From Ascidiella aspersa (Eukaryota): 64,000 nucleotides of DNA. Every line of letters starts with the position of its first letter. Positions within the stretch are counted from its first letter, which is position 1. The notes under the pieces were generated by a model. The model worked only from the letters and a program-made list of their open reading frames with translations, made no database searches and had not been told where the DNA came from. A program made the translations under genes and the position numbers. Positions 1-64,000 of the stretch are shown one piece after another. The stretch lies in contig OZ004614.1 of the NCBI GenBank assembly GCA_963924565.1, positions 7,626,001 to 7,690,000 on the forward strand, written 5' to 3'.

Positions 1-19
1 CAATTGGAAGATTAAAACC

Positions 20-375
20 ACGCAACAGGGCGCTGCGATTCACAATTTGAGAACCTTTAGGAAGCTTATGGTATTAGTTTCTCTTCTAACCTTAAAGTCG
101 CTGATAGTTTCTATAATCCATCATTCTCCACGTGCTACATCATAGAACGCTTATTTAGGCTTCTTGCCTCGTTACGGTAAAATTAGAAAGCCTTATATTT
201 TGAAGTTGCCCGACATTTGGCAAGACATTCCGTATTCTAACACAATGCAGCGAGAGAAAACAGCTAAGCTTTTTAGATGTCACCCACTAAATCACTGATA
301 TCTTTTTGCATGAAAATAGAAGGCTTGAGACTGAGTGCGCAGCTGTGGTTCTATTTCACAATTCATGACCATGTC
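20..375 (+). mobile_element. Decayed Penelope-type reverse transcriptase fragment
   Basis: Frameshifted TMQREK-QLSFLDVT (about 243-285) matches the PLE RT motif FTxExE...LxFLDV. QQGAA upstream and an LFHNS-P-like motif downstream lie at plausible spacing. Confidence 0.45.
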
Positions 376-1325
376 ATTTTGCTGACTTAACCGTTTAAAA
401 AAAAGTGACTTGTAAACGTAAATATCAGTGTTTTAGAACATTCTAAACTAACTGGCCTATGTAAAACCGAAATTTGACAACCTAACCTACACATGCCTTT
501 AGAGTAGGGATGTCCCATCATGCTTGTTGCTATAAACCTAGTGTGACGGCTCAAATGCGATAATTTTGGACATCCCCACTCCAGGCTATAAAAGTGTGTC
601 CAAATTTTAAACCTTAAAACGATCAGCCTAAATGAATCAATGGCGTTAAGCTACATTGGTTAGGTAATTTATTATTTTATTTGCAATCACTTCATAGGTA
701 GATCTTGCTACTTGAATGGTTTGAACATACGTTTTCGGTCACGTCAAATCGAGCAGGGCCTTATGACCGACGTTTTTTTTAATTATTTTCACTTTTTGGG
801 GTCTACATTGTGATCATGGTGACTATACGTTTTATGGATCGGCTAACTCAAAGATTAATAAGACTGCGACTTGACATAAAACAAATTACAAACTTTCAAA
901 TAAATACCTATAAACCCTTTCACAGCCCTTATTTGCAGCTTTATTTTAGGCTCAAGTTAAAAAGTGTAATAAAACTTTAACAAACCATCAGTTATGTTGT
1001 TGTTAATATAAAGCAGCTGAATTATGTTACAGCGCAACACCGAAATATAACTTCCCAAGGTCCCTGTTTAACCACTTATTGTCCAACAATAATTAAATTC
1101 ACCGTTTTAATTCAACCCAAAATTTCGGCCACAATTTTATCAGGATCCTGTCGCTGTAACAATATGCCATTTAGTTTACTATACCGAATAACTTCAAAGA
1201 GGACCTACTGGTTTTCTGGTGTTAACTGGCCTTTTGATATATCATTGTTACTGTCTAAGTCAGTCGTCACCAACCTTGAGATAAATGATCACCTTTTGAT
1301 GATTTTTTAGGGAAAGCGGCTAAAC

Positions 1326-1749
1326 CAGGGGTGTCCAACAAACGGCACGCGTGCTAAATATGGCACGCGACCAAATAAAAAATGGCACGCAAGCCCCCCT
1401 AAATTACTTAATTTGCTATTCAGCGAATTGTAAAAAATACCTAATTTTTTATACAGTAAATTGCCATTGTTTATTCACAATATAAAACAATCGCTGCAAT
1501 CACGACAACTAGCAATTACTTCTAACACTATAACATTATATTGTAGTGGAGGCTAGCATTCACATAACTATAAAGTTTGGTGTGAAGGAACAAAAAGCAA
1601 AAGTCAGCTCATCGACGGACATTTAGATGTAGTAATTTCGCACTACCACGTTTTTATTATTAGAAAGAATTATATTACTAAACTTTGGCACGGGAAGAAG
1701 TAATAGGATGAAAATTGGCACGCCGGCATGTTTCAGTTGGACACCCCTG
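1326..1749. mobile_element. hAT MITE
   Basis: Perfect 14-bp TIR CAGGGGTGTCCAAC; perfect 8-bp TSD GGCTAAAC; subterminal TGGCACG repeats. Confidence 0.9.
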
Positions 1750-3299
1750 GGCTAAACTTAACTGCAAAGTAATGAATTTGAAACATCACATATCACTGGT
1801 GCAAAATTAAAATTATAAACTTCAAATTATAAAAAAAATTATCTCCTGGTGCCCTTTAACATTACAAACCTCACCCCGGTGGGAAACCTCAGTTGTAAGT
1901 AGGTTTAGGTTGACAAACCAAACCTAAAGCTATCAACATGCTTGTCCTTCTAGAAATGCCAGACGCACAGTTCTTTATTGTTGTCAATTGTTTATTGCTT
2001 TTTAACGAACGTAGTGGCGCAGTAAAGACCGTGAAAGTGTTTGCGTGGTGCAATTATGTACATTTCACGTGGTACGTTTATGGCGTTTGCGACAGCAGAA
2101 AGCGGTGAGTTAAGACGACAAAAGCAATTAGAAGTAAAGAAACGTATGTTTTGCTGGCACGGCAGAATGTTACTGGTGAATAGGCTAAAATCTATATTGG
2201 TGACACCGACGTTGGGACAACATGAATAACAGGTGATAAATGCCGCAAGGCAGAGTCAGTATGTAAAATCGCTTCCAAATCTGGTAATGCATGAGAGGTG
2301 CTTGGTGAGGTATATAGGAGACCACAGCTGCATAGAAACTCTGTTTGGTGCAACCAAAGAAACAAGTAAATGCAAGTTAAGTAGACTATATACAAAGCCG
2401 CGTCCGATTTGCACACATTTCGCAAAATTCATGATAAAACTTCGAGGGTAATTTTAGTCTTTTTTTTCTATTTTTTAAATCGCAAGAACATTGCCAAATA
2501 AATAATCTGCTGCGACCGACAATGAGCGTCGATTTGAGAGAACACGGCCAGCGACATTTTTAGCGAATCTTAAAAAATCTAAAAAACCTGAGTAGTATTA
2601 GGTTGCAATATAATGCAAGAAGGCGCAGTCATTCCGTCGCTTGCAGTGGAAACAAGTACGTTAATGCCGATCAACTGGTCAAACCTGTCCTACCACAAGC
2701 CGAAACGCACATAGCCTAATGGTTTTCGCTTTACCAATCGCATGCAAAACTGGCGACAACGAATTACTAATAAATGAAAATGTATACAGAGTAAGAATGA
2801 TTGCCGCACTAAAACCATTATATCTTTTTTTCACAAAAGTCTACCGCAGATTAATCCTGGCAAAAACAGAGTGGAAATGAGAACGAAAATAACCAAGTAA
2901 GCATTGGAAACGTATGTTTACGTCGAATAACTATTTGTTTACTGTCACAGCAATATTTTGCGCCATTACAGTCTTTAACGGACTCGTTGTTTTTAGCAAA
3001 TGTGCTGTGTAAGCGCGATTTGCGATAAGTATACGATATCATCATAGCGGATCAATGTATAAAAAAAATCACGCAGTTCAAAGGCAAGCCGCCGAATGTT
3101 TGATATGCTGAATGTTTCTGGGCGCGATCCCTCGCCGCCTGTTAGTTTGGTTAAAGAGCAAAAAAAGAATAGCGGCGCAGGTCAGAAGTAAAGTTAGATA
3201 GATAAGTGACGCCTGCGTTTCTCCTGTTGCGCACTTGGCGCAGTTCATGAAACAGCACCGTGTTCTGGAGAAAGTTCTGTGGCTTTTTTAAGTCTGTTT

Positions 3300-3641
3300 T
3301 TAAGCCGGCTTAGATTGCGCAACGATTTGCGCCTTCTCATTCGATTTCGCCTTATCGCCGCTGATCAGGATATCAGCACAAACTGCTTCGTAGATCCCAC
3401 TATCACAATCCGATCTATTAGAATCGTTTGAGTTGTGCCTCGTAGCCAGCGTATGTCCAAGGCATATCTCAGGGGTAACTTCGTTTTCCACTTTCACCGC
3501 TAGCTTTTCGTTTTTGATGAGCCTTTTCCGCATTCTTTTCCCCAAAATGGCGAAGTGCATTCCGTTGTCCTTTGTTGTCAAGTCGTTGAACGCATTCAGC
3601 GTGCAACCAGGTGCTTCAAATTCGACCAACGCGCAGGTAAC
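3300..3641 (-). CDS. LARP6: La-related protein 6-like, terminal coding exon (rest of RRM, C-terminus)
   Basis: Polypyrimidine acceptor TTTTACAG|GTT at 3642/3641, phase 0. The join gives QLGK-VTCALVEFE...MHFAILG, matching the LARP6 RRM segment ECAIVEFE...MKAVLIG. TAA stop at 3300-3302. Total about 531 aa. Confidence 0.85.
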   Translation of the reverse strand, partial: VTCALVEFEAPGCTLNAFNDLTTKDNGMHFAILGKRMRKRLIKNEKLAVKVENEVTPEICLGHTLATRHNSNDSNRSDCDSGIYEAVCADILISGDKAKSNEKAQIVAQSKPA

Positions 3642-5292
3642 CTGTAAAAAAACAAAGAAAACTTAAGTCTTGAGCATTTTAAACGAGCACTAAACCAGCA
3701 ATTTGCAAAAATCGTACAAAATCATAACTTATTTACAGCGATTTTCCCTTTTTCAGTCGCGGTTTTCATGCATAAGCCATGAGTCACCACCAGAAAAAAT
3801 AATTCGTGCTGGAACGAAACGTTTGTGACGTATAAATTGACTTGGCAGTTGCAGAACAAAACTGCTAGGTGCTGATTTAGAGATGCCAGCAAAACAAATT
3901 AAGGTGAAATCTCTGATTTTTTGACTGTTTTGTGAATTTTGGAGTGGGATTACTTGAGAGCAAGCCATATACTACTGAAAATCAAGATGTTTTATTGAAG
4001 CTATACGTCTGGGATCAAGAATATTATAAGAGGCAACATGTGTGAAAGGTTTGAAAGGTAATTAAATTTTCGTGTTATTTGTAAAGTGGTTGCTCATAGT
4101 AAATGAGAGTACATTGTACAATTGTACAGTCAATCTTATCTTTAAGGCGCCATGACAAGTTTTTAATTTGATTGATAACCAGAAAATTCGCACCGTTTTT
4201 GTTACAGCAAAAATACAGACAGATACAGCAGACCATAATGACAGCGTGAAATTGAAAATGGATAAAAACTTAAGATCGATAGCGTTAAAATGTAAATGCA
4301 AGTTTTTTTTCGGAGCAACTTTATTTTATTTATTTTCTCTTGCGGTAATCCCAACTGGCAAAGAATTACCACGTCGTGTTTGGATTGCAGAGGCGCGCCG
4401 TTACAAACATGGTAATGAGGCCAATCAGCATTTTTTGCACAAGCGGATTAGCCATCGACTCCGTATTATGCCAATCTAAACTGAAAAGCTGATTTCCGTT
4501 TACTGGCGTTTTAAATCCGCTCTAGTCGTCAACAATTTTTTTTTAAGAAGAGCTAAAAGGGGATGGTGCTGTCATAAAGAAAGATACATGGCTGTAAGTA
4601 TAGTTTGGTTTATCTCCGTTTGAATTCACGTTTAAAATTTGTCTTTGGTTGACAGCCTGTTATTTGTTACTGGACTATTAGTGAAGCACTTCTAGTCATA
4701 TAAGATAAGCCTTGCCCCCTTAAACTTTGACAATCGCAGGCGCAAATTGTACAAATCGACGCCATTTCGAAATCTGCAAGAGTAATAACGCGGCTTTTAA
4801 GCCTTCCAATCGCGCATGGTGTTATAATAAAAGCAACTTCAAAAAGACCGTTTTTTCCGGCGCACCCCGATTGCAATCGACGCGAAACAAATTGAAGCTC
4901 GACAACGCTTTGGATTAGTCTATATCGGAAAATAACCGGTTAGAGACAATAGTTAGCGTTTTGGCTGGCACGCAAGGCGACTTAGAGAGGCGAGATTTCG
5001 CGAGCGATAAGACCCGACCACTTGCCCTTGGCGTAATAAAAATATTGACGGCTTTCGACGATTCTGTTTCGCCCCGCGAACGCGCGTTGTTTGCGGCCTG
5101 GAGGACAGTGCGCGTAGCAAACACCCCCCGGGCCTGACAGAATGCCGTTCGCGCGCGGGCCCGACCTATTTTTGTACCCCTTGTAGAAACGGATGTTTAC
5201 GTAACTGTGCCGTTGACCGGAAAATGTATTTTGTGCGTATAATGCATGGTTCGCTGTGCATCACTCGCAAAAAACTACTACAAGTTCTGCTT

Positions 5293-5360
5293 TTTTAACG
5301 TCTATTTGGGCCGTTATTTTCACCATTAAACTTATGAACATATCCGTATATAGTGTTCCT
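5293..5360 (+). mobile_element. 5'-truncated copy of the 63.5-kb element with 11-bp TSD
   Basis: Near-identical to about 63590-63656; flanked by the direct repeat AAGTTCTGCTT (5282-5292, 5361-5371). Confidence 0.7.
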
Positions 5361-6025
5361 AAGTTCTGCTTATTTAAAAAAAAATTTAAGTTATAAGTTG
5401 TTTTACACAAAAAACTCTATTGATTAATACTGTACCTAGCAGCAATAAAAGTATTTTAAAGTAAAAATAAGTATCTCTTTTACTCGATATAGAACTAGAC
5501 TCCTATAATATTTTGAGTATAACGTTTCGGCTTCTTTGTTTATTTATTTAACATGGGACAAAACACATAAAAACTAGTCATGTTTAACTATTTGTTAAAT
5601 TTAAATTTTCCACTCTTAAAAACATTGTCCTTGAACTTATATATATGCTTGCCTGAAGCCAATTGTAAGCTCGAAGTTGCGAAGAATAATATTGTGTGAT
5701 AAATTCCCATTGCAAATATAATACCAAAAAACGAAAGATGACAGAACGCAATATTGCCTCGTTTTCAATCAATGCGTTTGCAAGAGATTCACATTAATGA
5801 GAATCACTTTCGACGCAGTTACTTAAAATTCGTGATATTTATATTTTATACAATACCGCCTCAACGGTTATAGCGGACTAAACAGGCAATTTGTCAAGCA
5901 ACGAAGAATATGTGCTGCAGACATAATCTAAATAAAACGCCGATGCACTCACTATATGCTCTCAACCTAAGGGAAAACCCTTCTATTGGTGAAACCCAAT
6001 TCAAAAATTTCTTTAGCGGAACACG

Positions 6026-6117
6026 AAACGAAGCAAACGTTAATACGTTGCAAACGAAGCAAACGTTAATACGTTGCAAACGAAGCAAACGTTAATACGT
6101 TGCAAACGAAGCAAACG
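6026..6117. repeat. 26-bp tandem repeat, 3.5 copies
   Basis: AAACGAAGCAAACGTTAATACGTTGC at 6026, 6052, 6078 and partially at 6104. Confidence 0.95.
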
Positions 6118-6867
6118 CAAAAGCCGTGCGCGAAATATTTGTTTTGTCACGTGAAAAAGCGGACACGGCGAAATTCGAGCAACAACCCACTGTAACAGTG
6201 GACGCCTGGCATCGATTACTTCGCTCAAGGCGAATTTGGCAAGCAGGTACCACCAGGACCCAGCGTAGACCAGTCGTTTTTTTGGCAGCTGATTTAGATC
6301 GCGCTGGTTTTGGGCAAAAAGTTTCGTTTTTTGTCCAGCTTTTGGCCATATTGAGAAACACACAATGCTTTGCGCAAAGCCCAAGTTGGGCACCAGCACC
6401 TTAATTGCAGCTGATTGAGTCACTACACACAAAAAGCGAAACAATTTCACCGGAAACCACTTGAAATGTCGGTATTAAGTTTGTTTTATCCTTAAAATAT
6501 GGAGTTGTATGAGCTCACCCTTAAACTTACTTTGTTGGATATTTGGATTTGACCATGATCGGCGATTTTTGCAATTTAATTATTCACGTTTGACACAGGG
6601 TGTGTAACTGGCTTTTATAGGCCAACCTTGGTGGATTTTTAAATTGAAAACTTTTTGTGTTCCATTTGCTTTAAAAACGATGTTTTGCGGGAACTTTGTG
6701 ATTTGCGTGATTTTAGGGGGCGGCGAATAGCTGGAACTCGATCCCTCCTAAACGAAACCCTTCCTTTTTTTATTTTTCACCAAACGGCACGAACGGGCCA
6801 GTGAAGATATCACAAGCTGCGAAAAAACGCCGATCTTAAATATCGCGAAAAACAGGAAGTGACGTAC

Positions 6868-8121
6868 CTTTCCCAGCTGAGGGGCGACCTTGGCGTAACC
6901 TTGAAGGTACTGGGGAAGCTTGGAACCTGGTCGGATCACGCGTAGCTGCGCCACCGCTCCGTAGGGCTTGAAGAGTCGAGCCGCATCCTCGAGGTCCGCA
7001 TCCTCCGCCAGATTCGTCACCAGGAGAGTCATGTTCTCCTTGCAGCTTCTAAGCTGCTCCGGAAGAGCGCTCTTCCTCCGAACTTTGCTCCCGTTCTGGT
7101 GGATCTCGAGTTTGGCGGATCGACGCACGCCAAGTGCCACGGTCTTGTAATCCCGCGTCAGCTTCTTGATGGCCTTGATGCTGGCCAGCAGCTTGATGCT
7201 GACAAATCCGGAAGAGGAGCGCTTGATTTGGCGCAGGAGGTAGTGATCTTTAGCCAGGTTATGATCGGAGAAGACCCCCTCGACTGCCTCCATGATCTTC
7301 CTCAGGGTTTGCTCGTACTCCTTCTCCTGGGCGCTTTCCTCCTGCACGGAGGCAACGTCCTCGTCTGTGGAGGCCGTCGACACGAGTCCGGAGTCCCTGG
7401 TCGCCGAAGAGGAATCGGTGAAGGAGAGGAACGGAGACGAGCTCCGGGAAGAGGACGCCGACTTGTAGAAGAGCGAGGAACTGAGAGACAGGGAGCCGCG
7501 GCAGTCCGGAGACGGAGACAGCGAGGAGTTGGGAGACTGGGTGGAGAAGGAATCGGTGCGGAGGATTTCTGGCGAAAAGATGTGCTCCCCTTTTTGCGGC
7601 GGCTTGACTTGCTCTTGTGCGGTCTCGGCGGCTTTCGGCTGCTCTTGCGGGCGCTCGTAAAGATAAAATGTGGTGCCGTCGTAAACCGTCGCCAGAACTC
7701 TTCCGTAGGGCGACTGGTAAGGCACCGGCAATGCAGGGGCCGGCACAGGCACTTGGCAAAAGCCTGGGTGCGGCATCGGCATCATTCGGGGCTGAATCCA
7801 GCCCATTGGCGGCGGCGGTGGTGGCGTATGCATCAAGCAGTTTGGGCAACTGCTCCGATTATTGCAACTTCCAGCGCGCTGACAATGATAGTGAGGTGCG
7901 TGGACTGCTGTACGCTGCCTTGAACGCGACATCATTAGCTGCTTTTTCCCGTGGTTTCGCGACCTCTTGGCTCTGCCTTGCCTTTGTTCGCAGCGCGGCG
8001 TCTTCACGGCTGCTTCGAATCTTGGCTCTTCCGTCTCCGCCGGCACAACTCTCTCGTTGACTGTCGGCTGCGCTTTTTTCTCGTCGATCATAGTCGAGTG
8101 CGGTTTGCCTTGGTTTAACAT
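6868..8121 (-). CDS. LARP6: La-related protein 6-like, coding exon 1 (Pro/Ser-rich N-terminus, La motif, first part of RRM)
   Basis: ATG at 8121. Translation contains FSDHNLAKDHYLLRQIKR..GFVSIKLLAS..LTRDYKTVA..SAKLE..KVRR (LARP6-type La motif) and FKPYGAVAQLRVIRPG (RRM). Phase-0 donor AAG|GTACGT at 6868/6867. Exon is GC-rich relative to its flanks. Confidence 0.9.
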
Positions 8122-8347
8122 GACATGACGTTGAAAAAGAAAAAGCGTCAATTTTTATTCCTAACAAATAGCAACTTGAAACGGACGAAACCTGAAAAAC
8201 AGGAAAAGATGTTGAAAATCAATAAAGGGTTATTCGAAACGTTCAAAATGATAGCTACTTCAGCCATTATGCTCCAAAGCGAATAGAAATGTTTCCAAAA
8301 TGACGAAAAAACAACAAATATTTTTATCAACTTATTTTCAAAATTAC

Positions 8348-8640
8348 CTCAAAACACGCTCTGAAAAGCCTAATCTTGCAATGCCAAACCTTGGCTAGTT
8401 AATGCGACGATAATTGCTAGCAGAAACCGTTTGTCGAAACTGAGAGCGATTCGCCTAGCACTCTCACGAGACTTAGCGCAGATTCCCGGCTGAGCCGAGC
8501 TGAGCTCACGTCGTTGGTATGCGCCGGCCTAACCACGCCCAATAAATGCAGCGACGGTCCTGCAGCGCCGCCACACTTACGGCGGTTTTACGGCGTCGTG
8601 CAAAAACACCTGTCAACGTTGCAGCAAGGCCGCTGTGCGT
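8348..8640 (-). promoter_or_regulatory. Putative LARP6 non-coding first exon and CpG-rich promoter
   Basis: Minus-strand donor GAG|GTAATT at 8348/8347 and acceptor TTTTTCAG| at 8192/8191 define a 156-nt 5'UTR intron. CpG-rich patch upstream with CCACGCCC. Inference only. Confidence 0.35.
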
Positions 8641-9527
8641 AAATCGACCACCTAAAATCATCTCCACCGAAATGATTTTAAATTAAAACTAATTTGGATG
8701 CTTTTATGGTTTAGCTTCGCTTATAACGCCTGTGCGCCAAAAAAATGTTTTTTTGTTCATTTTTTACCGTTGCGACTTCTTTTTTTAAAGTTTTTTTTAT
8801 TCACTAAATCTTACAACTATTGCTTTTGTCCCGCGAATAACTCAGCAGTCTTTCTCCAGAAATCTGCAACCGGCCTTACAGCTACTTTGGCCTTCAGCTA
8901 AACCCACAGCTCTAGTCAATTCAGATAAGGAACGAACTGTGAAGTTTCACAGAGATCTCAAACAACTAATTCAAAGCGGATCACTTTATATTACGCCAAA
9001 GGCTACAACTTTGAATGAAAAAATCTTAACTCGAATGAATAAAGTCTATAATCACCCGATTCCTAAGGGTTAATTGCACTGCACTGCAACGAAAGAAAAA
9101 ATCCAGCTCGCACCCACGGCCCCGTATATTGAGAGATAAAGTATTCAAAACTGTATACTTTCTGTGAATCACTGTATTCTTTCTGTCAACCTTTCAGTGT
9201 GCAATGCGAAATGCAAACGCGCACATTAGGAAACTTGCCGATCGTGTTCGAGGCTAAGATACCGAATATGCCTGCATTTCGTTTAGAAACTCAAAGCCGG
9301 TCCCGGTGACTTGCACCGAGCGTACGAATGGCGCTTTATCCTGGCCGGTCGAAAAGCGCCCGCTTGTGTAGCTCGCCCGCGGGCGGACCGCGTCTTGCTC
9401 TTCCGCTTTTGTCCCGAGCTCATCCGGGCGTCTTTCGTCAGCCTTTTCTCGTTGCCCTTTTCTCGGCGCCCCCGCAAAGCAAACGCTCTCTTTTCTGTTG
9501 GTTTCTAGCCGCGCACGCGCCCCCTCC

Positions 9528-9770
9528 GTGTATATACAGTGTGTGTTTATGATGTAAATGCGCTTGTATGTGTGTGCGCGTGTGTGTGTGTGTGTTTGTT
9601 TGTATGTCTGTACTGTGTGTGTGTATGCGTTTGTATGTTGTCTATGTATATATATATATATATGTATATATGTGTGTGTGTGTGTGTGTATGTTTGTTTT
9701 TGTGTGTGCGTTTGTATGTGCGCGTGTATGCGTTTGTATGTCTATACATATGTGTGTGTGTGTGTGTACA
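9528..9770. repeat. Compound (TG)n/(TA)n microsatellite
   Basis: Visible directly in the sequence. Confidence 0.95.
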
Positions 9771-11573
9771 TGTTAGACTACACTCTAACAAATTTTCAAT
9801 AAGATCCCTGGTGCGTTGCGTAGTGGGCAAAATCGAACTCTTTTCGTCGGGCGCACTTTTGAAATAGTTAATTATATTGGTTTAAATCAATGCATTCGAG
9901 AAATATTGCTGTTAAATGCAATTCCAATTTTATTTTTGGATTGGCTATGTGCTCTAGATTTATTTTCTTCTAATTTCGTTTTTTAAAATAATTCTACTTT
10001 GTCCAACGGCGTTTTTTCGTCTATCAGTTGTAACAAGGTTATAGACACACAGGTAAATGATTATACAACCATTCACATTCTTTTTGACAAAAAGTGCGAT
10101 ATCGTCAAAATTACTTGTGCGTTACTCAAAGGTAATTCAAATTCATATTTTAGTTTAATGTATTGTTTTCGCGAATTCAGAAATTCTCGTTATAATCTGA
10201 TTTAAAAAAAACTAAAATAATGTTCGCTGTGCAAGTCTGGCCGGAACGACGCTAGTTTTACGCAGTTAATAGGAATTCGAACTGCGAAACTACGTTATTA
10301 TTTGTTTTTTTGCAAGGCCAAGCTGTATCCGTTTCAAGTGAACGCGGACCAAGCGACCTGCGGGCCTTATGTCACTTCTTCCGCGAAACCTTTGCGGATT
10401 TATTAAGTAAAACCGTATATACGCACGCGTGGCATGTTTGCAACAGATAGCTGGAACTTTGTATATCGCCCAAGTTATTCATAAGAACCTGTAAGAGTTT
10501 ATTAATGAATACTTTGTTCGGCGGGTTTATTTAGGCGATTGCAGCGTCTATTGAGAATGTTTTCTTATTTTTTAATTCGTATACACGACAGCTTAACAGA
10601 ACTCAGGGGCTTAAAAAAATTCGGAATGTTAAGTGACGCTGCCTAATGCTAATCTGGTTGAGCGATCTGGCAAAAAAACAGCTAATTCAACGCAAAAAAC
10701 AAGATAATTCAACGCTTTGTTTAACCTTATTTAGTTTATTAAAAGTTAAGGTGAGTTGAGACCAAGAGTTGCACCAGAATAGAGTTAGACGCTCTTAGAT
10801 TACAGCAAGCAATCAAAGTACCTCGACCCCAGCTATACCTTTGTATGCTTAATACAGTGCGGCATTCTTTCTTGAGTTTACAGTCCACCAACCGATTTAT
10901 TGCGTTTCTTAGAATAAAACTTCAAATCATACGAACCGATCAGCGATTGGTGTTGGCGTAATTATTTGTTGACTTTGCCAAAAAAATAAAGTTTTGTCAA
11001 CATCTATACAGTAGTTCAAATTTGTCAAAGTCAAAATCGTTTACAAAATGCACCAAAATCCTTACATAATTAACAAATACTGTAAAGAACTTAAAAAAAA
11101 AAAAAAAAAAATATTGTCGTCCAGTTTACAATTTTTATCTAAACTTAGTTTTTGATTTCATCCAACAACGTTTTACCTGTATTGTATCTTTATTTGAGCA
11201 CGCAAGCCGGCAAAATTAACCTTACGGACCAGGTTTATCGCATTAGGCTCAGATCAAACTTCGTTTTTCGATCTTGAACGTTTTTTCGAACATAATGTGC
11301 GATTACAAATGTGCCACTGTGAAAAGTATGGCCAGCGCACCCGCGAGTTTTTCAAACCTTTTAAAAGTACTCCTTTTCAAAAGTAAAAATCTAAACTGCA
11401 AAAAAACAAACAAAAAAACACTCGTACACCCTTATTTATCGCATGTATGCAATACGGGGTGCATTGGAAAATCATAACGTGCACCCGAAAATTTAAAAGT
11501 GCGTAACCTGAGCGAATTGGGCAAGTAGCAACATCCAAAACATTAGCGAAAGAAGAGATACCTCTGCCTGAAG

Positions 11574-11863
11574 CAGTGGTTCTCAAACTTTTTGAGCTTG
11601 CGGCACACTAAAAAAATCTTAAATATTTCGCGGCACATTTTTAACAGAACAACAATAGAGTAATTTTACAATCGCCCTTAACACACTACAAACAATATGT
11701 AAATGTCTCAGTATTAATAATTTGTAATAGATAGTGCGTATTTAAGTCTAAACTGCTTGCGTCAATGTCTAGTGGTAATACAAATCTTTAATTTTTGAAA
11801 ATTACAAAAAGTTTCGCGGCACACTTGGCAATCGCTCGGAGGCACACAGTTTGGGAATCACTT
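11574..11863. mobile_element. hAT MITE family A, copy 1
   Basis: CAGTGGTTCTCAAAC...GTTTGGGAATCACT; homologous to 15278 and 59589. Confidence 0.85.
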
Positions 11864-12129
11864 GCTTAACGCCTTCCCACTGCCTGCTCTCAAACACAAC
11901 ACACACGTTGCAAGTTTTGCAACAGGGTTGCACGTCGCCCATTGTAAAAAGTGCCAAACTAAAATGCCCAGAGCGGGTTAACCCCTGACTCGCCGCACCG
12001 CCGGTCAGTTTTAAACAAGCATTTTTTTTATGGCGTTGTATAATAATTTTCCGGTTCTGCGATGTGCGCCAAAGCTAACGCTTTCCCACGACTGCGTGAA
12101 CGCCGTAAAGCGCGATACCCTCGTTAAAA

Positions 12130-12482
12130 AACCTTTACAACGGTGTAATCGTGTAGCGAGGTTTGCTCGAATTCGCATTGCGTTTTGCTGCTTATTTTAG
12201 GCCTTGTCTTCAAAAAACGATACTTTAAATAACTTAAATTAATGTATCTGCCATCTTGATATTGACATAAACGAATTTTTCGGACCTATTTCCTCTTCAT
12301 AAATCGAAATGGCTGGTTGGGAAACCTTTACCGTTGTGTAATCGTAAAACGGTTTGCTTACATTCGTATTGCCTTTTTGCGCTGTATACGTTACCAATTT
12401 AAAAGCCTTACCTTAAAATCGATACTTAAACTATCTATACGATTAAAATATTCGCGCTCTAAATGTCTTAGTATTGACATAA
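12130..12482. repeat. Diverged tandem duplication (period about 195 bp)
   Basis: AACCTTTAC..GTGTAATCGT..GGTTTGCT..ATTCG.ATTGC..CGATACTT..TATTGACATAA occurs at 12130-12270 and 12324-12482. Confidence 0.7.
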
Positions 12483-26929: not shown

Positions 26930-27138
26930 GAATAGCCTAACCATTTTATTATTGATACAATTCTTGGTAGCAGCAGTGTATTCAACCTTTCAGCTCTGAA
27001 AAGTTGTAGTTGTCGGTTATTGCTAGCTCATGAAGTTGTTTTTCTCGTATAGGTTATGTATTATGTTTTGTCCGAATACAACCCGGATCCTTCAAGTGAA
27101 AATTACACGCGAAGAAGGCTTCAGTATGAGACTTAACA

Positions 27139-27354
27139 TTAATCGGGTAACACTAATTTACGGAATGAATGGTCGGAACGCTCACAGGATTATTATTAAA
27201 TATAATAACACTTGACCCACCTTCACCCAAACGCTAACCCCCACCCTAACCCAAATATTGTGCGTTGGTTTAAAAGTTGTTTTAACGGGGTAACACTTAA
27301 ATTAGTGAGCGTTCCGACCATTCATCATTCCGCAAATTAGTATTACCCCATTAA
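27139..27354. mobile_element. Palindromic MITE
   Basis: GGGTAACACTAATTT..GAATGGTCGGAACGCTCAC is inverted at the right end; TTAA at both borders; internal CTAACCC units. Confidence 0.65.
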
Positions 27355-27799
27355 TCCAACGTCTATATTAAAAAATATTTTGTTGAAAACGACATAAAAT
27401 AAGTTAGCCTAAGTTTCAGGAATGTATGATTAAACCCTAATAATATTGAGGCCTATAGTCAATTTCTGTTACTTGACAGAGTACGTTATTTGTTGACGAT
27501 AGGAAAAAACATTTTTTTTTAAATAAGAAAGTAATTATGTTCTTCTGTCATTTTAACAGCACATTTTAATAAATATAACAGAAAAAGATTTCAGTATCCC
27601 AAACGAAAGCCTACTTAGCGAACTCGTTGTTGACCAAGTGAAGTAACAAGATTATATGAAGTCCTCTTTTGGAATAGATTTTTTTAATTACAACGTTTAT
27701 ATATTAAATACTTTGTAAATTTTGTAACAAAAAGTGCACATACGTGATCCCATTTCATTTTATTTGTCCATCAATGGCGGACTTGAATAAAATAACAAG

Positions 27800-28705
27800 A
27801 TTAAAGTACGTAAGGGTTGTGATCGGGTTTCTTCGTATAAAGCGAGTAACTGGTCAGGAATTACGGATGATCCAATAGTGCTCAGACACAGTCCTGTGAC
27901 AACCTTTCACCACTAAAGGTTACTTGTGCAGCCAGGGAGGCAGGTCCCGAGATTTGAACTGTGCACATCAGTACGAAATAGTTTGTTAGTAGTACTTCGT
28001 CGTAGTAAGTAGGGTTGTTGTTAGTTTACCTTGTGTCTGGTATGATCGACTTACCTGAAAGGTAAAGTAAAAGAGAAGGTAAGTTTTGTGGCTGGACTCT
28101 TTATATTGTCCATGATGGAGGTAGGAGTGCTTCAACTAAACAGTTAGTATGTGGTCATAGGAGCCGAGTCCCCTTGGTGAGGTGTTCTCAAAATGGGGTG
28201 CAGTTGTCGTCACGGAGACAGGGCCCAAGTTGTGACTGCGCAGGAGACTGGGTAAACTAACCCCTTTGTTTGTGGTGGAGGCAGAGCCTTTTTGTTTCAA
28301 AAAGACAACACCTAAGGCGTTTTGTTCACTAATTTACAACCGAAACAACAAAACAAAAAACTGTGTTTACCAGGAAAAAAAAGGCTGGACTCTACTTGAC
28401 CTTGGTAATGTTCCACAGGAGATTAACTTATTAAGAACGTAGAAGTAAAGTAAGTAAGGGTGAAGTAGGTAAGGGTTGTGGTTGCCCCTTTCCCATTAAC
28501 TGGAAATGTCTGACAAAATCAGTAGTGGTATGAGCCCATTTCTCTTGGCAACTGACTCGATTGGAAATATGTGCGGCCATAGAGGCAGGACCCGAGTGAA
28601 ATTGCGTGTGGCAGGAGTTGAGCGTTTTAACTTTTTTGCTGGTGGAAAAGACATCCATAGATAGCCAGTTACCTTATTCAAGTTACTTCTGTTCATGTTG
28701 CACAG
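27800..28705 (-). mobile_element. Unclassified retroelement remnant, possibly DIRS/Ngaro-like
   Basis: Compositionally distinct block with internal direct repeats. Peptide FHSGPASMAA...W...FVRHF loosely resembles a tyrosine recombinase C-terminus. Confidence 0.3.
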
Positions 28706-31700
28706 CTCTGTAAGTTCTTAATCTCGCAAAATTCGAAATGCGGTCAACATACCTCGCGACAATTGACCACTTCCGTAAAGCCGTACTTTTGCAACAAATC
28801 CGCACGTTGGCGCTCGCGAACCGCCCAAACTCGGGCCTTTTTTTTCGCGTTACGGAAGTTATTCTCTCACGATCGCAACTCAGAACGCCCCAAGTTAATA
28901 TATCGAGTCGGCAAAATCGCGCCGGACAAAGTTCGCGGTTTTGTTCCGTCAGCTGTTTCGCAAATGTGACTTGAGGAAAGGACAGGCCGAAGTGAGCTGC
29001 AGCGCCGTTTATGTTTCCGATCTTATGCAGAAAACGCGCATATTTTTGTTAGTTTTATTGCAGAAATATAGAAGTTGGATAGAAATGTTAGGTGGACGCG
29101 ATATCTTTTGAACTTATATAATCGGATGGTCACCTTAGATTGATGCTAGTTTATCTATAGTGTGTTTCATCTTCTAGGAAAATATAGCTTCCGAGTAACG
29201 GTCATACATCTCTAACGAAAAGTTGTCACCTCTCGGCAATGGCGGCGAATAGAAACTAGTACCAGATCAAAATTATGTCTAAAACATATGAACCTAGACA
29301 AATATTGTTATCTGATTTCGCCCAATGAATAACTATAAGACCCTTAATGAGCTTGATATTTTAACGAGACAAAAATCAACAGTTTGGCTCATAAAATGTG
29401 TTAGTTGATTGAAGTGACATTTGGTTTAGATTTGACCCGAGCAATTGACAAGGGCAAAGAAAAATTTAAGTACGGTTATTGTAATTTGTGGTCTTACCGA
29501 TGTAATACAAATATCCATTACCTCACACAACTTCTGCGCGCAGCATAGTACCGATTTAATTACCTAAATATAAAATGCACCACAAACAGAGTACGTATAT
29601 TCAGGTTTTTTTTAAGGTTTGGTTTGGGTGACCGCTAAGTAGTTTTAAGAGACCGCAAGTGTTTCATTTAAATACCAAAAAGTTGCAAGTCTAAAATTTG
29701 GGAAACCGCTGGAGAAATTTGGGGGACCGTTGCGGTCCCACAAAACACCTTAAAAAAATATTTGTATTATTGCTGTGTTTTCCAACATTTTGTGCAGGAG
29801 ACAAAGTTTGGATTTGTTTTAGACGAGATTTACCAAGATAAAAAATATCTTTAGCTGGAAAATTGACAAAACTTAGCAGTTTTTTTTAAATTAGGCTGTG
29901 ATTAGCGTCTCCTGATTTGTGTAATAACGATTTCCCGAATAGGACAAAAGGAATTCTCAGACTTTTGCGCGAATACTTAATAGCGTTTCAGTAATGTTTG
30001 TAGATTGACATGACGAGATCTATGTTGTAAAAAGCATTTTCACATTCTTGATAATGAGTAATTTTATTTATTACCGTTTGAAATATGTAGTTTCATCACG
30101 TTATATATCGCACATAGGAAAATAACGAATGTGAATAACGCTAAAACGCAGCAAAGGTAACACAAAGCTTAATATTATTGTCAAGTAAAGGGCGTTTCAC
30201 TTTCCGTGAGTGTTTTACCAACGTTGGCCAACACGCACGTTACCAGCTAAAATAGGAATATTACTTAATTGTTTTTCTCCATACCGTGTGGTCCTCGTTT
30301 TTTACACTGCTCTTTCTTGAGTCGGCTTCCGGCGTTCTTCGCCTAAACATAAGTTAAAAGGCCTTCAGCGTTTTGGCCCGACGTCCATACGCATTGCAAC
30401 CGCATCTAATCTGATTATCTGCGCGATATTAGTCTTCAACCTGAAAGAACAGTGAATGCTTTGGGCTGCTACAGGCGCTTCATTAAAAGCACTGGCGGTC
30501 TCGCTTTGCCTTAATTCTTGACTTATTGCCGGATTTATCACTGGAACGCGATTGTAGCTTTACGGTGCTAAGTTGTGTCGCAATGCCTGAAATGCTTGAA
30601 ATGTGTTTTTCTATGACGATACGAAGAATACAACTAAGTTGTGAACATTACCTTTATAACGCATTAGTGTACTTTACGCCCTTATGTTTTGATCACTTAC
30701 ATTTAGGAGAATTTCTTTACGGCGAAGCCCATTTTTCTAGATGATTTTAAAACTGGTTAATTTGATTTTTAGTTATTTGTTGAAATGCGTTGACTTGGAT
30801 TGGACGCTTCTTTATTTGAACAATGTTAAAAGTTGCCGTTTTTGTGCACAAATTGTTTTTTTATGGAATTCTTCCGAAAGTTTCTTTCCGTCCCGAGAGT
30901 GAATTTTTCTTTTTTTTATTAACCAGGCTAAATATGAACGGAATGCGACATAAGTTGCATCTAAAAGCTGAAAAATTGTCCAAATCAAAAAGTCCCAGTC
31001 AAGCCTCTTTGAATAAATAACAAGTCAAGTCCCAGTTAAGTCATAATTGCAGCAAGTCACTTTCAGGTCGAGTTCTTCTCTTAAAACTTAAACGTCAAAC
31101 TGTTATAATTAGTAAACTCGTCGGATTGAATGACTCAACTAAAAAGCAACACAACGGTTTTTGTTTACCGAACCTAACCTCGGCAAACGACTACACAATC
31201 AGGCCGAAAATGAAAGCCGATCGCTATTTAGAGTCTCCCACTTTAGTCTGTATGATACGTTGCTTGCATACTCGACACAGCAACTTAAATGCTACATTTT
31301 TCGACATTTTGTTGCCAAATCAAAGTGGTTATTTAAAATACATTTACAAAAGCACTTATTTTAGATCGATTTTTAAAAACTTGTCATTAAAACCAATGTA
31401 TTGTCATTAAACTACACGCTTCCTTACCTTCGTGTTGATGGACTTTTCGTAAAACTCAGCAATCTAGTTTGTTTAAATTCGTTTTTGATGAATGGTTAAT
31501 ACGTACATTGCCCAAACGTTTTGCAAAAAAACATCGTAACGTTCAAGTGTGGGCTATATTGCAACTATACAGCGTGAACCGATGCAATAAATTATTACGC
31601 ATCTTTTATTTACATGCCGATATGTTATCTTCACATAAACTGATTTTGTTTCAGGACTTGTTGAGTAACGGTATTTCAGTTGATCGTTGGTTTCTGATGA

Positions 31701-31707
31701 ACAAAAG

Positions 31708-31771
31708 ATGGAAAGAATGCGCGGTCAACTTTTCTTGATGGTTTTTGTCTCGCTCGCTCTGATGTTTTCAA
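31708..31771 (+). CDS. CHRNA7: nAChR exon 1 (signal peptide [21 protein letters not shown])
   Basis: Hydrophobic signal-like peptide. Phase-1 donor A|GTAAGT joins exon 2 to give [12 protein letters not shown]. An acceptor TTTCAG| at 31654 lies upstream of the ATG. Confidence 0.75.
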
Positions 31772-34700
31772 GTAAGTAAAGCAATGTCAATCATTTGTAT
31801 AGCAATAACCGAAAATTTCCACATTATAACTAAAAAAGTCAACAGTGGTCACACTGTTAACACAAGTCAAGCTTTTAAGAGATGAATAATGGATGAAAGT
31901 ATCAGAAATAACCAAGACAGTACCTTTTTATTTCAGATGTAGTTTGTTATAACCTTCAAATTTGTTCCGAATTGTTTTTGCTCGCCAAAAAAGGAGAAAC
32001 TCCCATTCTTACAGACCTAAGTAAAAACGATATAAAAGCTTCTAAAATGCATGACGTCAGAGCATTATTAACACCCAATTAGAGATGCTATCTATGGTTT
32101 CTTAACAAACTCGTGAGTTTCCGCAGCAAACGTCCTGACAGGAAGGAATGGCAAAATATGCCTATTTATAACCTGGCCATTAATTCGAGTTCTGTGTCTT
32201 ATCCTTTCCAATTTCCAAACTTGGTCTGGTGATGAGTTTAAGGCGCTTTCACGGCTTGGTTGCGGTCATTCGGCAAGATCGAAAGATAACGGCAAGTGGC
32301 AGATATTTAATTTACAATGTTCGAGGGATAGTGTACAGCAGTGCTTCTTAGACTTTTTTCGTTTTGTGCACCCCTAGCATCTATGTCTAGATTTCACTCA
32401 CCCTTGTCTCATGATATGATAAAACTATCTCGTCTATATATAACAGCACAAATTACTTAGGTTGTGTCGCAAGCTATCATTCATTTCTGATGGTTCACCC
32501 TTATTCATCCCGTTTGGTTGGTTCACCTCTGCAAAAAAAATTATTCACTTTGGGGTGAACCATTCACCTGAATAAGAAACACTGGTATACAGCATGGGTT
32601 CTCAAACTGGGGTATAGGCGAATTTCCAGGTGTACGCGAGCAAGTTCATTTAATGGCACTGTAGCGATTTTGTCAGCAGTAATTCAACGATATCATTTTT
32701 AACGTATATGTGACGCAAGCGTAAAACATTTAAGGCTAATTAGTGAAGCGCTTAATCTAAACCGCCATGCTGTAAATACCAACGACTTGTTTCTAGACAT
32801 TAACAAGTTACTGATATCGGATTTTGTTAGTACCAAAATTATTAAATATGTTCTTTCCTATGCTACAACATGGTGATGGTTTAAAACTTAGATCGCATGA
32901 TTTAGCGCTGGAATCCCGTTTAAAGTTGTGTTTAAACCTATACGCATAACATGCAGTGGGCTTCGTGGTTAGTCTGCGACTAGCGATACCAACTTAACCT
33001 ACGTATCCCAGTTTATATAGTCCTGCTATTACCAAGATTAAGGGTTCGACTTGCGTGGTATTGTTTATATTTTCTTACATTGTCCCGCGCATAATTTGTT
33101 TTAAAACTAATTTTATTATTACTCCCTCCCAATGTACTCCAGGGAGGTATTGCTAGAAAGGCCCTGCATTAGTGTAGAGCAGTAGTTTTAAACTGGGGTC
33201 AGTGTACCCCAGACTAGTTTAAGGGAGTACATGACCTCAATATAATATGTGTCTATATAATTTCGAAAATGGAATTATAATTTTACAGAGAACAGTTTAA
33301 TTGAAAAAATGATGGTGTTTTCTCCTGGATGTATTTTGACTTCATTTTAGTTTCACATTTATGACTGAAAAGACCAGGTTTTCTAACTTGCTTAATGACG
33401 TCAACTCTAAAAATGTTACACTGTTTCTGCTTCACGGGCCCCATTTTTTTTAACGTGAGGAGTCTTAATAATTCAGGACTTAGCAATGTAGGGGTTTACC
33501 CATAAATCTATTCAGCTTTTGTTGAGAAACCCGGATGAATTTCATCTTGCAAGTGCCAGTAAGAATAGGATTGTATGTGAAGGGATGAGTTACATGTAAA
33601 TTTCTCAGGTTTTTTGTAATACCTGATAGGACTCACTTCGGAATTCTGTGCATAAGAAAACGTTGATTTATAATACCAAACATATGTGCTGTGGCAAACC
33701 AATTAACAAATTGAACTACCGCAATTCAATTCTAATGTGATGTAGGTGTATGATAACACCAGCAATGCCTTTGATAGGCTGGGGCTGGAGAAAAGGTTTT
33801 TTATATCGTATAAAAAAGTTGTAAAAGTGTATGTTCAAACAGGTTATACATTTTATTTACCCGAAACGATGGGTTGAGAATCTCGTTTATAGAGCGTTCC
33901 ACATGTACTTTCCGAAAGGCGTGCTTATAAAATAGGAAGCGTTTCTTTTTTATAATTGAGAGGAGGTCAGTGTTTGATTCTACTAATTTTAATGCAATTT
34001 CTCAAATCCGGTTTCCCAAATAGTGTTCAAGTCAATCTAGGGCGGGGATTTCTTTTTTTCATTATTTTTCTCCAAAACTCGCGAGCGCGTAAGTGATTTG
34101 CCTGCGCAAATAAACTGCGTCGCCCATAGCGTTCCTGCATTATCCGCTGGGTGAGCCGATTAGAAAGTGTCGAGGTCGGCATAAAGCTGGTCTATTTGCT
34201 GACGGCTTATGTCCATGTGTGAGAAAAGGTCAACAGAAAGGCCGTTCATTTTCACAACTAATTATCCTACAATAAATGGGCACATGTTGTTTTTGTCCGA
34301 ATTTTTTTATATAATTTTTCTCCAGTCGATTTTTTTGGGGGCGGTTCGCTTTTGACAAGGAAATAAAAACGGAGTGTTAACATGAAATGTTTCATCTACT
34401 GTTCGGGATTATTTAAAGTTGTTTCACACGCAAAAAAGCTTTGCCTATGAACTTAGAAATGTTTTTTAGTAGATAAAAGAACGAAAGTGTAATTTTTCGT
34501 TAATTTTGAGATCAAAAGATTGCTTCGCTTTTTACAGATCAAAAATTGTAAAAAATCTATTTAAATTTTCAATTGGCTGGATACATGTCATACTCAAAGT
34601 TGATTAACAAAATCTTCAACCTCACCCCTTTTAGAGAACTATTTAGGCTTTCAACAAATATAAAAACTTTTTTTCTCTGAACAAGAGGTGTTTTTAAGGG

Positions 34701-37700
34701 TCCCATTTAATTTGGCAATTTTAAGTTTAATTTCATTTGTTTTGGATTTGAAATTGGAAATCGGTCAATACATCTCATAGATTTATGTTAATTTATTTAA
34801 GAAGCACAGGCAACTTGAGATTTAGCTAGAAAGCTAAATTATGCCACTTTTTCTGGTATTGCATTCCTTTGAACGCTATACATACGCCCTTTGTGAAGAA
34901 AGTGAGACAAAACACATTATCTATAGGAGCAGGGCGTTTTTGAAACCCCTTGATAGCACAACAGTCTTTGTGCTACGAATTTGATTTTTTCTAAATTTTA
35001 TTTTCAGTTGGCATTGTAAAATCGACTTTTCCTCGGCGTTTTTTCTCTTTTGTTTTGCAGTATAGCTTTAGGCTTTTAAGCTAAACAAACGTCAGCAATG
35101 TGTTTTTGAATCACTTTTACGGAATCTTCGACACATTGCACCAAAACGAACTTGTACCCCGTCATTTATTTACCTATAGGGGTACCCGTGATAGCCCATT
35201 TTGAGAACGATTGTTCTAGCGCTACAATCACATAGGGTGATCCTAAAACTTGAAATATATATGGGTTTCAAGCTTGAAAGACTGCGCTTGGTGGAGTGAA
35301 ACCCTTGTGAAGACTTGTTTCAATAGTTTTACAACGTACGACAAACGCCATACGTATAATGAATTTTGTTTTACGTGTAATTAATTAAAAGTTTTTCGGA
35401 CGATCAAAAATGTCTATGATTTCTAATTAAATACGGCAGTTTTGCTTATATAGTCTTTGCAGACTGCTACGTATATTTTTTTTACCAGAAAGCAATATTT
35501 CAAGTTGTTTATTAGTGTTACGGCTACAACTAAAAAGTCAACCGTAAAAACTTGCTAATCAGAGGCGTGAAATCGTTCTGGTGGTGTTAGATGCCGCATG
35601 ACCCTGACCAGTTGCATTAGCTTGCAATTATCTTTTGCGCAATTGGAAAGTTATTGTACGGACAAGGTCGATAGCTGTTTTTGTATAGCCGTCTAACGTC
35701 ATTTTTTACGATGCGGAAAATTGGAAATTTTGGTCTCATATCGATGTACGTATACAACTAATTAACTTTGTTTTACCTGTGTCGGTTCCAAAGTTCAAAT
35801 AAAGGCTAGCACTGTCAAACATACATACTTTTTTTCTAGTTTCAAATCATGATTGGTTTGCCAAATGTACATGTATACTACATTACCATTAGCGTACATT
35901 ATTATTTAACTGGGCTCTTGGGCAATTCTCTATCAATCAGTCTTGCGTGATTATTTTATAATTCACACCTAAATGCATTTAACAACAGTTACTATTGTTT
36001 GTTTCAACCTAATTTTTGGAAGAAGTTTAAAATGGTAAAATATATTTTAATACATTCTGTACACAATTTATCTAAAACGTTTTATTTATATTCAGACTTT
36101 ATTATAGCATTTGATTTATCCTCAAGTTTTAAAATCTCCAAAATTAAAAAAAATTTTAAGAGTCGCTCAGGTTTCTTGCTAGAAACTTTACGCGGGAATT
36201 TGCGGACGCAATTTTTAGACTGAAATGTTTCCGCATTTTAGTAGCAATTAAAGAAGCGCGTAAAACATGAGCGGTATACGTGCAGAACAGGGTCTTTGCA
36301 ACACCTTAGTTTTTCCTGCAGTACTTTTATGTGCAGCTTAAGATATGTTTTAATTAAAAGTGCCATAGTAAAACAGAATGTTAAACATTTGCTATAGTGT
36401 TGACCAAGGAATTTATACCGTTTTCGGGTTTAGATTTTATTGAAAAGACGTTGAGTGATCCAATTTTAAGTCTTTGAAAACCTATACGCGAAACTATGCC
36501 CGCCACAGAGTTATCTTTAAAGTCTATGTATTTTTTTTAAATGTAGTTTTTATTATATGTGGAAACCCTGTATAGGGTCGCTTCAAATCCTTTCATATTT
36601 GTGTGCTTGCGTGTGGTAAGTGACCCCTATGCAGAATTAAAACCGGTTTAAAGCGATAGCGGGGTTGCCGTTGTTTCATTTGCTTTTATCTGGGCGACAG
36701 CTTGTTATGGCACTTTTGACGGAGCACTTTGAGCAGATACTTGGTAGGTGAGAACGCGCGTCTGATGACGTTTGATCGATCGTTGCATAGAAAGCTATGC
36801 GCAGGTCACCGGGCCACGACTTCGTGGTTTTATTTTTACCCGAAATGAAGCGAGTTTACGCAAATCACGGCATGAAACCTGTCGAACTACCAATGTTGTA
36901 AACAGGTCATTTTGAAATGAATTAAAAGTCCCAGCCAAATGATTTGTAAAATAACAGTGCACTAACGTCGAGCCATTGACTAAAGTCATTACAACATGGC
37001 TAACTCCTATTACAACATAGCTAACTCCTAGTTGAAAGGTTCAAAAGTTGTGTATTGCTAGTTGAACTGCATATCGTTTTTTTTTTCAAACAGCTTGTCA
37101 TTTTACCGGTTTTCTGTCTTTAATCTTGTCCTAATCGGAAATCTTGCGAACTAGAGTTTTAGTCCAATATTCGTCGGTTTCTTAAAAGGGATGGCTGTCT
37201 TCCTAAAGAATCTAAAACAATAAATCGACAGCCAAACGCAAATGACACATGCGATGGGCCAAAAGTTGCCCTGACCATAGCCAGGCGCTGTCCAATATTT
37301 AATATAAAAGCTCATTTTTCAAATCTAAATTAATTGAGTTTTAAACAAAACGCAAACAACCGTAATACAAAATGTTGCTGAAAAATAATAGCCTTTATAG
37401 CGAGATTTTTTTTCAGATTGCTTTACGGCAAGATTTGTAATATGCCTAGATGAAACATCGGACTAAGGTTTTGTTGTACAGCCTAACAAAAATTATACCA
37501 CTTGTTTTGAACAGTTGTATTGGGCCAGGGTGACACGGCGTAAGCGTTACAGGTGTATTAGATGTCGATTAAACGTGCTCCAAACAAACCACACTACATT
37601 TTCTTGGAATCGCCTAATCTGAACCGATGCTATCAAAACGATCCTATATAGATCGAAATGATATAGCGCTAAGCCTTTTCGTGTCGGTCTTCGGCTTATA

Positions 37701-40700
37701 AACGTAATTCGTTTATTGCAGGGGTTCTTAAACTGAGGCCTATGGACACCATGGGGGTCCGTGAACAAGTTTTAGGGGGTGCATGAAGACCTAATTGAAA
37801 TGTTAGTGTATATTTGAGAAGTAATCAATTTTTCAAAGAAATGAGTTTAATTAAAAATAAAACGGTTTTTCACTGACTGTATATTTAGACTCCATTTCAC
37901 TTTCAAATTTTTGGATCAAAATCAGCGGGTTTCTGTAGTCGATTTGTATTGTGATTGTATATTTATGACGTCATCTCTAAAAATTTCGTGCCAGCAAAAA
38001 AAATAAATTCTGTTAAAAAAGTTTAAGAACCCCTGGTTTATTGTGACGTTAGGTGTATTTAGGTCTGCGGCGTATTTTCCGATTTCTTTATGAATATGTC
38101 AAAGCGCATTTTTGCAGTAATAGCGTTTTGCCTCATAAAACATTCGCGTCGATGCCAATCCAATTATTATCAAGATTGGTCCGAATTCGGAGTTACAATT
38201 TTCCAAGTCGCGTTTTGATTTAATTGCTTCTTTGGCCCCAGCGAAATCGGCAAAGCGTAGCGACCCGCCAAGTCATCTCGGCGTAAACGGACAATAAGGA
38301 CTTTATCAATTGGACCCTTACGGGTTGCGATAAGACAACGAGGTCTGTCGTTGTTTTCCCGTGGCAGATAAAATTCCATAGCTTCGCGGCTGCACACGAA
38401 TCTGATATTATCGCTTTTCGTGTACATCGGTCGCGGTTTAAGACGGAACTGTTTCAATAAAGAGATCGTCCTTCGGCAAAACGAGCCCATGATCTTCACT
38501 TTTTATACATTGTATAAGCCACCTGATGCAAACTGAATCTGGGAAGGGTTTTTCGTAATTTACACCTGGTTACATTTCAAGATGTATTTTTTTTCGTAAT
38601 TATAGATAAGTTGAAAATTCTAAATTAGATGGCAAAACACAAAGTTTAAAGGTATATAATAAAGTTCTAAAAACACAACTTGAAACTTTTTTTTCATTTT
38701 CGTGTTTTTGATTTGGAAATATTTTAACTTTGAAAGTAATATTTTTAATCGTAACTGGATGCTGTAAATTGATATTCCAAATTCCAAATATAGTTTTGTT
38801 TGGTTTACTTTCGGTTATTATCCATGCAGTAAGGAAATTTTTAGATGTTTTTTTTTAAACTGAGAAACCAAATGTTGAAGTAGAAAACCAATTCTGCCGT
38901 AAAACGAGTCTTGGGTAAAACAACAATAAAAAAACGAGCAGCATGTTACGACCAAACTACGATAAATAATATTAATTGTTGATATTTTCTTATTTAAGTC
39001 ATAATTCTAACGCAGGAAAGGCCATGTACTCCAGTCTTATTAGTACATGTAAACCGCATTGTCCAGAACCGCACCTTAAACATGGGAAAAATAGAGAGTA
39101 CTCGACTATTCGTCGCTTATCCACATATACCTTTGCTTTGTCAGAGTTATTGTACATGATGCACACTATACCAACATTAAGTGTGGTGCCTAAACGCAAA
39201 TTGTTATTTTTACAGTGAATATGTTGAATCGATGCCATAAAGCTGGTAAAGCTTCTAAAATCTTGACTTTATTCTGCACAAAGTGGTATAGAATCTTAGT
39301 TGAGTTTTCAAATAATCGTTAATTGAAGCATACGAAATCGACATTATATATCCTAAAAAAATGCAACTTAAACACAAGAGCCGCGGCCTGGCCACCCCTG
39401 ATCAATCGTCGCGTACTTTATGTTTAAACGATAAATTTGTATATTTTGTGTTGCTCAAATATCTTCCGATGATCATTACAGAACCGAAACGAATATATCC
39501 TGCAAACTAAAGCGTTACATCCTATATGCAATTAAATTAACTTTGCTATTTACTATCAAAACGGTGCAAATCGACAAAATATTTGTTAAGTAGGATTTGC
39601 GTTGAAAGTAAAACTTCTCAAACCTAGAAATTTAACAAAATTAAAGTGCTGTGTAATATTCTCAAGGCTACTTTTATGACGTCACTTTTATATGTAACTT
39701 TATGACGTTACGTTGTGACGTAAACTAGTGACGTTATTTCTAAAAAAAATTTTGACCCCCCAACAAAATATCCTAGATCCGCGCCTGCTTGCTAAGTAAA
39801 CTTCTCGTCGTCTATACTCGGTCACCGACAAATTTTTTAAGATTATTTTCTGAAAACAAAGAAAAGTTCGTTGTCTTGAAAACTTGACCTAAAATGCAAT
39901 CAACTTTAAAGTAGCAATGGAACCCATTGCATGATACTTGGCTATAGTTTTTTGTGTTTTTTGGAATACATATACAAATATCTGTTTTATACGTCGTGTT
40001 TTTTTTTCTTTCAGTATTAATTTTATAATCAGGGCGGTGACTCAATAAAAACACAAAAGATTTTTTAAAAGTCTTTTGTTTTTGTTTTATAAAGCACTTT
40101 TAAAAACTTGAGAACCGCAGTGGCTGTGCTATAGCGAATATAGATTAAATATGCTTTTGGCGGGCACAGTGCAATAGCAAGGTGGATACGTAGGAAATTA
40201 AATCACAAAAAATTGCCGGAGACCATATGGTGAGATATCTTGTTTGTACAGCTTAAGCCTTATAGTTTACAGCGCAACTATAGGCGAAAAACGCAAAACC
40301 CAAGAGTTCTTGTGCCACGAAGGTGCTCGGTACCCGAGGGCATTGGTCCTTGTGGGCCTAAGTTTAGTAGATTGATAGATAGACGATAGTCGATTACGCG
40401 CATCGTCGCATTTAATCCGGTGTTGTCTTCACAGCGATTTTTTCGCTTTATCGCCGAGATCAAATGGCGTGTATTTACGTTGTTGGCCCTTTCTTCCAAC
40501 TTGTTGCTTTGAGGCTTTTCCCATGCAGGCAAAATTGCACCCTAAACCCTGCATGCAACAGACGCTGTTTTGTTTTTGTTTTTTATCGGTTGATGCCGAT
40601 ATTGTTATGGCTTATAATGCAGTGGTCTCCAGTCTATGGGTTGCGGTCCCATGTGAGATCGCCTAAACCTAAGCCTGTTCTGTCACCCACCATTCATGCA

Positions 40701-43700
40701 GTTTTATTGATTTCATTTGGCTTGTGGTTAAACGAGCGTGATGAGTATATTGAAAATGTTTAAAATAAATTGAAAAGTCTTGTTTCATGTGGTAACTTTA
40801 AATCCATTTGTTAATTTAAACTTCTCTTTTTTGTACACATGTGTAGCCACAGTTCTCTGAAATTGTATGTCAAACTTTCTCTAAATTACAGTGTTTTGGA
40901 ATACTTTAGACCAGTGGTTCGCAAACTTTTCAGGCCGCATACCGCTATAGTGGCTTTAACTGTTACTGTGTATCACTTGGTTTGAAATCAGACCATTTTG
41001 CTTTCTTTTACTGATGTTCATTAAAAAAAATCATTATTTCGTTAATTCCCAAACTTCACAAACAGTAAAACCTGCTGCTGGATTACCACCTAAAAAGCCT
41101 TCGTGTACCGCTATTGATACGTGTGCCATTAGTATAGATTGAGAACCACTGCTTTAGACGTTCGAAATTTCAATATCGACACGAGCGTGTAAGTTTGCGA
41201 GTTAACAAAACTGTCGTTAACTTCTTTCCGTTCGTTAATGAGAAATTGTTTCACTTATAGTTTTATAGTTTTTACGAATAATTAAAGTGTATACTATATT
41301 GGGCGATGTAACATAACCTAAGCGAAAAAAAGTTGTTTTAATGAGTATTGCAACTATAATTTATACTTATCTGGGCCTAGATATTCTATAGTATGGTTAT
41401 TTTATGTCGTAATACCCGATGTACAGTAATTTTACTAATCAAGGCACTTTTACACAAAGATTCTTTTTAGCCTTTTTTTCCCACACGAGTATCTGCATAC
41501 GAGTTCACTTTTAAGTTCAGTTTACATTCAATTGGCAAGACAGCGGTAATTGATTGCAGTTAATAGAACACCGCACTTCGTTTGATTCTGACCGAGAATT
41601 GATTTAATCCCCGCGACATTCAAATCCGCGTTGCCCACAACTGACAGGTGGAATTACATGCAATCGATAGTGGTTTGCGTTGTCGGGTACTAATACTTAA
41701 AAAAGTTAGGCTGGGAGTTCGGTGTTGTGGCATAAGGCACACTGAATCTTGTGGGAAGCAAGGACCTCAATTAAAAATCTTCACCGATTCTCTATTGTTT
41801 TTGATTTCCACTAATAAAGTGACACCGCGCGTAAAAAATGTCGTTTTAATAAAGTTGTCAGGGTAGGGGGCAAAGTGAAAAACACCATGTTTGCAATTTT
41901 TTGACCAGTCATTTGCCACTGCAACTGGCTTTAAACCAGGGTTTCTTAACCAGGGGTGCGAACTGTTCCTAGGGGGTGCGGGGATGCTAAATCAGACACA
42001 GAAATTACATTGCTGTAATCTACTTCTTTGCGTAATTAAATGTTAAAACTAACTCTTATTTTGGTATTGTGTTACTATTTTATGAGTTATTTAAATCTTA
42101 AAAAAAATATAAAAATTACGATTTTTTTGTTATGTAAGCAAAAGGGGCGCGAGACTTGGTTGGTAATTTGAAAGGGGTGCAGCAAGGCAAAAGGTTTAAA
42201 ACCTCTGCTCAAACTATTTTTTGTCCCATAAAAAGTGACTGCAAGTGTGAAAGCATAATTGAGTTTTTTTCCGTACCAAAAGTCAGCCGAACAAGAAGCA
42301 AGCACGAGCTGTTTTGAACAGCAAAAAAGTTTTTTTTTTGACAATTAAACTCAAAATCCACAGAAGCGCTTTTCGATGAAACATCTTCAGCACAAGTTTT
42401 CAATCGATCGTTTCGAAAGTTAGGCGCCTGTGGTCTGCTGGGACGTTTCATTTTCCGGTCGAACTCGAGGTCGCCATCTCCTATAGCGACCTTCAGGTGT
42501 CCGGACGCCCTTTGACCCGGCCAATTCACCTCTGACGCGTCCGCGCGCCCCTAAGGACTCGTATAGAGGTCACGACACGTGTGACGTCATCCTATACGTT
42601 GCCGCGACCACGCGTTCGCTTTGCCCGAGTGAAACCGGCTCGTTTTTTGAGCGTCGGCTCCGCCTACCATTGAAACGCGAGCTAAAACAAACTTGTTCTG
42701 AACATCTGCACGGACTCCAAGCTCCCAACTCGTGTGAAATTTCCCGACATACGATGTCGGAGGAAGCGCTTGTTTGTTTGTCAGCTTGTTTGTTTAGCCG
42801 CAGTCCTTTGGTTATTTTCTTCTCCGTCGGCGCCTTTTCAAAGCGGAGCGCTGACGGCGCGCGATTTTTCCGAGTCTCTGTTGTTTTCGAGTCGCGCCGA
42901 AGCTGCTTTTGTTTGGCGGCGAATGCGCGCAATTAGACACGCCGGGCGCGAATAAACAAGCGCGCGATCGTCTGGCTACCTCCAAGAGCCCCTTGCTTTA
43001 AGTCCTATGCCGGGGCGTGAGTATACCGTTGTACGCTCGCGTATCCCGAGTTTTCTCAAAATTGTCGCATTAAGATCGTTTCGTAAAATTGCCGAAAACC
43101 AACATCCTCTGTGTGTTTTGGACATTGTTCTTTTCCCGGGCATTTTCCCACTCACAAATTCACCCACAGACCTTTCGAAATGACTTAAGTTCCAGGCTAG
43201 TCATTTGAAAAAATATTGTCTTTTTTTCAATAAATAACTCGTCAAGTATTACGTCATTAAAACACTTGTACCCCTAACTCAACTAAAACAATTTCAATTT
43301 AGAAACGTTTTGTGAAAAACCTTAACTCGCCCCAATGCGTTACCCTTTCCTGGCAGTCAGGCAAGAAAACAAGGGAACGTGAATGTTAGTCTTTCAGGTC
43401 ACAACCCAACAAAGGCTCTCCCAAACTAAACACAAGACAGTCCCCAAGTTAACCTAATCCCTAGGGACGGAATAACCCTAATAGGTTCCCTATGAACTCT
43501 TAAGGCTGGTTCACACTAGACGCGTTAACGTCTAGCGTTAGCGTCTGGCGTCTAACGTCGTCCAGTTCACACATAACGCGTAGCCAGCGTTAACGGCAAA
43601 TTTCCTCGCTTCTAACCAAAAGCGTCAAAGTTGAAATATTTCAACTTTTCCGCAACCGAAAGCGTTTTTTAAAAACGTTTGACGTTAACGCTAGACGCGT

Positions 43701-46700
43701 CTAGTGTGAACCAGCCTTTACGATTGTGGTACACCCACCATAACTCTAATTCAGAAATATTAAATGAGTAAATGCAAAATAATAATAAAACTGAACTATA
43801 CAATGAAACATATGTACACACATATACGACTCGTTCCCTTCTGAGCCTGCATAGCTCAGTTGGTAAAGCGACGGTCCCGGCTTGACGGGAGGTCGTGAGT
43901 TCGAACCTCACTCCAGGCTAGTTGTTTTTCTAGTCTGCTCTGCTTGCATCATTGATCGACAGACTGGGTGAGTCTGCAATGGCTTTTCGGTGTACTAAAA
44001 CTGAACTATATAACAAAAAAAAATAAAATTTTTCAAAATCATTTGTTTATACTATGAATTGTGGCTTATTTTGTTAATATTAGGGTAGAAATAATTTAAG
44101 CAAAAAAATATTAGGGTAGAATAATTTAAGTCATTTTGGTGCCTCCTTTCCCTGTTTGCTTTAACGTGCTTATTTTGCTTAATGGTTGAGGCAGCCCTAC
44201 TAAATCAACTATAGACAACAAGTTAAAATTGGAATCGTTTGGTATTACAGTGTACAGAGCAACATTGCAATTGCAACTAAACCATAAACTAAATAGAAAA
44301 TACAAATATTAAGCGAGCATATATACCGATTGAAATCGTTTTGGAATTTTGGGTGCAGCGCAACATGGAAATTGCATCCTAACCCTAAATTTAGATTGAA
44401 CCGCCATAACTCAATTAACAATAAGCGGGAATATACTGACTGGAAATTGTTTGGTCTTACAGGTTGCGGTGCGAGCCAGGCAGAAAAGGACCTGATCAAC
44501 AAGCTGCTCACCAACTACGAGCCGATGGTGCGACCCGCCTCAAGCTACAAAGAAGTGGTCAACGTGACTTTCTCACTGACTCTGCAGCAGATCGTAGACT
44601 TGGTGAGCGTTTACCTAAAACTTGATTTAATCCAACCTTGAACCGAATCCATAGTGTTGAATAGGCACATCTTAATGCAATTTTGATCCGATTGTGTGTT
44701 TTTTGTCTATTATTGTCATAATAAGCCAATGAGCGCCGGAAAAACGGTAGAGTATAGCAGGGCTTCTTAAACTTTTTTAGTTTTGTTCACCCCATAGCAT
44801 CTCTCTCCAGATTTCATTCACCCTTGTCTCATGATATGATAAAACTATCTCGTCTGTAAATCACAGCACAAAATGACTTACAGTAGGTTGTTTCGATTTT
44901 TGTTAGCTTGAACAACTCAAGCTAAGTTTTACCATTGCAAATCTACAATTTCTCGAGTCCAGAGATATAAAGCTACAAAAGCACTAAACACAGTCGCAAA
45001 GTTTAGAAAAACAATGGACTATCATCCATTTTTGACGGTTCACCCTTATTCACCCCTTTTGGTTGGTTCACCCCTACAAAAATTGTATTAGCACAACGAC
45101 GTTACAAAGCGGAGGTCTACAAAAATATGTGACGTAACTTAACATAAAGCATACCGGCCTAACAGTCTTCTTCCAAAACGCCCCGCTTGTTTGAGTAACT
45201 TTCAAAATTGCTAATCCATGTTAAACTGCCAATCCAGGTGTACCTAGTGGTTGTTGTTGTTCTGAATTTAGGTTACTATCAGATTTCTATGTCCCCCCGT
45301 AAAGTTAAAAATAGTATAGCTGCAAGAAACATGTGTTCACGTCTAGTTTTAACTTACAGGATGAAAAGAACCAGCTTCTGACCACCAGCATGTACATGGG
45401 ATGGGTAAGTGCAGTTGTGCTTTCGCAACTATTTGCTTTACAAGAAAATAATTAGAAACTTCTGCTCTTGAAGCCTATATGTAAACCCTTGGAATAGCTG
45501 AGCGAAATCCTTGCTATACAGATAGCCGATTAACTGGAAACTATTACCATAACGTATAGTCGACATCATGGGCGCATTAAACGCGTGTTGCACGGTCTAA
45601 AACTATTTTTTTGACTGATTGTCCTACATAAATGCAAAAAAACTTTCGCTCGCCCGAAGCTCTACGTCTTTGTAGAACGTTTTCGTTGTTTTGTTAGAAT
45701 ATTTTAAGCAGAACTGCCATTTTTACTTAATTTAACACAAAAAATATTGACGTTACGTGACGTTGATTGTTTTATGCCTTGCACAATTTATTATTTCAAA
45801 TCATCTTGGTAAATGCATTAATATCGAGTAACTTGCGAATTTTGCTCGTGTGCTCAAAGCGCCACTCTCCATAAAATTTGATGTTTGGTAAATTGAAACA
45901 CTCTTTATTTGGTGTATGTTGACAAAATTAGGTTGTGTATTCGCGCAAGAGTTCGACCAAAAAAATTTCATAAAGTTACTTGTATCATGACGTCAAGCTA
46001 TATTACACATGTGCATAGTGTACCCAACTTCTATCGAGGTCCAGTAGATGTTGGTGATCTGAATGAAAACTTACTTACGTGTGTTGTAAATCGCTCTCCA
46101 ATTCCATCTAGCGGCAAGATTAAACCTCGATTAATTTTTTAAGGGTTGGAATGACACGTATATGCACTGGGTACCAGCAGACTACGGCGGAATCAAGAAC
46201 ATTCGGATTCCAGCCCAAAAGCTGTGGAAACCGGATATCCTGATCTATAACAGGTATGAAGGGGAAAATGTCGTATTTTTAAATGAAGAACAGTGAACGT
46301 GGCCGTAAGCTAAAAACCTAAATTTCATGAGTGACACAAAGCAGTAAATAAACTTCAAGGCGCGCATTAAAATAAAAAAATGTGCCTCGTACATCCTATG
46401 TTAGTCTCAAAATTATACTGGGCCTTGAAAAAGTCTTCTATATACGCGTTCAGTGTAAACAGCGATAGGAGCCCTTCATTCGGCTTCTTCCTGGGCATTA
46501 TCTTTTTTAATATTACTTAAATTAAAAAACTAATTCGTATAATATATAATTTCCCCCAATAGGGAATAACAAGGGTTTAAATTGCTGTACATAAAAATAT
46601 AATAGAGTTTGTGATAAGATAAGGTGTCAATATGTACATTGTCGTCAACATTGTGCAAACTTATATTAGTTTTATTTCCGCGGATATTAATTTTGATCAT

Positions 46701-49700
46701 TTTCGCGAATAATAATTTTTGATCCCTTGGCGCGAATAATTGGGGTCTTGTCATAGCCGGCGTCCGCCTTAAGTACGATTCCGCATTTCGATAATTTCGC
46801 TTATTTCGTTCATTTCGGCCGCAAATTGTCAGCTGAATTGCCGCGCGGCGGTTAATAATATACTGGCATCTAATCGACCTTTGGGAAGGCTGGTTTAATG
46901 GGAACAATTTGCACAAGCTAAACGGCCACTTAGGTTTGGCAGCCGTCCAAGGGACCGGAAACTAGAAGGGGAGAATATGCCTTGCGTTTCTTTTAGGGAT
47001 CTCCGACGCTTGGCATTTTTTCCGATACAGATGCCCGAATTTTTCTGCACAAAGTACCGAGATCCGATACCATATGACGGCATGAACACCCTGAAAGAAG
47101 CGAAATAGATAAAATTTAAACGGTCAGTAGTCTTTTTTCTCTGGTTATTGGGCCCAAAGTTGGTTTAGCGTTAGGTCGTCTATAGTTGGTAACCTGTTAT
47201 TTTATTGATAAAATCACCATTAAAAGTAGAATCGCTACGTTTAGATCAAAAACGACGACTGAAATTCCTATATTAATTTAGTATCGGAGCGGCACCGATA
47301 CAACTGTAGCATCGGTATCGTGTATCGGCTCCGATCCAATATTATCAGGCATTCCTAGGTTATTTTACTCGTTCTACCAATTGGCGGCATCACCACCCTA
47401 AAACCAGCAAAATATATAAAATTTAAAAGTTGAATAGCATTTTTTTCCAGGTCATTGATTTGGTTTAGCGTTAAATCGTCCCGTTGTTAACCTACAATTA
47501 TATGGATAAATTCACATGTCAAAGTGGAATACTATGGAAAATATTCCTATATCAATTTGGCATCGATAATAACACTTAGCGGCTCCGGTCCTATATTATG
47601 GGTCATTCCTAGGTTATAATACTCGTCCTGGCAAAGTTGACTTGGGATCAGCCCTTACCCACACCTACTTTCCACCGATCTATTATGCATAGCAGGCTCG
47701 GGAAAGAGTCAGTCGTTTCCGCCCACTTTGTCCAACTTTGCGGGTTCGTTCCGCTCCAAGTTGCCCAAACTCTTCGCCCTTAACACGCGTTCATGAAAGT
47801 TTAATTGGCGTTTTGCCGTGAAAAGGCGTGCCCCGAGCCGCCTGCATAATTCACAGCCGACCCCCCTTTAGTACACGCGTGAGTATAGGCGATAATAATG
47901 TGCGTAGAAAACTTTGGCCTTGGGATTTTTTTTGCTACTTTGCTGTCATTGTAACGGGTTTTCCGGTGAATCATATTGTGTGCTAAACTATTTACACAAA
48001 TGTGTGTACAACTGTGGGAGCTTTGAAAGGCGTACTGATAAACAATTCCGATGTTCATATATCAATAGTATTCTCGGAGATTTTTTAACCCCTGATAGAT
48101 TGACTGATTTAGGTTAGCCCATAGAATACTCATGGTCACCTAAATCAATTGTTTTTTCAGGCAAATGTCACAGAAAAAACGTCAGTCATTTAACATGTTT
48201 ATTTTGTTGCGTCTACCTCTGTTATTCCTGTCGTTTCTTGCATATTCTTTCTAAATCATTCAACATTTGACCTAGGTCGTTTAACCATCAGTAAAAAGTG
48301 TTTTCTGATTTGGTCTGGCCTACAGCAATTCCAAGACTATACCGTTTTTAAAACATTTTATTATACCCAATGCTCTTTCATTGCCAAAACACTCAACGAA
48401 AAAATTTGATTTCTAATTAGTTTATGATTCAGAATCATATACCACAATTACAATAAAAAAACAAAAAAATAATTTTTAAGCCTTTTTGCCATACCAAATG
48501 CCATCGTTCTGTGTCACTCCAAAAGAAAAAAACACTCCAAAAGAAAAACATGTTTTTAATTCATTTCTGGTTAGTTTATGATTCAGGAGCACATATTGCA
48601 CTTAGAGGAATCAGGTGACACTGTATTAAGACAAATTGTATTGAATTCTCGACAAGCCTTCGCACAACCGTGCTCCATCATTTCAAAGTACAAAACTGGT
48701 TAAATTGGCAAATGCGACCATTTACAAATATACTGCAATTACAATGCAAGAAAATCATACGATTTAACATAAAAACAAACGATGCTTCGCAGCGCTGTGG
48801 ACACGTTTGATCAGATGCTGCAAACCAACCTAATCGTCCACCACCACGGGCTGGTCGAATGGCTTCCTCCCGGTCTCTTCAAGACGACCTGTGACGTCGA
48901 CATAAAGTACTTTCCCTTCGACGAGCAGCGATGCCACATCAAGTTCGGCACCTGGACCTACCACGGCGGACTGGTGAGTGTGATTTTTAAGTGCAGGTTC
49001 ACAGGCACCTGTCTAGTTTAACCGGTCAGGAAAAACAGGACCACTTATTGACCCATTTTCAGTGGAAATGTCCGAAACTTGACATTTTCCGAATATTTTT
49101 TAGAATATTTTTACATTTTATTTCCGATACCGAATATAAATATTTTACATTTTATTTCCGATACCGAATTTTTTTACAATTTTTTTGTGTATATCTTGTT
49201 TCTATTCCGATATATTTTGCCAGTTAAAAGGCAACTATATATCTTGGTCACCGGTCATGAATACCGGACCGGCTATCCCTATGGCAATTAGTTCGCCTCT
49301 TATTGATCCTTTTTAAGTAGATATGTCTGATACTTGACACTTTAATCCGATACCTGTAATTGACATTTTGGACAAAAGCTGTCGCAATCCGATACCAAAT
49401 TACGTCATTGCTATGCATAGAACAATCGAAATAGATAAAAATGAAAAGTCAATTTTTCCTACTGATTAGGCCAAAAGTTGCTTTAACGTTAAGAAGTCTT
49501 GTTATCTCCAGTTGCTAGCCTACTTTTTGTTGTTAAAAAGATTGCCTTTTCAAATTAAGTATAATCCCCGCATTCATGGATGAAATCCTTGCATTGATTT
49601 GGTATCCTGTCGGCGCCGATACCACCGTAATATCGGATGAGTACCGATAATGCCACTTGGCATCTGGCATTGGCACCGATCCGATGTTATTGGATATCCC

Positions 49701-52700
49701 TAATTTTAAGTTTAAAAGCTATTTAGATTACCGGATATCGTTGTTCACCTGTTTTAGAATTGGGGAAATCTGTAGAAGGCTTGTTTCCGATAGTATAGCG
49801 TTTGTGCAAAATTTAGGTAACTGTGCTTTTCTGTCGGTTTTGATAGTCACGGGGACAAGGTAAAAATCGTAGCTTTAAGCGTAAGCGGCGATTTAGACAA
49901 GCCCTTTTGTTTAGAATGTTAAAAGACATGCTTAACTTCTCATATTGTGCTTATGTGCTTTTAGGTTGATCTGGTGGTAGCGCCTAACGCCGAAGCGGCC
50001 CTGGACAGCTACACTCCAAGTGGAGAATGGGACCTCCTTTGTAAGCATCTTGTGGTTTGCTATTTGAAATGCAATATGCAATACTTTTTTGTTGCTCTTT
50101 AGTATTTTTTTTCTCTTCTGTTCCATGCTTATACCAGTTAAATAACAATGTACTAACAGTGCGGTATAATGAAAACGCCAAAAAGTGTAACAAAAAGCCA
50201 GGAAAATATTTAAATGTGATTCATGCCATGACAAAAAATAAAAAAATTGCATCGCAAAGCACCAAAAGTTACTCGAGACAATATATCAAATGTGATCCAA
50301 AACCCTAAAGACAGATCTCACTTAAAAAGTAATTTAAATAATTATTTATTGTCACGTGTAACTTTTAAATGAAGTTCCGTTGAATTCTCCGTCGAAATAA
50401 CCGTGTAATATAGGTTTTCAGAGAAAAAGTGAACTAAAAATAAAATGTTGGGCCAGTAAACTACTAAATATCCTATTAGAGCCAAAAATTATGCCCTATT
50501 TAATGTGGCAAATATTCTTTAGACTTTCCTGTCTTAGTCAAAGTCAGTCATTAAGAAGTTCCAGTCCACATTAATAAATAGTAGTCCGCACTAAAACTTC
50601 TTATTGCGGACTAGAACCTGTTAATAAATAACTTTGACTAAAACAACCAAGTCTAAAGAATGTTTGCTGCCATTTGAATCCATTGTCGTGATATACGTGT
50701 AAGGGTTAGGAGATATCTTCATATTTTACACATCAGTTTGTCACTATTTAATGTGGTATGCGGTCAAAACAGTAAAACAGCCCCTTTTTCGCGCCACGTG
50801 TGCAGCGATGCGCGGCAAGCGGACGGCGGTGACGTACGAATGTTGCGATCACCCGTTCGTCGACGTCACCTTCACGGTTCACATGAGGAGGAGAACGCTC
50901 TTCTACGGATTCAACCTGATCCTTCCCTGCGTCCTCGTCTGCTCCCTTACCATCCTGGTCTTTCTCCTCCCGGCTGACTCCGGGGAGCGGATCACTCTGG
51001 GTGAGAGTCCTCTTTTGTTTTCTTTTTCTTTTTGGTTTGTTGCATCGCGGTGTTAGCTTTATTTTTGACACAACTCGATGCGGCTTGAAACATATGCTGT
51101 TGGTTCTGGTATTATAAGTGTTGTAATGACTTAAGTGAGTAAGTTGACTTAAGTGCACTTAAGTCACCTTTTTAAAATGACTTTACTTGACTTAAGTCTT
51201 TCGGACAAATGACTTGACTCGACTTTGACCTGGGTTAAAATTAAGCGTTTTCATTCAGAATTTTTTCAAAAATTGAGTTATTTATCTTAATTTGCGCATA
51301 TAAAACAATTTGCTTACTATATGTTGCATTTATATTATTTTTTACTTGAGTTATTGCTAACAATCGGACGAGTTTACCAATTTCATTAGTTTAAAGTTTT
51401 ATTTTCAAGACAAAAGGACTTGACTTGAAGTTGACTTGCTCTAATTAAGACTTGACTTGAACTAGTCTTGGGCAACCGATGACTTGGACTGGGGCTTGAG
51501 TTGTTATTTATTCGAAAACATACTTAACGGACTTAAATTAATTAATGAATGACTTGACTTGGACTTAAGTCATTTCAAAATGACTTGTTCACAGCACTGG
51601 GTATTACTATTACACTGTAGCGGTGGATCTTTCCCATAATAAGTCGTGTCAGAGAATTTTACTAGGTTTGTGTCCAATTTTGAAGAAAGACCCCTCAAAA
51701 TCGATCTCAATAAATTAAACCACGTGGACTACTGCACTCATCAGCGACCCAGCCAATAAAATGGCATCCCAAAAAACACTGGTATAACATAACCGAAAAA
51801 ACGTTTACCAATAAAATCATTAAATAAACGACACTGTATGATGTTTTTTTTAGTGCATGTGTATTCAGATCGGACTCGCGGATTTCCTGGATATACTGTG
51901 CTATACTCTCCACGTGTGACTTGCATTATTGATACATATCTTGTTGCTTGTACAAGCGAACTACACGCTTTCGCCCTCGACCACTTAGCGCCTTAGCGAG
52001 TTCAAACCGGGCGGACACGAATTATCCGCATGTGTCGCTGGCGCGCTACATTTAAAATAAGGGACTAAAAATATGTACCGGATGGTGTCGCTAAAGATTT
52101 TTTTTTAATTTTCAACCGTTTTTCTTGGTGCCTTTCAACCTGTTGTCGTATTCGTGAGATTTAAGCTTTTAAACGTGAATAATTTCGTTTACTATAGGAC
52201 ATAAAAAGTAAATGGCAATCTGAAATATGATGTCTGACTACATTATGGTGATTTGTTGTTATTGCGAATACAACCCTTTAACACGATCGGGTGCGAAAAA
52301 AAACTACTCCGTTCATACTGAAGGTCTGAAAAATCCACCGTTTTTGGCACGTATATCCAAATGACAAAAACGCCGATTTTGGGTTGTTGGCCAAGAAATA
52401 AAGCCTGCGTTTTAACTCTTCTCATCCATAATGACAATAAGCAATGATAGTTCTGTAAAATGCATATTTAAACTTAGCGACGGGGTTTTAGGTTGTGGTA
52501 AATCTTAATTCTTTGTTCAAAATCTTAATTTCCTTATTCTTTTAGAAAATGGTACTGAAATACATATTGGCCGAAATCACTGTGTGTTGCATTATTTCAA
52601 ATTTGGAGAGCTGTATACTTATGTTATGTATAGCATATCTTATGTCCCAATTCATTTCAAAAGAAAAGCCCCGATTTTAGACAATATCCTCTTCTGTCCA

Positions 52701-55700
52701 TTTGCCTCCCAAGCTGTCATTGAATGAGATAGATGAGACAATCAATTTAGAATAAGCTTACAAAATATTCTACACTGCATTTGAGTCCTTCAACCCAGTT
52801 TAAAAATACTTATGTAGAGCTAACCTATTTCGCCCCCATACACAGGCATCACGGTGCTTCTCGCCTTGGTCGTCTTCCTACAACTTGTCGCCGACAACCT
52901 GCCTCCGACTGACGTCATACCTTTGCTCGGTAGGGTGCTCCGCTGTGATTGTTCGCTCACGAATGGGCGGGGCCGGATAAAAATTTGGGCGAAAACCGCA
53001 CAAATGAGGTTTACGCTGGCGGTAGTGAGCGTTTTTTTTTATCCGGGCCTGTACCTTTCCGAGGCTTTTAGTCCTGGTAAATGGCTGTCTTTAATTTCGG
53101 GGAATGCTGCATGTTCCATAGTCTTGGTGTTTATTAACAAATTAACTTAATGTGGCTTCTGTGGTGTTGTGTTCTTTTGAAATTTTGTTTTTGTTTTTCT
53201 GTTTGCATTGAAAACCATATGTATTCTGGGCAAGTGAAACAGTTACAATAAGAAACAAGCATTTAAACCTCGCCGTTTGTCAGTCAAAAATCCAGGTATT
53301 CATTTCGATGAAAGCAAAGTTATTGAGTAAGCATAAATGTAACATAAAAATATCATACCAATTTGTTACAAACTTCTTGTCATTTTTGTTCTTAAGTCAC
53401 TGCTTTTTAAAAAATTATTAGTCTTTTAGGCAAAATGGGTAACTAAAGTCTATCAGACAAAAGACTTGACCTGGACTTAAGTCATTAGGACAAACGACCT
53501 GACAAAGTTGGGTCTTTTCATTCAATTAGTGGTAAAATTTGGTTAGTTTTACTTCAGTATCTGCTCGTAAAACTATTTGCTCTCTATACAGGTGTTTCGT
53601 TTCTGTTATTTGTGAATCAAAACTTTCTGTTTGGTAAATTATCATTTTATTTTGATGCAAATGAATTGTCTTGCTATGGACTAGAACTTGACTTACCATT
53701 TTGATACAAATGACCTGACTTGAACTAAACTTAATTTGCAAATGACCTGACTAGGACTAAACTTAATTTGCAAATGACCTAACTAGGACTAAACTTAATT
53801 TGCAAATGACCTGACTAGGACTAAACTTAATTTGCAAATGACCTGACTAGGACTAAACTTAATTTGCAAATGACCTGACTAGGACTAAACTTAATTTACA
53901 AATGACCCGACTAGGACTCGAGAGTCATTTCAAAATGACTTGGTTACAACGCTGGAAGGTAGCACTTAAGGCGTGGCCTTTGGAGTACCGGCATGTAGTC
54001 AGTCGCCCAACTGTCTTCCGAGCATACAACCCTTGAAACCGGTCACAGTTTCAACACAGAAGCACTGGTAACCTGTGTACATCGTCTTTCCTCCGAACAG
54101 GTATAACCCTCGTGCTGGCGATCGTTGTCTTTATGGGTCCCGTTGTTGAAGTGATACCCCATTCCACTGTGGAGTCCCTCGTCTGTAAGCAAACGAGTGT
54201 AACGGGGTTTTCTGCTAACCGCAGCTGATATCTGGCTTTAATCAGTGATTTTTGCCGGGTCGAGATGCCTTGGTACGTTTTAACAGAACAGTCGGTTGCG
54301 ACGCCGTACTTCGAAAGCTTGTGTTTGAAATACTGACACACTGACATCGCAGACTTGTCGTATTTTTAGTGTTGCAACAACATGCTAGGTTTGGCTTTCA
54401 AGGACTATCAAAGCCGTTGCAGAAACTGGTCAATTTGTGCAAACGTTTCGAATATATTATTCACGAACGTTAGACGATTTACTTCGAACGTTTACACAAT
54501 ATTAACTTATTTGTGTATACTGCTGTGAATGTTCCTTCTATATATTAAACTTTCTTACTAAAATAAACTAAAATTAACAAAGCTAGGATGAATCTCGGTA
54601 TATTTTGGTTCGTTAGACATTCTTGTGATATGAGGTGATGATAGTAATAAACCTTAAATGTCATTTAGTTTTAAATAACTGCTTTTCCCTACTATCCACC
54701 AGTAATAGCATTTACACTATATGTCGCTATATTACCAACAAGCGTTATACTGTAAAAAATAAACTGCCTATTGATCAATATAAAGAGCGTTGTTTTAAAC
54801 TAACCTTAGAACCAAAGCATTTCAAAACAACCCAGGCACTGTATATTTTAGATGCAACCTTAAAATCAGCCAAGTTGCAATTGCCTTATTTAAACCCAGA
54901 TTGAAAGTATACTGAAGTCTAAAAATAACCTCAAATATAACCAGAAATATTTGTTTGTATAAAAAAATATATCATTTCTGCTTTGTGATTTACTAACAAT
55001 TGTCCAAAATCTAACTCGTTGTTAACAGACAGTTTTATTTAGTTTATTCACATTAACTGAAGATGATAGAAGCTCTTATCGAAACGTGTTAACCAAGATT
55101 ATTTTGATCTACTCGACCTTTTTGGCTTTGCAATTTATTATCAAGCTACATTACAGATCGTGAATAGTGTACCCAAGTTTTATTTACCATTGGGGGTATC
55201 GTATGTTGCATGTTGCGTTGCATGGTGTTGCCATTTTATTTGAAAAAAAAAATGTCGTCTTGACGGTCTTCTGCATGCGTTGTACACACGGAGTGTGTAT
55301 GAAATCTCTTTTTTCTGCCCATTAATCGAATTGCGTTGGCGTCCAGGCAAGTACTTCGCGTGCAGCATAGTCATGGTGACGTCATCGGTCATATGCACGG
55401 TGATTTCCCTTAACTTTCACCACACGACGTCGGCGACCACCAACGAGATGCCTGCATCGGTAAGTGACGCTTGGCGGGGCGTTTGTTTAAAGAAGTGGGG
55501 TTATCTTAATTCTTAACTGTTACGGCGAAACGCCGCATCCGTATATTGTGAAACAAAGTTAATTGCAGAAAATCTTACTCGGTCGTGTCTATTCTAATAA
55601 CAAGTGCTTTGCAACCAAGTAAATCGTTTTATTGCACATAACTGAGTTATTCCTGTTAATGACGTTTAGTTAACCGTAATTCTCATGTAGGTTCTCATAC

Positions 55701-58700
55701 AGTAATTCTATAATTCTATTGGTAATTTTTACATATTCTACGAGCCATATCATTGAAAGAACAACAACAGGTCTACCTGTGCGCGAAAAGGCACTCGGAA
55801 CAGATAATAAGCGAAAAGATATACATTGGAATAGTTTAAGATGTTAGAAAATGTTCAAAGAATGTGCATCTCTTTAACCAGTTAAAAAATAAATTTATTT
55901 TGAACGCAAAGTTTTAGGCTGGATTTATTACAGTATTTTAGTTTTTTTAGGCTTTATAAATTTTAATCATTTGTCAACACGTGTGATTGAAATCCACCAA
56001 ACACGTGTGATTGAAAATCCATTCAATTTATGCGTAGAAACAATAAATGAATCACGAAGGCTTCTGATCGGACTTTGATATTAATTCTAAGTAGTCTGAA
56101 GAAAATGCTAAATAAATTACTCATGTAAACAGTGTGAAAAACAATTTAAGGGTTAAAAAATGCATTGCGCTTTGCAAATTAAATTATTCTTGTCAACAAC
56201 CTTCAATTTTTTTTTCAAAGAAACAGGATTGCAGCGCGGAAACAAATCGCTTTTTCCCCAATTTGACTACAGCGTTTTTTTGACATAACACCGAAAACGA
56301 GCTTTTCATAGGCGATCAAGTTCGTCCGAATACTATTTTATGTTACGTGTAGATTCGTCTGATCTTTCTCGAATGGCTTCCAAAGTTGCTCCGTATGAAG
56401 AGGCCAGGGGAGAACAGCTTTAGACGAAAGTTCCTGGACGGAACCGAGCCGGAACTTCTGGCTGGAAATGGGGCAGAAACACCCCTGATCAGGGCACGTA
56501 TATCAAATGTCTGCTATATTGTTTACCGACACAGAAATGTTTAATATCCAAAACTTTGCTTACAATTTACACTTTGGACCACAATGGTAAGAGGTTTTAG
56601 TTAGACGAAGTAGAAATATCAAAGTCCATAAAGAATTATAGGTAACTTTTTTAACGTTTCGAATATGTCTTTATTCAGTTTCGACTTCAACATCTAAATT
56701 TAGTTTTGGCAAATTTAAATTTAGATTTTGGATTGCTGCTAAATTGAGCAGGAGGCATTGCTGTAAACGTCTGGGGGTAATTTTTTTTTTATAAAAATGT
56801 AAGTCGCCTGTAGTTAACGATTTGCCATGTTGTGAAAAGTGATAAGTCGTTTGAGTTACTTATCATCTCGGCATAGAATTAAATCGAGTTTATTGTGTGC
56901 ATTACTTTGACTTTCTTTTCGAATTTCACAGATCGGCGATCGGCTGGCTAACAAAGGAAACGACTGCACCACAAATCTGTGCGACGCTAACCAGTAAGTT
57001 CAAATTAAAGCACACCAACACACCTTAAAATATGAGGTTGTCTAAAATAGTTTAGCACATGGCGTTACTTAAAACAGTTGGCACTTAGTTACAGTTGCAC
57101 TACTGGCATGAAATCAAGGTGAAGGATGTAGCCTAATGGTTTGGGATTTTTATTTTGATGGGCCAAGGGTAAAAAATATAAAATGAATAATAAAAACTTG
57201 GGCACAACACCTTTCTATGTAGTTATCGAATTAAATATTTTGCTGTGCTGTTTAACCTCGGGACATTGGTTGTTTCATAAAGGTTCCAGGTGCGCCGAAG
57301 GCAAAAAAAAGATCAAATTCTCAAAAATAAAACCTATTTTTATTATTTACTTTCTCCTTTGCCTTAGCTCATTGAGCATACTACAGCACTTTCAAGATAA
57401 TGCAATCATGAGACCGTACAAAAAACTTTCAATAAATAAATAAATAAAAACTTGCAATAAACGTAATTTATTTGCTAACTGTTTTGGCTTAGGTCATTAT
57501 ACAATACAGTCATGATAAAGTTACCATGAGACCCACGTAAGAAAAAACTTGCAAGAAATTAAAGGTGAATACTGGTATACAGAACATATTTTCTGCTTGC
57601 TCTATATCAGGGGTTCTTAACCTTTTTTGTATGTTTCACCCTCTGAACAAAAATGAATATCAAATTTACCCCCAATATATAAAGTGGTGCTCATTTATTA
57701 AAAAAACGAAAGTAACAAATTACATCAGTTATAGTCAGTGTGACGGCTTCCTTTGCTTTTTGGCAACGAGTTAAATTGCAATATCTGGGAAATTAGTGAT
57801 AATGCACAACGAATTTAAGATTTAACATGAAGTCGGTTTCGTGCTTTATATTTAATAGTTAGTAATGCAGAGAAGCCGCTTCGCAAAAGTTAGTTAAAGA
57901 AAATGGAACAAAAAATATACATATCCTTGGATTTACCCCCTAGAACGAGTAAATTTACCCCCTGGGATAAATTTACCCCAGGTTAAGAAAGCTGCTCTAT
58001 ATAGTTGCGTCCTGAGGTAAATGGGTAACGAAACACCGCACTATCGTATAATATCTAAATCTCAAACATCAACAACCATTTTCGCAATAAAAACTGATGT
58101 TTTTATTTTGGCATCACGTCTCTCAAACTGGCGTCAAAAAATAGTTCTAACAAATAAAACTCGAAATACAGTTGCTCACAAGGGAATGGCGGGCGGCTTA
58201 ACATGTCTTTAAAATCACATGTGTTTATATCAGGAATGGGCAACCTACGGCTCGCGGGACAGATTTGGCCCGCCAACGCAAATCATGCAGTCCGCGGCCT
58301 ATTTAACAAACTGGGCACGAGGCCATTCCTGATATTTATTTGGCTGTTTTAACTACCGGTACCTAAAATCTTTTTTTCCGCTTTGCAAATCTTGTTCCTC
58401 CATCGGGTGTAAATTACAATTTACAAAATATACTATAGTTTTAACCCTGATTAACAGTCGTTGCGGTTGTTATAACAAGATGCGTAAAGTATACACATTT
58501 AAATTAAACCAACCCGAAGTGACCTCTCTAAGTTTGGTTTCGGCCCGCGACTAGAAAAAATGTTGCCCACCCCTGGTTTATACTGTAATGTGGTTGATCA
58601 GGGAAATGAACAAGATCCTTGAGGGGCTGACTTTCATCACCCAGCGAATGCACAATGACGATGAAGATGAAAAGAGCGCCCTCGAGTGGAGATTTGCCGC

Positions 58701-60436
58701 CACAGTCTTGGACAGGTGAGGCAATCCGCTCGGGCCGTTTAGGGTGCTTATTATTGCACTAAGAATAATTTGATGAATAAAAACAGCCTGCTGTGAGTGA
58801 AGTGTTAAACGCAGGGCTGCGGAGTCGGGTGAAATTACCCCGAGTCCGACTCCAGCCAAAAAAATAAACCCGAATCCGAGTCCCAAGTCCGACTCCAGTC
58901 AAACGTGCGCTATTTCGTCGAGTCCCGAGTCCGGTTCTGACTCTACAAACTGTATTCCGTACTAAATTCGGTATATTCAACAACCCATTTAAAAAGAGGT
59001 GTAATACAACTCATCTACTCGCAATACATGGTGTGAAAATATCCACCATATGCTATTACGCCTTGTACAATTTACAGTTGGCGGTCATATCAGTTTCAAA
59101 ATTTAGTACTGCGCGTGCTCACGTCTAAATTTCTTTGGTAGTTTTACGTGGTCTCACTCGAGTCCCGAGTCCAACTCCGACTCCACAGCCGTGGTTATAC
59201 GCATTGTATATATATTTTCGCAAGGTTGTAAGTTCATTGCCCTGACGAAGATTGCCTCAACAGATCATCCAAACGTTGGCACATTTGGGAAAAAATATTT
59301 GTCGGACAAACAATACAATGCCTGGCAACAATAACAGTATAATCACTCGTTTAAGTTATAAGCATTAAATGCGTTTTTGATAAAAATAAATGTAACATAC
59401 TTTCTCATGTTTGTACAACTGCGATAAATGAGTCGTAAAACTTAGCACCAAAGATGCCTGAAGCCAGATTGGTATACTAGTTTTTGTCCTAAGCCTATTT
59501 AACAGGAAATATCAACAGTGAAAAAACCCGTATAAAATATTGGCCTTAGAGTTGACGCTTTCTCGAGATACATCTGGTTGTTTTGGAGCAGTGGTTCTCA
59601 AACTTTTTTGCTTGCGACACACTAAAAATTCTGAAACATTTTACGGCACACTTTTAACAGAACAACAATAGAGTCATTTTACAATCGCCCTTAAAACACG
59701 ACAAACTATATGTAGGCCTATATGTATCAATATTAATAATTTGTAATGGATAGTGCGTAGTTAAGTCTTAAATGCTTGCGTGTATGCCCATTGGAAATAC
59801 AAATAACTTATTTTTCTAAATTACAAAAAGTTTCGCGGCAAACTTAACAATCTCTCGAGGCACACTATTGTGCCGCGGCAGACAGTTTGGGAATCACTGC
59901 TTTGGAGTATTGCGTTCGAATCTTGTTCCCAGTTGGAATTGCTTTGAAACATACGCTATCGACAAAACCACGGTTGCATTCATTAAAGCTTTCTCAACAT
60001 ATGAAGTCCGGAACTTCATTAGTGAAAATTACACGTGTTACCGATGCCTTTCAAATATTTGTCAACAAGTTCTACCTGTGTTGTAAACAAGTCATTTTTT
60101 TCTTTATTTTTACCCCAGTCATTCGTCCACAAGACTTAAATCAAGTCAATTCATTTGTTCAAAAGACTTAAGGCAACTCAAGCCATTTTCCTCAAAAGAA
60201 TTAAGTCAAGTCATTTGAAAACAGTGAGTTAAGTTAAATCATTGACTTAAGTCATTACAACACTGGATCTTACCTGTTCAAAATATTCTAACCCTAAAAT
60301 AAAATACGTGTAAGACTAACGGATCGAGAACTGCAATCCCAGGTTCTGCGTCTGGTTCTTCGTCATCTACTTCGTGGTGTCTACCATGTTCACACTTGGA
60401 CTCGCCCCGGGAATCCTACTGCCCTACCAGAGCTAG
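31708..60436 (+). CDS. CHRNA7: Nicotinic acetylcholine receptor alpha subunit, alpha7-like (about 472 aa, 13 coding exons)
   Basis: join(31708..31771,44463..44602,45360..45404,46144..46253,48793..48973,49965..50040,50806..51000,52846..52929,55347..55459,56353..56493,56932..56993,58602..58715,60343..60436) = 1419 nt in frame. Contains a signal peptide, Cys-loop [15 protein letters not shown], vicinal YECC (alpha subunit), M1-M4 and LPADSGE. Exon sizes 140/45/110/195 match vertebrate alpha7. Exact orthology is not provable by eye. Confidence 0.9.
32339..32584. mobile_element. hAT MITE family B, copy 1
   Basis: CAGTGCTTCTTA...TAAGAAACACTG; TSD GTGTACAG/GTATACAG; homologous to 44758 and 63714. 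Confidence 0.85.
32593..33230 (+). mobile_element. Decayed hAT (Buster/Charlie-like) element
   Basis: TIR-like CATGGGTTCTCAAACTGGGG directly after the previous TSD. Traces of hAT dimerisation-domain-like peptides (LSYATTW, LRLAI). Boundaries uncertain. Confidence 0.35.
33500..33800 (-). mobile_element. Possible decayed L2/Crack-like LINE fragment
   Basis: Frameshifted peptides loosely resemble the Y...L.YC...W...IR.I...HTNP.. pattern; weak. Confidence 0.25.
37719..38035. mobile_element. hAT MITE
   Basis: Perfect TIR CAGGGGTTCTTAAAC; perfect TSD GTTTATTG. Confidence 0.9.
39010..39240 (+). mobile_element. Possible decayed LINE (CR1/Jockey-like) ORF2 3' fragment
   Basis: AMYSSLI..PHLK..IRR and IPTLS..KRKLLFL loosely resemble the post-RT region of CR1-group LINEs. 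Confidence 0.3.
40912..41151. mobile_element. hAT MITE
   Basis: CAGTGGTTC...GAACCACTG; perfect TSD CTTTAGAC. Confidence 0.88.
41937..42207. mobile_element. hAT MITE (diverged)
   Basis: CAGGGTTTCTTAACC...GGTTTAAAACCTCTG; subterminal GGGGTGCG. Confidence 0.65.
43503..43717. mobile_element. PIF/Harbinger-type MITE
   Basis: Perfect TIR of more than 20 bp, AGGCTGGTTCACACTAGACGCG; TTA TSD on both sides; central palindrome AAGTTGAAATATTTCAACTT. Confidence 0.88.
43801..43995 (+). mobile_element. tRNA-derived SINE-like element / pseudo-tRNA
   Basis: A box TAGCTCAGTTGG and B box GTTCGAACC in a tRNA-like fold (43844-43919) with an aberrant anticodon arm. Flanked by the 15-bp direct repeat TAAAACTGAACTATA. 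Confidence 0.7.
44463..44602 (+). CDS. CHRNA7: nAChR exon 2
   Basis: [24 protein letters not shown]...[13 protein letters not shown]; 140 nt, AG/GT bounded. Confidence 0.92.
44758..45085. mobile_element. hAT MITE family B, copy 2 (right end truncated)
   Basis: High identity to 32339-32540. Confidence 0.75.
45360..45404 (+). CDS. CHRNA7: nAChR exon 3 (loop D)
   Basis: [15 protein letters not shown]; 45 nt; CAG| and |GTAAGT boundaries. Confidence 0.92.
46144..46253 (+). CDS. CHRNA7: nAChR exon 4 (loop A)
   Basis: [36 protein letters not shown]; 110 nt. Confidence 0.93.
48793..48973 (+). CDS. CHRNA7: nAChR exon 5 (loop E, Cys-loop, loop B)
   Basis: AVDTFD...[38 protein letters not shown]; donor |GTGAGT. 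Confidence 0.95.
49320..49701. repeat. CCGATAC-motif MITE remnant (related copies at about 47020-47360 and 47410-47610)
   Basis: Shared blocks CGAAATAGATAAAA, GGCCAAAAGTT and CCGATAC, and a GATATCCCTA-like end. Confidence 0.55.
49965..50040 (+). CDS. CHRNA7: nAChR exon 6 (loop F)
   Basis: [25 protein letters not shown]; TTTTAG| and |GTAAGC boundaries. Confidence 0.9.
50502..50674. repeat. Imperfect palindrome (MITE-like) in nAChR intron 6
   Basis: Nested pairs GGCAAATATTCTTTAGACTT/AAGTCTAAAGAATGTTTGCT, TAGTCAAAGT/ACTTTGACTA and TAGTCCGCA/TGCGGACTA. Confidence 0.65.
50806..51000 (+). CDS. CHRNA7: nAChR exon 7 (loop C, M1, start of M2)
   Basis: [22 protein letters not shown]...[15 protein letters not shown]...[12 protein letters not shown]; 195 nt. 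Confidence 0.95.
51116..51599. mobile_element. hAT MITE with GACTT subterminal repeats
   Basis: TSD GGTATTAT/GGTATTAC; many GACTT units. Related fragments near 30985-31130, 53390-53955, 60085-60265 and 62400-62700. Confidence 0.8.
52846..52929 (+). CDS. CHRNA7: nAChR exon 8a (M2 and M2-M3 loop)
   Basis: [28 protein letters not shown]; 84 nt, phase 1-1. Confidence 0.92.
53707..53918. repeat. 32-bp tandem repeat, about 6.6 copies, inside a GACTT-family MITE
   Basis: CAAATGACCTGACTAGGACTAAACTTAATTTG at 53707, 53739, 53771, 53803, 53835, 53867 and partially at 53899. Confidence 0.95.
54101..54184 (+). CDS. CHRNA7: nAChR alternative exon 8b (duplicated M2 exon, probably mutually exclusive with 8a)
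   Basis: CTTTCCTCCGAACAG| and |GTAAGC boundaries; 84 nt, phase 1-1, no stop. [28 protein letters not shown] aligns without gaps to exon 8a. Confidence 0.75.
54680..55175 (+). mobile_element. Decayed Penelope-like 3' fragment (GIY-YIG remnant plus pLTR with hammerhead)
   Basis: TSNSIYTIC...DQ..ERCFK resembles GIY-YIG N-terminal motifs (weak, frameshifted). It is followed by the hammerhead and the terminus shared with the 21304 element. Confidence 0.45.
55052..55093 (+). ncRNA. Minimal hammerhead motif, intact core boxes but GUG triplet
   Basis: TTAA-CTGAAGA-T-GATAG-AAGCTC-TTATC-GAAA-CGTG-TTAA. Confidence 0.65.
55347..55459 (+). CDS. CHRNA7: nAChR exon 9 (M3)
   Basis: [25 protein letters not shown]...EMPAS; donor |GTAAGT. 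Confidence 0.93.
56353..56493 (+). CDS. CHRNA7: nAChR exon 10 (MX helix, intracellular loop)
   Basis: [19 protein letters not shown]...; the 3' boundary is inferred from a GC donor, AGG|GCACGT. Confidence 0.8.
56932..56993 (+). CDS. CHRNA7: nAChR exon 11 (intracellular loop)
   Basis: TTTCACAG| [20 protein letters not shown] |GTAAGT; its phase-2 end fits exon 12. Confidence 0.65.
57608..57994. mobile_element. hAT MITE
   Basis: CAGGGGTTCTTAACC...GGTTAAGAAAGCTG; perfect TSD CTCTATAT. Confidence 0.85.
58231..58575. mobile_element. hAT MITE
   Basis: CAGGAATGGGCAAC...GTTGCCCACCCCTG; TSD GTTTATAT/GTTTATAC. Confidence 0.82.
58602..58715 (+). CDS. CHRNA7: nAChR exon 12 (MA helix)
   Basis: [38 protein letters not shown]; donor |GTGAGG. 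Confidence 0.9.
58812..59193. mobile_element. hAT MITE with GAGTC/GACTC repeats
   Basis: CAGGGCTGCGGAGTCGG...CCGACTCCACAGCCGTG; TSD GTTAAACG/GTTATACG. Confidence 0.8.
59238..59281 (+). ncRNA. Minimal hammerhead motif, degenerate (CAAA for GAAA)
   Basis: TGCC-CTGACGA-A-GAT...ATC-CAAA-CGTT-GGCA. Confidence 0.5.
59589..59899. mobile_element. hAT MITE family A, copy 3
   Basis: TIRs as above; TSD TTTTGGAG/CTTTGGAG. Confidence 0.85.
60343..60436 (+). CDS. CHRNA7: nAChR exon 13 (M4, stop)
   Basis: [30 protein letters not shown]; TAG at 60434-60436. Confidence 0.9.
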
Positions 60437-61954
60437 GAGGGTCGACGCACGCCCGAACACACGGACAACGGGCACTCAGTCACAGATACACCGGAAGACG
60501 CCGCCGACTGTTTGCCAGTTGTTTTCAATCCATTCCAACCGTCCCTATTCGAACCCTAACCCCCTACCCCCTTATTTTGAATCCGAAAACCCTTTGGTCG
60601 CCGGTCTTGCTTTGTTCGCGCTTGTACATAGAGTTACTGTTGTAGTTGTTGTGTTTTTGCGGGTCTCGCGTTTTCGTTTGCCAGAGTTTCACGTGCTTTT
60701 CTACGCCGTAGTGCCTTTTCCCGTAACACGCGACATTTTTTTGCATGTCATCGTCCTAGCACCGCGCGCCTCTGTACTATAAACTAAGTGCCTTTCAACC
60801 GGACATACGGACTGTTGTTTTTGGTGAGATCATGTGTGACGTAAAGCTCGCCCAGAAATGTACCTGAGCTGATTTATCAGTCGTTTCTAGAAATGCTTTT
60901 TCCATGGCCACCATGTGTCCTCCTTCGAGGCAGGCCATGTTTTTCTTTAACATTTTAGTGAAAACTCTAGCTGTAGGATGTTTTCTTGAACTTATTAGTC
61001 CGCCATTTATTCTGCAACTACACTTTGAAACCCAAAACGTACAAACCGACTAGTTGGCAGCCATGCACATTGTCCTCTGTTTTGGTAAAAGTTCTGGTAT
61101 TTAACGGTGGAAAACAGCCAGGCCTGTAGTGTCGGTTTTACATGATATCCGTACAAAAAAATTAGGGAAGTCCAGTGTCCGGCTCCGACTTTTCAGAACT
61201 GTATAGGGTGGGTGTACCGCAATACATTAATAGGGGTGTCCTACAACTCACCCACCTACAATACGTAGATTGAAAATTTGTCATTCTATACGCTTTTCTA
61301 CCTTTGTATACCTATAATGTGCCGCCTAACTGGTTCCGAACTCGCTACTGCACATATGCAGTGTACACGTCGGACTCGAGATTCTAGTAGTCTTACTACA
61401 GTTCCGAGTCCCGAGTTGAGCTCGGCAACCCTGCGAAGCACCTGGTCCTATGGACATCATTATGTTAGGATAAAAAACAAGCAAGTTTTACAGGTTAACT
61501 AGTATTTGCAATGTCTACCTCGACGCAAAAATTCTGTCAAATTTACGCTTGTAAATGGGTAGGCTTAAAATATTCACACAACGATTTCCTACAATTATTT
61601 CAGAACTTACACCGACATTCATATCATAGTCTGTATCAACATTCAAGGGATTCTCGTTATTAGCAGATATAGGAATAAAGTCTCGTTTTTTAGGCGAATT
61701 TTGTCACTTGTAGCGTTTTCGAAGTGTGCATTAGTTATACATATGTGCCATTTACGAGAATTCAGCTGTATCTTTAAATACGACACATAGACGTGGTAGC
61801 ATGTAATATTAAAAGTTATGTACACCATCAAAGAAGTGGCCACGCATTTACCAGATTTTACTGTTTATAATTTCACTTGAAATCTGGATATGCCAAGACC
61901 CAAGGCTCAGAGAATTACTCAGCCATCACTTTTAAACCGTAGGTACAGGCTTCC

Positions 61955-62227
61955 TCATGATGCCTTTTTAAATTGCATGTAAAATTGTTTTTTGTTGGAA
62001 ACCGAAGGGGCGGCGGGTTTTGCTTCAGCAGCAGGCGACTCATCATCTTGAGTTTTTTTCTGCGTTCCATTATGTTCAAGGTCTTTCGCCAACTCGGACC
62101 ACTGACTTGGCTTTTCAGGTTTCAACGGTGAACGACTGCGGTGGCGCGAACGTGTCTCTTCTGCTTTGTTATGATCGGCGTGAGATCGTTCGTCTAATCT
62201 TCCTTCGCGCCTTCTTTCTGGTTCCGC
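61955..62227 (-). CDS. C11orf58: SMAP/C11orf58-like small acidic protein homolog, last coding exon
   Basis: Acceptor TTTGATTCAACAG|GCG at 62228/62227, phase 0. Ends NKKQFYMQFKKAS*, resembling the recalled C11orf58 C-terminus KSNYKMMFVKS. Confidence 0.6.
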   Translation of the reverse strand, partial: AEPERRREGRLDERSHADHNKAEETRSRHRSRSPLKPEKPSQWSELAKDLEHNGTQKKTQDDESPAAEAKPAAPSVSNKKQFYMQFKKAS

Positions 62228-63444
62228 CTGTTGAATCAAAGAATGGGAATACATTTGTTTTTAGATACTTGCTTTGTTTGGCGGTTTAGATGAAGAAACT
62301 GAGCGTATCTTTTAGGTAAATGGAATTTTATATGCTGTTTCATGGTTGTTTAGATTTTAAGAGAACGGTACCTACAGGAGTGTTCTAATGACCCTAATCA
62401 ATGACTTGAAGTACCGGTAAGTGGACTCGATTGACTGTGTTTAAATGGCTTGACTTAAGTCTGTTAAACAAACGACTTGACTTGGACTTGAGTTGTAAAT
62501 TGGGTTGAAATTAGGTGTATTGATTAAACAACTTTTTTTAAACTTAGGTTGTTTTACGCAAAAAAAAATTTGCTCGCTTTGTGTTATTTTATAGTTATTT
62601 CTCACAATCGTATGATTTTAATAGTTAACCGTTTTATTTTTATGTCAATAACTTAACTTGCCTTTGAGCTTTAATAATGACTCGGACTGAGTCTCAACTT
62701 AAAAAATTGATAAGACCGTCATTTTTCACCAAATACTTGACTGTGGTTAGCTAAATATTACAAACAGTTCCTTTATAAGATTTGGCCAGAAATGGACGAG
62801 CAGTGTTTGCCAGTTAACAAGTTGGTTCACTTTGCAAAATAAAGTGGCCTGTATAGCAAGGTGTACCTTCACTCTATGCTTTTTGTTTTGATTAAGTTCA
62901 TGCTACCTGTATTTTATACCAATATTGTATTTTTTTAACTTTTCCTAGTAAATATTGGCAACATGGAGCGGTTGGATCTAGGATTAGTGTGAGGGCTTGG
63001 GATGTAAAACTGCAGTATAAGTTGGAAAATTACAGTCTCTAGGTTTTGCTTATGATTAAAAAACTGAATTTAATCTGATTAACTTTAATCTAGGTATTTT
63101 TAAAGCTGGTAAGTTTCCCTATATAAGTGGACAAAATACAAGTAGGCTCTAAAATATTTTTAAAATTATGCCTCCCTTAACCTGCACCATACAGGTTAGG
63201 GACAATTTCTGTGGTGACAACAGAACACTGTTTTGTTTCAATATTATTTGACACACTTACTGCTAATATCATAATACAAACTGTTCAGCCAATATCTTGA
63301 AAATTAGTCATTACATCTTGTATAATGATGTTTTTACACTAAATACAGCTGGTCACATGGATTATTTTCAAACAAGATTACTGGTAAAATTAAGATTATT
63401 TTAGTTGCAGATACTTAATGTTCTAATAAAACACAAAAACGTCT

Positions 63445-63656
63445 CATGTAAGTTTAATGGTGAAAATAACGGCCCAAATAGACATAAAAAGCGACATGCT
63501 TTAGGTTTCTGCAAATGCTCATGCCATCATATTTTTTCTGATGATGGCATGAGCATTTGCTGAAACGTTTGAATAATAAAGTATGTCGCTTTTTATGTCT
63601 ATTTGGGCCATTATTTTTACCATTAAACTTATGAACAGATCCGTATATAGTGTTCC
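63445..63656 (+). mobile_element. Fold-back Penelope-like element with hammerhead
   Basis: Long imperfect inverted arms. The 3' end ACAGATCCGTATATAGTGTTCC is shared with 5293-5360. Confidence 0.7.
63530..63575 (+). ncRNA. Minimal hammerhead motif (intact core, eroded helix I)
   Basis: CTGATGA-T-GGCA-TGAGCATT-TGCT-GAAA-CGTT, at the centre of a fold-back element. Confidence 0.6.
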
Positions 63657-63713
63657 AAAAATCTCACTAAATCATTATATAATGATGTAAATATAAAGTT
63701 TGTTTCACTAGAG

Positions 63714-63881
63714 CAGTGTTTTTTAATCGGGTGAATGGTTCACCCCAGGATGAATAAAATTTTTCCAACAGGTGAGAATTTTGAAAAACAAAATCAATTC
63801 TAAGTTTTTTTCCTAAGGGTGAATGAAGTCTGGAGATAGATGCTAGGGGTGAACAAAACTAAAAAAGTTTAAGAAGCACTG
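63714..63881. mobile_element. hAT MITE family B, copy 3 (inverted, internally deleted)
   Basis: Perfect TSD CACTAGAG; CAGTG...CACTG ends. Confidence 0.85.
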
Positions 63882-63924
63882 CACTAGAGCTAAAACAAAA
63901 ATGCAGTTAGTTGTAGCAAATTAC

Positions 63925-64000
63925 CGATGACACCATATATCCAATTCCTTCTTTTCTTCTTGTTTTACCTTCCACAACCTGCTGCATTGTATTTGTGTAT
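63925..64000 (-). CDS. C11orf58: SMAP/C11orf58-like penultimate exon (5' side probably outside window)
   Basis: Open frame YTNTMQQVVEGKTRRKEGIGYMVSS aligns without gaps to the recalled SMAP domain end [21 protein letters not shown]. Phase-0 donor TCG|GTAATT at 63925/63924. Confidence 0.6.

Follow-up and report, generated by a model that had tools for sequence, protein, structure and literature searches.

A 64-kb stretch of Ascidiella aspersa DNA, hereafter the window, carries on its plus strand an intact alpha7-like nicotinic acetylcholine receptor (nAChR) gene whose M2-encoding exon occurs twice, as exons 8a and 8b. Sequence comparisons identify the pair as a genuine tandem duplication of this exon, old and constrained at the protein level, and make it very likely that 8b serves as an alternative exon. 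We consider it probable that the gene is the orthologue of the Ciona intestinalis alpha-7-like gene and that an M2-exon duplicate dating from a tunicate ancestor of both genera has been kept in both copies, rendering an alternatively spliced pore.

Structure of the gene and of its two M2 exons

The gene was delineated by exon-by-exon Pfam scans, tblastn with orthologous proteins, in particular that of Ciona, and inspection of splice flanks, which together yielded the following features.

44463..44602, plus strand: N-terminal ligand-binding-domain (LBD) exon; 62% identity to the Ciona orthologue by tblastn, AG/GT flanks
45360..45404, plus strand: 45-nt exon encoding 15 residues, 15/15 identical to Ciona; AG and GTAAGT flanks
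46144..46253, plus strand: 110-nt LBD exon; 66% identity to Ciona, Pfam PF02931 E 1.4e-10, splice flanks present
48793..48973, plus strand: LBD exon with the Cys-loop; PF02931 E 4e-19, 77% identity to Ciona
49965..50040, plus strand: 76-nt LBD exon; Ciona tblastn match, splice flanks
50806..51000, plus strand: exon 7, 195 nt; PF02932 E 3e-7, 88% identity to Ciona
52846..52929, plus strand: exon 8a, 84 nt, canonical M2 4'-31' plus M2-M3 linker; PF02932 E 1e-3, 28/28 identical to Ciona 8a
52926..53064, plus strand: predicted stem-loop over the 8a 5' splice site, from folding; inverted repeat I12, GC-rich island
54101..54184, plus strand: exon 8b, 84 nt, diverged M2-exon duplicate; 19/28 identical to Ciona 8b, with derived residues in common
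55347..55459, plus strand: exon 9, 113 nt, M3; PF02932 E 2e-4, 89% identity to Ciona
56353..56496, plus strand: first part of the cytoplasmic-loop exon (3' end not fixed); 60% identity to Ciona, acceptor seen
58602..58715, plus strand: MA-helix exon preceding M4; 77% identity to Ciona, AG/GT flanks
60343..60424, plus strand: M4 exon (3' end not fixed); 75% identity to Ciona, acceptor seen

Both receptor domains are represented in this model, Neur_chan_LBD by PF02931 (E 4e-19 and 1e-10) and Neur_chan_memb by PF02932 (E 3e-7, 1e-3, and 2e-4), and a signal-peptide exon upstream of 44463 was not located in the gene. The exon at 48793-48973 carries the Cys-loop (C-x13-C). Exon 7 encodes loop C, with its vicinal cysteines (YxCC) as YECC, and continues through M1 into M2, of which it contributes -1' Glu to 3'. 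A search of the PDB with the Ciona orthologue P0274 as query placed alpha7 chains first, with vertebrate CHRNA7 (e.g. 7KOO) as the best match among solved structures (E 1e-124, versus 1e-106 for alpha3). By these similarities, the gene belongs to the alpha7-like group of nAChR alpha subunits, with alpha7 as its closest characterised relative.

Re-reading of the sequence confirmed the second M2 exon with good splice sites that the preliminary description had placed at 54101..54184. Exons 8a and 8b have equal length (84 nt) and equal phase, and each is bounded by its own AG/GT sites (acacag/GC and CTCG/gtaggg for 8a; cgaacag/GT and GTCT/gtaagc for 8b). The start of either exon supplies positions 2-3 of a Gly codon opened by the final G of exon 7 (position 51000), and its final base opens a codon that is finished by the GC at 55347-55348 in exon 9. 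This junction codon reads Gly (G+GC) after 8a and Cys (T+GC) after 8b; the junction Cys is a detail absent from the preliminary description.

The same description had presented the two peptides as ungapped homologues, and this stood as written. They are identical at 12/28 residues with a BLOSUM62 score of 53, whereas the next-best score among the 27,538 stop-free 28-residue windows in the six frames of the whole 64-kb window was 22, so that the similarity is not due to chance. At the DNA level the exons match at 37/84 positions. A search for sequencing runs of this animal returned two runs, both of DNA type and from one study, and none of RNA. Contigs of these two runs span both 8a and 8b, hence the duplicate is not an assembly artefact. 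Apparent joints in these contigs (at 51.0-51.7, 53.8-53.95, and 55.0-55.3 kb) proved to fall within high-copy intronic repeats and were discarded as splice junctions.

Besides the M2 exon, tblastn revealed none of the gene's exons as duplicated within the window, nor a duplicate of the insect exon-3 type. When the species' own genome (308.6 Mb) was searched, 8b matched itself only, and 8a matched itself and one paralogue. The paralogous loci at C8:19.15 Mb, C7:12.58 Mb, and C4:30.1 Mb each have one M2 exon within 20 kb, and two further loci showed nothing matching M2 at the chosen threshold. The M2 exon typically encodes 28 residues in tunicate alpha7-like genes, as do 8a and 8b alike, and 29 in one Ascidiella aspersa paralogue.

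The Ciona orthologue and constraint on exon 8b

A profile-free search with exon 7 retrieved a full-length Clavelina lepadiformis protein (P0012), whose closest relatives are alpha-7-like proteins from Ciona intestinalis, Clavelina, and Styela clava. The window gene is most similar to that of Ciona intestinalis (NP_001265890 / BAJ65320; RefSeq X1-X8), with exons 60-100% identical, and this orthologous gene has the same two M2 exons in the same order. The preliminary description had tied the standing of 8b to its occurrence in sister species, and the segment is indeed present in Ciona, 19/28 identical and in frame within RefSeq isoforms that contain 8b only; the corresponding figure for 8a is 28/28. 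The Ciona 8b peptide reads GITLVLSLLVFMVPIVEVIPHSPITSSV followed by Cys, so the junction Cys is common to both species. The two 8b exons differ at 16' (Gly in Ascidiella aspersa, Val in Ciona) and in the linker (HSTVESLV in Ascidiella aspersa, HSPITSSV in Ciona).

To catalogue the Ciona isoforms, we cut out the stretch between SGERITL and KYFACS from a 90% cluster of 13 sequences and three sister clusters. Isoforms with 8a only are P0271, P0274, P0276, P0281, and a cloned cDNA, NP_001265890/BAJ65320 (P0280), and those with 8b only are P0272, P0273, P0277, and P0282, drawn from two RefSeq annotation releases. Both exons occur in tandem in P0152, P0275, P0278, and P0279, and neither in P0154-P0156. 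All of these are computed RefSeq models (Gnomon) except the cloned cDNA, which is of the 8a type. The presence of 8b in Ciona together with its 8b-only isoforms indicates that the exon is conserved and annotated as alternative.

Other sources yielded no further 8b. An 8b-type isoform is not annotated among Clavelina or Styela proteins (annotation, not genomes), a word-based protein search with region 266-305 of the Ciona 8b isoform found the Ciona cluster alone, and 63 pattern matches in metagenome and metatranscriptome contigs included 0 confirmed cases. The nearest neighbours of 8b are Ciona 8b and then tunicate 8a exons.

We then aligned both 8b exons with 24 alpha7-like homologues from tunicates, arthropods, nematodes, annelids, amphioxus, and vertebrates. 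The derived states are as follows.

Position 8': Val in both 8b exons; Leu in 23/24 homologues
Position 17': Pro in both 8b exons; Pro in 0/24 homologues
Position 19': Val in both 8b exons; Ala or Ser in 23/24 homologues
Positions 24'-25': His-Ser in both 8b exons; mostly Pro/Ala then Thr in the 24 homologues
M2-M3 linker proline position: Ser in both 8b exons; Pro in 23/24 homologues
Junction with exon 9: Cys in both 8b exons; Gly in 19/24 homologues

Since these states are common to both 8b exons, the latter are orthologous and the duplication is older than the split of the two genera. Thr6', Leu9', Val13', Phe14', Glu20', and Pro23' are retained in both.

Comparison of 8a and 8b within this genome uncovered 14/28 identities at first, 21/28 at second, and 2/28 at third codon positions (Fisher p = 2.9e-7 for position 2 versus 3). 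A neutrally drifting copy would lose all codon positions alike, so the marked excess at position 2 evidences protein-level constraint, and the conservation in Ciona further bears out the proposal of the preliminary description that selection, rather than a recent dead duplication, shaped 8b. The GC content of 8b is 0.52, in the range of the other exons (0.48-0.60), against 0.35-0.38 in the three surrounding introns, and its 68% identity to Ciona falls inside the 60-100% range of the gene's other exons, i.e., 8b is conserved like the ordinary coding exons of the gene. In the DNA runs, 8b shows a single variant, G>A at 54142; this Val18'Ile substitution is conservative and introduces the amino acid found in Ciona. 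The two runs revealed 0 variants in 8a and 17 differences in ~150 nt of the adjoining upstream intron. Polymorphism was dropped as a test of selection because the sites are too few (1/84 nt in 8b versus 4/186 nt in the flanking intron).

These data bear on the possibility that 8b is a dead duplicate, a pseudo-exon in decay that has dropped out of splicing, and that the Ciona 8b isoforms are annotation artefacts. Such a scenario would fit the atypical sequence of 8b, its failure to match Pfam, and the one non-synonymous variant found in 8b and none in 8a. We nonetheless deem it very improbable, since the two genera agree in the frame, length, both splice sites, and 19/28 residues of 8b, a degree of identity typical of the other exons (60-100%), identity to 8a is 75% at codon position 2 but 7% at position 3, base composition is exon-like, and the only variant is the conservative V18'I, towards the Ciona residue.

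Exon choice

If 8b is instead a used alternative exon, the spliceosome would place one of the two M2 exons, 8a or 8b, between exons 7 and 9. Because each exon is 84 nt long, a multiple of three, all combinations stay in frame; this, together with the 1171-nt intron between 8a and 8b, leaves no way for frame-dependent decay or steric hindrance to impose exclusion. The exclusion of double inclusion and double skipping may accordingly be only partial.

We also searched the locus for RNA structures that could influence the choice. The segment at 52926-53064 folds into a predicted stem-loop with a minimum free energy of -57.9 kcal/mol (z -2.88; 0/200 shuffles as stable), which pairs the 8a donor and sits in a GC-rich island. 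This stem-loop is a candidate splice-choice element that, on the folding prediction, could bias exon choice. An inverted-repeat scan for docking/selector RNA pairing found no nested, convincing competing pairs; the repeats it returned were mostly arms of one intronic repeat family, and the pairs I6 and I16, which bracket 8a-8b, were rejected as chance because they are not nested.

Several of these features would fit 8a and 8b being independent cassette exons, with all four combinations made and transcripts with both or neither exon abundant, whether functional or not. Every combination of the two 84-nt exons is in frame, the 1171-nt intron rules out steric exclusion, nested docking/selector pairing was not found, and Ciona RefSeq lists both-exon and neither-exon isoforms. 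However, a subunit with two or zero M2 segments would have the wrong membrane topology for the Cys-loop receptor architecture, Gnomon freely combines observed junctions, so that rare mis-splicing can yield such models, and, according to the insect alpha6 paper, exons duplicated in tandem are almost always used in an exclusive manner (PMC1919356). We therefore think it rather unlikely that the two exons behave as independent cassettes, and retain a choice between 8a and 8b, possibly leaky, as the preferred reading.

Predicted pore variants and their counterparts in other animals

The course of events that we propose starts with a tandem duplication, in a tunicate ancestor and before the divergence of Ascidiella and Ciona, of the exon for M2 4'-31' and the linker. 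Both copies would have been kept in frame with predicted working splice sites; 8a would have stayed canonical and nearly frozen, while 8b would have evolved faster into a derived yet conserved form with Val8', Pro17', Val19', His24'-Ser25', the junction Cys, and no linker proline. The resulting two subunits would have in common the ligand-binding domain, M1, M3, M4, and the -1' Glu selectivity ring, which is encoded by exon 7 and hence present in both forms; the outer pore half and the gating linker between M2 and M3 would set them apart.

In chick alpha7, changes at Leu254/Leu255 (= 16'/17') reportedly alter Ca2+ permeability, as Bertrand et al. are said to have found in 1993, and the M2-M3 linker proline has a role in the gating of Cys-loop receptors. 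By analogy, 8b would be expected to change Ca2+ permeability, gating, or both, or else might give a subunit that does not conduct. When the 8a-only and 8b-only isoforms of Ciona were modelled with AlphaFold2 on the same 25-row alignment, the two models had the same fold with equal confidence and an M2 helix at 266/267-289, although such models are driven by the alignment and, as weak evidence, indicate no more than that 8b does not plainly conflict with the fold.

The product of 8b may not conduct because the exon departs from the family in two features that are otherwise almost invariant. 8b could then be a conserved alternative exon whose product is a non-conducting, dominant-negative, or otherwise regulatory subunit that tunes the surface expression or gating of 8a-type receptors, akin to truncated or duplicated alpha7 variants of other animals. 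Pro17' (0/24 homologues), the missing M2-M3 proline (kept in 23/24), Val rather than Leu at 8', the lack of a Pfam match for 8b at E <= 1, and the faster evolution of 8b than of 8a (19/28 versus 28/28 identity to Ciona) are all in line with this. On the other hand, the residues that define the channel, Thr6', Leu9', Val13', Phe14', Glu20', and Pro23', are kept in 8b of both genera, which is more than a spoiler subunit needs, and the AlphaFold2 model predicts a normal M2 helix. We thus regard a regulatory, non-conducting product as unlikely.

Exon 8 of insect alpha6 encodes the pore-lining M2, and this subunit, the target of spinosad, is a textbook case of alternative pore exons. Exons 8a/8b/8c of insect alpha6 (Dalpha6) are tandem duplicates conserved over ~300 million years, and RT-PCR established that their use is exclusive (PMC1919356). 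The insect and ascidian genes have in common that the same short M2 exon of an alpha7-related subunit is tandemly duplicated, with copies of equal length and phase that are diverged in DNA and conserved in protein, one copy more so. In contrast, all insect alpha6 copies keep a canonical M2, whereas ascidian 8b is strongly derived (Pro17', no linker proline), and usage in the insect was assessed by RT-PCR, while in ascidians it is known from Ciona gene models only. The ascidian duplication is probably independent of that in insects, as suggested by the 28-residue length specific to tunicates and by tunicate 8a exons being nearest to 8b after Ciona 8b; the preliminary description had raised convergence as a possibility, which these comparisons render plausible. 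The M2-exon pair of the window gene matches insect alpha6 in architecture and in subunit family, and it is already implicit in the Ciona RefSeq models.

Human CHRNA7 has the M1-M3 layout of the ascidian gene, with a 195-nt exon 7 followed by a short M2 exon, and vertebrate CHRNA7 carries a single 87-nt exon 8 (29 residues). The ascidian gene resembles it in the Cys-loop, the YxCC loop C, and the -1' Glu ring, but has two copies of an 84-nt M2 exon where CHRNA7 has one exon 8. In the literature searched, we found no description of alternative pore exons in chordate nicotinic receptors.

A broader reading, which we hold tentatively and at somewhat less than even confidence, is that this is a chordate alpha7-like receptor that switches its outer pore and gating linker through two M2 exons, independently of insect alpha6, and that the 8b form, with a conserved Pro17' and no linker proline, is a working channel whose Ca2+ permeability or gating differs and which serves particular ascidian tissues (e.g. 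ciliated gill cells or neurons). Ciliary arrest in Ciona gill slits is, according to a secondary citation of Jokura et al. (2020), mediated by the A7/8-1 subunit, and the cloned cDNA NP_001265890 may be the A7/8-1 subunit of that study.

The value of the finding is tempered by the exon being already contained in Ciona RefSeq isoform models and by the principle being known from insect alpha6. Still, the sister group of vertebrates would, with a second M2 exon that is conserved, offer a natural experiment on 16'/17', and thereby on Ca2+ permeability, and on the M2-M3 proline, and thereby on the coupling of binding to gating. The proposal is directly testable, as Ciona is a laboratory model whose alpha7-related receptor has, per the same secondary citation, a known physiological read-out in gill ciliary arrest.

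Sequence features flanking the probable alternative M2 exons

Four features or sets of features lie in and around the introns that flank the canonical M2 exon 8a (52846-52929, + strand) and its diverged duplicate 8b (54101-54184, + strand) of the alpha7-like nAChR gene:

52926-53064: predicted long stem-loop, starting 4 nt upstream of the 8a donor
52900-53050 and 53900-54330: GC-rich islands on the flanks of 8a and 8b (GC 0.45-0.57)
53707-53918: a 32-nt unit repeated in tandem inside the 8a-8b intron (6.6 copies with 96% matches)
about 51.03-51.68 kb, 53.82-53.98 kb and 54.96-55.29 kb: very high-copy repeats adjoining the 32-nt array

In the predicted fold, the 5' splice site of 8a pairs with 53051-53064, while 52970-52983 and 53036-53049 form the inner arms. 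This structure scored z = -2.88, with equally stable folds in none of 200 shuffles. It may be a splice-choice element. The GC content of the islands (0.45-0.57) exceeds that of the remainder of the introns holding them (0.35-0.38); such islands beside alternative exons are typical of conserved intronic regulators. The very high copy number of the repeats is evident from their word depths in the two DNA sequencing runs, 10^4-10^5.

A variant in exon 8b

At position 54142 the assembly carries G, whereas both DNA runs have A. This substitution replaces Val with Ile at pore position 18' of 8b, Ile being the residue of Ciona 8b.

Further annotated or suggested alternative events in alpha7-like genes

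The Ciona intestinalis orthologue exhibits a second alternative event in the cytoplasmic loop, namely a two-residue insertion (isoforms P0271, P0273, P0275 and P0276-P0278; ...PLMVVR.. versus ..PLMVAG..), which in its gene models is freely combined with the choices at exon 8. In gene models of other animals (P0004, P0005 and P0006), the loop-C/M1 exon, equivalent to exon 7 (50806-51000, + strand), is read twice, in series. These serial copies suggest that duplicated alternative exons are widespread at further positions of alpha7-like genes and that gene prediction often joins them wrongly.

Follow-up and report, generated by a model that had tools for sequence, protein, structure and literature searches.

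A candidate alternative exon for the M2 helix and M2–M3 linker in an alpha7-like nicotinic acetylcholine receptor gene of the ascidian Ascidiella aspersa

Nicotinic acetylcholine receptors of the alpha7 type desensitise fast and are highly permeable to Ca2+. Both properties are set by the M2 helix and the M2–M3 linker and have attracted intensive study. Within M2, the alpha7 residues L254 and L255 (16' and 17') affect Ca2+ permeability and desensitisation, according to a paper that cites Bertrand 1993 and Revah 1991 for this point (PMC4959957). The proline of the M2–M3 linker acts as a gating anchor, which couples ligand binding to gating (PMC2483337). Both points had been invoked as background in a sequence-only reading of the DNA described here, and they are borne out by these two sources. 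In arthropods, alpha6/alpha7-like genes carry mutually exclusive variants of exon 8 in the M2 region, referred to as 8a, 8b, and 8c (PMC6393475).

The crustacean Macrobrachium offers a close parallel to the tunicate exons considered below. In its alpha7-like isoforms, the alternative part extends from after ..GEKLSL to before TYFNC, the same span as that of tunicate 8a and 8b, and is present in at least four versions; the annotation also contains both-included and both-skipped models (P0163, P0211, P0198), as is the case in Ciona. The arthropod variants seen retain a hydrophobic residue (L or M) at 17', and those of insects and crustaceans keep the linker proline and the final glycine as well, whereas tunicate 8b differs from its own 8a at 17 of 29 residues, near-invariant sites included. 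The tunicate and arthropod duplications of the M2 exon are probably independent.

The window analysed here, a 64,000-nt stretch of Ascidiella aspersa contig OZ004614.1 (positions 7,626,001 to 7,690,000 of the forward strand, assembly GCA_963924565.1), contains a gene whose exons, searched one by one, are collected in Table 1. Its best full-length relatives are the 'alpha-7-like' proteins of Clavelina, Ciona, and Styela, followed by arthropod alpha6/alpha7 and vertebrate alpha7. The Pfam domain PF02931 (Neur_chan_LBD) is recognised in exons 4 and 5 and PF02932 (Neur_chan_memb) in exons 7, 9, and 11, and the Cys-loop (C-x13-C) is present in exon 5, as are the vicinal cysteines of loop C (TYECC), the marker of an alpha-type subunit, in exon 7. 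Exon 7 ends in ..GAG CGG ATC ACT CTG G and supplies the cation-type selectivity filter (Gly-2', Glu-1'), which is common to both isoforms; exon 9 starts with GC AAG TAC, in which GC completes a Gly codon after 8a and a Cys codon after 8b. Vertebrate CHRNA7, the gene for alpha7, resembles the window gene in its layout, in Glu at -1', T6', L9', V13', E/D20', and P23', and in the vicinal cysteines of loop C. However, M2 of CHRNA7 is encoded by just one exon, which specifies L16', L17', and a linker of the form ..DSVPLI, in contrast to G16', P17', and ..TVESLV-C in the window's 8b.

Table 1. Exons of the alpha7-like gene, given as positions within the window.
Exon	Position	Strand	Content and comments
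2	44462..44602 (approximate, tblastn range)	+	N-terminal ligand-binding domain; 62% identical to Ciona P0152 residues 24-70
3	45360..45404 (45 nt)	+	15/15 identical to Ciona
4	46147..46251 (approximate)	+	Neur_chan_LBD (Pfam), E 2e-11
5	48791..48982 (approximate)	+	Cys-loop; Neur_chan_LBD, E 4e-19; 77% identical to Ciona
6	49965..50039 (approximate)	+	Match to the Ciona orthologue
7	50806..51000 (195 nt)	+	Loop C with YECC, M1, start of M2 with G-2', E-1', R0'; donor GTGAGA
8a	52846..52929 (84 nt)	+	Canonical M2 and M2–M3 linker; 29/29 identical to Ciona 8a; form seen in RNA
8b	54101..54184 (84 nt)	+	Alternative M2 and M2–M3 linker; donor GTAAGC
9	55347..55459 (113 nt)	+	M3
10	56353..56497	+	Start of the intracellular loop; end uncertain: 56493 with a GC donor (RNA contig) or 56497 with a GT donor
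11	58600..58716 (approximate)	+	MA helix
12	60341..60424 (approximate)	+	M4

Exon 8b is open throughout its length and is bounded by an acceptor AG at 54099-54100, at the end of the tract ..CTTTCCTCCGAACAG, and by the donor. Its letters run from GT ATA ACC to CTC GTC T, and, when read with the neighbouring exons 7 and 9, they encode G4' I T6' L V L9' A I V V13' F M15' G16' P17' V V E20' V I P23', followed by a linker that ends in HSTVESLV-C. This codon reading confirms the residues that had been assigned to 6', 9', 13', 15', 16', 17', and 20' from the sequence alone (M15', G16', and P17' correspond to ATG GGT CCC), as well as the earlier claim that the linker proline is lost. Thr6', Leu9', Val13', an acidic residue at 20' (Glu), and Pro23' are all canonical, while 17' is occupied by proline in place of a large hydrophobic residue, and the linker has Ser at 29', the equivalent of alphaPro272, and Cys in place of Gly at 32'. 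On its sequence, 8b is confirmed as a genuine-looking exon, homologous to 8a, in an alpha7-like nicotinic receptor gene.

The relationship between the two exons is apparent from their anatomy. Exons 8a and 8b are adjacent, equal in length, and in phase 1 at both ends, and each is equipped with its own AG and GT sites; a tblastn search of the window with 8a returned 8b as the sole other match (E 0.001). Their products are identical at 12 of 29 residues, only one of which is specified by the same codon, and identity at the first, second, and third codon positions amounts to 14/27, 20/27, and 2/27, respectively. The saturation of synonymous sites, together with the retained protein pattern, points to an old duplication held by selection at the protein level. 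The sequence of 8b is single-copy in the 308.6-Mb genome, in which no paralogue was found with Pro17' or without the linker proline. Capture of 8b from a paralogue is ruled out, since no paralogue has a similar M2.

The orthologous gene of Ciona intestinalis, annotated as 'neuronal acetylcholine receptor subunit alpha-7-like', shows about 75% identity to that of the window across the exons that were matched. Its RefSeq isoforms (X1-X8) comprise 8a-only, 8b-only, both-included, and both-skipped forms. The 8b-only models of two annotation releases (XP_026689343.1/.2, XP_078481715.1, and XP_026696733.1) are computational predictions; the 8a form is the sole one that has been cloned as cDNA (NP_001265890.1/BAJ65320.1). 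Ciona 8b (GITLVLSLLVFMVPIVEVIPHSPITSSVC) is identical to the window's 8b at 20 of 29 residues, and the two species agree at 13 of the 17 positions where 8b departs from 8a. Since Ciona carries a matching exon, 8b would be an alternative part of the gene rather than junk. Identity to Ciona reaches 69% for 8b versus 100% for 8a, with 60-100% for the other exons of the gene, a range that includes the value for 8b; by this comparison 8b is the faster-evolving exon of the pair. The residues P17', V19', E20', H24', S29', and C32' of 8b are common to both species, P17', V19', H24', S29', and C32' being specific to 8b, while Ciona has Val instead of Gly at 16', Pro instead of Thr at 26', and Ser instead of Leu at 30'. 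As judged from this alignment, G16' is particular to Ascidiella, and the conserved hallmarks of 8b are P17', S29', and C32'.

Outside these two species, the annotations of Clavelina and Styela contain an M2 of the 8a type only. A word search of protein cluster representatives with the 63-aa open frame of 8b yielded no fragment of 35-110 aa, and when the 8b region of Ciona (P0272, 264-308) was used as the query, only the Ciona cluster came back, isoforms inside 90% clusters being invisible to such a search. Back-translated 8b patterns gave 63 matches in JGI metagenome contigs, none of which was confirmed, and a literature search for the Ciona 8b form found no paper describing it.

Taken at about even strength, the interpretation that we favour is that 8b is a genuine, conserved alternative exon that originated long ago when the M2 exon was duplicated in tandem, and that it replaces 8a and yields an altered but functional cation channel. 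The exchanged segment would span 5' to 32', taking in the M2–M3 linker in full and all but the lowest third of the pore helix. Nothing would change in the ligand-binding domain, M1, M3, M4, or the selectivity filter on the cytoplasmic side (G-2' E-1' R0'). Transcripts with 8b may be the minority, possibly confined to certain cells. Pentamers made of their subunits, with or without 8a subunits alongside, would continue to act as cation channels, given that T6', L9', V13', E20', and P23' are retained and that the Glu at -1' is common to both forms. In such channels the upper hydrophobic girdle (16'/17') would be changed, as would the coupling of the binding domain to the pore (S29', no acidic 26', C32'); from these two changes, activation and desensitisation kinetics are expected to differ from those of the 8a channel, and Ca2+ permeability is probably lower.

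A more far-reaching version of this interpretation, which we advance tentatively and regard as rather doubtful, is that ascidians keep a second, switchable alpha7-like pore-and-coupling cassette, distinguished by P17', S29', C32', and the lack of an acidic 26'. The cassette might, with an unaltered binding domain, produce a qualitatively different channel, e.g., one that desensitises slowly or not at all or one of low Ca2+ permeability, deployed according to cell type, e.g., in neurons versus ciliated gill-slit cells. An alpha7-related receptor of Ciona is reported to mediate ciliary arrest in gill-slit cells, according to a paper that cites Jokura 2020 (PMC13596531).

The alternative that survives best, although it is clearly less probable than the favoured interpretation and in our estimate unlikely, is that 8b is real and conserved but encodes a subunit that does not conduct on its own. 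Such a subunit would play a regulatory or dominant-negative role owing to Pro17', the loss of proline from the linker, and an additional cysteine, and it would either lower or reshape currents on co-assembly with 8a subunits or be retained in the ER. A precedent is the human dupalpha7 encoded by CHRFAM7A, which is a dominant-negative partner of alpha7. Comparison with 60 homologues lends weight to this alternative, in that 8b breaks positions that are otherwise nearly invariant: 17' is never proline (L, M, or I in 54 of the 60), while 29' is proline in 59 and 32' is glycine in 50. None of the 60 has glycine at 16'. In a set of 282 proteins, Pro17' occurs only in the 8b isoforms of Ciona. Structural and profile matches point the same way, since the 8a exon matched 75 chains of pentameric ligand-gated channels (pLGICs) in the PDB and the 8b peptide matched one. 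The alignment of exon 8a with alpha7 structures extends across 28 residues, and that of 8b with alpha7 covers residues 1-23 only (E 3.4); the open frame of 8b was not recognised by Pfam. A further point in its favour is that 8b is minor or undetected in RNA.

Nevertheless, the gate and ring residues of 8b (T6', L9', V13', E20', and P23') are kept as in a working pore, and the loss of the linker proline need not disable gating, since in the alpha7-like subunits of chelicerates Ser at 29' occurs naturally and is the sole form. Muscle AChR mutants with the change Pro272Ser likewise remain analysable at the single-channel level, with altered coupling energies between residues (PMC2483337). AlphaFold monomers of the natural Ciona isoforms, used as stand-ins for those of the window, have the same fold and equal confidence in the 8a-only and 8b-only forms, both with one continuous M2 helix (267-289). 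These models also bear on the earlier proposal that a Gly-Pro pair breaks the helix in upper M2, which found no support: Ciona has Val-Pro at these positions, and its two models are alike. We take the likeness of the monomers as uninformative about a kink and not as counter-evidence.

Less probable again is that 8b is an unused or decaying duplicate in Ascidiella, so that any inclusion would represent splicing noise and the similarity to Ciona would reflect past selection. This possibility, which we consider improbable, draws on the RNA of Ascidiella aspersa. The joints 51000->52846, 52929->55347, and 55459->56353 were recovered from the RNA contig run X1, in which one contig begins at 50806, and the first of these was also present in two reads of the raw-read RNA run X2. 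The path observed is only 7->8a->9->10, every joint passing via 8a, and neither run gives any coverage of 54033-54231. It is also in keeping with decay that 8b is less conserved than 8a, that G16' is found only in Ascidiella, and that Pfam gives no match. However, X2, which sampled approximately 6% of the reads and reached a depth of about 1x on the gene, has no power here, and X1 consists of contigs, which drop rare variants. Moreover, the k-mer index of the RNA-type run X1 contains two of four sampled 31-mers of 8b, which is at odds with the empty coverage. The open frame, the strong splice sites at both ends, and the intact length and phase likewise speak against decay, as does the sharing with Ciona of most 8b-specific residues in a gene whose other exons are mostly 60-89% identical.

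That 8b is a chance intronic open frame resembling a transmembrane helix is exceedingly improbable and is effectively refuted by the orthologous exon at a like place in the Ciona protein models, for although hydrophobic stretches are common and the match between 8a and 8b within the window is weak, the boundaries, phase, and length of 8b equal those of 8a, and its sequence is unique in the genome. In weighing the favoured interpretation of 8b as a conserved alternative exon, we counted against it the missing RNA coverage, the faster evolution, the Gly/Val difference at 16', the purely computational nature of the Ciona 8b isoforms, the in-frame double inclusion and double skipping, and the failure to find 8b in the annotations of Clavelina and Styela, among protein cluster representatives, or in JGI metagenome contigs.

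If 8b is a conserved alternative exon, at least two ascidian lineages keep an alternative cassette for the M2 and linker segment, one which breaks two near-invariant rules, the hydrophobic 17' and the linker proline, with the gate residues preserved. Should 8b prove to be expressed and functional, it would supply a ready set of substitutions that nature already tolerates, against which models of gating coupling could be tested, and the switching of pore exons in alpha7-like genes, known in arthropods, would extend to chordates. If the cassette were indeed switched as envisaged above, it would constitute a natural experiment on the role of upper M2 and the M2–M3 linker in alpha7 gating. If 8b is silent or inert, it would be an ordinary duplicated exon carried along.

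As to the manner in which the two exons might be selected, the 1171-nt intron that separates 8a and 8b excludes a steric block, and nonsense-mediated decay does not bar double inclusion, since the two 84-nt exons together remain in frame. Because double inclusion and double skipping are both in frame and both modelled in Ciona, mutual exclusion may not be strict. With regard to competing RNA pairing of the docking/selector kind, an inverted-repeat scan showed I6 and I16 on either side of the 8a/8b pair, but most of the inverted repeats sit within repeated elements, and a repeated intronic one dominates the scan.

The AT-rich, eukaryotic DNA of the window carries on its plus strand a gene of many exons (approximately 44.4–60.4 kb) that encodes a Cys-loop receptor subunit; its exons are matched by Pfam for both the ligand-binding and the membrane domains. 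In this alpha7-like nicotinic receptor gene, the upper part of the M2 pore helix and the M2–M3 linker are encoded by exon 8a and by a putative alternative exon, 8b, with an intron of 1171 nt in between. Both have the same phase, with two codon bases at the start and one at the end, and the reading frame stays intact when both are included or both are skipped; neither a frame shift with NMD nor a steric block would therefore enforce exclusive use. Counted from R0' in exon 7 (primed numbers denote M2 positions), 8b reads T6', L9', V13', M15', G16', P17', E20', and P23', then H S T V E S L V C, exactly as an earlier sequence-only reading had it.

Exons surrounding the alternative pair, in window positions
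Feature	Position	Strand	Details
Exon 7	50806-51000	+	donor GTGAGA
Exon 8a	52846-52929	+	84 nt; acceptor ..CATACACAG, donor GTAGGG
Exon 8b	54101-54184	+	84 nt; preceded by ..CTTTCCTCCGAACAG, followed by GTAAGC
Exon 9	start 55347	+	opens GC AAG TAC

Homology searches were run exon by exon. The exon 7 peptide gave 4130 matches among 1.84 billion representatives, the closest full-length one (73% identical) being P0012, which is alpha-7-like and comes from the ascidian Clavelina lepadiformis. As a query, P0012 retrieved Ciona intestinalis 'neuronal acetylcholine receptor subunit alpha-7-like' isoforms, a Clavelina paralogue, Styela clava, and three JGI transcripts, with arthropod alpha6/alpha7 and vertebrate alpha7 as the next relatives. 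These matches place the window in a tunicate; by exon identity, its gene is nearer to Ciona than to Clavelina. In the database proteins P0001–P0007 and P0009, from other animals, the exon 7 equivalent (loop C and M1) occurs as a tandem pair, probably because the models read through copies of exon 7 that are mutually exclusive or duplicated.

The Ciona isoforms contain the 8a counterpart only (P0271, P0274, P0276, P0281, and the cloned cDNA NP_001265890.1/BAJ65320.1), the 8b counterpart only (P0272 = XP_026689343.2, P0273 = XP_078481715.1, P0277 = XP_026696733.1, and P0282 = XP_026689343.1), both in tandem (P0152, P0275, P0278, and P0279), or neither (P0154–P0156). Models with both exons or none occur in arthropod annotations too, and so may be annotation by-products. 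To our knowledge, the NCBI pipeline reports alternative isoforms only with transcript or RNA-seq support. Exon 8a is identical in the two species (29/29), and Ciona 8b (GITLVLSLLVFMVPIVEVIPHSPITSSVC) is identical to its window counterpart at 20/29 residues, a 69% identity that falls within the range of the other exons (60, 62, 66, 75, 77, 77, 85–89, 89, 100, and 100%). At 13 of the 17 positions where the window's 8b differs from its 8a, Ciona 8b agrees with the former (L7', V8', M15', P17', V19', E20', V21', I22', H24', S25', S29', V31', and C32'). Given this counterpart and these shared residues, the duplication is older than the Ascidiella/Ciona split, and 8b has kept its character. The Ciona isoform cluster settles whether 8b is more than an open frame; with near certainty it is an alternative exon that evolution has conserved, not chance or junk.

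The sequence-only reading had proposed an atypical pore, with a helix-breaking G16'–P17' pair and a lost linker proline. When 60 nicotinic subunits, alpha7-like or related, were aligned to the Ciona 8b isoform, the oddity proved real (P17', S29', and C32'), but not centred on Gly-Pro: with Val at 16' in Ciona 8b, that pair is particular to the window species. The loss of the linker proline stands, Ser29' being present in both species. As judged from these comparisons, what marks 8b in both species is the combination of Pro17' and a changed linker, not Gly-Pro.

Residues of the upper M2 helix and the linker in the aligned relatives and in 8b
Position	60 relatives	8b
16'	L29 N11 Q9 S6 I1 H1	Gly (window), Val (Ciona)
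17'	L35 M10 I9 T3 V2 Q1	Pro
23'	P 60/60	Pro, kept
26'	acidic (D or E) 49/60	Thr (window), Pro (Ciona)
29'	P 59/60	Ser
32'	G 50/60	Cys

Among the 282 proteins fetched, Pro17' occurs in the Ciona 8b isoforms only. Glycine receptor alpha1 has Gly at this position. In a PDB sequence search, the 8a peptide matched 75 distinct pLGIC chains and the 8b peptide a single chain, over residues 1–23 only. The one aligned relative with Ser29' is that of Limulus; the alpha7-like subunits of Limulus, Tachypleus, and Dermatophagoides (P0177, P0170, and P0171) read ..AVSIIG/..SVSIVG, with Ser for the linker proline and LQ/MQ at 16'/17'. These chelicerate subunits, in which the Ser-bearing form is the sole form seen, therefore offer a natural precedent for linker-proline loss. 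In the Clavelina orthologue, 20' is Gln in CAK8683324.1 (P0012) and Glu in XP_076818560.1 (P0151), from two assemblies; the site is relevant to permeation, and the difference in charge is either a polymorphism or an error.

Natural Ciona isoforms, P0272 (8b-only) and P0274 (8a-only), were modeled as proxies with AlphaFold, using the same 60 homologues each. Mean pLDDT was 87.5 and 87.6, respectively, with values for residues 281–300 of 89/84 for 8b and 89/87 for 8a, and M2 formed a single DSSP helix (267–289) in both. The suggested helix break thus gains no support from these models. AlphaFold is known to be insensitive to substitutions of such kind; the models say only that Ciona 8b fits the canonical fold, and speak neither for nor against a proline kink.

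In alpha7, Ca2+ permeability is controlled by E237 (-1'), L254 (16'), and L255 (17'), e.g., L255R/T/G, and desensitisation is shaped by L247, V251, L254, and L255 (PMC4959957, citing Bertrand 1993, Revah 1991, Corringer 1999), in agreement with the background on 16'/17' offered by the sequence-only reading. Its account of the M2–M3 loop as coupling binding to gating also accords with the literature, in which alphaPro272 of this linker is an anchor between the beta1–beta2 and Cys loops; its replacement by Ala or Ser shifts the coupling energies among the residues involved, and other family members have Lys or Thr at this position (PMC2483337). Since the -1' Glu is shared and T6', L9', V13', E20', and P23' are kept, 8b would be expected to form a cation pore gated in the usual way; the exon alters the upper hydrophobic girdle and the entire coupling linker. 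We give roughly even chances to 8b being a minor isoform that would form, or join, working channels in which the kinetics of activation and desensitisation would differ and Ca2+ permeability would probably be lower. That 8b is non-conducting or dominant-negative seems less likely.

Two Ascidiella aspersa runs were returned when the run index was queried with the 84-nt 8b exon: X1, Logan contigs of a 2023 run whose kind is not on record, and X2, a 2026 raw-read RNA-seq run with the same species label, of which ~6% of reads were used (~1x gene depth). Both were mapped on 50650–56600 (5951 letters). X1 is RNA-like, its introns being empty apart from repeats, and its contigs contain the GT..AG joints 7→8a (depth 87), 8a→9 (depth 75), and 9→10; two X2 reads contain the 7→8a joint. 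Two of four sampled 31-mers of 8b are present in the X1 index, yet no X1 contig was placed on the exon, and depth in its bin (54033–54231) is zero in both runs. This shows 8a to be the main form in the RNA of this species; silence of 8b does not follow, because X2 has ~1x depth and contigs drop rare variants. Disuse of 8b in Ascidiella aspersa seems unlikely. Relative to the assembly, the transcript contig of X1 has G>A changes at 55399 and 55459 (last base of exon 9, TCG>TCA, synonymous), and X1 therefore comes from another individual or haplotype.

Within the window, 8a and 8b are each other's sole other tblastn match (E 0.001, 12/28 identical). Their nucleotide identity (37/84) is distributed over first, second, and third codon positions as 14/27, 20/27, and 2/27, and one of the 12 same-residue codons is identical. 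Synonymous sites are thus fully randomised and second positions retained, which is what an old duplication with both copies under protein-level selection would look like; the pattern is contrary to an intronic relic adrift. The 308.6-Mb assembly contains no second copy of exon 8b. Copying from another gene was rejected, since all readable paralogue M2 exons are hydrophobic at 16'/17', their linkers, where readable, retain ..PLI/..PIL, and none resembles 8b.

The vertebrate CHRNA7 gene is organised in the same way and has one M2 exon, ~87 nt long. Mutually exclusive M2-exon versions (8a/8b/8c) are well known from insect alpha6 (PMC6393475), and Macrobrachium alpha7-like isoforms have at least four, the alternative span of which (after ..GEKLSL, before TYFNC) comprises the same residues as the tunicate pair. 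In the variants seen in these arthropods, unlike tunicate 8b, 17' is hydrophobic and the linker proline is retained. Ciona RefSeq already contains the tunicate pair in the form of automatic models; our literature search found no paper describing it. In passages of PMC13596531 and PMC11273300, a Ciona alpha7-related receptor, which may or may not be the product of the 8a/8b gene, is cited as mediating gill-slit ciliary arrest (Jokura 2020).

The inverted repeats found are mostly portions of a repeated element. Two adjoining pairs, I16 (14 nt, 86%) and I6 (18 nt, 83%), between 52569–52601 and 54243–54341, bracket 8a–8b, with arms ~245–275 nt before 8a and 60–155 nt past 8b; if paired in pre-mRNA, both exons would be looped out. 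At 53800–53920, ~180 nt upstream of 8b, a 32-nt unit (TTGCAAATGACCTGACTAGGACTAAACTTAAT) is repeated in tandem approximately four times, where X1 contig depth (bin 53834–54032) is 213, with none on the 8b exon. Intronic repeats on GACTTAAGTCA-like fold-back motifs (51048–51644 and 55028–55226) reach an X1 contig depth of ~2700 and have many variant letters and, in either run, numerous loose ends; these repeats resemble a family of transcribed, multi-copy elements. Where exon 10 ends is ambiguous (56490–56499): the X1 contig departs after 56493, implying a GC donor (AGG/GCACGT), and an alternative GT donor lies 4 nt downstream, at 56498. Ciona isoforms differ by two residues at the equivalent point (PLMV-AGERLG vs PLMVVR-AGERLG), as would fit the use of alternative donors.
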